Below are positions 1 through 64,000 of a DNA stretch of 64,000 bases, in pieces. Below the pieces are notes generated by a model. The model was not told where the DNA came from, ran no database searches, and saw only the letters and a list, made by a program, of their open reading frames with translations. The position numbers and the translations under genes were made by a program. The stretch spans positions 96,782,001-96,846,000 of the forward strand of contig OX597819.1 in NCBI GenBank assembly GCA_951406725.2, written 5' to 3'. Position 1 is the stretch's first letter. The number at the start of each line of letters is the position of its first letter. This DNA comes from Octopus vulgaris (Eukaryota).

Positions 1-122
1 TACATACGCTAACAGTTCGACCATTGATTCTGCATAACTTGTAGAACTATGCAGCTTCAGTTCACACCTGAATATATATATATTTACATGTATGTGCGGA
101 TAAAATGATATGCTAATATATA

Positions 123-123
<1 letters not shown>

Positions 124-188
<65 letters not shown>
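124..188. repeat. (GT)n microsatellite
   Basis: Direct reading. Confidence 0.98.
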
Positions 189-190
<2 letters not shown>

Positions 191-2964
191 AATAGGATTT
201 TATACGAAAAAAAATAAGAGTGCTGGATACATAATAAAATACATTAAATGATATATATAGCCCATTAATGATGATACAACATAACCCATAGTTTCATATT
301 CAGTGATACTTAATGACCATCGGACGAATAAAAATTCGGTTTCTTACTTAAACATCATCTACAGACACAAATTACTTCTTTCACAGAGTTTTCGGTAATG
401 CATTCCAGATTTGAAAATATGGTAAGGAATATTTTCTCATTTGCATATATTTTAAAGATTTAACTATTTAAGTTTTGTTAATTAAAAGTAATGGTTTCGA
501 GTGACTAATTATGAAGACTGTCAATTAAATTACTATTTATTAATAGTATTTATTAATTTATTAATATTGTTACGGACCACCTGCCGTCGCTCGGTCGATC
601 GGCGAAAGCTCGCCACGGAAACTCGGAGAGGAGAGAGAGACAACAACAACTACAACAGCAGCCGCAAGAAGAGACACAGAGGCAATCGAGAGAGACACAA
701 AGAAGGCAATTAACTCACATTTAACATACTAGTTTATATGACTATTACAATTGTTACAACATCAATTACATATCAAGATACATCAGGTAAATACAAGCAA
801 GTAACAGAATCAACACATCGAAGCATTTAAACTGTCCGGAGACAACAGTTCTGTTTCAAAACACATTAAAGGCATATACAATGTTCGTAGACAAATAAGT
901 TCACGTTACAAATCAATGTTCAATTCACAACAGTTCACATTGTTCATTAAATTCGTTTCAACAACTCTGTACACAATGTCTTTACACATTTCAATACATC
1001 GATTCTTTTTCCTTCTCTTTTTCTTCTTTCTCTTTTTTTCGTAACACGTATCAATACAATTCTTTTTACATAAATACCACAACTCTTTCCTTCTTTTTCT
1101 TCACATATCAAAACATAATTAAACACAAACAAAACTTTACCGAACGTTCCTACGATAATAGCCAATGTCTCATACTGTACCCCATCTCTCCCAGCACCGC
1201 TAAATCCAACTTGCTAACCGCTTGCCTTGAATTCCAAATCCTCACTCCTAAATCCAACCGCTCGCCTTGACTACCAAATACCGACTGCCAAAACCTCTTG
1301 CTCTGTCACTACCCCCAATCTCTCTTAGCTCTGTCGCAATCACTCTCTCTCTTAGCTCTGCAATACTCTCTGCCTGTCTTTCTCAACCCTTCATCCTCTC
1401 ACTCTACTGTATCTCTCATGACAAGCCCCCAGATGAACCCTAATTCACCCGAAGGGGTCGGGGAGTTTCCCCAGAGCTAATTAATCAACCCGCATCTGGC
1501 AGAACAATGGATTCATTGCCAAATGTAGGTCACCGTCAACTGTCCTTAAGCTGAACCCACAACAATATAATAGAATGTGAAAAGTTAATAAGTTTAAAAT
1601 ATGGAGGTCTTTATGATTTGTTGCATATATAGGGTTTTGCTTTGCGGCTTTAAGATATGCATCGGCAACTGGAAGTTTCCTCCCCAAAAAGTAAGCCCAG
1701 ATAACGTTTTACGTACGGAAGACCAGCAATTAACTATCCTTGCTCTACTTGCTTTGCTGATATTCTCCAGTGGAAAGGCAATGATCTATACTGCATGTAT
1801 CGTCAAAGGTGTAACAGTCAGAATGGAAAAATGGATTTTGTTTTACCTTTGCAGTAGTGTTGGCAATAACATTTTAATAACTTGCCCACTATATGCTAAC
1901 TGGACTAAATGAGGGTATTTGCGTACTAAAATATAGAAAAAAATGCCGATAGTAGGTTGATGGAGAGACTAGGCAATGGGTCACAGTCGATGTGATGGTG
2001 TTGTTTCTTGAATGATTCTTAACCATTTTTCGATATTAAACACGGTGAATTGTTTTTGTTAAAAAGTGTTCATTGAACCAGGGGTACGAGCTTATAAAAT
2101 GAACAAAAACTCTAAGTTAGTACAGAAGATCCAAGAAATTTAGTCTCATGGGGCAAACCCATTTTACTAAGACAATATTTCGATTTGTTCTGGCTCAATT
2201 GAGGTTTTCTCGCAAAACGAACTGAAATCAATTTCATGAAACAAGCTTACAAGTGGTTGAATACGATCTCTTCTAATAAAATTCCGTGACATTTTGATTA
2301 TAAGACTGATGAAATACAGTAAGGAAGAAAAACGTATATTTTGTAGAATATGACATGAATAGGTGACAAGCATTTTCAAAGAATTTCTATAATGGTCTGT
2401 CACAAGAGCATCAACAATATTCTATACAGGATCCTCTCATTGTCAAATATCATTGAATCACCAATTATGAAGAATACCACAGCCAACAGCTCAACTTTAT
2501 GCCATTTATTCAAAACGAAAAATGGCGTGAAATGTTACCTTTCGTCATCTGCTTGAATTAGGACCCAAATGGCTGATGACGAGGGTGTATTATTGAACTG
2601 CGTTCTGACAGATATTGATTTTTAAATTTTGCTTTAGGCATTGCATGGCAGTACATTATTTATTAAATGACAATCTTCACCATGATGTTGAGAATAGTTA
2701 TCAGGTAATCTGGAAAGATTAACTGTGACATACCTATGTCCTGTGCAAGTGAAGACATGTCTCCTTATCTTTGTTTAATAATACTGAAATTAAGCACAAG
2801 GTCTTGAAAGCTCTTTAGGGCTGAAGAAATATATTAAGCCTAGGAAATTTTTACATAATCGCCCTACCATAGCCGCTACTTCCTCATATTTTTGTAATTT
2901 AAAGGCGACACTAAAAGGATATAACATAGTCTAACATAGTCATTCACTTTCATGTTGCCATTGT

Positions 2965-2997
2965 GTAGTAGTAGAAGTAGTAGTAGTAGTAGTAGTT

Positions 2998-3053
<56 letters not shown>
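2965..3053. repeat. (TAG)n microsatellite
   Basis: Direct reading; source of the poly-S/poly-T ORFs. Confidence 0.97.
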
Positions 3054-3054
<1 letters not shown>

Positions 3055-3217
3055 TGAAGAGGAGGAGGAGGTGGATTTATAGCAGCAGCAACGACAACAG
3101 CATGATTCCATACTCTAAATGGAGTGCCCTGGTCACATCTCTCACACAAATCAGTTATTTTGTAGGCAACAACAATAATTACAGGAACTAGTATGTAATG
3201 AAATAATGGCTTTTGAG

Positions 3218-4310
3218 TTAAGCACAAGGCTAGTAGTTTTAAGTGAAGGGGTTTGTCGTCACCGTCTTTACTTGGATCATTTCGGTTTGAACGGCAGCTT
3301 TTAACATAATTTCTAGGTAACTAAAAAATTTTAAACTTCGTATACTTGGTAGAATGTGTTTATAAAATATCTTTTTCTCTTGGCTTTATTGCGAAAATTC
3401 TATAGTTTGTAAAATATTTGTTGTTTTTTTCTTCTTCAATTTCTGCAATTTCAACCAATCACTGACGTCTATTGAGGTAAAAAAACATTCTGTGCCATAT
3501 GAATGTGTCCCTCGTTTAAGAAACAGATTAGGTTTATTTACATTTGTGAAGGAAAAAGATACCCTTCCCCCACTCCTAACCCTAACCCTAACTCTAACCC
3601 TAACCCTAAAACAGATTGAAATGCAATAGATCGATACTAGGGTCATAATTATGGGTGACAATTTCATATGACACCGCTAGAAAAAACTGCCGTTCAAACC
3701 GAAAAGATCCCTTTACTTTACTGGTACGTTACTTTATCGAAACCGGAAGAACAAAAAGTTCAGGGTGACATTGACAGGATTTGATCTCAGAACGTAAAGA
3801 ACTGGAAGAAACACCGCTTAGTATTTTATCTAGTGCTCTAATAATTCTTCCAGTTTGAGTCCTAGTTTTAGAGAACGTTGGCTTAAAATTTTGCCATAAG
3901 ACAAGTTATTTTGGTGAGATTACACCAAGCCCGGTGCTCAATTTTTTCATCGACACTAAAAGGATGGAAGTTAAAGTTAACTTGAACGGTATTTGAACAC
4001 TGAGCGTAAAGCCCGTAAGAAATAGCGCTAAGCATTGTTTTTTCTGACTCTCTCCTAATTCTACCTGTTTGCGCCTTTGTTTAACGATATAATCTTTTCG
4101 ACTATAGACACAAGGCCTGAAATTTTAGGGAGAGGGCTAGCCGATTATATCGATGCCAGCGCCCAACTAGTATTTATTGATATTTTATCGACCTCGAGAG
4201 GATTGAACGCAATGTAGACCTCGGCAGAATTTGAACTCCGAACGTAAAGACGAACAAAATGCCACTACACACTTTGTCTGGTGTGCTAGCGATTCTGCCC
4301 GGCTCACCGC
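3218..4310 (-). mobile_element. Three degenerate tRNA-derived SINE copies (family A, Meta-domain-like core); the first is split by the MITE
   Basis: Degenerate matches to the + strand motif ggtacttattttatcgaccccgaaaggatgaaaggcaaagtcgacctcggcggaatttgaactcagaacg. Confidence 0.75.
3274..3710. mobile_element. Non-autonomous DNA transposon (MITE), GG termini, 8-bp TSD (Merlin/Mutator/hAT-like)
   Basis: TIRs GGATCATTTCGGTTTGAACGGCAG / CTGCCGTTCAAACCGAAAAGATCC; TSD CTTTACTT at 3266-3273 and 3711-3718; internal (TAACCC)n. Confidence 0.9.
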
Positions 4311-4429
4311 TTTGGTTTGATAACATAATAACCAAAGATATAAAAATCACACGATTGACAATTTCTCAAATGCAGTTTCCATTTCATACAGTAACAATAC
4401 CAAAAAAAAGCATTGTTGTTATAGCTTCT

Positions 4430-5050
4430 ACCTGACCATGCCGGAGCAATCGCGTATATACATTTACTAGTGGGTGCGGCCATGCTGGAGCAATAGAGTT
4501 TACACATTTACTGTGCGTGCGTGGTTATATTGGAGAAATACTGTATACACAATGCGCACGGCTCAGTGGTTTGAGCGTCGGGCTCACATTAATGAGGTAG
4601 TGAGTTCGATTCCCGGACCGGGCTGTGTATTGTGTTCTTGAACGAGACACTTTGTTTCACGTTACACCAGTTCACTCAGAAATTAGCTGTGATGTCACTG
4701 GTACCAAGCTGTATCGGCCTTTGCTTTTCCCTTGGATAACATCGGTAGCATGGAGAAGGGAGGCTGGTATGCATAGGCGACTGCTGGACTTCTATAATCA
4801 ACCTTGCCCGGAATTGTGCCTCGGAGGGTAACTTTCTAGGTGTAATCTCATGGTCATTCATAACCGAAAGGGGTTTTTACTCTTTACCCTTTACTGTGTA
4901 CACGTGGCACTTCGTGGCCACGCTGGGACAATAGTGTATACACATCTACTGGGGGCGTGTGGCCGCGCTGACGTAAAAGTGTATTCACACATTTACTGGT
5001 GGCTATGGCCATGCTGGGGCATTGCCACACGCACGTTTATTGGTTTTATC
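4430..5050. repeat. Degenerate ~43-bp minisatellite interrupted by a SINE
   Basis: Recurring tacacatttactgg...tggccatgctgg(g/a)gca units. Confidence 0.6.
4554..4890 (+). mobile_element. tRNA-derived SINE (family C)
   Basis: A box GGCTCAGTGG, B box GTTCGATTCC, then cttgaacgagacact...ccagttcactcag; matches the copy at 7337. Confidence 0.85.
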
Positions 5051-5429
5051 CGGGTGGATGTGTAACCAATGTTGAGCAAGTAATTGGTGTCATTCACAGA
5101 GCTTCTTAAAGGAATAATGTTATTGTGACAACACAGTAAAAGTTACATTATATATCAACAATAATATTAATTTTGAAATATTCATAAAAAAAAATCAGAA
5201 GTTATTTTGATAAGAGAAATTAGTTTCTGCCATGTAATAATTTTTTTTCTCCTATCTCAGAAATGTTATTTTGTTTTGTTTTAAGTTATTCATATTTCGT
5301 TTTGAAGCCAGCAAAAAATAAATGCTTTTAACTTTAGTAATTTAAGCAGATAATTCCATTTCTGTAAAATTCTAATAAACCTGCTAATACTTGCTACTTT
5401 GCTAAAAACATTTCAACTTCTCTCCCTCT

Positions 5430-5471
<42 letters not shown>

Positions 5472-5698
5472 ATCTCAACAGCAACAACAACAACAAAGGC
5501 AAAGATAACAGCAACACAGCAACGACGATGATAATAAAACAATCACACCAACAAAAACAGCAACATCAACAACAAACTACTATAAACAAACATCCGCAAT
5601 CATTGATTTTATTTTATGTTTGCAAGGCAGCCGGAGGTTGAGATGTTCATGCCGTACCAGTAGCCAGTAGTGATGTAAAAGAAATTTTGAAGAACCCG

Positions 5699-5745
<47 letters not shown>

Positions 5746-5849
5746 CATACATACATACATATATACATACATACATACATGTACGCATATATATATAATG
5801 ATATTTATACATATATGTATGTATATTCATAGCTGTCTATCTGTTTATT

Positions 5850-5893
<44 letters not shown>

Positions 5894-5901
5894 ATTATAT
5901 A

Positions 5902-7250
5902 TAGGGATGCAATGTGGCAGGTGTTGCGGTTGTATGGAGTAAATGGTAGATCGTTGAGAGTTGTTTAGAGTTTGTGCGTTAGAATGGGTGGTGAAGTGAG
6001 TGGCTTGATGTGAAGATGGGGTTAAGACAGGGTTATGTCATGTCTCCATGGCTGTTTAATTTATATATGGATGGTGTGGTGAGAGAGGTAAATGCTAGAA
6101 CCCTTGGTAGAGGAACCCAAATGATGGGAGAAAATGGAGAGAAATGGCAGGTGAGTCAGTTGTTGTTTGCTGATGATACAGCACTGGTGACGGATTCAGA
6201 AGAGGAACTAAGGAGACTGGTGGTAGAGTTTGGAAGAGTGTATGAGAGGAGGAAAGTGAAAGTGAACGTAGCTAAGAGTAAGGTGGTGAGATGGACTGGC
6301 TGGTAGGATGGATGTGAGTATAAATGGTGAGATGTTAGAGCATGTGAGTGTTTTTAAGTATCTGGGGTCACATGTGATGGCGGATAGGGGGTGGCTGAGG
6401 AGGTGGGATGTAGAATGAGGGAGGGGAGTAAGATATTTAGAGTTGTGAAAGGTATGCTGAGAGATAAAGGGTTGAGTATGAAAGCAAAAAGAGTTGTGTA
6501 TGAGGGCGTGATTGTGCCAACAATGTTATATGGTGCAGAGACGTGGGGGCTGAGAGAGGCGGAAAGGAGGTGACTTGATGTGTTTGAGATGGGATGCCTG
6601 AGGGCTGTGGTTGGTGTGACACGAATGGACAGGATGAGGAATGAGGAGGTGCAAAGGTGAGCAGGAATGAGAGAAAAACTAACAACCAAAACGGATAGAC
6701 GAATGTTAAGGTGGTGTGGAAACATGGAGAGGATGGATGAGGAGAAGATGGTAAGCAGCAGAACCAGAGGCAGACCTCAGTTTGTGTGGATGGATGGAGT
6801 GAGGAAAGCTTTGGTGGTTAGAGGTGTTGGAGTGAGAGAGGCAAGAGAGTTTATAAATGATAGGAAAGCTTGGAGAGTGTTTGTGGACGGGTAAGTAAAT
6901 TTTGATGTTGCTCAAAGGAGTACGGAACCAGCATGATGCGGCGGGGGTAAACCAGCATGATGCGGCGGGGGTAAACCAGCATGTGCTGTCGCTACTGATA
7001 TTGGGGGTTCCGTTCTATGCCCTGACTCGAGCATAGAACGGGGCTCACCCTTTGAGTTGGGAAATGAATGGGATGTCTGGTGTATGTCTTGTGGCTACCT
7101 CCTCCTAAATTGTTAGGAATAGGTTTGAGTAGGAAAGGATAGGAAAGCCTTCTTTTTTCTGTCGAGGGCTTATATGCCCCTTTATTAGACTATTTTCCTT
7201 AGTCATTGCACGGTGATCGCCATAAGCTTTGAGCTTATATAAAAAATATC
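5902..7250 (+). mobile_element. 5'-truncated RTE-clade LINE (RT C-terminal half + 3' UTR), degenerate
   Basis: GLRQGYVMSPWLFNLYMD, LLFADD, PTMLYGAETW, LRWCG, RGRP motifs across stops and frameshifts. Confidence 0.92.
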
Positions 7251-7336
7251 ATTATTATTATTTACAGGATAGTAAAAATGGCGCCCTATAAAAAACCATT
7301 CGCACCGAAAGTAATATATATATATATATATATGAA

Positions 7337-7668
7337 GGCGCATGGCTCAGTGGTTAGAGCGTCGAGCTTACGATCGTGAGGTTGTGAGCTCGAATCCCGG
7401 ATCGGGCTGTGTGTTGTGTTCTTGAGCAAGACACTTTATTTCACGTTGCTCCAGTTGACTCAGCTGTAGAAATGAGCTGCGACATCACAGGTGCCAAGCT
7501 GTATCGGTCCTTGCTTTTCCCTTGGATAACACTGGTGGCGTGGAGAGGGGAGGCCGGTATGCATGGGCGACTGCTGGTCTTCCATAAACAACCTTGCCCG
7601 GACTTGTACCTGGGAAGGTAACTCTCTAGGTGCAATCCCATGATCTGTGTCGTGACTGAAGGGGGTCT
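7337..7668 (+). mobile_element. tRNA-derived SINE (family C)
   Basis: GGCGCATGGCTCAGTGGTTAGAGC...TCGAATCCCGG head; colinear with 4554-4890. Confidence 0.87.
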
Positions 7669-7823
7669 CAGATATATATATGTATGTGTGTGTGTCTGTC
7701 TGTGTCTGTGTGTGTGTATGTATTTTTACTTTTATACACACATACATGCAAAGGATCATGGAGATGATTTACCTCATTCGAATTCTAAATGAGGTTGTCC
7801 TCTACAAACACTATCACCTACCT

Positions 7824-7877
<54 letters not shown>

Positions 7878-7968
7878 ATACTAATACTATTACTACTACT
7901 ATTACTACTACAACTACTACTACTACTACTAATAATAATAATAATAATAATAATATTACTACTACTAT

Positions 7969-8058
<90 letters not shown>
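7824..8058. repeat. (TAC)n/(TAA)n compound microsatellite
   Basis: Direct reading; the (TAA)n part is the tail of the adjacent minus-strand SINE. Confidence 0.95.
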
Positions 8059-8059
<1 letters not shown>

Positions 8060-8890
8060 CCTTTCTATTGTAGGCACAAGGCCTGAAATTTGGGGGAGGG
8101 GATAGTCGATTATATTGAACCAGTGTTTCACTGGTACTTAACTTATCGACCCTGAAACAATGAAAGGCAAAGTCGACCTCGGCGGAATTCGAAATCAGAA
8201 CATAAGGACGGTCGAAACACCGTGAAGCATTTTAAAGCCAGTCGTGCTAACGATTCTGTCAGCTCGCTGCCTTAATATTAATCCTTCCCACTATAGGCAC
8301 GATGCCTGAAATTCGGGAGAAGTGGGTAAGTCATCGACCCCAGTACTTGACTGGAATTCAATTTTTCGACTCCGAAAGGATGAAAGGCAAAGTCGACCTC
8401 AGCCGAATTTGAACTCAGAACACGAAGACAGACGAAATATCCCTGAGCATTTCGCCCAGTGTGCTAACGATTCTGCCACCTCACCGCTTTTATGGTTTCA
8501 AATTTTGTTACGAGGGCAGCATTTTTGGGGGAGGGGATGATGAGGTGATTACATCAACCTCAGTGTTTCACTGGTACTTATTTTATCGACCCCGAAAGGA
8601 TTGAAGGCAAAGTCGACCTCGGCGGAATTTGAACTCAGAACGTAGCGGCAGACGAAATACCGCTAAGCATTTCGCCCGGCGTGCTAACGATTCTGCCAGC
8701 TCACCGCATTAGTGATGATAATAATAATAATAATAATCTTTTCTACTATAGGCACAAGACCTGAAATTTGTTGTAGGGGGATAGTCGATTACATCGACAC
8801 CAGTAACTGGTACTTCGTTTATCAACCCCGAAAGAATGAAAGCCAAAGTCGACCTCGGCAGAAATTGAACTCAGAACGTAGCGGCAGGCG
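8060..8890 (-). mobile_element. Head-to-tail stack of four family-A SINEs
   Basis: Four successive copies of the ...gaaaggcaaagtcgacctcggcggaatttgaactcagaac... unit. Confidence 0.9.
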
Positions 8891-8902
8891 AAGAACTGCT
8901 AA

Positions 8903-8943
8903 TCATCATCAGCAGCAACAGTAGCAGTAGCAGCAGCAGTAGT

Positions 8944-9006
<63 letters not shown>

Positions 9007-9110
9007 TGTAGTAGTAGTGGTGATGGTGGTGGTGGTGATGGTGGTGGTAGTATTGGTGGTGGTTTGCAGTGGTGGTTTGTAGTGGTGGGGAAGAAGCAGT
9101 AGTGGTGGTA
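8903..9110. repeat. (CAG)/(TAG)/(TGG) triplet repeats
   Basis: Direct reading. Confidence 0.93.
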
Positions 9111-10352
9111 ATAACAATTATAAGATGACTGACAAAGCTTTGAACTGATCGTTGTATTGGTTATGAGCTTATAAATTATAACCAATGAACGTGCGATAAA
9201 GGATTCTTTCTAATTAGGAAGAAACCACCCAATGAAGTGCCATATTTCTTTGACTAGGAAGTTCTAAACCAACACTAAGACAAAAAATGAGGAATCAGTG
9301 TAAATAGATAATAGTGTGTATTTCACATTCTCTCGGAGTTTATAAATTCTTATAATATCAACGTCAAACAACTGTCGTTGCTAAGAAAGAAGTTTTTAAA
9401 ATGGATAGAAAAAGTCGATAGATTGTTTTGGTCTATTTGTAGAAGCTATGTTTACAGGCAAGGAGGGTTCGAGTTTCGCGGGCAGCTTTTAGATTTTTTC
9501 TAGCCGAAGGTGTTTTTTTTTTTCAACTCAGTATTTACACGCTATATATATATATATATATATATATTATTTAAAGGAATTCCAACTCTATCTGTTTTTT
9601 TGTGTTTTATTTATATTCTTTATAATATTAATGTAGAATATAGAATATACAGTATAAGTAGTATATATAGTAGTAAAATGAAATGAAGTAATGATTGTCT
9701 TATTGAATAGATGAAATATTGAATATCAAATATTAAGGGACTAGTATACTTTCTTGCATTAAAGCAGTCTTCAAGGTCCCCGGTTGTGACAGGAGTGCAT
9801 ATATATATTTTCCGACTTTATCTTATTTGAAAACCATCTTTTATTTTACGTTCTGTCGAAGTTTAGAAATTGTTATAAAAATCAGGAACCAATGCTTTTT
9901 GTTTTCTTTTTTTTTTTTCTGAGACAACGTTAATATCAACGTAGAGCCGTATGATATAGTAAACAATGAAAAGACAGTTGAATCTTGCTACATTTTCTTT
10001 AACCGCCAATCGTTCGTGACGATATCATTTAAGTACGACAATAAAAAAAAACAATCAAACTAACATTGCGTTTCTAATATATAGTTTTCTTGTGATCTCT
10101 CCAAGGATTTCATTTCAGGTTATTTTAATTAATCTTAAAAGCTGTCGTTCGTGTGAAGCAGAGAAAAATCAACATAGGAAAGTCAGCAGGTACAGACATG
10201 GGTGTGTGGCTATGAAACTCGATTTGCCGTCACGTGGCTTCCGATTCTGTCTCACCGCGCGGCACCCCGGGCAACAGTCTTCGACTATGGCCCTGAGCAT
10301 GCCAGTGCATTGTGAAGCAATTACGTTAGCAGAAACTGCGTGCAAGTCCGTC

Positions 10353-10790
<438 letters not shown>

Positions 10791-10829
10791 TCATCAAGTG
10801 CCGAAAATGACATGCGCAGGAAGGTGTTG

Positions 10830-11099
10830 CTATAGCAACCAGCTAGCTTCTTGTAACTCTCTTCTGCTGTTGATATTTGGTTTCCTTTGGTGTATGAGGA
10901 TGGCATCAGAAATTCGAAGATTGCCCCTGCTCCGCTGTGTTGCCCTGATGTGCACTGTGAATTTCCGGGATTCTCATCTCCGCAGATGTTTCTTCACGGT
11001 AGTGTCTGCTTGCAGGTGTTCCTCTATGCGTATATGTAGTTTTCTTGTTGTGCTTCCTATGTAGGATGCGTCACATATGCCACAGATGATCTCGTATAC
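10830..11099 (-). mobile_element. Penelope/Poseidon-type PLE GIY-YIG endonuclease fragment (not in ORF track)
   Basis: VYEIICGICDASYIGSTTRKLHIRIEEHLQ...KKHLRR*...LRISDAILIHQRKPNINSRRE; 90 codons with one internal TGA. Confidence 0.88.
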
Positions 11100-11559
11100 A
11101 ACATATATCAATATATATATATATATATATAGTATATATACGCGCACACATATATAGGCTATGTGTGTATTCCTCCCACATCGCTTAACACATTGCTGTT
11201 GGTTTGCTAACGTTTCTGTAACTTAGCGGATTGCCATAAGTGAATAGTAGAATAAATACCAGACTTTAAAAAGTAAACATTGGGGACGATTTGTTCGGCT
11301 AAAAGAAACCTCCAGGCCTGTGCCTAAGCATGGCCGCAGTCTAATGGCTGAAACAAAAAGTATGGGATAAAAAAAAAACGATAATGCAGAAATAACGAAT
11401 ATGTGGTTTTCTAGGAAACTACTAAAAAGACAATTAAGTGGATGTTTCTTGACAAATATAATTAACAAATGTAAATTTTTTTGCTTCTACGAAATAAAGT
11501 TATTCAAAATATTCCAAGTCGAGAAAAAAAATTACCTCACCTAGTTTAGTCACAACCAT

Positions 11560-12020
<461 letters not shown>

Positions 12021-12389
12021 TCTTTTATTCTTTTATTCTTTTATGTGTTTCAGCCAGGCTGTCGTCATGCTGGAACACCACCATGATTTTCTTCACCCTT
12101 TATTTTTGTACCCTCTCTACAATCCTTCTGTGGTTCCTCTCCTCCGATTGAGGCGATCCCATCAAATTTGTCGATGGTCCATACAGTGCATGAGGGAATT
12201 TGACACTACTGCCCTCAACTGTGCCTCATGTCGAACCATTGGTTCGTCTGGTATCACTACATTTTGTATCACTACATTTTGTTAGGAGGTATATAAAATA
12301 AACGTTACACCTGTCTATTGTCGAGATGGCAGATAAGTGATTGCTAACTAGTAAATTATCATGTTTAACTAGTATTTCTGCTATAAGAA

Positions 12390-12710
12390 ATTAAATATTC
12401 ACAGACAAATTAATTTTCGACAATTTTAAGCTGTCTTTAATGTCACCTCAAGACTTTCACTGAACGTCTGGCTGAAGACGTTTAAAACAACTACTGCGAT
12501 TAATATCTTCCAAGAACTTTAGAAGATTGGCTGAAGTCTATAATTCCAATCAAAGGTCAAATGCTGACGCATATGTTGACGTTGGTTACAATCCTGAATG
12601 ATATTAATCATCTGCCTGTGGAACACTTTCGTCTCTCCTCTCAGTTCATTTTAGATTTCATGGGCCAACTTTACTTTTTAAAACTCCTTATTTACGTCCC
12701 TGTTGCTCTA
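12390..12710 (-). pseudogene. CUB-domain pseudo-exon
   Basis: Candidate acceptor ttattttgttag; GVLKS..WP and IGIIDFSQSSKVLGRY*S...TSS (LGRYCG-like). Confidence 0.55.
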
Positions 12711-13408
12711 ACAAAATAAGCCTCTGATAAAATAAGAACCAGTTAAGTATTGGGGTTGACTAAACTGATAAATCACGCCCTAAAACTTTGTGATTTTGTA
12801 CCTATCTCAGAAATCCTTATTTCCACATCAATAACAGTGAGTATGAGAAACAGTGGCGTAACAAATTACCTTGCGGTATTTAGCTACGTTCCTTTACGTT
12901 CTAGATGCATAGAGGAGTCGACTTTTTTCATATCCTTTTGGGGTCGATAAAGTAAAGTACCAATGAAATATTGGATCATTTTTATCGATCCTGCCCTCCC
13001 TCAAAGTGTTTGGCTTTGAGCCCATGTTAGAATTCAATATATGATTACAATATACATTACAATTTATAATCAGGCAAGTAAAAGACTGATTGAAATGAGA
13101 TAGTTCACAACACGTAAATAACTCTGACTCATAACTCTCTAGCCTTTCTACTGCTACTACTGAGGCCTCTACTCTTCCAAGCTAGCTGGTCTCATACAAC
13201 CTTCACATAAGCACTTCAGTCTTACTCGTTTCTCCTCTCGTCACTTATTATTGTCCAATATCTCAGGTTCTGCAATAACTACTGTGTTCAAGCTTTTCAA
13301 CTGTACAGTCGGCCCTCAGATAATCCCCACCTCTCTTCATATTTTAACGGTAGTCAACTTGCAACTGTCTATGAGGGGATTTGCCGAGTCTATCTCTGTG
13401 GGAACCTA

Positions 13409-13800
13409 TAAAAGCTATGGGTACATCCTCTTCCTTAGAACAAAAACTATGGGTACATTTCCTTCCTCAGGAACAAAAGCTAAGGGCACTATTCCTTTGC
13501 TAGAACAAATGCTATGTCTATACTCCCTTCATCCAAGACAAAACCTACAAGTACAGTCTTTCCTCCAGAACAAAAGGTGTAGTACAACCCTTTCCTCAAA
13601 ACCAAATACGTTGTGTAAACCCCTTCCTCCATATCAAAGGCTTAAGGCACAACCCCTTTCTCCAGAAAATGGTTATGGATATAAACCCTCCCTCTAAAGA
13701 AAAGGCTATATGTACATCTCCTTTCTCCAGAACAAAGGTCATACATACAGCACCTTTTTCTTGAATAAAAGCTATGGGTACATCATCTTTTGCCAGCATA
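13409..13800. repeat. Degenerate ~32-33-bp minisatellite, ~12 units
   Basis: Units resembling aaaagctatgggtacatccctttcctccagaac. Confidence 0.8.
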
Positions 13801-14367
13801 AATCAATAACAAAATTATATGAATTTGGGAAATATGTGAGTTTGGGGTTTGAAATTTTCTTCTTTCCTGTTCACCTTTTGTTTGAGAGTTCAAATTCCAA
13901 CATATGTGTATCGAAGATAAATCACTGTTGAAGATGAAAGATAAAAGGAGCAGACATTGGAAATAACGAATTTTTCGAGAGAAGTCAATGAAATCTTCTG
14001 GAAGAAATATCGACAGACATACTTCACGAAATCATATTTCACTCGAGATTAAAATAAGTTTACGAATTATTAGAAACATTTTCCTTTAAATTTCCTTAAG
14101 TATAATTATTATCAACGATGTCTAATTTTAATAACTTATCTGCAGCGTGTATACAGACCGATGTGAAGAAAATTGTACAGACGACAACTACTGCAGTTGT
14201 TGTTAAGATCGTACAGCCCCGAGTAAGTGGCTACACAATAACCAATTAAGTCCTATAAACCTATTTCCCAGAGATCACACACATACACATACACATATAT
14301 ATCCATACATATATATATGTATATATATATATATATATATGTATGGATATTTATATATATATATATA

Positions 14368-14945
14368 CATTCCTACTCCACCTTCCCTATCCTTCCCATC
14401 CCCCATCTCATCCCCCATCCTATCTCCTACACCCTCTCCCACATATCCCACCTCTACCCCCACCCGTGCTTTCCCCACTCTTGCCTCCCCACCTCTCAAC
14501 AACATCACACCACACCACACTACACACATCACATCACAACACACCACCCACACACCAGCACTGACCAATTCCCATCCCCACATTTTCACGCCTACAGATA
14601 CATGCACGCACACGTCCAGACCACCAGCCCTCTTTCACACGCACATACCTACTCTCTTATACACACACGCACCTTCGTGTTGGGGGGGTCATCTTTACTT
14701 TGTTATCTCTCCTACTTCTTCGCTCTCCTGTGTGACCCTTTTGTCGCCATGATAGATCGTTAGCCACTACATACATTTTTTCTTTCCTTGTTTCTCTCCT
14801 TGTTTTTTTCTGTATCCCTTTCTGTTGAAGAACGTAGGCTCGAAACATAAAAGACTTTTTTCTATTCCTGAGCGTTATACTAATACATCTGTTTGTTTTG
14901 TACACCACCTGTCTTCGTCTTTTGTTTTTTTCGTAAACTCTCCCT
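14368..14945 (+). mobile_element. 3' end (pLTR region) of Neptune-like PLE family B
   Basis: Reverse complement of 21860-22510; carries a hammerhead-like motif; flanked by (AT)n. Confidence 0.85.
14818..14853 (+). ncRNA. Minimal type-I hammerhead motif (A6U variant, degenerate)
   Basis: CTTT-CTGTTGA-A-GAAC gtag GCTC-GAAA-CATA-AAAG. Confidence 0.55.
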
Positions 14946-14958
14946 ATATATATATATA

Positions 14959-15027
<69 letters not shown>

Positions 15028-15446
15028 GAAATTCGAATAGTTTTATATTTACAGATATTTATTTGTATATTACATGTTTTTATACATCATATAACTTAGA
15101 TCATATATTAGCGCTTTCTCCCATTCTAGTGGGGTTTTCAAATCGAACTAAGTTCCTGTGAAAAAGTTTTGGCCATTTTATAGTATTGTTGAGTGTGTAG
15201 TGGTTGGAAGGGATATAAGATAGTACAATAGGGTGATGAATGGGGTATGTATGTATGTATGTACTTCGCTTGGAAACAAGCTCCTCTTATAGGGATGTAA
15301 AGCATCCAATTTTCACTAGTTGACTATTCAATACCCAATATATAATATTTAGACCCCGATAGACAAAATACCATACTTCAATAAATCAGTACTCCACTCT
15401 GATATTGTGTGTGTGTGTGTGTGTGCGTGCGCGCGCGCGTACGTGC

Positions 15447-15510
<64 letters not shown>

Positions 15511-16777
15511 GTGTGTAATCTCTTAGAAGATTCGCTGTGCAGCTCTATGGCAAAGAAAAAAATCGTCTTGCCTGGAATCTATATTTTTTTCGTTAGTGAA
15601 GTAGAAGGGATAAAATAATTACCTACGCACACACACAAACACAAACACACACACATACACACACTCATACACACTCACTCATACACACACATGTATATGC
15701 CTGTGTATTTGAGTGTATCTATGTATGTATGTATACTCACATAAGCTCATACACATATTCACACACAAAAGTAACCATCCAGAAATATTTATCTTGTTCC
15801 TATAATTGTTCTTTTTCAATTTTCTCATCTAACCAAATATTAATCGCACCAAATGACTTAACCTAGGTAGATTACGTTGTAACAAGTTCTTGCTATCAGC
15901 TGCTCTACAATACCTCTACTGAACTGATAAGTTGGTCATCGATATTCTCGTATCAATGAATGAGCCTGAGTATTATAATGCACGAAAAGAATAATATTGA
16001 CGTCTCGGAAAATCACAGCGAATTCGAATCGTTCTCATCACTCAGCATTGATCTTTAAGTTGTTATTATATCTCGAGAAAAGAACCTAAGTGCTTTTGTA
16101 GATCGGTTTTGTCAATGGTTACAAAGTAATTTCATTCGCTAATATTTTTCTGGTTCCCTTAGTGCATTGCCTTCAATCAACTCGAGATCTTTTTTGTAGG
16201 ACCTCTGAAGGGAAATAAATGACAGCTTCTAATGCACCATTTTAATTCATCAGTATTTATTATCTCGAAAGATTAACAAAAGAGGGTCAAGGGGTCTATT
16301 AAGTGCAATGTGCAATGATTGTATTCTAGCAGAGAATTCCGGAAAGAATGGAATCCGTTTTCCTGGTGATTTAAAATACGAAACAATTCTCTGAAACATA
16401 AAACTAGAAATAATTACTTGAAGATTCTTTTATACTTTAGTTAAAATAACAATCACTTCTAACAAAATATCTGGTGTTTTTCTCGCAATAAACACCTTAA
16501 ATACAGATCTGTTTACATTAAATCAATGGCATGTCTCAGTCATTTGAAACTACAGCATTTCCGCAATTTTCTTTCTCTTTTAGGACTAGGTTAATATTCT
16601 GATTATACTTCGAAATATTAACCTCATCTTTACTACAATTAATTTAGAAATAACGGTTCCAATTTGAAATCAGCCCGGACCATGTACATATCTGAGAATA
16701 AGATACCTGATGACGATCGACATGTAGTGACGATCGACATGTAGTGACGATCGACATGTAGTGAAGCTCTAAATATT

Positions 16778-17650
16778 CTTTTCTACTCTAGGCACAATGT
16801 CCGAAATTTTGGGGGAGGGGGAAGTCGATTAGATCACCCCCAGTACGCAACTGGTACATAATTTATCAATCCCGAAAGGAGGAAAGGCAAAGTCGACCTC
16901 TGTAGAATTTGAACTCAGCACATAAAGACAGACGAAATACCGCTAGGCATTTCGCCCAGTGTGCTAACGTTTCTGCCAGCTCGCCGCCTTGTGAAGCTCT
17001 AAATATTTATTTAGAGGGCTAAACGTAGATGGGACAAACGAGGACAGACAAAGGGATCAAGTCAATTATATCGACTCCGGTGCGTAACTGGTACTTATTT
17101 AATCGACCCCGAAAGGATGAAAGGCAAAGTCAACCTCGGCGGAATTTGAACTTAGAACGTAAAGACAAACGAAATACCTATTTCTTTACTACCCACAAGG
17201 GGCTAAACACAGAGAGGACAAACAAGGACAGACAAACAGATTAAATCGATTATATCGGTACCAGTGCGTAACTGGTGCTTATTTAATCGACCCCGAAAGG
17301 ATGAACAGCAAAGTCGACCTCGGCGGAATTTGAACTCAGAACGTAACGGCAGACGAAAGCATTTCGCTCGGCGTGCTAACGTTTCTGCCAGCTCGCCGCC
17401 TTATGAAGCTCTAAATATTTATTTCTTTATTGTCCACGGGGGGCTAAACGTAGAGAGGACAAACAAGGACAGACAAAGGTATCAAGTCGATTACATGGAG
17501 TCCAGTGCGTAACTGGTACTTATTTAATCGACCCCGAAAGGATGAAAGGCAAAGTCGACCTCGGCGGAATTTGGACTCGGAACGTAAAGACAGACGAAAT
17601 ACCGCTTCGCATTTCGCCCGGCGTGCTAACGTTTCTGCCAGCTCGCCACC
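16778..17650 (-). mobile_element. Stack of four family-A SINEs, two tail subtypes, punctuated by a reused target duplication
   Basis: (G/A)TGAAGCT(C/G)TAAATATT at 16761, 16991, 17403, 17653. Confidence 0.92.
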
Positions 17651-17880
17651 CTGTGAAGCTGTAAATATTAAAACATGTTTCATTTCAAAAGTTGAGATAA
17701 ACTGAAAATATATTATCGTATTAATAATCTCAAACATCTTAACATTTAAGTCGGCTCTGTTGTTTTCTCTTTATAAAGTATTATATTAAAGAATACATTT
17801 GCGCGTGTTGATGATCGACAGTTAAGTCATTGATATACACATTAGGTTTTAGTTGAAAAAACTGTAAAATCAGCTTTATA

Positions 17881-18321
17881 GAATGGACTGATATGTTAGT
17901 TACGCAGTTATTCTTCGTTAATCTGTGCATTGTCATTTCTATTAATGTATATTGGATTTTATCAAAATTTAGCAACCCTTTTTAAGAGTCATTTAACGAA
18001 TGCTGTTAAAGCTGGATCTAGAGAGAAATAGGGTTCTTAGAAATTAGAAGAAAGATATTGTCAATGGTTAACCACTTAATAATGTTACTTGGTAGCCAAT
18101 AGCGTTAAACCAACAGTTGGCATGTGAATTGAATGATAACTTGAACAGAATCTGTGTTTGGATGCTCGAATACTTCAGAAGTGTTTCTGGTAAGAGTTGT
18201 ACAACAATCGAGGGCTGCATAAATATCAGAACTCGGATTACTATTAAACTTAGAGAATGAATTGGTGAGCGGATAAATGAAGTAGTGAGCGGATAAAACA
18301 TAGGGTGTTTTGCAGAACAGG
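17881..18321. repeat. 441-bp direct duplication, copy 1 (copy 2 at 20838-21278)
   Basis: Near-identical sequence; only one substitution noticed (agtAgtgagc vs agtGgtgagc). Confidence 0.95.
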
Positions 18322-18751
18322 ACTCTTAAATCGACTTCTCAACAGTTCATTTCTATCTCAAGAATAGCATACCTTCTGAGAACATTACCAACAAGAGATT
18401 CTCAGATTCTCTTGAAAGTATCTATTTTTTATTAGCTTAAATGTATGAGATGTATCAGCTTTATAAGTCTTTGTATAACTTCAGAACATAATTGCTATTA
18501 TTTCTTGTGCAGGTGCAGGCTGGGATATAGATATGTGCAGCAGCAACTTCAGTACTAATTTCAGCTTGTTTTCTATTTTATAGAAAACTATTTGCCGAAT
18601 CGCTAAGTTACACCATTTTACACAACACGAGTTTATTACATAAGCTTAAATAAACGCAGGTATATATATATATATATATATAAGAATTTTTTGCGTAATG
18701 AGATAAAAAAACCAAGGCTTTGTGGATATTAGAACATTAATAGATAGAAGC

Positions 18752-18797
18752 TCTTACAGCTGTTTCCAGGATATTTATTATATCCCTTCTTCGGAGA
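18752..18797 (-). ncRNA. Minimal hammerhead motif (U4C core variant)
   Basis: TCT-CCGAAGA-AGGGATAT aataa ATATCCTG-GAAA-CAGCTG-TA-AGA; palindromic stem III. Confidence 0.65.
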
Positions 18798-19263
18798 CGG
18801 TGTGAGAGGATGGTTAAGTAATAGTTAAATTTAGATAGGATGCAAAATAGAGAGTGAGGTGGAGGAAAGAAAATACGTGTGAGATATATAGGGATATTGA
18901 ATTTGTAGATCTATATTTTAGGCAGAATGGTATATACGAAAGATTCCAATACCTTATGAGAAAAATCCAACAGTATTTAAAATTGTTTATTCCAAGTATA
19001 GAGTGTATATACAATGTAAGATTCCAATACCTTATGAGTTAGATCCAACAGTATTTAAAATTGGTCTTTGAATGAACAATTTTAAATTCTGCTGGATTTT
19101 TCTCATAAGGTATTGGAATCTTACATATATACCATTCTGCCTAAAAAATGGATCTATAAATTCAATATCCCTATATATCTCACATCTATTTTCTTTCCTC
19201 CACCTCACTCTCTATTTTGTATCCTATCTAAATTAACTATTACTTAACTGTCCACTCACACCA

Positions 19264-19313
19264 TCTCCGATGAAAGAATATAATTAATAAATATCATGGA
19301 AACAGCTGTTAGA
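19264..19313 (+). ncRNA. Minimal hammerhead motif (U4C core variant), inverted partner
   Basis: TCT-CCGATGA-...ATAT...ATAT...-GAAA-CAGCTG-TT-AGA. Confidence 0.55.
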
Positions 19314-19849
19314 CGTTCTATCTATAAATGTTCTAATATCTACACAGCGTTGGCTTTTTATCGCATTACGCAAAAAATTCTTATATACACACGCTGGCAT
19401 ATGACCAACGTCGAACCCCTTATTCGCAAAATCACCGAACCTGGAACTTAACTATGGTCTGTCTATAGCATTTATTCAGCATTACCTGACACCTTTGGGT
19501 CTCAATGACACCATTACCTCTAATAACCTATATATATATATACATATATATAGTGGGGTGATTATATATATATATATATATATATACATTAACTAGCAAA
19601 GTAGCTGGTTAGAAAATTTCAGTAAGAGATGAAAGTAGTAATTATACTAAGAGTAATGTTTATCACCACATCAGTATGGCTGTTCGACGTTACTACCATT
19701 TAACCCCAGGCAGAGCCTCCGCCAGCTGGTTATCGGTGCAATCTGCGCCCTAATATATATTACTAGCAGGGGAACGAACTCATACCTTTTAACAGGACAT
19801 ACATATATCTACATGTGTGTGTGTGTGTGTGTGCGTGTGTGTGTCTCTT

Positions 19850-20200
19850 TTACGCCCTTTTATCGTAAAGGTAAAGGGTCGTAAAGATAGTGCCCTCAGA
19901 CACCTCTTCTTTAGGGTTTTATCTGAAGCAACCGCCATCAGACTTTCCAGCTGGATTCCAAAGCGTGACCAACTGAGCTATGGATAGCATCAGTTTCCTT
20001 CTTGGTCTACCACTAGGTTTCCTGCCGGTTGCCTTGTTTTGTGATTCTTTCCTTCGACATTCTAATCACATGTCTATAGTACCGGAACTGTGACCTCTCA
20101 CTGCATAGAAGTAGTGACTGGAATTGAGAGACTCCCTGATCTCCGAGCAACTCACCCTGTCGAGTAACGCAACTGCAGAGGTTACTCCGCCAACCAAGTT
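19850..20200 (-). mobile_element. RTE-clade LINE 3' fragment, degenerate
   Basis: LLDRV..SEIRESL...LLL.SERSQFRYYRHVIRMSKERI (R.RW.GHV.RM region). Confidence 0.75.
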
Positions 20201-20837
20201 CCACACACATTTACCTAAAGTGCTGTGCAGTGAAATCAATCTCGAAACATCTTGGTTGTGAAACGAACTTGTTAACAACACGATAATGCCTTCGAAATGA
20301 CGTGCAATTGCACAGTTCTGTCAGCCTGATTCCACCTACACACCACACGCTACAGAACAAAGAATTTTCAAACATTACTTTTAATTTATGCAGCGTCAAA
20401 TATTAAAACCTGGCAATTTTTGGTTTGGAAATTATCGTAATATGTTTTATTTTCTGAATATTTAATGAAAAATTTTAAGGAATATATAATGATTGATCTT
20501 AAGAAAATATATTTCATATACTCGCTCAAGCAACAAAACAGTATTGTTTATTTTGGAAAAAATCTGTGAAATTTAATAATATTGTATTCGAAAATGACAT
20601 AAAATTAATGTATAGTGTTTGAAATGGGGAATATATATATTCTTCGAAAGAGGTGAAAATAGTAGATTTTTTTTCTTTACTTTTTTCTTGTAGAATTAAC
20701 TTGTCAACCTTTCACGTTGGGGAAAACGGTTTTTTTTTTTGTATTTTTTTTAAACTCATTAAAATGTTTGTGCAGTAAATGCATAGAAAGTGAACATTGT
20801 AGGTTCAATATTCAGATCTTTTTCTGGTTGTTACAAC

Positions 20838-21278
20838 GAATGGACTGATATGTTAGTTACGCAGTTATTCTTCGTTAATCTGTGCATTGTCATTTCTATT
20901 AATGTATATTGGATTTTATCAAAATTTAGCAACCCTTTTTAAGAGTCATTTAACGAATGCTGTTAAAGCTGGATCTAGAGAGAAATAGGGTTCTTAGAAA
21001 TTAGAAGAAAGATATTGTCAATGGTTAACCACTTAATAATGTTACTTGGTAGCCAATAGCGTTAAACCAACAGTTGGCATGTGAATTGAATGATAACTTG
21101 AACAGAATCTGTGTTTGGATGCTCGAATACTTCAGAAGTGTTTCTGGTAAGAGTTGTACAACAATCGAGGGCTGCATAAATATCAGAACTCGGATTACTA
21201 TTAAACTTAGAGAATGAATTGGTGAGCGGATAAATGAAGTGGTGAGCGGATAAAACATAGGGTGTTTTGCAGAACAGG
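20838..21278. repeat. 441-bp direct duplication, copy 2
   Basis: See 17881-18321. Confidence 0.95.
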
Positions 21279-21294
21279 TATTAAAGTTTAATAT

Positions 21295-21502
21295 TTGTTT
21301 CAAATTTTGGCACATAAGGCCAGCAATTTTAGGTGAGGGGTGAAGTTAATTACATCAACTCCAATGCTCAACTGGTACTTATTTTATCGACATCGAAAGG
21401 GTGAAAGGCGATATCGACCTCGGCGGAATTTGAACCCAGAAAACGGACGAAATACCGCTAAACATTTTGCCGATGTGCTAATGATTCTGCCAGCTCACCG
21501 CT
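21295..21502 (-). mobile_element. Family-A SINE
   Basis: Core motif match. Confidence 0.85.
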
Positions 21503-21738
21503 TATATTATTAAGTTTAATATTCGAACTATTTCTCTGTCCGTTGTCCTGTCACAGATGTCATGACGAATGAAAAAGAAGCTTACTTCCCAACTATGTGA
21601 TCTTTGGTTCAGTCTCATAGCGTGGCACCTTGGACAAGTGTCTTCTACTATAGCCTCGGGGTAACCAAAGCCTTGTAAGTGGATTTGGTACAAGGAATAT
21701 GAAAGAAGCTCATCGTATACATACATACATACATACAC

Positions 21739-21787
<49 letters not shown>

Positions 21788-21859
21788 GTGTGTGTGTGTG
21801 TGTCCATTGCAAGGAAACAAGCTCCTAGTTAACTGATCAATACCCGATATATAATATTT

Positions 21860-23070
21860 AGGGGAAGAATTCACAAAAAAAAAAAAAAAGATGAAGACAG
21901 GTGGTGTAGACAACAAACAGATGTAGTAGTATAACGCTCGGGAAGTAAAAATGTCTTTAACGTTTCGAGCCTACACTCTTCCACAGAAAGGAACACAGAA
22001 AGAAACAAGGAGAGCACATAAATAATGTGTAATGGCTAGCGATCTATCATGGCGAATGCCGGATAGAAAGGTCACACAGGAAAACTAGGGTGAAGAGGAG
22101 ATAATAAAGTAGTGGTGATCCCAAAACGAAGGTGTGCGTGTGTATAAGAGAGTTTGTACGTGCGTGTGGAAGACGGCTGGTGATCTTCACGTGTACGTGT
22201 TTGTATGTGTAGGTGTGAAAATGTGGGTCTGGGAAGTGGTCAGTGCTGTTGTGTGCGTGGTGGTGTGTTGTGATGTGACGTGTTGTGTGGTATGGTAGTG
22301 TAAGGTGTAGTGGTGTGTGGTGCAGTTTGATGGTGTTGGGAGGTGGGGGAGGAGACAGTGGTGAAAGCAAGGGTGGAGTGTGGGTTAGGCTGACGGTCGG
22401 GGTAGAGGTGAGGTATGTGGGTAGGCGGAGGGTGGGAGTGGGTGTAAGGGATGAGGTGGGGTGGGATGGGGAAGGATAGGGTAGGTGGGGGTGGAATGTG
22501 TAGGAGTGGGCTTACGATGGAGGGGTGACGATGAAGGGGAAGGAGAAGAGAGAAGGAGAATAGCAGTGAAGAGAAGTAGGAGTCGGAGCAAGAGAGGAGA
22601 GGTGGGCGGGAGGAAGTAGATGTGAGGTGGGAGAGGCGAAGGGAGGAGGTTAGCTAAAGAGGGGAGGGGAGTTGAGCCCATGTGGCGCAAAGGAGCAAAG
22701 AGAGAAGATTAATCCCTGTTCACGGCGCAAACGGGAGTCCAGATGGCCTCTGTGCAAGGACAATCCGAACACGGACATGTGCTGCAAAGAGTGACCAGTA
22801 GAACGGAAATGGCGCGAGACTGGGGTGTCATTGCCGAGTTGGATGTCTCGAAGGTGTTCTGTGAACCGGTCAGCCAAGAGGCGTCCCGTTTGCCCGATGT
22901 TTAGAGAAGAGCAGAGAGAGCAGGAGATGCAGTAGATGATATTGGTAGAAGTGCAGGTGAAGGAGTCGGTGATGTGACAGGGTCGATGATGGGTGCCGGT
23001 GATGAGAGTGGTGTTGGAGAGGTAAGGGCAAGTACGGAAGCGTAGGCGGAAGCAGGGGAACGAGCCGGGT
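21860..23070 (-). mobile_element. 5'-truncated Neptune-like PLE family B: Zn-linker + GIY-YIG endonuclease + 3' pLTR
   Basis: ORF 22650-23084: FPC...TCPY...FTCTSTNIIYCISCSLC..NIGQTGR.LADRF.EH...PVSRHF..GH...RE...APHGLN. Confidence 0.92.
21955..21990 (-). ncRNA. Minimal hammerhead motif (A6U variant)
   Basis: CTTT-CTGTGGA-A-GAGT gtag GCTC-GAAA-CG-TT-AAAG. Confidence 0.62.
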
Positions 23071-23589
23071 AGAATAAATACCAAACTTCAACAAATCAGT
23101 ACTGAGGTAGATTTGTTCAACTAAACCGCCAAAGGCGATACCTCAGCTTGGTTGCATCTAATGACTGGATCAAGTGAAAAAAAGAAACGAAAAAAAAAGA
23201 GGTCTCAAATTTAAGTTGGTAGTTGATTATATCAACCTTTGTATTAGATTGGTTTTTCCTCTTATCGACCTCTGGGGGATGAAAGGTAAAGTTTATTTCA
23301 ACGAAATTAGAACTGCAACTAAACACCGTGATACCTGTTCCTCAACAAAGTAACAGTATTACTAATCCCTCTCCCATCGTAGCCTATTACCCTGTACCAA
23401 TTCTCCATCGTGTCTGAATCAACCACCCGGTACCAATCCGTTCTCCACTACTAATACAATACCCTCTATCATTCTACCTCCCTGCACCAGTCCACCAATA
23501 TTTAAATACTCAACTCTGATATTGCTTGCAAATATTGACCCAAGGTCAACCATTTGTGTGTGTGTGCGTGTGTCTGTATGGTGGTTGTG

Positions 23590-23766
23590 GTGGGGAAGTA
23601 AATCGATTAAATCGGCTTCAGTTCTCAACTAGTACTTACTTATCGACCCCAAAAGGATAAAGGCAAGGTCGACCTCGACGGAATTTGAACTCAAAGCATA
23701 AAGACGGACGAAATGCCGCTAAGCATTTTACCCGGCGTGCCAACGTCTCCACTATCTCGCCGTCTT
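23590..23766 (-). mobile_element. Family-A SINE
   Basis: Core motif match. Confidence 0.85.
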
Positions 23767-23779
23767 ATACTCAAATAAG

Positions 23780-24290
23780 AACATGAACAGTGAATGATTC
23801 TTGAACTATCAGTTTGGAATTCTAATCCTGTGATGTTTCTACTCTACAGAGGATGGCCATTAATTTGTTGACCTGGTCAAGATACGATACACTTCATAAA
23901 AACAGGTTAACAAACCCTCACATACCGTCTCTGAACTCTTAGTACGTTATCAAAAGAACAATTACTCATTTATTTTCTCGATATATTTCCTGACTACAAA
24001 GAATCATTAAGACTATTATTGACTTTTATACAAGCTAACTATTCTCCGAACATTATATGTATTCATATCTATTATATAACAATTTGACTTAACCATGTTT
24101 TTTTAAGATACCAAATATTTACTTGACTCCATTGTGAATAAATCTGGTTGAAAAACTCAAGAAGTAATGTTGTTTTGTTTAACAGTTACCCCCAGTGCAC
24201 CCCTCGACGGGAGCTTTGGGAAAAGTACTCACTGCCTTAAAATCTCAAATCACCAGGATTACATCAACCTTTTCACGAACAATTCTAACT
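23780..24290 (-). pseudogene. CUB-domain pseudo-exon (best preserved)
   Basis: EGCTGVTV...TS*VFQP, SNCSFDNV(fs)EFRDG and SRNITGLEFQTDSS match the CUB pattern C..G.F.SP / C.YD.LEI.DG / N.L.L.F.TD.S; contains stops and a frameshift. Confidence 0.7.
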
Positions 24291-24299
24291 TGTCACAAT

Positions 24300-24517
24300 G
24301 GTTTCAAATTTTGGCACAAGGCCAGAAATTTCAGTGTGAGGACTTTAGTCGGTTACATCAACCTCAGTACTCAACTGATACTTGTTTTATCGACCTCGAA
24401 AAGATAGAAAGAAATGACGACCTCGGCGGAATTTGAATTCAGAAATTAAGGAACCGGAAAAAAATGACACTTATCATGGAGTCCCACGCACAAACGATTC
24501 TGTCAACTTGCCGCCTT
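24300..24517 (-). mobile_element. Family-A SINE
   Basis: Core motif match, degenerate. Confidence 0.8.
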
Positions 24518-24747
24518 ATTCTTTCTTTTGTAATCGTATATAGTCATCACTTAGAATTATACTATATGTAACCATTTCTACATATTCTACAAATAAGCAT
24601 TTCTACATTTAGCTAATTCTTAGTTCTTAAGGAAAGGACAGTATCTGTGTTATTGCTTGTGTAATATTAGTTTCTTTTAATATCTTTTAATAAGATGCAT
24701 TGCCTGACGTCTTAGCTATTCATTGTAGATAAACCTCCAGAAGACAT

Positions 24748-25110
24748 AGGTGCAGGCACTGCTGTGTGGTTAAGAATTTCACTCGGCTGGCACGTGGTTT
24801 CGGTTTCAATCCCACTTCGCAGCACCTTGGGAAAGTACCTTCTACTATAGCCCTGGGTTGACCAATGCCTTGTGAGTAAATTTGGCAGACAAAAGCTGTG
24901 TGGAAACCAGTCATGTATATATATATATGCACGCGTGAATGAGTGTGTGTATGTGCGTGTGTCTCAGTAATTTACCCCCTTCTACCACTTGACAAATTAA
25001 CCGTTGTTGGTTAGCTTACCTTACCGTAACCTAGAGGTTCAACAGGAAAAAAATCGATAAACTAAGTTCCAAATATTAAAAAAATGTAAGCGGTGAGCTC
25101 GATTGGATCG
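24748..25110 (+). mobile_element. Family-B (CORE-like) SINE, degenerate
   Basis: gcaggcactgctgtgtggttaag...caccttgggaaagt...ccttgtgagt. Confidence 0.75.
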
Positions 25111-25629
25111 TTTAATCGTCTGAAATAAGTCAAAGGTAAAACATACTTCAATACAATCACTAAGAAAAATATAGACTTTTATAGATGCGTGTACACCATC
25201 GTATATCGCTTCCCACCACCATCATGCATGCTTTCTGTAACATCTATTCTCGCCCACCTGTAAAATCTATTCTCGCCAAGCGCCAAATGTATATGCCCAC
25301 ATTCCTCATACATACAAATTCATAATCAACTTCACGCACGATTATATTTGTAAAACCTATCAGGGATATTTGATTGGTTAGAAATAATCCTCAGTAGATG
25401 TAAAGTATGGAGAACAACTTCTTTATTTCCTCTGATGATCGTTGCTACCCACTTGAACATTTGCCTGAAACTATGGTGTGGATAAATAATAAAGAACTCA
25501 GACAGGCGTTGAGATGCACAAACACCCACCTATCCACCCCCACACACATACACACACGCGCAAGCACACACCCACACATCCACAGGGGCACACGCGTTCA
25601 TATATACACTTTTACATACGTGTGTGTAT

Positions 25630-25634
25630 GATTG

Positions 25635-25665
<31 letters not shown>

Positions 25666-25703
25666 GCGTATGTATATGCATGTAAATGTATATATATATA
25701 TGC

Positions 25704-25762
<59 letters not shown>

Positions 25763-25881
25763 TGTATATATAAATATATATGTGTGTATACATGTGTGTG
25801 CATATATATATATAATTTCCAGCCATGTTTCTGTATGTATGTATGTATATTTGAGGGTAATGGGTAGAAAGATAAATAGGT

Positions 25882-25977
<96 letters not shown>
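25630..25977. repeat. (AT)n-rich tract and (GATA)n microsatellite
   Basis: Direct reading. Confidence 0.95.
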
Positions 25978-27828
25978 GTTGGTAGCTAGAACAATTAAGC
26001 TCTACGAAGTGATATATCTCCATTAACGCAGTAGGTTCAACAGTAACTATTATTCAGAATACGAAACCCGCAAACATTTAACGACACCTTCTCCAGTGTA
26101 TGCTCGCATACCAAGAAACTGGAGTTTTTCATCAGTAAAATCTTGTTGAAATAATAATGAAAAAAATATTGGTAAACTGAAGAGTCGTTTGCCAACATTC
26201 AAAATGGTCTCCCTTCCGGCAGGTCAATTAATGTCTTATTTTGAAATACTTTTGTATTGAAGAGAATAATAATCGATAAATGCCACTTCAAAAGAAAACA
26301 AAGAAATAAAGGAGCTTGTTCTTGTCCAACCCTAATAAAACAAAGCAACAACAATAATAGTACTCGCATTTGGTTCGAATCTACAAGATGGTTCCCATCT
26401 TGCGGATGTGACGTTTCATTTACCAACTAATTCTTAAAAGGATTTTTCTCTCTCTCCTTCAGGAAAATCGTTGTTGTTGTAATATTATAATGGATGCACT
26501 CACCAGCTGAGTCTAGGAAACTTCTATTACGATGATCATCTGCGTTAGTTTTATATCAATGATTCTGTCATCTCCATGGTAACCAACAGAACCACTGTCA
26601 TTATTAATTCTGCTGCCATAACTACCGGCTTTGTACATCTTGCTGTCATCACATGTCCTCGAAACCATTTTACACACACACAACATAGTCATAGAACTTC
26701 TTTCATATTAACGAAGCTTTGTAGCTCAGTAATATTACGCTTTGGTACACGTGTGTATCATACAATAACATTTAATATCGTATTGTACCACATATTGTGG
26801 TAACTTTTTGTTACAGCATAATACTACAAGACTGCATTACAGAATATAACGATAGATTTTTAGTCATTTGTAGAGTATATCGATAGATTTCACTGCTTGT
26901 GTAGACAAATATAAACTCCATGTTTAATATGCTATATATTCGTGAGGAGAAAAATAGGCATAATCCACATTACAATATATAACATATCACATAGTTGTTC
27001 TTTAATTATCAATGTAGCAAATAGTTTTTAAATATTCGTTTGATGGGAAAATGTGCTTAAAAGAGAATTCAAGAGGAAACGGAAATCATTGTTAACAGGC
27101 GTGAATTAACTAAATAAGTAAAATATTGATAATTATCTAACATAATTTTAGTTAGGTTCTTTGTGCAAATCGCGTCCATGTCGAATTTACCTTTCGTCTT
27201 TCCGCGATCGACTTAACACATACTAACCAAATATATACTGGATCGATTTAACCACTTCTATCAAAATTTTACAGTCTATGTCAGTATGCTAAATTTAGAT
27301 ATCATTATTATTACAGAAATATTATTAAGGAAATCATTATTGTCACGATGTGCTCTATTTCGGAATGCTAGTACATAGTTATATCCCTGACTCTGTACGT
27401 AGCTACTATAAGACATATATACATAGATATATGTATATGGTGTCGAAATCACGATTATATTTGATAGGTAGCTGACGAAAGAACTTCTTTGGTTGTAGTA
27501 CATATATTCTCATTTTCATGTCAAATGTCTTTGCTACTGTTCTTTTGGCTTTGGGACAATATATGATGTTATTACAGGAATATACAACTTTCTAAATAAC
27601 TATAACTTATCGAGGTCTTAACGGCTGATATGAAACATACATGTTGTCAAGTAGTAGGAGGGGGAAATTATATCATATATATATGTACATGTATGTATAC
27701 ATATTTGTGTTTATGTATATACATACATGCATAGATATACTCACACACACACAAACACAAATATATATACCAAATGATAAGAACAAAGAAAATTCCTTTA
27801 CTCATCTTTAATGGTTCGTTGCAATTGT

Positions 27829-27859
<31 letters not shown>

Positions 27860-27890
27860 GTGTGTGAGTGTGTGTGTGTATATGTGTGTG

Positions 27891-27937
<47 letters not shown>

Positions 27938-28869
27938 ATATTTACACGTGTGCGCACGTGTACACACACCGACACACAAATACCACGTTTCTTATTCGAC
28001 ATCCCGTTTTCTGTTTTTTTTTTCTCCTTCAGCTACTTCTACTAGTACTACTACTAATAATAATGCTAACGATAATAATTATGATAATAATAATGATAAC
28101 AACAACACCAACAATAACAAAACCAGTTCTATCTTTCTCTTCCTCATTTCCAACTTTTTTGCTTTCCTCTTCTCACTCCCCCTCTCTGCTCAGATCTCTA
28201 TTTCTCATACTATCGCCTCCTATTCTCACTTCTGTTTCTTCATTGCCTCTACAGCCCCACTGTATGTCTATACTTAATCTAATATATTTATAAGCCACAC
28301 GACAACCAGATGTCCACACTCCCACAAGACATGTCCTATCATTCATATATTAATCTAATTGGATTAACGCTATTGTGTTATGGAGTATGTAAACAGCTCG
28401 AACAGATTTAAGAGGCGATAACAACAAAGTGTAGAATTCCAAAGAATTCGTTGCTAAAATCACTTTGCTTTCACTGTACGTTTAATCTCTTCATCGGCTG
28501 AGATTAGTAAAAGAGAATTGAGCTCTATTAATACTCAGCTTTACAAAAGACCACTCAAATATATTCTGAGTTGCATTTTCAACACAAAGGTGAGCCGTAT
28601 ATTGAGTCAATTATTTCGCTCATAGTTAAGCCGTGTAATGTGTTAATTCCTTCTTAGCTTATGGCTGGCCTGTGTAATGAGTCACTTCCATAGCTGAGAC
28701 TGCTATATACTTTATCACTATTATAGCTGACAGTTGAGCTGTGAGTAGAGTCAGTTACTTTGCTGATATCTCTGCTAGGTACTGAATCAGCTTCCACCAT
28801 CTATCTTCTCTGCCCACTATTTCTAGGAGGGTTATGTGGGTAGAGTCCTTAGGTACCTCCTTCATAGGG

Positions 28870-29915
28870 TCCTAAAAGAAACAAGCATTTTAGATTTTCT
28901 GGCTGGATTCCCAAGCGTGATAAACTTCTCCAACTGTCTCATTTTTAGTTTATCCATTGTCTCCTGCTGATTTGATGGTTTGAAGAAACCGTCTAGCGAG
29001 TATTTTCTGTGCTTTCCTTTATTGTGCGATCACACCATCCACTCTGTTTCGTTCTCGAAATATCTCACTTCGAATATGATCTCGTAATGGCATTCCTAAC
29101 ATGGCTCTTTCCACGGACCTTTTGCGTCGTTGCCAATCTATGCTCTATCCTCTTCGTAATAGCCCACGTCTCAGTTGCGTATAATAGTGCAGGTAGGGCG
29201 GTGCTATCGAAGAGTCTGGTACCTATGGTATTGTCTTTGATATGAGTACATCTTTTATTGAGGTAAATGCCTCCCATCGTGCAATTATTCTCTTTGAGGT
29301 TTCAGCATCCATATTTCGGCTAATATAGTTCGTACTATAGTAGTACGACAAGCCACTCGAACACAGTTCATAGAACGAGCGAATGAATACAAGTTTCTTC
29401 TGTGCATCGCTTTTGTCGATTAAGAAAAAGCCTTTCATAGCGTCGAGTTGAATGCAGAGTTGAAATCCCTGGAAATGCAAGGTGTCGAGGCGCAATACAT
29501 CAAACTGCCAAGAGATGCGAACTCTGGATGCACAACAAATATAGCTTTGCTATCACCACCAGTGAGGTTTCCAATTGAGAAGGGTGTCCAGCAAGGGGAT
29601 ATCACTACTCCAAAGCTCTTTACCGCACGTCAAGAAATGTTCATCAGGGACATTAACTAGACAGAAAGCGTGAGCGTCAAAGACGAGCAACTAACACACT
29701 TCTGATTCGTAGATGACATTGTACTCATCGTTGAAACCACAGACTAGTTGCAAGCCATGCTGACAGAGCTAGGCACTCATAGCCTAGCAGTAGCCCTTGA
29801 AATGAACCGCATGAAAACAAAATATATGCGGCTGGAAGATGTAGCACAAGGCCCAGTTGAGGTGGGAAACGATGAAATCGAGAACGCAAAGGAGTTCGTC
29901 TACTTAAGGTACACA
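28870..29915 (-). mobile_element. RTE-clade LINE with 5' inversion (3' part minus ~28870-29340; RT core inverted on plus ~29345-29915)
   Basis: Plus: IERANEY..LCIAFVD.EKAF, KGVQQGD, FVDDIVL, EFVYL. Minus: NMDAETSKRI..WEAF, LPALLYATETW. Confidence 0.85.
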
Positions 29916-30444
29916 GTAGAATTAATATATATTACATATAACATGTAGTATATCATATACATCACTTTATATACATGTGAAACTCTACTGTATATCACAT
30001 ACATTCCTTTACTCATTGTTGATACTACACTCATCCTCTCATGAATATTCTAATCATTCTAATCTTGCTACTAGCTTCGCTAAGAAGATATAAAAGTCCA
30101 TTCCAAAAATTTGAAACAACTAATATTGTAAAAGTTATCTTTGTTGAATACTTACTTGTTCAGCTTCAAACACAACTAAAGAGAGCTTTGTTTTCAAACT
30201 ACTGCGATAACCTCTGCAGATTAAAAGATTCCTGTGCACTATTATGTATATTACGCTCAAGTGTGTTGCGCATGTGCGTGTGTATGTATATGCTTGTGTG
30301 TGTACATGTAGATGCATGCATTTTTGTGAGTGCGTGTGTGTGTCTGTATATGCGTGCGCGTACATGTTGGTGTGCGTGTGTGAGTGAGTGTATGTGTGTG
30401 TGTTTGGATTAAACAGAACAGCACAACAGAGACCACTTTTATAT

Positions 30445-30655
30445 TGGTTTCAAACCCTTGCATTAGGTCAGCAATTTCGGGGGAGCTAAGTCGATAACAT
30501 TGACCCCATTTATCAACTGGTACTTATTTTATCGACTCCAAAAGGATGAAATGCAAAGTCGACCTCAGCGAGATTTCATCTCAGAACATAAAGACAGACG
30601 AAATACCGCTGAGTATTTTCCCCGGCGTGGTGACGATTCTACCAGCTGGCCGCTT
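30445..30655 (-). mobile_element. Family-A SINE
   Basis: Core motif match. Confidence 0.85.
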
Positions 30656-30669
30656 TAGAGAAAGCTATT

Positions 30670-31060
30670 ATTGGGTTGTCCGGAAAGTCCGTGCCGATTT
30701 ATAGTAGCTTACCTTTCGACTTATTTTAGAACATGGTTGAGTCCATAAAATAGAATTTGACTACACCTCCATTCAGAGCACAGTTTAAACTATCTCTTCG
30801 TGGAAGAAGGTTTATGTTCCTATAACCTGTGTTAATTCTGTAGCCCTTTAAAATGGAAGATAAGAAAGTTCATTTTCGGCTCTTGATGCTTTTCTTTTTC
30901 CGTAAAGGGAATAATGCCTCACAAGCAACCAAAGAAATATGCGCAGTTTACAGTGATGTTTCTTTATCCGAAAGAACTGTACGGAAGTGGTTCGCAAGGT
31001 TCCGAGCTGGAGATTGTATCTTTATTGATAAAGAGCGATCGAGGTGGCATACAGTGCGCA
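30670..31060 (+). mobile_element. mariner transposon 5' end (TIR + transposase N-terminal HTH), mellifera-subfamily-like
   Basis: TA + TTGGGTTGTCCGGAAAGTCCGTGCCGATTT; MEDKKVHFRLLMLFFFRKGNNASQATKEICAVY...SERTVRKWFARFRAGD. Confidence 0.92.
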
Positions 31061-31210
31061 TCCATCTTGTCCCATAGCAGCAGTCCGACTAATGCTTTAT
31101 GAAAAAACTTGGTCTGTATATACACACACGCACACACATACACATGTATGTGTGTGTATATATATACATAAATACATATATATATACATACATACATATA
31201 TATACATATA

Positions 31211-31372
31211 GGCGCAGGAGTGGCTGTGTGGTAAGTAGCTTGTTTACTAACCACATGGTTCCGGGTTCAGTCCCACTGCGTGGCACCTTGGGCAAGTGTC
31301 TTCTTCTATAGCCTCGGGCCAACCAAAACCTTGTGAGTGGATTTGGTAGACGGAAACTGAAAGAAGCCCGTC

Positions 31373-31419
<47 letters not shown>

Positions 31420-31636
31420 TGTGTCTGTTTGTGTGTCTGTGTTTGTCCCCCTAGCATTGCTTGACAACCGATGCTGGTGTGTTTATGTCCCCGTTACTTA
31501 GCGGTTCGGCAAAAGAGACCGATAGAATAAGTACTGGGCTTACAATAGAATAAGTTCCGGGGTCGAGTTGCTCGATTAAAGGCGGTGCTCCAGCATAGCC
31601 GCAGTCAAATGACTGAAACAAGTAAAAGAGTAAAGA

Positions 31637-31637
<1 letters not shown>
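31211..31637 (+). mobile_element. Full-length family-B tRNA-derived CORE-like SINE with internal microsatellite
   Basis: GGCGCAGGAGTGGCTGTGTGGTAAG...GGTTCAGTCCC...ACCTTGGGCAAGTG; tail agtaaaagagtaaaga. Confidence 0.92.
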
Positions 31638-31673
<36 letters not shown>

Positions 31674-31681
31674 GAAAAGCG

Positions 31682-32260
31682 CCACTTGGTTCTCAGCGCT
31701 GGGAGAAAAGCGCCACTTGGTTCTCAGACTATGAAGCCGTCTTTCAAACAGAGCACGCCTCCAACAACCCTTTCCAGAAAATAAGAAAACCAAAACAACA
31801 CCCAAACACCGATACACACCCGTCTAAAAATCGGAACCTTCACTACTATCAAAAAAAGAATACAGGACCTAACCCCAACTCTGTAAGCAGCCAGCGATAC
31901 AATATCAGGAATACCCCCACTTCAAGCAGAGAAAGGATAAATCAACACCCACAGCATAGACACTGCAACCTCATCCCCACCCAAAGGAGTTACCAACGAA
32001 ATCTTCGTCCCATTAACCGGTTAAACAACCATGCACAACAAACCCACACCACTTGCAATGATTACCAACGAAGGCCTCCTAGAACACCACACCCGAATAT
32101 GGGATATCGGGATGCTCTCCTCAATACTGCTCCAAGAACACACACCACAAATCACAACAGGAGACCCCTAATCAACAAAGAACAACTATATACTAGCTAC
32201 CGTCCCAACCACCGCATTCATTTTTTAGACCCAATACGCAAACACAGAGACACAAGATAG
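31682..32260 (+). CDS. 5'-truncated upstream ORF (ORF1-like, N/P/R/H-rich) of the PLE, not in ORF track
   Basis: ~193 stop-free codons ending ...MGYRDALLN...RIHFLDPIRKHRDTR*; overlaps pol, which lies in the -1 frame. Confidence 0.65.
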   Translation, partial: PLGSQRWEKSATWFSDYEAVFQTEHASNNPFQKIRKPKQHPNTDTHPSKNRNLHYYQKKNTGPNPNSVSSQRYNIRNTPTSSRERINQHPQHRHCNLIPTQRSYQRNLRPINRLNNHAQQTHTTCNDYQRRPPRTPHPNMGYRDALLNTAPRTHTTNHNRRPLINKEQLYTSYRPNHRIHFLDPIRKHRDTR

Positions 32261-34549
32261 CACCAAACAAGCAGGAGGAACCAAAAGTAATAAAAATTAT
32301 TAATCTAACTCACAAGGAACTAACAGCAAACCAAATAAACATACTTTCCAAAGGACTCAAGTTTACACCCACCCCACAACACCCCAACTACAATGAAATG
32401 AAAGAAGACATCGCAGAATTCTGCAGAAAATTAAGACTTACTGAGGAGCTATACGATAAATACAACGAGGACGAATCGTTAGCCAGAAATAGGAGTAACT
32501 ACACCCCTCGAAAGGTAAGAATAAAACACTTGATGATTTCTGTGACCACATATCAAATTACCCATATCAACATATGCACAAACAAAAACACAAACCAAAC
32601 TTCAGCAAAAAAGAATGGGCTGAGTTGAACAAATTAAAACTAGATAAAACAATAACAATCAAAGAGGCCGATAAAGGGAGTGCTGTTGTCTTAATGGATA
32701 CGACATTTTACATAACTTTGGTACTTTCTATGCTGGAAGACACAAGATACTATGAAAAGGCACAAAACTACAGTCAACAAAAAATAATGAGGGAACTAAA
32801 ATCCATATTAAACCCATACAAAGCAGGGCTCACCGACAAAGAATATGATTATATGACCAATTTCACAAGTAAAACTAGCCAATTCTACGGTATACCTAAG
32901 ATCCACAAAAGTGAAAAAATAAGCAACGCATGCAAGATAGCTACAGACAAAATAATTAAAGTCCCTAATCCTAATGACCTCAAATTGAGACCCATAATAG
33001 CAGGTCCCGCATGCGAAACCCACCGCCTCAGTAACTTTTTAGACACCCTGTTAAAACCACTCCTCAAACATGTCAAAAGCTATATAAGGGACGACTTAGA
33101 TATGCTCAATCACCTACCGAATACTATAAACAAAAACACCATACTGGTATCCTTCGATGTAGTCAACCTCTACTCCAATATCCCCCACAACCTAGGACTA
33201 GAGGCAATCCAATTCTGGCTAGAGAATCACGCCAACGAACTACCACACCGCATCAAAAAAGAATTTGTGATAGAAGGGGTTAAATTCATCCTGGAAAATA
33301 ACTTCTTCGCCTTCAATGACAACTTCTACCGACAAAAATCGGGGACTGCGATGGGTACACGAATGGCCCCCTCCTTTGCCAACCTAGTCATAGGATACCT
33401 AGAGATCAGTCTGTATCGTAAGGTTCTAGAAAGATATGGCAGCCCTTTCTCCATCTACATAGAAAACAACTGGAAGAGATATCTAGATGACTGTTTCATC
33501 CTTTGGCATAAAAATATAGAAAAACTCATAGAATTCCAGAAAATTTTAAACGGACTGGACGTAAACATCCAATTCACGATGGAATATAGCCAACAACAAC
33601 TCCCCTTCCTCGATATCCTCATTAAGAAAGCTAATAATATAATAGAAACAGACATATACTATAAGCCTACAGACTCTAAGCAATATCTTCCATTCAATTC
33701 ATGCCACCCCAGACACACCAGGATGAATATCCCCTTCAATCTAGCAAAAAGGATATGCACTATAGTCTCTAACGCAAACACCAGAGACACACGACTACAA
33801 GAACTAAAAGATACCCTAATCACCAGGAACTATCCACCTTCACTTATTGACAAGTGCATTCAACGTGCCCTTCAACTTAACATCAAGGAACTGAGACATC
33901 CCAAATCAAAGAAAAACTTACAACCAAAAGCCTTACCATACATCTCCACACACAACCCTCTCAATAACGAAGCCTTCGACACCATCCTCCACAACATACC
34001 CCTCCTAAAAAAAGACCACAGAATGAACACAATCCTCCAAACACACACGATCATAAAAAGCAAAAGACAGCCTAGATCCATGAAAAGTCTCCTTACACAA
34101 GCCCGAATTCACTCTTCAACACAGAAGCCGACAGTAAAAAAATGTGGAAGACCCAATTGCGGGATATGCGACTATCTAATCGAGGGTTCGGAGTTCTCCT
34201 TCAAACAGGGACAACGGTTTACAGTGAAAAGCAACTTCACATGTGCTTCGGAGAACCTAATATACTCACTAACCTGCTCCGGGTGTCAAGAGCAGTACAT
34301 AGGCCAAACAAAAAATGGTTTGCGTAAACGAATGGCCCTGCACAGATCCCAGATAAAATTCCCCAAAACAGAAAAATAGCTTTTAGCCAACACATAGATA
34401 CTTGCGCCAACAAAAAAACACCAAACTTCAGAATTTTCCCCCTCTACCAATTTAGGGACGATACAACCTCGAGACAAAGAATAAGTAAAGAAAATCTCTT
34501 TATTACAAAATACAAGCCACTTCTTAACGGGTCTACGACAAACAATTAA
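32221..34549 (+). CDS. PLE reverse transcriptase + CxxxxCxxC linker + C-terminal GIY-YIG endonuclease; two 1-nt frameshifts (~32510, ~34365)
   Basis: INLT...LSKGLKFTPTP, ADKG, FYGIPKIHK, LRPII, SFDVVNLYSNI, GTAMGT, RYLDD, LPFLD, CGRPNCGIC, LIYSLTCSGC..YIGQT; after the shift SQHIDTC...KENLFITKYKPLLN*. Confidence 0.95.
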
Positions 34550-34679
34550 TATACCTCAACTTTAGAATAAAAGAAAAAAATATATATACACACACAAATA
34601 CTACACTCCATAGAATCCATTACTAATCAGCCCCTTCATAGCTATATTTACACCCATTCATATTCTCCCTTCTCTGTTT

Positions 34680-34968
34680 TTTTCTTCTTCTTCTTCTTCA
34701 TCATCATCGTTATCATCATCATCGGCGTCATCATCATCACCACCATCTTCTCCTTCTCCTTCTTCTTCTTCTTCTTCTTCTTCTTCTTCTTCTTCTTCTT
34801 CTTCTTCTTCTTCTTCTTCTTCTTCTTCTTCTTCTTCTTCTTCTTCTTCTTCATCATCGTTATCATCATCATCGTCGTCATAATCATCACCACCATCACC
34901 ATCATCTTCTCCTTCTCCTTCTTCTTCTTCTTCTTCTTCTTCTTCTTCTTCTTCTTCTTCTTCTTCTC
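34680..34968. repeat. (CTT)n/(CAT)n compound repeat in the PLE 3' UTR
   Basis: Direct reading. Confidence 0.95.
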
Positions 34969-35296
34969 CACCCCCTACCCCTTAAGTTTGTCACTAATGT
35001 TTTTTAGTATAACACCTACGCTAATTCTATAAACAATCCTGAATTGAACTGAGACTGCCAACCGCCACTGACCATTCAAAATACGACCATCAGGGCACTC
35101 CCAGATTCTCCCACCCCCTTTCCTCACCAGCCTTCCCTCTACTACCCTACCAAGAACTCACAACTACCTCGAACACACAAGTGCAAACAAGGGAGTCAGA
35201 GAAAGGCAGAATGCCACTTAAATCTGAACACTACTATAGAAATATTCTTTTAAAAAAACTTTTCTTCTAATTTTTCTAAATTTAATTATTTAATCG

Positions 35297-35340
35297 TTAC
35301 AGTTGAAAAGGTCTCAAAATGACCGAAACCGGTACTGAAA
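35297..35340 (+). ncRNA. Minimal type-I hammerhead ribozyme, U3-A8 variant
   Basis: CAG-TTGAAAA-GGTC tcaaaat GACC-GAAA-CCGG-TA-CTG; palindromic ACCGGT stem III; predicted cleavage after A35334. Confidence 0.8.
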
Positions 35341-35390
35341 TGTTCACTATAAAATTATTTTAGCATTTTCTATTTTTTACTTGTTTTTTC

Positions 35391-35633
<243 letters not shown>

Positions 35634-35970
35634 TCTTAGCGACAGATGTGTAGATACTGATAAAGGTCTCTTGAATATTACAATACAATCATTAAAAAAT
35701 GTAACCATGTAATAGAAATAAGATTTATTCTAGAATTTCAGTATTGTTATTCAATCATTACTTTGTTCAACCATTATTCTCTATATCATTTTAAAAACAA
35801 TAAATAAAGCAATAATAATATTAATCGTTATTTCTTTTATTCGCCTCAAGGGTGGAAAATAGGAGGAATTACAAGGACAAATTATAAAATCCATAGGGGC
35901 TTCAACAGAAATCGATTATGAAAAATTAAAAAAGAAAAAAACAAGCATACAAAACAACAACCATTACTGC

Positions 35971-36048
<78 letters not shown>

Positions 36049-36130
36049 GATAAAGATAAAGATAATAATAATAATAATAATAATAATAAAGACAAAGATA
36101 ATAATAATAATAATAAAGATAAAGATAAAG

Positions 36131-36183
<53 letters not shown>

Positions 36184-36196
36184 GATAAAGATAAAG

Positions 36197-36231
<35 letters not shown>

Positions 36232-36271
36232 GACAAAGATAATAATAATAATAATAAAGATAAAGATAAAG

Positions 36272-36360
<89 letters not shown>
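35971..36360. repeat. (AAT)n with periodic AAAGAT units (higher-order repeat)
   Basis: Direct reading. Confidence 0.95.
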
Positions 36361-36362
<2 letters not shown>

Positions 36363-36847
36363 GAATATTCGAATCAAACTGTTCTGTTTAATAAAAGCAA
36401 CCATTCAATGGAGAGAAATGAATTTCGCTCCTAGATGTCCAGCAATTGACGATGTTATTATATCTATTCACGACTGAAATAGTACGCTTATGTATAAGAG
36501 AGACAGTATGATTAGAAATACCAACAAAATATGTCTGGTGTCATTTTCGGATCGTGGATTCTATTGGGGTTTTTTTTGTCCAAATTAAGAAATTTTGAGC
36601 TGACGAAAGAAATGCTGATTTTACTTGGCTAATCTTGAAACGTTGACGTACTCAAACGATCTATGTACTTGTGATATTTTTCTGTATTTACCTCCAAACC
36701 TTCGTGAGCTGTCTGGAGTAAACATTATCTAAGAGAAATTTTCTTTAAGTAGTAGAAATGGCTAAAAAAATTAATTTTTTTGGCTGCTATTTCTACTAAG
36801 TTCAGTATGTGGCAAAGTAATTTATTTTACTAAGCCCTAATTATATA

Positions 36848-36897
<50 letters not shown>

Positions 36898-36901
<4 letters not shown>

Positions 36902-37106
36902 GTAATCACTCGACTACCGCGGGTGTTATGTTCCAAAACCCCCCGCAATAGGTGAAAATCCACGAAGTAGAAACAGTACTGTACTGTCTATTTTTTTCAT
37001 TATATTTATAATTTGTATATATTTATTTTATAATAAATGAAAATCAACACCACGGAGGAATCGACATAAGCTTAAATAATAAACCGCGATAACTGAACCG
37101 GGATTA

Positions 37107-37109
<3 letters not shown>
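36898..37109. mobile_element. Tigger/pogo-like MITE
   Basis: TA|CAG(AG)TAATC...GGGATTACTG|TA; subterminal sequence related to the 49318 element. Confidence 0.8.
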
Positions 37110-37159
<50 letters not shown>

Positions 37160-37160
<1 letters not shown>

Positions 37161-38047
37161 TAGCTTAAGGTGACCCGCTCTATGCGCGGGTGAGGGTGTG
37201 GTTGTTACTTTCTGTTGCTTCCTTTCTGTTTCTTATCGCCACATTCTCCCTCACTTTCTCTTACTCTCTATCTTTCTCTATCTATCTCTCTCCCATTTAT
37301 AAAAAACAAAAGTTCTTGAGTAAGCTGAGAAAGAAAATATTTTGAAAGATCAATCATAAATATCAGGCAGAGACTACGGAAAGCACACTTACCTTTTGTA
37401 CGTGCCACTATTTGAGCGATTAAAAATAAGGGAAAGAAAGGATTTCTTTGTTAAATTTAGTACTTATTTTGGGAATTTTTCGACGATTGACCATGGAAAT
37501 GAAAGCTCTAAACACGGGCTAAATGCAACTGTAAATTTCTTTCAGAAAAAATGAAAACTGTAAACAATAAAAAATAAAAGGCAAAAATACGTAAAAATGA
37601 GAAATTTTTTTCAACTTCAAAAATCTTGCCTTAATTTTCATAATTTCGAATCCATTTTCCGCGTTTAAATTACAAATCCGCTTCCACTTTACCATGTTGA
37701 AAATTTGATTGAAATCGGGCAAAAGGTGTTCAATCTAGACCCACAAGTAACCCCCAAAGTCAATAAAATCCCCGTTTTCACAGCAAAGCAAGCACTGTAG
37801 CGCCCCAAAACGTCTCCCAATCACATTTCTCTAGATTAAATTAGACGCCAATCGCGCCAATCTGGAGGGCTTAGGGCCCCCTTGAATTCCAGATGGCGAG
37901 TTTTAACCTACTCAACTCTCTGCCTCATCACATCTTCTATGCCTGTGTCAATTTTCAACTCGATCCAACCACTGGTCTGGCCACCAACCTCTGACGTAGC
38001 AAAACGTGCACACAATTTTGATCCAAAGCCTCTTTTATATCTATAGA
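37160..38047 (-). mobile_element. Non-autonomous Helitron
   Basis: Minus strand begins A|TCTATAGATATAAAAG and ends CTAG|T, with GC hairpin ACCCGC-7nt-GCGGGT (37173-37191) just before CTAG; no TSD. Confidence 0.9.
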
Positions 38048-38058
38048 TATATATACGT

Positions 38059-38141
<83 letters not shown>

Positions 38142-38160
38142 TATATATATATACATATAC

Positions 38161-38191
<31 letters not shown>

Positions 38192-38390
38192 CATATACAT
38201 ATATATATATGTACATACGTACATACATACATACATACATACATACATACGTACATACATACATACATACGTATATACATACATACATACGTATATACAT
38301 ACATACATACCTACATACATACATACATACATACATACATACATACATACATACATACATACATACATACATACATACATGCATATATAT
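38048..38390. repeat. (AT)n/(TACA)n microsatellites
   Basis: Direct reading. Confidence 0.95.
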
Positions 38391-38787
38391 TAAAAATAAG
38401 GATTAGACCGAAGTAACAACGGCATTACCTTTAATTCTATAATCATATACTGCACCCTTTTATAGTAGGGTTGCAACTGCAACGATTACAAATCGGTGCA
38501 ATTGAAACATGTGTCGGTCTTAAAAAGCAGAATATAATTATAGATTTAAAGGTGATGCTATTGCTACTTCGGTAATGCTATTGCTGATAATATTTATACT
38601 CCAGGAAACCTATATAGTTAAGAAAATATATTCGGAAAGAATTATCCAACGGATTATTCAGCTAATTTCTTATCTTATAAGAACTTTATTGGATTTATAT
38701 GCTAAATGTTGAATAACATATTTTGAGAGCAAACTAGTAATCGTTTTGGGGTAATTCCTTACTTTTTTGCATACATGCATACATACA

Positions 38788-38943
<156 letters not shown>

Positions 38944-38992
38944 TATATATATATTCACTAACACATACTGTATACATTCATATATATATATA

Positions 38993-39025
<33 letters not shown>

Positions 39026-39814
39026 TCACTAACACATAATGTATACGTTCATATATGTGTGTGTGTGTGTGTGTATTTCGTATCATTCCTTTAAAACTAA
39101 TTAAATCTATTGTAAAATGTGTGACAGCCTTCTCCATTCTCTCAGCTTCTCCTCTCTCTCTCTCACACTCTCTCTCTCTTCTCTGGTTGTCATTTCCTCC
39201 CACACACAATATTCCCCTCTCTGCATTCATCTCTCCCACTTCCACTCTGTCTTTCCTATCTGTCTCCCCCTCGACTTTTTTTCTCACTGATATTTCTTAT
39301 TACAACAACCATTTTGTTTTGCACATGAGACAAGAGAGCAGTGAAGAATTATCTCTTGTAATTCTATAAATGTTTCTAGTCAGATTACAAGCTATTTATA
39401 TTCAACAATATTCTTTTCAGTCTTGCTTCAGGAAATCAAGGACCCGAAAAAATATTTTAAACGGCCGGGTGAGGGAGTACAAAATAAACAACGGTGTACT
39501 GAATTTGTGTCTCAGTGAAAACAATTTTGTGTTATATTCCCGAGTTATATGTTGGTCAAAGTGTTTAATCACTAGATACAGTCAAAGTTATATACAGTTT
39601 CAGCTTGTTTTTTGCAGTTCACCTGAATATTACAGCAGGCGTCGCTATGTGTATAAATATAAGTTCTGGGTTCTATTTCACAGGTCAGCTACCTTGGGTG
39701 TGGGTCTTCTAATATAATCTAGGAGTAAACAATGAGAGTGAATGTTTGACGGTGGCCTCTAATCTCTCTCTCTCTCACTCCCTCCCTCTCCCTCTATATG
39801 TTTGTGTGCGTGCA

Positions 39815-39894
<80 letters not shown>

Positions 39895-39974
39895 CCAAAA
39901 CACATTTTCTATCATGAGGGCAGCAACTAGAAATGTCGCTTTTTGCGTTCAAAAAAGTACTGGATTGTGTAAAT

Positions 39975-40330
39975 TATAGAGGCTTACTCTCCTCTTAGCT
40001 CAACAAAGCTTGCACTACTTGATATGGCTCAAATTGTCCCAGCAATTTCTAGTTGGTTTTGTGCTCCGTTTCCTCCTATTTTGATCGCCATATATAACTG
40101 GCTGATGTAACGTTGCACCTATCTCGAATCCTAAAATAGGATGTGTGATTATTTAACCTGACCTTAAAGGAGCCCTCCGTTACCCTAACATATTTCTGTG
40201 TGAGTGTCCCTTGTTGTTACTGTTGACAACACCACATATGTTTCGCAAATTACGACCTCAATGTTGCGTCGACAATTCACTGAGCATTAATTGCTCATCC
40301 TAAGTGAAACTGCTGGAAACTGCCTAGGCC
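39975..40330 (-). mobile_element. Degenerate GIY-YIG endonuclease of another PLE lineage (Nematis-like), not in ORF track
   Basis: KYVRVTEGSFKVRLNNHTSYFRIRDRCNVTSASYIWRSK*...KLLGQFEPYQ..CKLC, matching Y.G.TE..FK.R..NH..SF...YIW.LK...C.LC. Confidence 0.75.
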
Positions 40331-40721
40331 ATAGCTGAATGAAAGCAAATGATGCAAGCTTTGCTTAGCCGGGAGGAGAATAATTTTTTTTTATTTATTT
40401 ATACGATCCAGATGCCTTCCTAAACTCAAAGAGCTAAATTTTGAGTCGCTTCCCTGATGATAAGAAAACACATACACAAGCATAGCTGACTCTCTTCGGC
40501 TACAGCTGGAATCGTACAATGAGAAGCAAATGTTGCTTCCCTTCCAGAAATTTTTTGCGAGTCGTTTTTTTTTCAGCAACATGTTAACCGCGATTTCTAT
40601 ATTTACTCCCAGCTTTAAAGAGGTTTTATGCTTCCAACCAGCATGTCTGAAAAGTTATCAGTATTGCCAACTTCAATAGTAGACACGAAACCAATGGTAA
40701 CTTTCAGTGTGTGGGGTGAGA

Positions 40722-40950
40722 GGCGCGTAGCTTAGTGTGATGCATTCATTAGCGTAAGATTGTGATTTCGATTCCTGGACTGGGTGATGTGCAAAATAAT
40801 TCATTTCACTTTGTTTTCTGTCCACTCAGCTGGCAAAGTTGACTAATCATGCAGCGAACCGGCGTCCTGTCCAGGAGGGGGCGGTGAATATATATTCCAC
40901 AGAATCCGGGTAACTAGTTTTATGATCTTATGGCTCGGGTACGACCTTGA
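40722..40950 (+). mobile_element. Degenerate tRNA SINE with V-domain-like motif
   Basis: ggcgcgtagcttagtg...ttcgattcc...gtccactcagctg...ggcgtcctgtccagg. Confidence 0.6.
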
Positions 40951-41539
40951 TCCTTTTTTCGACACACTCACTCACACACACACACACGCACACATAAGCA
41001 TACGCACGTGCGCACACACGCTTGCACACACACACACGCACACGCACACATATATATATACACATACACATACATATATAATTGCATATATATATATATA
41101 TGTGTGAGTTATATGTGCTTGTGTGTTTGTGTGTGCAGTATTACTAGAGGTTCAAATGAATACTCAATATATGCGGTGGTTAGAGATGATATATGTATTA
41201 GCACTTAACCTTACGTATAAGCTCAGTTCATTTTTGCTGTTTAGCCAGAATGGCTTTATACTCTGTTTCACCAGAGGAGTATATGACATACATATATACC
41301 TAACCGTTTAATTTGCACCGGGCAACCCGGCGTGGTTAGCCCTTCACATGTATATATATATAATGTTTTGCCTATGGCAAACTGTCAAAGTCATTTATGT
41401 GACGCTCCCGTAATGAGTTGCGTATGTGTATGTAAGTTCGTATGCGTATGTTTATTTGTGCATTTGTAAATGTTAAGGTGTGTGTAGATTGTGTCGGGTG
41501 AAAATTTGAACTTGTGTTTGAAGATTTATGCCCAGTGTT

Positions 41540-41544
41540 GACTG

Positions 41545-41587
<43 letters not shown>

Positions 41588-41680
41588 GGCGTATTGTACA
41601 AGTGCATGATTTATGATGTTAATGCACGTGCATTTGTGTGTGTATCCGTATGCCCACATATATATATAGATATATATATG

Positions 41681-41746
<66 letters not shown>

Positions 41747-41845
41747 CATATATACATATATATACATATATACATATATATACATATATACGTATATACA
41801 TATATATATATACATATATATATATATACACATATATATACATAC

Positions 41846-41909
<64 letters not shown>

Positions 41910-42521
41910 AATAGGTAAAGTATAATGCTTGTATGCATGTGAGTAGGTATGTGTGTCGGTATGTGTAATGCAGAGCGCTATGTTGTGTTGATTGATAGGT
42001 ATATGTGTATGTTTATCTATATTTGCGGTGGATTGTGCATGTAAATGCAGTATTAGTGTTTGACGCCTCAAATTACAAAGAAGAGGAAGTATGTTAGTGC
42101 GTGTCTGTTTATGCACGTATGTATACTGTGTAGATAAGATGTATATATGTGTGTGTGTGTGTGCATATATATGTGTGTGTGTGTGTATGGGTATGTATTT
42201 ATGTATTTGTATAGTTAGTGTGTGTGCGTTTGATTTATGGTATTCATGTGCTTTTGCTTGTCTGTATGTGGGGGCGTTAAATCATGTTGATGTGTATATA
42301 CATGCACGTACATTCATTTATCTATGTATGGGGTAATATGCGCGCGTGTGTGTGTGTGTGTAACTGTATGCGCGTATTACTCTTTATCGCTAAAGTGAGA
42401 TAAAAGTAAATTTAGTGGTCAAGCCGAATATGTAACAGTGATAATCATCTCGAATTACAAGGCAGCGGTAGGGTGGTCTATGCAGTGTTTGTGTGTATGT
42501 GTGTGTGTATGTGAGTGTGTG

Positions 42522-42553
<32 letters not shown>

Positions 42554-42744
42554 GATGCTCGTACAATTGGTTGAGATGCGTATAATGGCGTACACCTCAA
42601 GTGGTTATCCGAGTGTGCGTACTTCTTAAGAGGATATTTCTGTTGTGCGCGCAAAGAATTGCAAGTGTTTGTTTGCGTGGGTGTATAATTTATAGTTTTT
42701 GTGTGGGTACATTTGTGTGTGTGTGTGTTTGTTTGTGTGTGTGT

Positions 42745-42804
<60 letters not shown>

Positions 42805-43200
42805 CGGTGTGTGTGATTTATTTTATTCATATTTGTGTGCGCGTTTGTGATATTTTATCGTTCTAATGTGCATATGTGTGTATACGAATGTGGATTTGCA
42901 TGTGCGATTTGTCCTATTTATGTATGTATGTGTGCTAGTTGTTAGTATCTGCGTATGTATTATATATGTTTGTGTGTATGTGTGTGTGTGTATGTGTGTG
43001 TACATAGTATGTAGGTACATATAATGGCGATGTTTCGCTTGCCCATATAATTCATGTTAATGTGTATGCAATTGTAAATATGTTGGTTTCTTTACGTGTA
43101 TGTGTGTTATATAGTGTTAAGGTATGTGTGCATGTGTATTTATTGATGTGTGAATGGCACTGTTGTCACATTAATGTATAAGTGTGTGTGTGTGTGCGCG
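41540..43200. repeat. Long (GT)/(AT)-rich low-complexity tract
   Basis: Direct reading. Confidence 0.9.
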
Positions 43201-43447
43201 TGTCTTAGTAAGGTCTTGCTGATTCATGCGACGCAAAAGCAGAATGGTTGCACCAAACTGCTGATGGTTGGAATTTGTTACTCTAGTGTATACTCGTTGA
43301 TGTGTGTGCAATGTGAGCACGTTAATATGTGCGTGTCTACACTATGTTGGCGTGTTTATTGGTCAAATAGCTTGTATATACGTGTGTACGTGGATTCATG
43401 CGCATTGCAGATAGCTGTATGTTGTCTGGTATATTTGTGACAGTGAT

Positions 43448-44053
43448 TGTTACACGTGCAGTAGATCTTGCAAGCATGAAGTGGATTCGATCAACCAAAG
43501 CCAAATTTAAATTAATACTGCAATAGAACTTTTCCCACGGTGGAACAATGGTTTTTCTCTGACAGCAGTTTTACATTTTCCAGATGCCTTTAGCTAGGTC
43601 GAAATAATATCTTCACCACATAGACCCTTTCTAACCTTTTCTACTTCACCAAAAGCTAGAATAGAGATAACAAGACCACCAACTAAATCTATTGTTCTCA
43701 ATGATATATCTATCCTTCTGGATAGTTATAAAAGCAAGAACACCCCAAGCAAAAATCAGTCGGTGACGTCTCAATGAGTCCAGTCACATGGTGACGTCTC
43801 AACTTCGTAATCACTTCGGTGACAACGAAGTCTGGCTGACCAGCTAGAACCTTGGTCAGAGGGAGAAATTAAGTTTACTGTCAGAAACTGTGAGACAACA
43901 CCCTACAACTCTCACTAGCTCTAATTCTGTTTTCTTACAACATCATTCTATCTCTCGGGGCAAGGTATTGTAATGTAACGGAAAATAAATATTTCCTTAA
44001 AACTTCATGCATTGTTCATCTTTCACATCCTACAGTATGCCGTTATAATAACA
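43448..44053 (+). mobile_element. Possible solo LTR
   Basis: TGTTA...TAACA termini, internal short direct repeats (ggtgacgtctcaa x2), AATAAA near the 3' end; no clear TSD. Confidence 0.4.
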
Positions 44054-44644
44054 AATTTTTATCGTTACAACTGCTGACTCTGACATTTCATAATATTGTT
44101 TACAAATCATATTTATCGTTGCACATGTATATGCGCGTGTCCGTGTTTTATGCTTTGGTAAGTAAAAATTATGTGCGGAAAATTGCGAATGTTTGTGTCG
44201 CTGTTTATGTGCGTAAGTTTGGTACGTATGTGTTTACTTATATGCGAGTGTATTTGCCTGATTTATCGGGTTAAGTTATATGTGTGCGTGGGGTTTGAGT
44301 GTACAGTTTTATTACTATATATGTGAGTTTATGCATGTGTATGCGTAGACAAAATCGTGTTTGTCTGTTTGATGACGGTTTATATAACGAAAGAAATGGT
44401 AAGAGCTTTTAGCGTGCCAACTTGTACTTTAGTGTGCGTGTGTGTGAATGCCTATGTGTGGGATAGTGTGTAATTAGTTTACACGTTCAAGTTGAGCTGG
44501 GTTTAGCTAAGTATCAGTTTTATGATGGTATTAAAGGTGTATTCCTGCCCAATGATTTTAAGTGAGATGTAGGGTCATTCATATTTATGTCTATTTTTGT
44601 GTTTTATCAGCGTAGTAATAACTGGATTTTGAGGTGTATCAGAT

Positions 44645-45290
44645 GAGTCATTAGGCTGGTTACCAAGTCGAAGGTATCCCAAGCAGTCGTACTACCTACA
44701 CTACCGTATGCATGCGGGACTGGGACAGTTTATGAACGCCACGCCAAACAACTAAACCTCTTCCACATGAACTGCCTGAGAAAGCTGTTGAAAATTATCT
44801 GGCAAGACAAGTTTCAGGCACGGAGGTCCTCTCTCAAGCTGATGTGCCAAGCATTTACACTCTGCTGAGGAGAACGTAGGTCAAGTGGGCAGGCGACCTT
44901 GTTAGAATGCCTGACTCAGGATTAGCCAAAGGACTGTTTTACGGTGAATCGGTAGGAGGCAAACGCACACAATATGGGCAGAAAAAGTGCTTCAAAGATA
45001 TACTCAAAGCCTCACTGAAGTACTTTCAGATCAACCCCGACATATTGGAAATATCGCACCGGAACGCCCTGTCTGGCGGAGCTGCACCAACAGAGGTGCC
45101 ACCACTTACGAACAGAATAGAATCGCAGGAGTATATAGAAAACGTGAGTTGTGCAAGTCCCGAGCCTAATTCTTGCCCTTATTCCCAGCAGACCACCAGT
45201 GCTCAACCTGCAGCAGAAACTTCTGAGTACGCCTTCTCCCATGTAATGTCCTGGTCATCGTCGATAACGACGGACAAATATTACATTATT
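44645..45290 (+). mobile_element. RTE (BovB-like) LINE 3' fragment
   Basis: AVVLPTL.YAC.T.TVYERHAKQLN.FHMNCLRKLLKI.WQDK; VRMPDS.L.K.LFYGE..GGKR...GQKK.FKD.LKASLK. Confidence 0.9.
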
Positions 45291-45742
45291 ACATATAAAT
45301 GTACGATGTACCTCCATTCATAAACACTACAATCGACTCGAGTCATACATATATAATCCTTTACGGCCAGTCACCTCCATAAAATGTCTTCGACGATTTG
45401 AAATAATAGGAATTGTGTGTGTGTGTGTGGGTGTGTGCACGCGCATGGGCAACGGCATTGTGCAACTGTTCGAAGAAAACGTGTATGCATACGTACATCG
45501 TATGCTACCCGCTTGCCTCTTTTAATGAAGCAAGTCATAATACCATTCTCAGTAAACCTGCTGAAGTAGACTTAACTCGTGTGTAGATTGCCAACTGATA
45601 AATGAATAAATATATTTACGAGGAAGAGTTCAAAGTTGTACATCGAAATGTACTGAATCCTACACTGCGTGTATGGTCTTAATACCCTGTATTATGGTAG
45701 CCCTATGATATGTGTGTATGCATATGTGTACATATATACATA

Positions 45743-46110
45743 TGCGCAGGAGTAACTGTGTGGTAAGTAGCTTGCTTACCAACCACATGGTTCCGGGTTC
45801 AGTCCCACTGCATGGCACCATGGGCAAATGTATCCTACTATGGCCCCGGGCCGACCAAAGCCTTGTGAGTGGACTTGGTAGATGGAAACTGAAAGAGGCC
45901 CGTCGTGTATATGTGTGTGTGTGTGTGTTTGCCCCCACCCCCACCCCACCATCGCTTGACAACCAATGTTTACGTCTCCGTAACTTAGCGGTTCAGCAAA
46001 AGAGACCGATAGAATAAGTACTTGGCTCGATATGTTCGACTAAAGGCGGTGCTCCAGCATGGCTGGAGTCAAATAACTGTAACAAATGAAAGAATAAAAG
46101 AATAAAAAGA
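45743..46110 (+). mobile_element. Family-B SINE
   Basis: Colinear with 31211-31637. Confidence 0.9.
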
Positions 46111-46606
46111 ATATATAAATATATATTCAAATATTAATTGGAAGTAGCTCGAGGATATAACCAAAATCGAACACTTCAAGCTGCTTCCAATTTGTTTCCG
46201 TGGCACGAAACGTTTGGACATGCCAGCAAATGTTGTTTAAACCATTTAGCCTATAGTCATAGTCGGCGATATGGTTTGCTGAGGGCATTGTTCGGTATGC
46301 GGCATTGGTAAGTCAAAACAATGATGAAACATCGATGTTTGTCGCTCCGAGAAGGGACCTATGTGAGTTGTCTCGCTTGACTATGACTTACTTTCAGGTG
46401 GTTTTTACACCAGGCATATAGAAAATACATTCTCTTATGCCTAAAAACCGCAGACGACCCACGAACTAACAACACACATACCTTGAGCATGTGTTCGATT
46501 TTGTTTATATATATAATTAAATAACGATAGAAATTGATACTAATCAATTAAAACCAGTGACCTAGCATATTTTTAAAAAATCCGAAGATTAAAAATTTTT
46601 TTACAT

Positions 46607-46790
46607 ACAAAATTTAGAGGACTGACCACTAAAAGTGGACAGCCTTTATGCTAGATATAGACGTCAAAATCGCCATTTTCCACGAATGGTGTGTTCTTGA
46701 GAACACATTATTCGTGGAAAATGGCGATTTTGACGTCTATGTCTAGCATAAAGGCTGTCCACTTTTAGTGGTCAGTCCTCTAAATTTTGT
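46607..46790. repeat. 184-bp near-perfect palindrome
   Basis: Centre gtgttct-tg-agaacac; about 3 mismatches between arms. Confidence 0.95.
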
Positions 46791-46791
46791 G

Positions 46792-46907
<116 letters not shown>

Positions 46908-47720
46908 TATAATATATATATATATATATATGGTAAAATCTGGCGTGTGATTGAGTGGATTTCATCCAGATAGTTTTGGCCGAAGAGCTACAAGTGGATT
47001 TTATTGTAAGTAAAATTACATTTAATTCATTAATAGCGAAACAATTGTCCCAAAATAATCTGTATTTTGTTATTTTTTATTTGCCCTGTCCGTGTGAGCT
47101 AACAATCGTACTGACTTTCATGGGAAACATGTATTTTTGTGGTTGAAACCTTTTGGATTAACTGGTGCTAGAGTGAGCCATATAGTGACCACTCTCTTAT
47201 ATTTATTTTGTAAAAATATTATAATATATTATAAAATATTATAATAATCCAGGTTTCTCGGAGCACTAGGCCACTTGGTGTAGAATAGATATACTATTAA
47301 ATTAGTATCTAATTCTCTCACCCTTATTAATTAATTATATATTAATATATATATATATAAATATTAATATATATATATATACATAACACGCTGGAGTTGA
47401 ACTAGGGAAGGCTGATGAAGGGGATTTTTCCTTGTGTAGTTGTCATGTACTCTGTTTTTTCGTTGTTAAAGGAATGGTCCGTTCCATGCTGTTTTTACGT
47501 TTTCGTTTCTCGTTGAGTTCTACGTGTATTTGTGGTGTCCTGTACACACGTATATATATTTATATATACATGTATATATACATGTAGATGTAGGTACGTA
47601 CATATATGTTTGTATGTATGCATATATTTTATTTATTACACTATTGTATGACTGAGCGCCTTCGCGTCGATTCGATTCGATTCGTCTGGTTTGGTTTCGT
47701 TTCTTCTTCTTCTCTAAGCT

Positions 47721-47773
<53 letters not shown>

Positions 47774-48179
47774 ATATGCAAGCACATATACACACGAAAA
47801 CATATGTTATTCATTCATATATGTATCTGTGTGTGTGTGTATGTGTGTACAAAGAAAACAACTCGGAAAATCAGCGACACATAATCTAACTGTGACCGCG
47901 AGATTTTTGAAAGACTACAGAAATATAACCAGAGACACGTTCGTTCTGAATGAGAATTAAAAAGTAAATCAAGTGCTATAGTATATTTGTATTTACATAT
48001 ATAGTTGCATTACGAGTATATTAATCTGACTTTTAGCTACATGATATATACATATGTAATTCGATTTTTAAGAGTTTCTATACAATTCAGAACCAACACT
48101 GCGAGTTATGCTGTTTTGTAAACAAATGCATCTACGTAAACAACAGGATCGAAGATAGGAAAAAAAAAAAGGAATAGGT

Positions 48180-48220
48180 GTAAATGCATATTTCAAAGTT
48201 TATTGCCCTTTCATCAGCAC
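48180..48220 (-). ncRNA. Minimal hammerhead motif, canonical core
   Basis: GTG-CTGATGA-AAGG gcaataaa CTTT-GAAA-TATGCA-TT-TAC. Confidence 0.6.
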
Positions 48221-48425
48221 TGCATCTAACCTATCAGCTATCTTCGAACACATTGCTTAAATATTCACTAAGTTTTGTGGTGTGACATAATTGGATAGAC
48301 CAATTTTCATAATAAACACTTTCGTGGTAACTGGTACGTATAAATTAATTGCTGGCAAAGCCATGGTTTCAGGTTTTGCAACCATAATACGGTACCTAGA
48401 ATATTGCAGGTTTAGTCAGCAATCA

Positions 48426-48497
<72 letters not shown>

Positions 48498-48819
48498 ATA
48501 TGTAGGCACGCATGAATATATGTATGTATATATATGTGTGTGTGTGTGTGTTTGCATGTGTATGTCTGTGTGTGTATATGTATGTGTGTATATATATGTG
48601 TGTATGTCTATGTGTGCGTATATATATATATATATAGCGTTATGTGTCGGTTTTATATTTGTGTGTGTACTTGCGAATGTTTTTACAAATACATATTTTC
48701 ATGGACATGTGTACACACCGCACAATCATAGAGACACACTCACAATACATAGATTCATGTCGTCCGTATACAGACACACGCACACATATAACATGATACT
48801 TCTAGCATAAGCGGGAGAG

Positions 48820-49379
48820 CAGAACAGAGAAGGCTTTTTCAAGATTGTCTTCAGTGAAGCTAATATCTGCTTGACTCTATAATAATGTTGTGTTTTGCAA
48901 TTTTCCTATTTATTTATGGCGTTCTTCAATGTTCTTGAAATATTCCATGATGACTATTATTTTCCAGTTTTTACGTCTATTTATTCAGATGCAATTTGTC
49001 ATTATTATAACAAACACATAAGTGGAATGGATTGTGAATAAATGGTTGCTCCATAAAAAGCAACCCGGTAAATATTATTTTAACATTATCTAGAATGTTT
49101 GTCATTCTGTTTTTTCAGTAAAGACAGTATTGTGATTCCGTTAATTTGTGTATGAAAGATCACACATTTGATATTTTCAGCACTGTGAAGTACCACTTTA
49201 ACGCCGGTAAGTGAAGTGTTTGGCCACAATAAGAAAGAACACGAGGTCGAGTTACCCGTGTTTTGAAGATGCAGTATTGTTAATATAGTAATTTAAAGAT
49301 TAACTGTTTTTATAATACAGTGATTCCTCGCTACTTCGCGGTTCAACTATCGTGGATTCACGACTATCGCGGATTCACG

Positions 49380-49454
<75 letters not shown>

Positions 49455-49686
49455 CACCTAAAATTTTTCATCAAATCCATTAAAATATCAATAATAAATA
49501 TCCTTTCCTAGTCTAGGAACAACAAAACGAGCGTAAAATAGCAAAAAAGCATATACAGGGGTATTTGAACTTAAAACGGGCTGTGATTGGTGCAATGGAG
49601 AGAGACGACGAATCACAGTTTTCTATTTTGTAATCTGGCCTGTGATTGGTGCTTTGACAGATGCTTAGATCCGCAGCATCTTCCCT

Positions 49687-49760
<74 letters not shown>

Positions 49761-50370
49761 CCATTTCGCTTCAAGCTTTCTCGCCGAGTGGTTTACTGTA
49801 CTACTTTACGCTGTGCTGTGTGTGATTTTTCTTTGTTTTTTTGCGTTGAACTTTGCATTTTCATCCCCTGCAATGGCTCCCAAGTGTGCTGCTTCTTCAA
49901 AGGCTTGTACTGAGCCTAAACGCAAACGAAGAATGTTTTTGCAGCCCCGCAAAAAGAGCCAGTTCCTGCTGCTACTACTACAGTAGTAGTCAGCTTCATC
50001 ATCATCATTTCTACTGCGCAGCAAATTCATCACCATCATCATTCAAATTTTACTTCAACTTCTTTCGTGTTGAGTACAGTAACAATCTTTATTTTCTTAA
50101 ATCTAAAGTGTTATTGCTTAACAGTTGTCCTTGTTATTAATAGACTACTGTAATGGGTGGGTTGTTAACAGTACAGGGAGGGTTTTTAAAGTCCAAATAC
50201 TCGTTAAATAAATACTGTAAGTATGGTGTCCCTACTTCGCGCAAATTCAGTTATCGCGGCCGGTCTCGGAACCAATCTACCGCGATAAACGAGGAATCAC
50301 TGTATAACATGCAATATGTGGCTGGAACCCTTAAACATTCAATGTTAGGGCCAGCAAAGAAAAAAATTGA
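48820..50370 (-). pseudogene. CUB-domain pseudo-exon interrupted by the Tigger-like MITE
   Basis: LRVPATYC on one side of the MITE, and RPRVLSYCGQTLHLP / HSAENIKCVIFHT on the other. Confidence 0.55.
49318..50302 (+). mobile_element. Internally deleted Tigger/pogo-like DNA transposon
   Basis: TIRs CAGTGATTCCTCG, TA TSD; transposase start MAPKCAASSKACTEPKRKRRM (ATG 49873) fused to C-terminal MFLQPRKK. Confidence 0.92.
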
Positions 50371-50714
50371 AAGTTGTGTATTAGTATATATGTGAATACG
50401 TGATTGTCCGTATGTTTTTTCATGTGTATATTTGCCTGTGTGTATCGTAGACATACACTTGTGCGTATATGGCCACGTGTTTGCTCATGTATGTATTAAC
50501 CAGTATGCTTCACCGTGTATTTTATACGCCTCATTAGCTTTCTATGCGTTTGTAAATTTTTCTGTATGACTGCTTAAGAATTTCCTTGTCTATCTACATG
50601 TGTTTGTGTGTAGTCACTGTAAATTCTAACGTTAACTATCTGCCTGACACAAGAGTCAGCAACTAGAGAGAATGCAGTATAAAATTTACCAAAGAGGAAC
50701 AAAACAAACACAAA

Positions 50715-50757
50715 CAGCAGCAGCAACAGCAGCAACAGCAGCAACAGCAGCAACAGT

Positions 50758-50791
<34 letters not shown>
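50715..50791. repeat. (CAG/CAA)n triplet repeat
   Basis: Direct reading. Confidence 0.93.
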
Positions 50792-52019
50792 GAAACCAGA
50801 AATAAACACGAGTGACTCTTGTGAAGCATTTCAATTATAGCAAATAAATTCGATAATTTTAATGGACCGTTTCTTTTAAATTTTAGGAGTGGTAGTTAGC
50901 AATCATGGAATTATGCTTCCATAACATTCCTTCAGAACATTCCCTGTTTACGAAGATTGACAGATAGTAATTCTGGTAACCATAATCAGAGATGTTTGGA
51001 ACGGTCTAATGAAGAAGTTGGCAAAATATTGAGAGTCTCCAAGAAAATTTGTCTGCCCGTTATTGCAAAGATCAGAATTACAATCGCCAATCCTAAATTA
51101 TCGAAACTGAAGTTCTGTATTTAGATACTTAAATTGCTAAGCCAATCTTCTTCTTACCATTCCATTAACTGTTTGTCTATTATTATATTCTCGCAGCAAT
51201 AGAAAGTTTATTCAAGTTTAAGTTCGATTCAAGTTTTAGTTCCACCGCTTAAATTGACACAACTGGCATGAAATTATAAAAGAAAATATAAATAAACCGA
51301 AATTATAAAAGAAATTATAAAAGAAAATATAAATAAATAAAATTGAATTTCTTGTGTGAAATATAATCTGATTAAAATCGAAAACTTAAATATGAAAGCA
51401 ATCATTACATTCAAGTTTTAGATTTTATCTCACAGTTTTGAGTTAGGAAAATATTTATTATATAAATTGGAGATTTCAAACTAAAACACAAAATAAAAAA
51501 CAAAAAGAAAAATCGAGATTCGTATATCATATTTTGCTCTGCTACTTTTTGTCAGTCGTTTTGGTATTAATTCGGTCAATCATTAATTTAACCATTTTGA
51601 TCAATCCTTTGGTCAATAATTTTTGTCAGTCAATTTATTCTGTTATACGCCCAGCCATTTGCTCAATCAGTCAGGTTCAATCAGTCATTTGATTAGTTAT
51701 TGGATTACCCATCTCATTGGGTAATCATTTGATCGTTCACATAATCAAACATTTGATGCGGCGTCTCCTGAGCACATATTTGGTCAAACACTTATTTCAA
51801 TTTTCCTCTGTTAATGTCAACTATCATAGATAAAGCCTATATGTGTAACAGAGTAATTAAACTACTAACTATTATTATAAAGCTTATCAGCTACACTGAT
51901 TAACACAGCATAATTAGTGTGAGAGTTTCATTGATTAAATGGCCTACTAGAATTTATCTGTTGTCTGTTACCACGTCTCATTCAAATTGTATTCAAGTTA
52001 ATAACAGTTTTTTTTTTCT

Positions 52020-52350
52020 TCTAATTCATTTTTATTTTTAAAAATCTGATAGAACCCACAATAGTGATGGTGTATAGGGACAATTTACGATCGTTTATAT
52101 TACTGTATTGAAATCGAACCATGCATGTTAAGTGAAGACATCGAGGACTCACCGCAGTATATGTATACATTGTTGACTAGCAACGTGAAGCCACAGTTTT
52201 CTGTTTTACACAAACCTTGATGACCCACATGCAAATGAAGACCTCAGTCGACATTGACTAATTAATGGTTTATATTAAATTACGAAATATTTTATCCAGA
52301 TAAGTTTCTCTTTTTGTCTCTCCATCACAGTAGCATGAGTTGGATAAAAT
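52020..52350 (-). pseudogene. CUB-domain pseudo-exon
   Basis: FICMWVIKVC (C.W.I.V motif, TGC at 52233-52231) followed by HYCG (YCG codons at 52063-52055). Confidence 0.6.
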
Positions 52351-52649
52351 CGATAATCACTACTTTCTTTCGCGATCTCAGCAAAATTAATCAGTGTATC
52401 ATATTAATATCTGAACGGTGGGTGGTAGAAATAGCAATTGATTAAATCCCGTGGGTATTTAGTTACGTCCCTTTATTTTTCAAGTTGATATCCCTGAATT
52501 AACTCAGCACAACTCCCCTGGGTTAAAAAATAAACTAGGTCTAATTGTTATAGTTTTTAATCTTCATTACTGTCTGGTTGAGCAAACTTATGGTATTTGG
52601 CCAAATGGCGAAAAGTGATCCATGTTATCTAGTGCGCCAGGGATATCTT

Positions 52650-52883
52650 TTTTATTTCTTTACTGTCCACAAGGGGCTACACACAGAGGGGACAAACAAG
52701 TACCGACAAACGGATTAAGTTGATTATATTAACCCCAGTGCGTAACTGGTACTTATTTAATCGACCCCGAAAGGATGAAAGGCAAAGTCGACTTCGGCAG
52801 AATTTGAACTCAGAGCGTAGCGGCAGACGAAATACTACTAACCATTTCGCCCGGGTGCTAACGATTCTGCCAGCTCGCCGCCT
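52650..52883 (-). mobile_element. Family-A SINE (second tail subtype)
   Basis: Core motif plus cacaaggggctacacacagaggggacaaac tail. Confidence 0.9.
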
Positions 52884-54744
52884 TTTATTATCTTTCTGTC
52901 TGGTTGAGGGCTATACTGTTCACTATGGCAGTATTGCAATCTCTATAGTTTGTACTCTCTCCCAACCTATTTCTCGCCACACAGTTGACTGTATTTGTTG
53001 CTTTATTGCTTAGCCCTAGGCCAACCCTACTCATGTACATCAATGATCAAACACTCTCCGGTTTTGACCATTTTGTGAATTTTGATACCAATGTTTTGAC
53101 CAACGTTTTCTTTTTATAAGGTGGCAGCGATTGGCCTAAGGGAAATTTGGTTGCTGTTTTCAGACACGTCTAGCGACCACGTAGTAGCCACCGTGAAGGA
53201 GAATATGGCACCTTCTGTCAAACATCGAGAGAACTGTTTCTTTGTATTTATTATTGATGGTATGCCTCCAAGCAATATACTTGGTCTAGTGAAGGTGCTG
53301 ATGTTTCTGCTGATATTTAAATATGTATGTATGTATGCATGGATGGATAGATGGATGTGTGTGTTTGTGTGTGTGAGTGTGTGTGTTTGTGTGTGTGTAT
53401 GTGTTAGCGTGTATGTGTGTGTGTGTACGTTTGTATGTTTATATGGAATGAATGTACGAGGTATTGTTAAGATTGTATTATATGCGTTATAATCGTATTC
53501 TGAGGTTTTTGTAAACGTGTCAGCTGTTTAGAGATGATTTTCCGTGTACTGGGAGGAACTGTGAGTTTGAGTTGGCCGTAACTACCAGTTATGTCCTTCA
53601 AATATCCAGATAATCTCTCCTTTCTGAATATTTTTGTTTCATTGTATTGTCTGTCTATTGGTTTTGTCTATGTTCAAGCTGTGGTGAAGCGAAGTATGCT
53701 GTTTTGCGGCCAATAATGTCACTGACATGTACGAAGGTTAATTCAGCTTGCCTTACTACTCACCTTCATGTGTACGGCATTCTCCAGGACATAGATCGTG
53801 GAATTAATTGATTTATTAGAATACTTTAAAAACAATACAAAGAATAAAACAGAAAACAGAGGCAAGAGAAACGGATTAACTATGAGCCTCATTCCATGTT
53901 TGTTATCTCAGAAGCACCCACTTCAGAGAATCTCTTACCTACGCTATAAGATCCTCTACACAGAGATAAGTGAACAACATACAACCTACCTGTTACGTAA
54001 AGAGTAACAAGTTTTACATATACAATATCATGTGCCTTCATAACACATGATATCAACCTTATCTGTCAAAAGACATCTTGACAGTTATCTAAATCTGGAA
54101 GTTAGTGTCGATAGAAACCAGTAAGTTAGGTATTACGGAAGTATTATTTAAAGCATGTCTACAACCACAGTGTAACAACATCATGAATTTCTTAACTGCC
54201 AAATATCTTAAGTATCACTATCATAACTGAGACATATCCTTGTCAAAGTTGTGTGTCTCACTTCAGCGCGTTGTAACAATGCCGGCATAGATCTCAGCTC
54301 AGTGTCTTTTAAAATACACTCTAAGTGTAAGACTTGTTAAGGTTAAATTATTGAACACATTTTTTCTTTGCCTTACAATGTTAAGTGGTGACTTTTATAA
54401 CCTAGCGTATTTCTATATGGAAATGGCATTGTTACGAGTAAATCAGAAAAATAAAATTAATATTGGAATGTGTTCGCCTATATACAACAACGTTATCTCT
54501 CTCCCCGCACAAATATGTATTTATGTGTGTGTGTGATAATTTGATTTTTACATGTATCTAAAGTTTTATCTCAATATGCAGCAATATTATCCCCTGCATA
54601 CACACACACACACACATTTATATATTTATATGGGTTTACAGAAAGAGAGCGAGAGAGAGAGAGAGAGATAACATTGTTGTATATAGATGAGGATTATCCC
54701 CTTCTCATATGTGCATATCATTTTCCCTACATATACATATACTG

Positions 54745-54799
<55 letters not shown>

Positions 54800-55375
54800 A
54801 TGGTTTGTAATTTAGGCACAAGGCCAGGAATTTCGAGGAGAGATCCTTATTTAATAACACCGATCCCCAGTATTTGATAGGTACTTTATTTTATCAAACC
54901 CGAAACGATGAAAAGCAAAGTTGATGTCGACGGAATTTGAACTTAGAACGTAAAGAGCGAGAACAAATACCGAAAATCGTTTTTTCAGATGCTCTAATGA
55001 TTGAGCCAGTTCGCCGCCATGAATATATGTAATAATTATTTCTACTATAAGCACAAGGCCTAAAATGTTGGTGTTAGTCTACGCCAAAATATTTGACTGC
55101 TACTTATTTCATCGACTTGAAAAGATGGATGGCAAAGTCGATCCCTGCGGAATTTGAACTCAGAACGTAAAGACGGGCGAAATGCCGCTAAGCATTTTTC
55201 CGGCGCGCTAACGACTCTGCCAGCTCACCGCCTTACATATGCGTAGTAATACCACTCATGGCTATAAAGGCAGTGACCTGGCAGAATCGCTAGCAAGCCG
55301 AACAGAATGCCTAGTGACATTTCGTCCTCCCCACAAATTTGCTGGCCTTGTGCCAAAATCTGAAACCAATATTAA
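54800..55375. mobile_element. Two minus-strand family-A SINEs plus a deleted plus-strand copy
   Basis: Core motif matches. Confidence 0.8.
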
Positions 55376-55629
55376 ACATAGTCGTATATAAATCTATTTT
55401 TATGGCTACATATACGTTATATGATATTCCTTAGTATGCGATATGCTATCCGTATTCATGTCAAATACGTTGTTCCTATGTATGTAATATGTTATTCCAA
55501 ACGTTTATGTAATAATGTTTTTTAAAAAGTGTAATATAACATCTACCTACGGCTTTAAACATTGATTAGTTAGCTAATTAAGTTTTAACTGTTTTAAGCA
55601 CTAATTAGTTAACTAATTAACTAATTATA

Positions 55630-56030
55630 GACGCAGGCATAGCTGTATTGTTAAGAAGCTCGCTTTGTAATTACGTGGTTTCGGTCTTCGTCTCACTGTG
55701 CGGCACCTTGGACAAGTGCCTTCCACTCTTGTCCCGAACCGACCAATGCTTTGTGAATGAGTTTGTGAGTGAATTAAACAATGTGGAATCCCGCCGCACG
55801 TGCGCGCATGTGTGTTGCGTGTTTGTATTACTGTTTCTGTTTGTCCCCACCCAACAGCTTGACAATCGATGTTGGTTTGTTTACGTTCCCTGTAACATGG
55901 TGGTCCAGCAAAATGGGACCGATAGAATAAGTACCAGACATTTAAAAGTAAGTACTGGATTCGATTTGCTTTCGGGGAAATGCTCCAGCATAGCAGCAAT
56001 CCAATGACTGAAGCAAATATACGATAAAAG
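55630..56030 (+). mobile_element. Family-B SINE, degenerate
   Basis: gcggcaccttggacaagtg...gatagaataagtacc...tgctccagcatagcagc. Confidence 0.8.
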
Positions 56031-57601
56031 AATTATGGTAATAAACTACATTATATTACGACCTTTAGACTCATTTCTGAACTCTTCTCAGAACACAGTA
56101 CTACATCAAACATTTCTATATTTAACGGTTGTCTGTACATGTTTAATTAATGTGCAATAGACAAATTTAAATAAGAATTCAGTAAACATGTTTGTATAGA
56201 TAAGTTTAAGAGAAGCTATGTCAACCACTTTGTAAATCTTCCCAAAACGGGGAGATAACAAGATCTGGCGACAATAAGTCTTTGAAATTGTAGGAGAGAG
56301 ACAGTAAGACTTCGTATGACCTGCAGATGGGAAAGCTAGAGTTAACGATGTAATAAGACGTCGAGATGCTAAGACTTACAAACATTTCGTTGTGAAAAAT
56401 GGAGACTGTAAGCTTCAGAGCTGTAAATCAAAGACGGTATTACAACACAGTTGGAGCTGACCTATCAAATATACCACCCCCTCTACATCACTGGCTAAAT
56501 ATACAAATATCGCACCACTGACACAATCTACTTCTACTCAGGCCACCAGCATCATCACCACCAATAGACAGACTCTAAATAAAGGAACTGATACAAGAAT
56601 GCTTTGTGAAATGTCTGAAGAGTTTCTGCTTTTTTTTTTATCTCTTTGATCGAATCATTTGTTGAGTTGTCACACGAAATCACAATATTAGACAGTTGAC
56701 AATTAACCGCTCACTTTCAATATAGACAACAGACACATCATGTTAACATTTCACCTTAAATATTGAGATGAAATATGAAATTTTTCCTAAACTTTAGAAT
56801 TAACAAATTGTTCTGAATATAATCCAATTTTCTTCGTTGGTCAGAGCCATCATATGATAATATTAAAGAATTCATACATCAGCTTCTCCTCTAGCAGTTG
56901 ACTAATGTTTATTCCATTAAATTCTTTATCATATTGACAAGGCCAAACATGGCACAACCAATTACCATATGTTAATGGAAATCACATACAATTCCCAATT
57001 CTTACATAACTCCGAAAGCTATTGAGTTTGAATTCATTTTACAGGATCTTCTCAAATTTCAGCATTATTTCCTTTTCTATTTTCTGAATAAGAATAGCTG
57101 AATGATTCACCTCAAACATCTTGCATATTTCAGAGCAGAGGAAAATACTGTGGCAAGTATTTTATATTTCAGTCGAACTGGTTTAGATCAATTATTTTCT
57201 CCCTAATAATTATTTTATCCAAACATTCCTTGCCTTGCTTAAATTCTGACCCTTTCTAACATGTTCCGTTTCCTTTCCGGCGATAAAACTGAAACGATTC
57301 TAACCAATCAGAAACAACATTAACCTCACTCATTCAGTTATCCACGAAACCCAGATTAAAAGGTTCTGAAGGAAATCTGACCATTGCCTCTCAATAGACT
57401 TAATCTCATAAATCAATAAACCAATAAATCAAAAATTCAACCTTCCAGGATAACAATTGATGGATTCATTTTTAACCATAAACAGGCAAAATTGATAATT
57501 TCTTTTATTAGTTGTAATATTAATAAATACTCTCTTATCAACTTTTCAAAATTTGTGTTGACGGCCTGCAACCGTGCTGCCTCTAAAGACTTAGATTGTC
57601 C

Positions 57602-57679
<78 letters not shown>

Positions 57680-58092
57680 CACACACACACGCGTGCGCAT
57701 GCACACACATTCATATATACACTCACATAACCGCATACAGATTCACACACAGATACACACTCTCCCTCTCCTTTTCTCTCTTTCTCTTCCTCATTCCCTC
57801 CTTCGAGTCAGTGCTTCTCTCTATTTTTCCTTTCCATATCTTCTTTAAACAGAAAAATAAACACCTTAAGAGAGCTTCGGCGAAGACAACATGCCTGGGC
57901 ATGTCATCACTCCGAAATGCAAACGATCGATACCAGAAAGAAAAACTATGGGGTTTTATAAAACATTCTCACTAATACCCGTGCCTCAACGAAATATCCA
58001 GATTCCCTTGTTTGAAGTGATTCTAATATATCTTCTAGCTTAACGTCACCAAATAGCACTCAAGGAAGAAGGGGTCAATATAAGTCTGGCTG

Positions 58093-58290
58093 AAGGTGGC
58101 GTGCCGGCAGAATCGTTAGCACGCAGGGCGAAATGCATAGCTGCAGTTCGTCTGTCTTATGTTTGGAGATTAAATTTCGCCGAGGACGACTTTGCCATTC
58201 ATCCTTTCGAGGGCGATAAAATAAGTAGCAGTTGAGCATTAGGGTCGATGTAATCGACTTACCCCCATCCCCGAAACTGGTTTCAATTGG
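58093..58290 (+). mobile_element. Family-A SINE
   Basis: aaggtggcgtgccggcagaatcgttagc...cattcatcctttcgagggcgataaaataagta. Confidence 0.85.
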
Positions 58291-59354
58291 TTTCAATTAT
58301 TAGCACCAAGTTCCTTAGTGGAGGAGAACATATATTGTCGATAAGTATTTTCTCACCCCCAAACCACTCTTTTCATTAGCCATTCTAATCTGTGTCCATC
58401 CGAGACAGCTGATCAAGTGACCGATACATCTTGCAAGTAATTTTCTTTCATATCCTTCACACAAGCAAGAACTGTAACCCAACGTCCTTAAGACGACCCA
58501 CACCTGTATTGCAACCACGTGGACAAAGATCATTTGAAGGAACGCATTCACCAACAACTGGGAGGTGGTTATTCAACTTACACCAAAAGATGGAAGGTGG
58601 TTCTCCAACAAGTGGGAGGTGATTGCCCTTCATTCACCAACAAGTGGGACGTGGCCACCCGTAAGACCACATTCAAATGAAGGATAACGTTTATGTATCC
58701 AATAATCTACAACACACGCACTCACACATATACGCACATGCACACACATGTACATACATATACACACACAGAAACACACGCATGCATACACATGTACATA
58801 CATACACATACACACACATACATACTGCTACGCACAGCCACACGTATACTATTACGCACAGGCACATACATGCACATGCATACACAGAGAGACAGAAATA
58901 CACATAACATACTCGTATGCAGCCAGGCACATAAAGACACACGCACATACACTCGCACACTCACAGATAGGCCCACCACAGACACATATCCATGAATACA
59001 CATACACACACACACGCACATACACACGCAGGCACGCGCGCTTGCACACACGCACGCACACATTTCCTGCAGACTATTCCTTTACCAAGAAGCCGCGTTA
59101 ATCCAACACTCACTAAGATGACTACTAGAATCCTAAATGATTTAATCCTAGATTAAAACATCTTTCATTGCTCTTTATCCGGCAGCCCATAAGCGACCTC
59201 CACATGCAACAAGGCAGCTCATGCAATACATTCACTTCTTCTATGTAGAAGGGCCTTGGAGACATCATCTAAGGAGGTCATAGTAACCTCATTCAACAGC
59301 ATAAAAATCCATCGCCACACATATCTAGACAAAAATTTCGTGCTGCAAGGTCTC

Positions 59355-59940
59355 TATACTTACCTAAGCCCTTCGCTTCCTATGGGGCACATGCCATCGA
59401 TGACTTTTCTCTACTGCTCTCAATTCTGACCTGCAGGGTTACTCCCTCAGTATGGAGAGGGGGTACCTCTGATGGAAATTCTTCCTCTCACAAGTTTTGG
59501 TTTTGAATTGTCATCAATGCTTCTGTAATTTTGCTTTTCACTAATTAAGGATGTTAGCCCTACAGAAACTCGTTTTTTCCTCGAGGAAGAAGGGGTCAAT
59601 ATAAGTCTGGCTGAAGGTGGCGAGCCGGCAGAATCATTAGAAATATTAGTCTGGCTGCTATCTTTTGATTTGTTCAGCCTAGGACTCCTATAAAGGGTAT
59701 TCGCTCCGCTGGAATACCTCTTTGAGTCATTGTGATACACAAGGCACCACATCACAACAAGAACTGGACTTTGTGGTGGACAGAATTACTCTACAGAACA
59801 GTGAAACGAACAAATGATGAGTCCTTAAAATGTGAAATAATATTTCATTGTCATTGTATCTTGTTAAATCTCCATCCGAAATATTAGGACATCTCTTCAG
59901 AAGAACAGAATATTTCGGTTTGATCAGTTGCTGACTTTGC
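59355..59940 (-). mobile_element. Highly degenerate RTE-like LINE 3' end
   Basis: Terminal ...gtgccccataggaagcgaagggcttaggtaagta resembles RTE 3' ends; weak protein motifs. Confidence 0.4.
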
Positions 59941-59954
59941 AAAACTCATATGTG

Positions 59955-60650
59955 GAGGTGCAATGGCCCAGTGGTTAGGGCAGCCGACTCGCGGTCGGAG
60001 GATCGCGGTTTCGATTCCCAGACCGCGTGTTGTGTGTGTTTATTGAACGAAAACACCTAAAAGCTCCACGAGGCTCCAGCAGGCGCCTAACTTTCTCTCA
60101 CTCTTTACTCTTTTACTTGTTTCAGTCATTTGACTGGGGCCATGCTGGAGCACCGCCTTTTTAATCGAGCAACTCGACCCCAGGACTTATTCTTTTGTAA
60201 GCTCAGTACTTATTCTATCGGTCTCTTTTGCCGAACCGCTAAGTAACGGGGACATAAACACACCAGCATCGGTTGTCAAGCAATGCTAGGGGGACAAACA
60301 CAGACACACAAACACACACACGCACATATATATATATATACATATATACGACGGGCTTCTTTCAGTTTCCGTCTACCAAATCCACTCACAAGGCTTTGGT
60401 CGGCCCGAGGCTATAGTAGAAGACACTTGCCCAAGGTGCCATGCAGCGGGACTGAACCCGGAATCATGTGGTTGGTAAACAAGCTACTTACCACACAGCC
60501 ACTCCTGCGCCTCTTTCTTCCTGTTTCTTGAGTAACGCTGCGATGGACTGGCGTCCCGTCCAGCTGGAGGGAACACATACACCATAGAAACCGGGAAACC
60601 GGGCCCATGAGCCTGGCTAGGCTTGAAAAAGGGTGCATAAATAAATAAAT
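59955..60650 (+). mobile_element. V-domain-like tRNA SINE interrupted by a family-B SINE
   Basis: Head tggcccagtggttagggc...gtttcgattcc; GCGATGGACTGGCGTCCCGTCCAG after the insertion; (TAAA)n tail. Confidence 0.8.
60100..60511 (-). mobile_element. Family-B SINE, nested
   Basis: Reverse complement of the 31211 copy; CTCTTT-like duplication at the junctions. Confidence 0.92.
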
Positions 60651-61220
60651 ATGTGAACTCAAAATAAAATAATATTCACATAGTTTGGATATTCTGCTAA
60701 AAAAGCAAGCATCAAACCTCATCCAATGAAGACCACTGGATTGTTAGGAAAAGACTTCCTCATCAATATGTTACAACCCCAAGCTAAACACTCATATTCT
60801 TTCTCCATTCAACAGATTTGCCGCTTCTCCTCTCGCTATCATTACTATTTCCTGCCTACGACATCTTTCTCTAAACACACTGTCTAACTATTCCTCTCTC
60901 GTTTAACCATAAACGACTATTCAATCTTTACAATCGTTTTTTTTTTCTTTTCTTTTCTCTTTTCCGGCGGATGTCGCCCAATAAAACGTGGAAAGTGGAT
61001 CTTACTAGTCTATGGCTACATACAAAGGTCCTAGTTGATGCCCCCTCTTTTGATTAATTCATTTTTATTGAAATGGACGCAGTGCATATGGTCACAGCCC
61101 ATAGCCCGCAACATTAGGGCAAGCTTCATGTGTTACCATAAAGAATTAATAGAAATATATTTTATGGTAATGCGGCGGGTATGTTGTATTTTGTTCAGTC
61201 CTTTACGGTTTTGTGGAGTG

Positions 61221-61284
<64 letters not shown>

Positions 61285-61699
61285 GGAAGGGGAAATTAAT
61301 TGCTCTACTCTATGTGTATGATTTTACTTCCTATTTTCATTTGTTTGGTGTCGAAGAAGGGACAGTAACCATGGCACGACCACCGGGACTGGCGACTTTG
61401 ATGACTGGTGACTTTTTTCTGCAAATGGACAGCTGTCTGAAAAGTATGAGCCGGTAAGGAATTCCTAAAAACCGACATTCTAGGGAGGAAGAACTTACTG
61501 TAATGGTCAGTGGTTACTACAATGTGGGAGTTACTAAGGCGAAAGGCGACTGGCTAAAAGAGTGATAGTCAGTGTTGCGGAGTAGTGTGACAATTCCTCT
61601 ATTGTGTTGTGGAGTGGAATATATGGTTTGTTGTGGTATGGGGAAACTGTTCTACTTTGATATGGAGTGTTAACAGAAGCTGAGCGGGAGTATTGCGCA

Positions 61700-62960
61700 T
61701 GAACCTTGCGGTCTCTCTAATACCGGTGAGCCTGATGTTAAAATTCTGTGTAAATTGTAGAACATCAACACCTACTAGAAAAAACGAACTGAGTGGAGTT
61801 TCCAGAAAACCAATGTTCTGAACATGAACGATTTGATATAGTGGTCAGTGCTGGGAAAGGGTGGATGGATGGACCAAGGACTTAGAGGTGGAAGGCAGAA
61901 GGTGAATGGGTTGGAGTGAGTTGTAGAGATATGATGACAGCCAACTCCAGGAACAAAATCCATTGCAGTAGCAGTAGAAAATACATAAATCTTGAGAGCC
62001 AGAGACTGGAGTGAATCTGTTAGAGACTGGTTTCAAATTTTGGCCGAAGTCCAGCAATTTCAGAGAAGAAGGAAAGTCGATGTAATGGACCCAAATATTC
62101 AACTGGTATTTATTTTATCGACTCCCGAAAGGCAAAGTTGACCACGGCGAAATTTTAACTCAGAATGTGAAGACGGACGAAATGCTGCTAAGCATATTTT
62201 GCCCAGCCTGCTTAACAATTCTGCCAGCTCTCCACCACGAATCTGATTGAATGTCAATCAGACAAGCGGTTCTTCTCTTGATACAATCCAAAATGTCTAT
62301 GTGCGGAGCAGCAACACCGTTCCAGATGTAGGAACAGTACTCCTTTGTGGAACTCACTTGAGCCTAGTAGAATTTCAGCAGTTATGGAGATCTGAAATAT
62401 TTGTGACCCAAAAGAGAAGGGTTTGTCTTTGGGATGCGGTCCTAGCTACACCATGGATCTGAATTCGCCAGAAGCAACTGCGTGGGCTGTAGCAGACTGC
62501 CGTTCACGTTTAGTAGTGGTGTTTTATGAGTAGTGCTTGAGGGCTGTTATTTCTTATTAAAAGAGACATGGTTGACATAATTAGTGTAGGCATGACGTGT
62601 GGTTATGTGTATGTTACGTATTGATGATGGAAAGTTACAGAGGAATGACAAGTCATGTCATTAGCAGAATAAGAGTGAGAGGTGTAGGGTGCAGTGAAAA
62701 GTAGGATATTGATGAGGAAGAGAATTGGGGAGAAAACCAAACCCTGGAGAACGCCAAAGTTGATTGAGAGTGTGGTAGAAAATGCTCTGTCGCGATATAG
62801 TGCGATAAAATAGGCGGCTAACAATCCAAAGGATGAAAGATGGGTGAGGACTGTAGACAGAGAGTTTTGATAGATTTGTGTGATAAACCCATTCAAAATA
62901 TTTGCTGGCATCTAGAGGAACAACATGGCCTTCGCCGATAGCCCACTAGTGATTAACATA
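61700..62960 (-). mobile_element. CR1/Jockey-group LINE RT fragment interrupted by a family-A SINE (~62030-62235)
   Basis: INFGVLQGLVFSPILFLI, SANDMT (YADD-like), EYCSYIW...LDCIKRR, CIFYCYCNGFCS. Confidence 0.8.
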
Positions 62961-63469
62961 ACAGAGTAGGTCGTCAGTGAATCTTGCTCTATGCGAACTA
63001 TACTAGTGGTTACTGGGGAAAGAGAAAGAAAAGGACTAGTAGGAGAGAGGGGGGAGAGAGAGACAGAAACAGACAGAGACAGACAGAGGCAGACAGACAG
63101 GCGGGCGGGCAGGCAGGTAGGCAGACAGACGGGAAAAGAGAGAGAGGAAAGAGAGGGAGAGAGAAAAAAGAAAGAAAGAAGGAAAGAAAGAAAGAAAGAG
63201 ATTCAAGGAGATGGAGAATGTCATTGTTAATAGCTGTCTCATTGCCTTGGTTGTATTAGAAGTGAGAGCAAATAGGACGATAGTTGGCTAGGCCAGAAGG
63301 GTTGCCCTTTTTTTGAAATGGGACACATTGAGGAGCGATCCAAACGTCAGTATTCCACTCCCTGTAGGGATATAGCTGCAAGGGGAGACATACTGTGTTG
63401 TGATATTAAATGTGATATTAATGGACAGAACTATAACAGTAATCCGTCAACACGAAAAATTGGTCATAG

Positions 63470-64000
63470 TATCCAGTGTTGATAAAATGGTACTGACATT
63501 GATGGTTGATAGAATGGTAACAGTATAGTTAGAGGACAGACTGGTAACAGCATGATAGTTGGTAGACGAATTTACATTAGAGTAGTGATGATAGTATGGG
63601 TGGTTGATAGAGTGGTCATAATATAATGAGCTGATAGAGTAGTACTGATTGTATAGGTGGTTGATAGAGAGATCATAGTATAGTGAGCTGATAGAGTGGT
63701 CATAGTTACATTATAAATAGTGACTGTATAGGTAGTGGTGTAGTGGTATATGAAATTGATAGAGTTATGATGATAGTGTAGATGGGTGGTAGAGTGGTCA
63801 TAACATATTGAGCTTATAGGGAAGAGATGTTAACATACGTAGTTGATAGAGCGGTCGCAATGTTGTGAACTGATAGGGTAGAAATGATAGTATAGGTTGT
63901 TGAAAGTGTGGTAATAAAATTGTGAGATGATAAAGCAGAAATGATAGTATGGTTGGTTGATAGAGTGGTCATGATATAGTGAGATGATAGGGCAATGATA
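63470..64000. repeat. Degenerate ~27-33-bp minisatellite
   Basis: Recurring tgatagagtggtcata(a/g)tatagtgagc. Confidence 0.8.

Follow-up and report, generated by a model that had tools for sequence, protein, structure and literature searches.

The window analysed here is a 64,000-nt stretch of the Octopus vulgaris genome (contig OX597819.1, positions 96,782,001 to 96,846,000), and it contains on its plus strand a 5'-truncated copy of an endonuclease-bearing (EN+) Penelope-like element (PLE) set between two (TA)n tracts, a microsatellite at 31638–31669 that marks the 5' insertion junction and a tract at 35391–35630 that marks the 3' insertion junction. Homology to the element begins at 31694, in codon 224 of an upstream open reading frame (ORF1), and the first 223 residues of the 411-aa ORF1 protein (P0001) are missing from this copy. 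The retained part (31694–32260) encodes residues 224–411, comprising the end of a helical core and a disordered basic/polar tail. At the truncated 5' end, 31673–31696 is by direct reading a plus-strand 24-nt duplication of element bases 31704–31727; it is templated, adjoins the (TA)n microsatellite and is absent from the full-length copies compared. The element has landed in the (TA)n tail of an abundant repeat (31210–31632, with an inverted copy at 60294–60512), which we take to be SINE-like. Elsewhere in the window, a dispersed 121-nt repeat (family D20) is present in 13 copies between 4193 and 55236.

ORF1 terminates at a TAG codon (32258–32260) ten sense codons past a slippery heptamer, T TTT TTA, at 32221–32227. 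The junction reads CAT TTT TTA GAC in the ORF1 phase, so that the heptamer encodes Phe-Leu in ORF1 and Phe-Phe in the overlapping polymerase (pol) frame. The latter runs from 32197 to 34549 and encodes N-terminal GxKF and DKG motifs, a reverse transcriptase (RT), a CX4CX2C linker (34143–34169) and a GIY-YIG endonuclease; it is followed by a 3' UTR and pseudo-LTR (pLTR; 34550–35398), the 3' part of which is also found ahead of ORF1 in full-length and tandem copies. Reading the sequence directly, we confirmed three statements of an initial annotation of this DNA, namely that the heptamer lies in X-XXY-YYZ phase with the upstream frame, that the pol frame is closed upstream by a TAG (32194–32196), and that this frame has no ATG before the motif NL..L..L.KGL.F.PTP, the first one lying past the motif at 32398. 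The same annotation described the upstream frame as a stop-free stretch of ~193 codons at 31682–32260; the overlap with pol and the stop at 32258–32260 stand, but the frame in fact spans 31634–32260 (208 codons), and only 31694–32260 of it is element DNA. Two breaks in pol had been overlooked. The C4 run at 32504–32507 is C5 in 30 of 32 matches (loci L001–L030) and C4 in the other two, one of which is the window itself, while the A4 run at 34355–34358 is A5 in all 18 other matches (loci L001–L036). The window copy, 5'-truncated and with these two further frameshifts in pol, is dead, and because it is without the ORF1 start and its pol is broken, it is unable to make a fusion protein. Because pol also breaks at ~32505 and ~34357, a programmed offset and decay are indistinguishable from this copy alone.

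The pol of intact copies has the features of a PLE-type RT (RVT_1, E = 2e-8; GLKF, DKG and YLDD motifs) and of a GIY-YIG endonuclease (IY..C..C...YIG.T motif); with the broken window copy, PF01541 gave E = 0.007, which is under the curated cut-off. Pseudo-LTRs, tandem or inverted insertions and 5' truncation, all of them traits of EN+ PLEs, are present. The linker, CGRPNCGIC, fits the zinc-finger-like CX2-5CxxC pattern that marks Neptune and is shared by Nematis, as defined in the accessible part of PMC8557442, and in a by-eye comparison with the supplementary alignment of that paper both RT and linker are nearer the Neptune than the Nematis rows. The EN- Athena and Coprina classes do not fit: the endonuclease is present, and the copies are scattered over many large contigs. 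The elements depart from the single-ORF form of canonical EN+ PLEs in that intact copies have two overlapping ORFs. The label "Neptune-type" is based on motifs and should be read as putative.

Family A in the Octopus vulgaris genome

A DNA search of the species' own genome (2.8 Gb) returned 995 candidates, of which 40 were scored and 30 fetched, one of the latter being the window itself. The fetched copies, which were picked for similarity, match at 99.1–100%, and in none of them is there an indel in the overlap. Full-length copies consist of a pseudo-LTR followed by an ATG-initiated 411-aa ORF1 and a pol of 784 codons encoding RT, zinc finger and GIY-YIG; in intact copies pol overlaps ORF1 by 64 nt in the −1 frame, and its first Met is residue 68. 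This family, referred to as family A, is a young endonuclease-bearing Penelope-like (Neptune-type) retrotransposon family. At three loci (L032, L033 and L035), family A forms head-to-tail tandem arrays with a period of ~4.43 kb.

An unbiased pattern search for the junction identified 131 family A junctions. Among the 100 listed, 98 have T6 and two have T7, which fuses the frames. The initial annotation had pointed out that a fusing T-run length in other copies would speak against frameshifting; in the other 98 listed copies, the frames stay unfused.

The junction in sister families

Protein searches of the same genome led to eight further families (B, C, D, E, G, H, I and J). Their pol sequences are 56–72% identical among A, B, C, D and G, and those of I and J are 46–48% identical to that of A. 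In seven families (A, B, C, D, G, I and J), ORF1 and pol are both intact and overlap in −1; E and H have a junction of the same form, and their sampled ORF1s are broken upstream. An in-phase U-run heptamer is present in all nine families with a junction read. Eight have T TTT TTA, among them A and also B, C, D, G and I, in which the ORF1 phase reads T TTT TTA G; the ninth, family J, has T TTT TTT AC (CAT TTT TTT ACG; 193 junctions), i.e. a U7 heptamer with no AG and the same −1 overlap. Neither an AUG nor an AG is conserved at the junction across the nine families. The alignment of other copies and related elements that had been proposed as a check thus finds the heptamer and the −1 phase kept across diverged families: in families A–H, ungapped identity of the flanks is 28–53% upstream and 47–70% downstream, and the heptamer is invariant. 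In the five families examined for this, a coding body of 3.5 kb has just one to two T6 runs. From codon bias alone, CAT-TTT-TTA is expected with a probability of ~0.018 per family, a value that we left unmultiplied because the families are related.

Some of the fetched sister-family copies are broken or rearranged, and two copies of family D (L043 and L064) have lost one base near the junction. In family J, five of the 100 listed copies (193 junctions) are fused; four distinct +1 insertions were observed among them, and the fused copies compared have no private substitutions in common, indicating that they are sporadic. The natural in-frame ORF1-pol fusions of this family include L085–L088, with open frames of 1,199–1,214 codons, and L094, which has a stop further on; in each of them a sporadic +1 insertion has lengthened a neighbouring run of A or T.

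A minimal hammerhead-like motif, a candidate ribozyme, was found by motif scan in the pLTR of the window copy (35299–35338, plus strand), with a weak match to Rfam HH9 (E = 0.31, under the gathering score). Its variant core is present in only two of nine families scanned, as UUGAAAA in A and UUGACAA in E. Further instances lie at 2150 and 6595 of L031 and at 4973 of L060, and in full-length copies the motif is sited ~120 nt upstream of the ORF1 ATG. The core apparently has U3-A8 in place of the usual C3-G8 pair. Rfam miRNA matches were rejected as microsatellite artefacts.

ORF1 and its distant homologues

Searching proteins with the ORF1 core, we obtained 599 clusters (50% identity) at E ≤ 0.001, one of which has a pearl oyster member. 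Conservation of ORF1, on which the initial annotation had made its reading depend, is therefore evident. AlphaFold2 predicts a confident helical core (approximately residues 90–245, pLDDT mostly >90), N-terminal helices and a disordered tail, and ORF1 has no Pfam family, no Atlas match, and no fold match at E ≤ 0.001 in the PDB or a viral library. Because of the predicted helical core and the basic disordered tail, we propose that ORF1 is probably an RNA-packaging or scaffold protein.

From 154 homologues examined, we kept the 106 with at least 60 residues past the core and dropped 48 as fragments. Phe-Leu occurs within the last 45 aa in 80 of these 106 (shuffled sequences, mean 9.2, maximum 20; preceding 45-residue window, 5). 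In the remaining 26 it is absent; four of them have Phe-Phe, and several look truncated or broken. None of the residues with codons unable to end in T (K, E, Q, M and W) ever precedes Phe-Leu (0/80; background 19%, p = 4e-8), a constraint that the T-TTT-TTA phase imposes. The residue after Phe-Leu is one whose codon is unable to begin with G (Y/P/S/R/W/N/L/H/F) in 22 of the 80 and able to do so in 58. Compared as proteins, with their codons unseen, the homologues thus display a pattern that appears to fit a slippery heptamer and not a splice acceptor; at this level, Phe-Leu could alternatively be a short protein motif. No fused long ORF1 was found among the best 150 of the 599 representatives, the longest of which has 609 aa, and longer, fused ORF1 proteins were absent at E ≤ 0.001, which is weak evidence. 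DNA encoding the distant homologues was not found in the metagenome contigs, viral contigs or prokaryote genomes searched.

Downstream RNA and spacing of the ORF1 stop

The lack of an obvious downstream hairpin, raised as a caveat in the initial annotation, is real and extends to the whole group: at the canonical distance of 5–9 nt from the heptamer, predictions for the nine families give neither a stimulatory hairpin nor a pseudoknot. Folding energies are 0 to −9 kcal/mol over 50 nt with z-scores of ~0 or above, the lone low z-score being that of family E at only −3.1 kcal/mol, and the first 60 nt downstream are 63–85% A+C. Bare U6A slips at a few percent. Because all nine families are without a predicted stimulatory RNA structure, frameshift efficiency may be low.

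The position of the ORF1 stop is constrained in the homologues. There is no stop in codons 1–9 after Phe-Leu in any of the 80, with 27 expected at a baseline of 0.045 per codon; termination falls at codon 10 in one homologue and at codon 11, with ten sense codons before it, in 26 of 79. Nominal p values for this spacing overstate the case, the proteins being related. A conserved hydrophobic pol residue is insufficient by itself to account for the codon-11 stops, because this position has 26 stops versus 3 Tyr. On a quick tree the ten-codon trait is clustered (10 changes versus 22.9 for shuffled traits), and it looks ancestral in one large branch, in which it has been kept across long branches with unalignable tails. 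In the octopus families, the number of sense codons between heptamer and ORF1 stop is 10 in A, B and E, 11 in D, 20 in C and G, 30 in H, and 23 in I and J. Periodicity at 20 and 30 codons was rejected as support, and stops near 20 (+21) were discounted because the conserved pol motif K-[VI]-[IV]-(I)-N-L creates TAA/TAG in the ORF1 frame. Gly just past Phe-Leu is commoner in longer-tailed homologues (80 of 460 residues versus 28 of 339), which hints at a possible G-rich structure in this branch. Within the P0001 family, one subclade (L041, L044, L054 and L065) reads TGG at the +11 stop position, giving a D-T-R-W motif; the stop of family D lies right past this TGG, and family A, nested in the subclade, has TAG at the position, which suggests that a stop may have been lost and then regained.

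According to the accessible text of a preprint (10.1101/2023.02.01.526718), a 10-codon gap is the collision minimum, trailing ribosomes being 10–11 codons behind, and disomes and nearly collided pairs are enriched at stop codons. Measured from A site to A site, the slip-to-stop spacing is 11 codons, which matches these preprint values within one codon.

Discussion

Considering the two-ORF layout, the 64-nt −1 overlap and a heptamer phase fixed across nine families, all of which are features of the sequence itself, we think it very likely that a programmed −1 frameshift on U UUU UUA gives rise to an ORF1-pol fusion. The proposal in the initial annotation that RT and endonuclease are expressed through such a fusion is thereby supported for the family at the level of sequence, with the window copy itself unable to do so. 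In our model, most ribosomes would finish the 411-aa helical ORF1 protein, while in a minority tRNA-Phe and tRNA-Leu would re-pair one base back and the ribosome would read on into pol, yielding at low frequency an ORF1-pol fusion of ~1,175 aa. Because only a minority of ribosomes would slip, ORF1 protein would be in excess, as in retroviral gag-pol.

Pol could instead be made as a separate protein, by termination-reinitiation or by ribosomes that start internally on an AUG or a near-cognate codon ~30 nt past the U-run, overlapping the ORF1 stop. The pol codon at this place is ATG in C and D, ATA in A and B, CTA in E, CTG in G and TTG in H, with overlap of the ORF1 stop in A, B and E; yet a true AUG is found in only two of the seven families (C and D, 30 nt from the heptamer), A-ending codons that would permit an A-UGA overlap are not favoured (6 of the 26 ten-codon homologues cannot form one, at a background of 25%), and the conserved U-run is left unexplained. 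We consider separate synthesis of pol improbable.

The initial annotation had also noted that TTTTTTAG might be a splice acceptor, in which case pol would be made from spliced RNA entering past the AG. PLEs do retain introns, as stated in the accessible text of PMC8557442, a G right after the heptamer is present in eight of nine families and present or possible in 58 of 80 homologues, and C and D have an AUG shortly downstream. The caveat is weakened by family J (193 copies), in which T7 leads into AC and not AG in the same −1 overlap, and by the 22 of 80 homologues with Y/P/S/R/W/N/L/H/F after Phe-Leu. A splice acceptor would hold neither the T run in a set phase with ORF1 nor the two frames in a −1 relation, and A, B, E, G and H are without an AUG at the downstream position, making splicing even less probable than separate initiation. 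In contigs from four runs that bridge the family A junction gap-free, no joint ends at the AG, and family C contigs likewise have no joint there; the RNA status of these runs is guessed and contigs drop rare forms, and we do not count these observations as evidence.

Less probable again is joining at the nucleic-acid level, in which slippage of RNA polymerase or RT on the T run would produce a minority of T7 templates and hence pol in cis or in trans. Fused genomic copies do exist (two of 100 listed in A and five of 100 listed in J), and HIV RT introduces insertions and deletions at U6A in vitro according to the accessible part of PMC5737442; however, such slippage has no need of a conserved X-XXY-YYZ phase, four of the five listed J fusions arose by insertion elsewhere than in the T run, and no fused lineage has formed. 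Decay of a once-single ORF by an indel, as the source of the offset, has next to no probability and is refuted by the copies themselves: the window copy does have two other homopolymer indels, but these are nearly private, whereas the junction is common to 98 of 100 listed copies and to nine families.

If programmed frameshifting operates at this junction, the question arises of what takes the place of a pseudoknot. In the ten-codon branch, to which family A belongs, a ribosome terminating at the ORF1 stop might hold the next one on the slippery codons, while families without the ten-codon spacing would rely on the U-run alone. Such a collision cannot be required, because I and J have neither a structure nor a ten-codon stop, their tails being 23 codons long. 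It is conceivable, though on balance rather doubtful, that the terminating ribosome serves as a structure-free roadblock for −1 frameshifting in a widespread, undescribed Neptune branch. A search of the accessible literature on collisions and stops (including PMC7544508, PMC8168617, PMC5009743 and PMC5737442) gave no natural −1 site at which a terminating ribosome is the stimulator. The nearest case there is SARS-CoV-2, in which trailing ribosomes and a stop in the 0 frame close to the slip site likewise affect the outcome; there the stop aids refolding of a pseudoknot, whereas here, with no structure predicted, the part of obstacle would fall to the terminating ribosome.

U_UUU_UUA is the shift site of HIV-1 (PMC5737442, accessible part), and in the accessible text of PMC5737442 and PMC5009743 HIV-1 gag-pol has the same heptamer and phase and a structural-type ORF before the RT ORF; the likeness extends in family I to the continuation UUUUUUAGGG. 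Unlike HIV-1, the elements described here are non-viral, and their downstream RNA is A/C-rich and unstructured, with no stem-loop. Among PLEs, canonical EN+ elements are single-ORF according to the abstract of PMC8557442, and two-ORF PLEs lack the endonuclease according to the accessible part of PMC6431247. The families described here share with the Neptune EN+ PLEs of PMC8557442, as far as its accessible text describes them, the C-terminal GIY-YIG, the CX2-5CxxC linker, GxKF and DKG, the pLTR, (TA)n targets and a 3' hammerhead-like motif, and differ from them in having a separate 411-aa ORF1 ahead of pol in −1, with no Pfam or fold match. In the accessible literature, Neptune-like PLEs with esterases (PMC5408684) and a fish Neptune with a short, non-overlapping ORF1 of unknown kind (PMC12602865) have been described.

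Our search for PLE frameshifting in the accessible literature retrieved one relevant statement, the legend to Fig. 1 of PMC8557442, according to which PLE ORF1 is separable by a frameshift with a pseudoknot, the clade being unnamed; the accessible parts of PMC3846280 and PMC6515669 contain nothing on the subject. The present families resemble such frameshift-with-pseudoknot PLEs in that a helical/coiled-coil ORF1 would be joined to RT through a frameshift, and differ from them in that they carry an endonuclease, are dispersed and have no predicted pseudoknot or hairpin. The pseudoknot statement probably refers to the coiled-coil ORF1s of Athena/Terminon elements, for which papers from 2007 (Gladyshev) and 2017 (Arkhipova) reportedly describe an ORF1 frameshift. 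The general idea of an ORF1 frameshift in PLEs is, as far as that legend goes, already in print (PMC8557442), and an optional ORF1 for Neptune may already be drawn in the same figure. What is new is the undescribed ORF1 family, the absence of a predicted RNA stimulator and the ten-codon stop spacing.

With these findings, the gene model of many EN+ PLEs becomes a gag-pol-like pair in place of a single ORF, and constructs, whether consensus or reporter, that begin at the internal pol Met may be incomplete. The findings also define a large family of ORF1 proteins, with 599 clusters and without a match in Pfam, the PDB or the Atlas, and supply natural candidate −1 sites without a predicted RNA stimulator. 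The fused family J copies (L085–L088 and L094) are natural controls for the question of whether a pure fusion can transpose, and the conserved slip-to-stop distance means that two to three point mutations can ask whether a terminating ribosome stimulates frameshifting behind it. If it does, pol output would rise with ribosome load and with slow termination.
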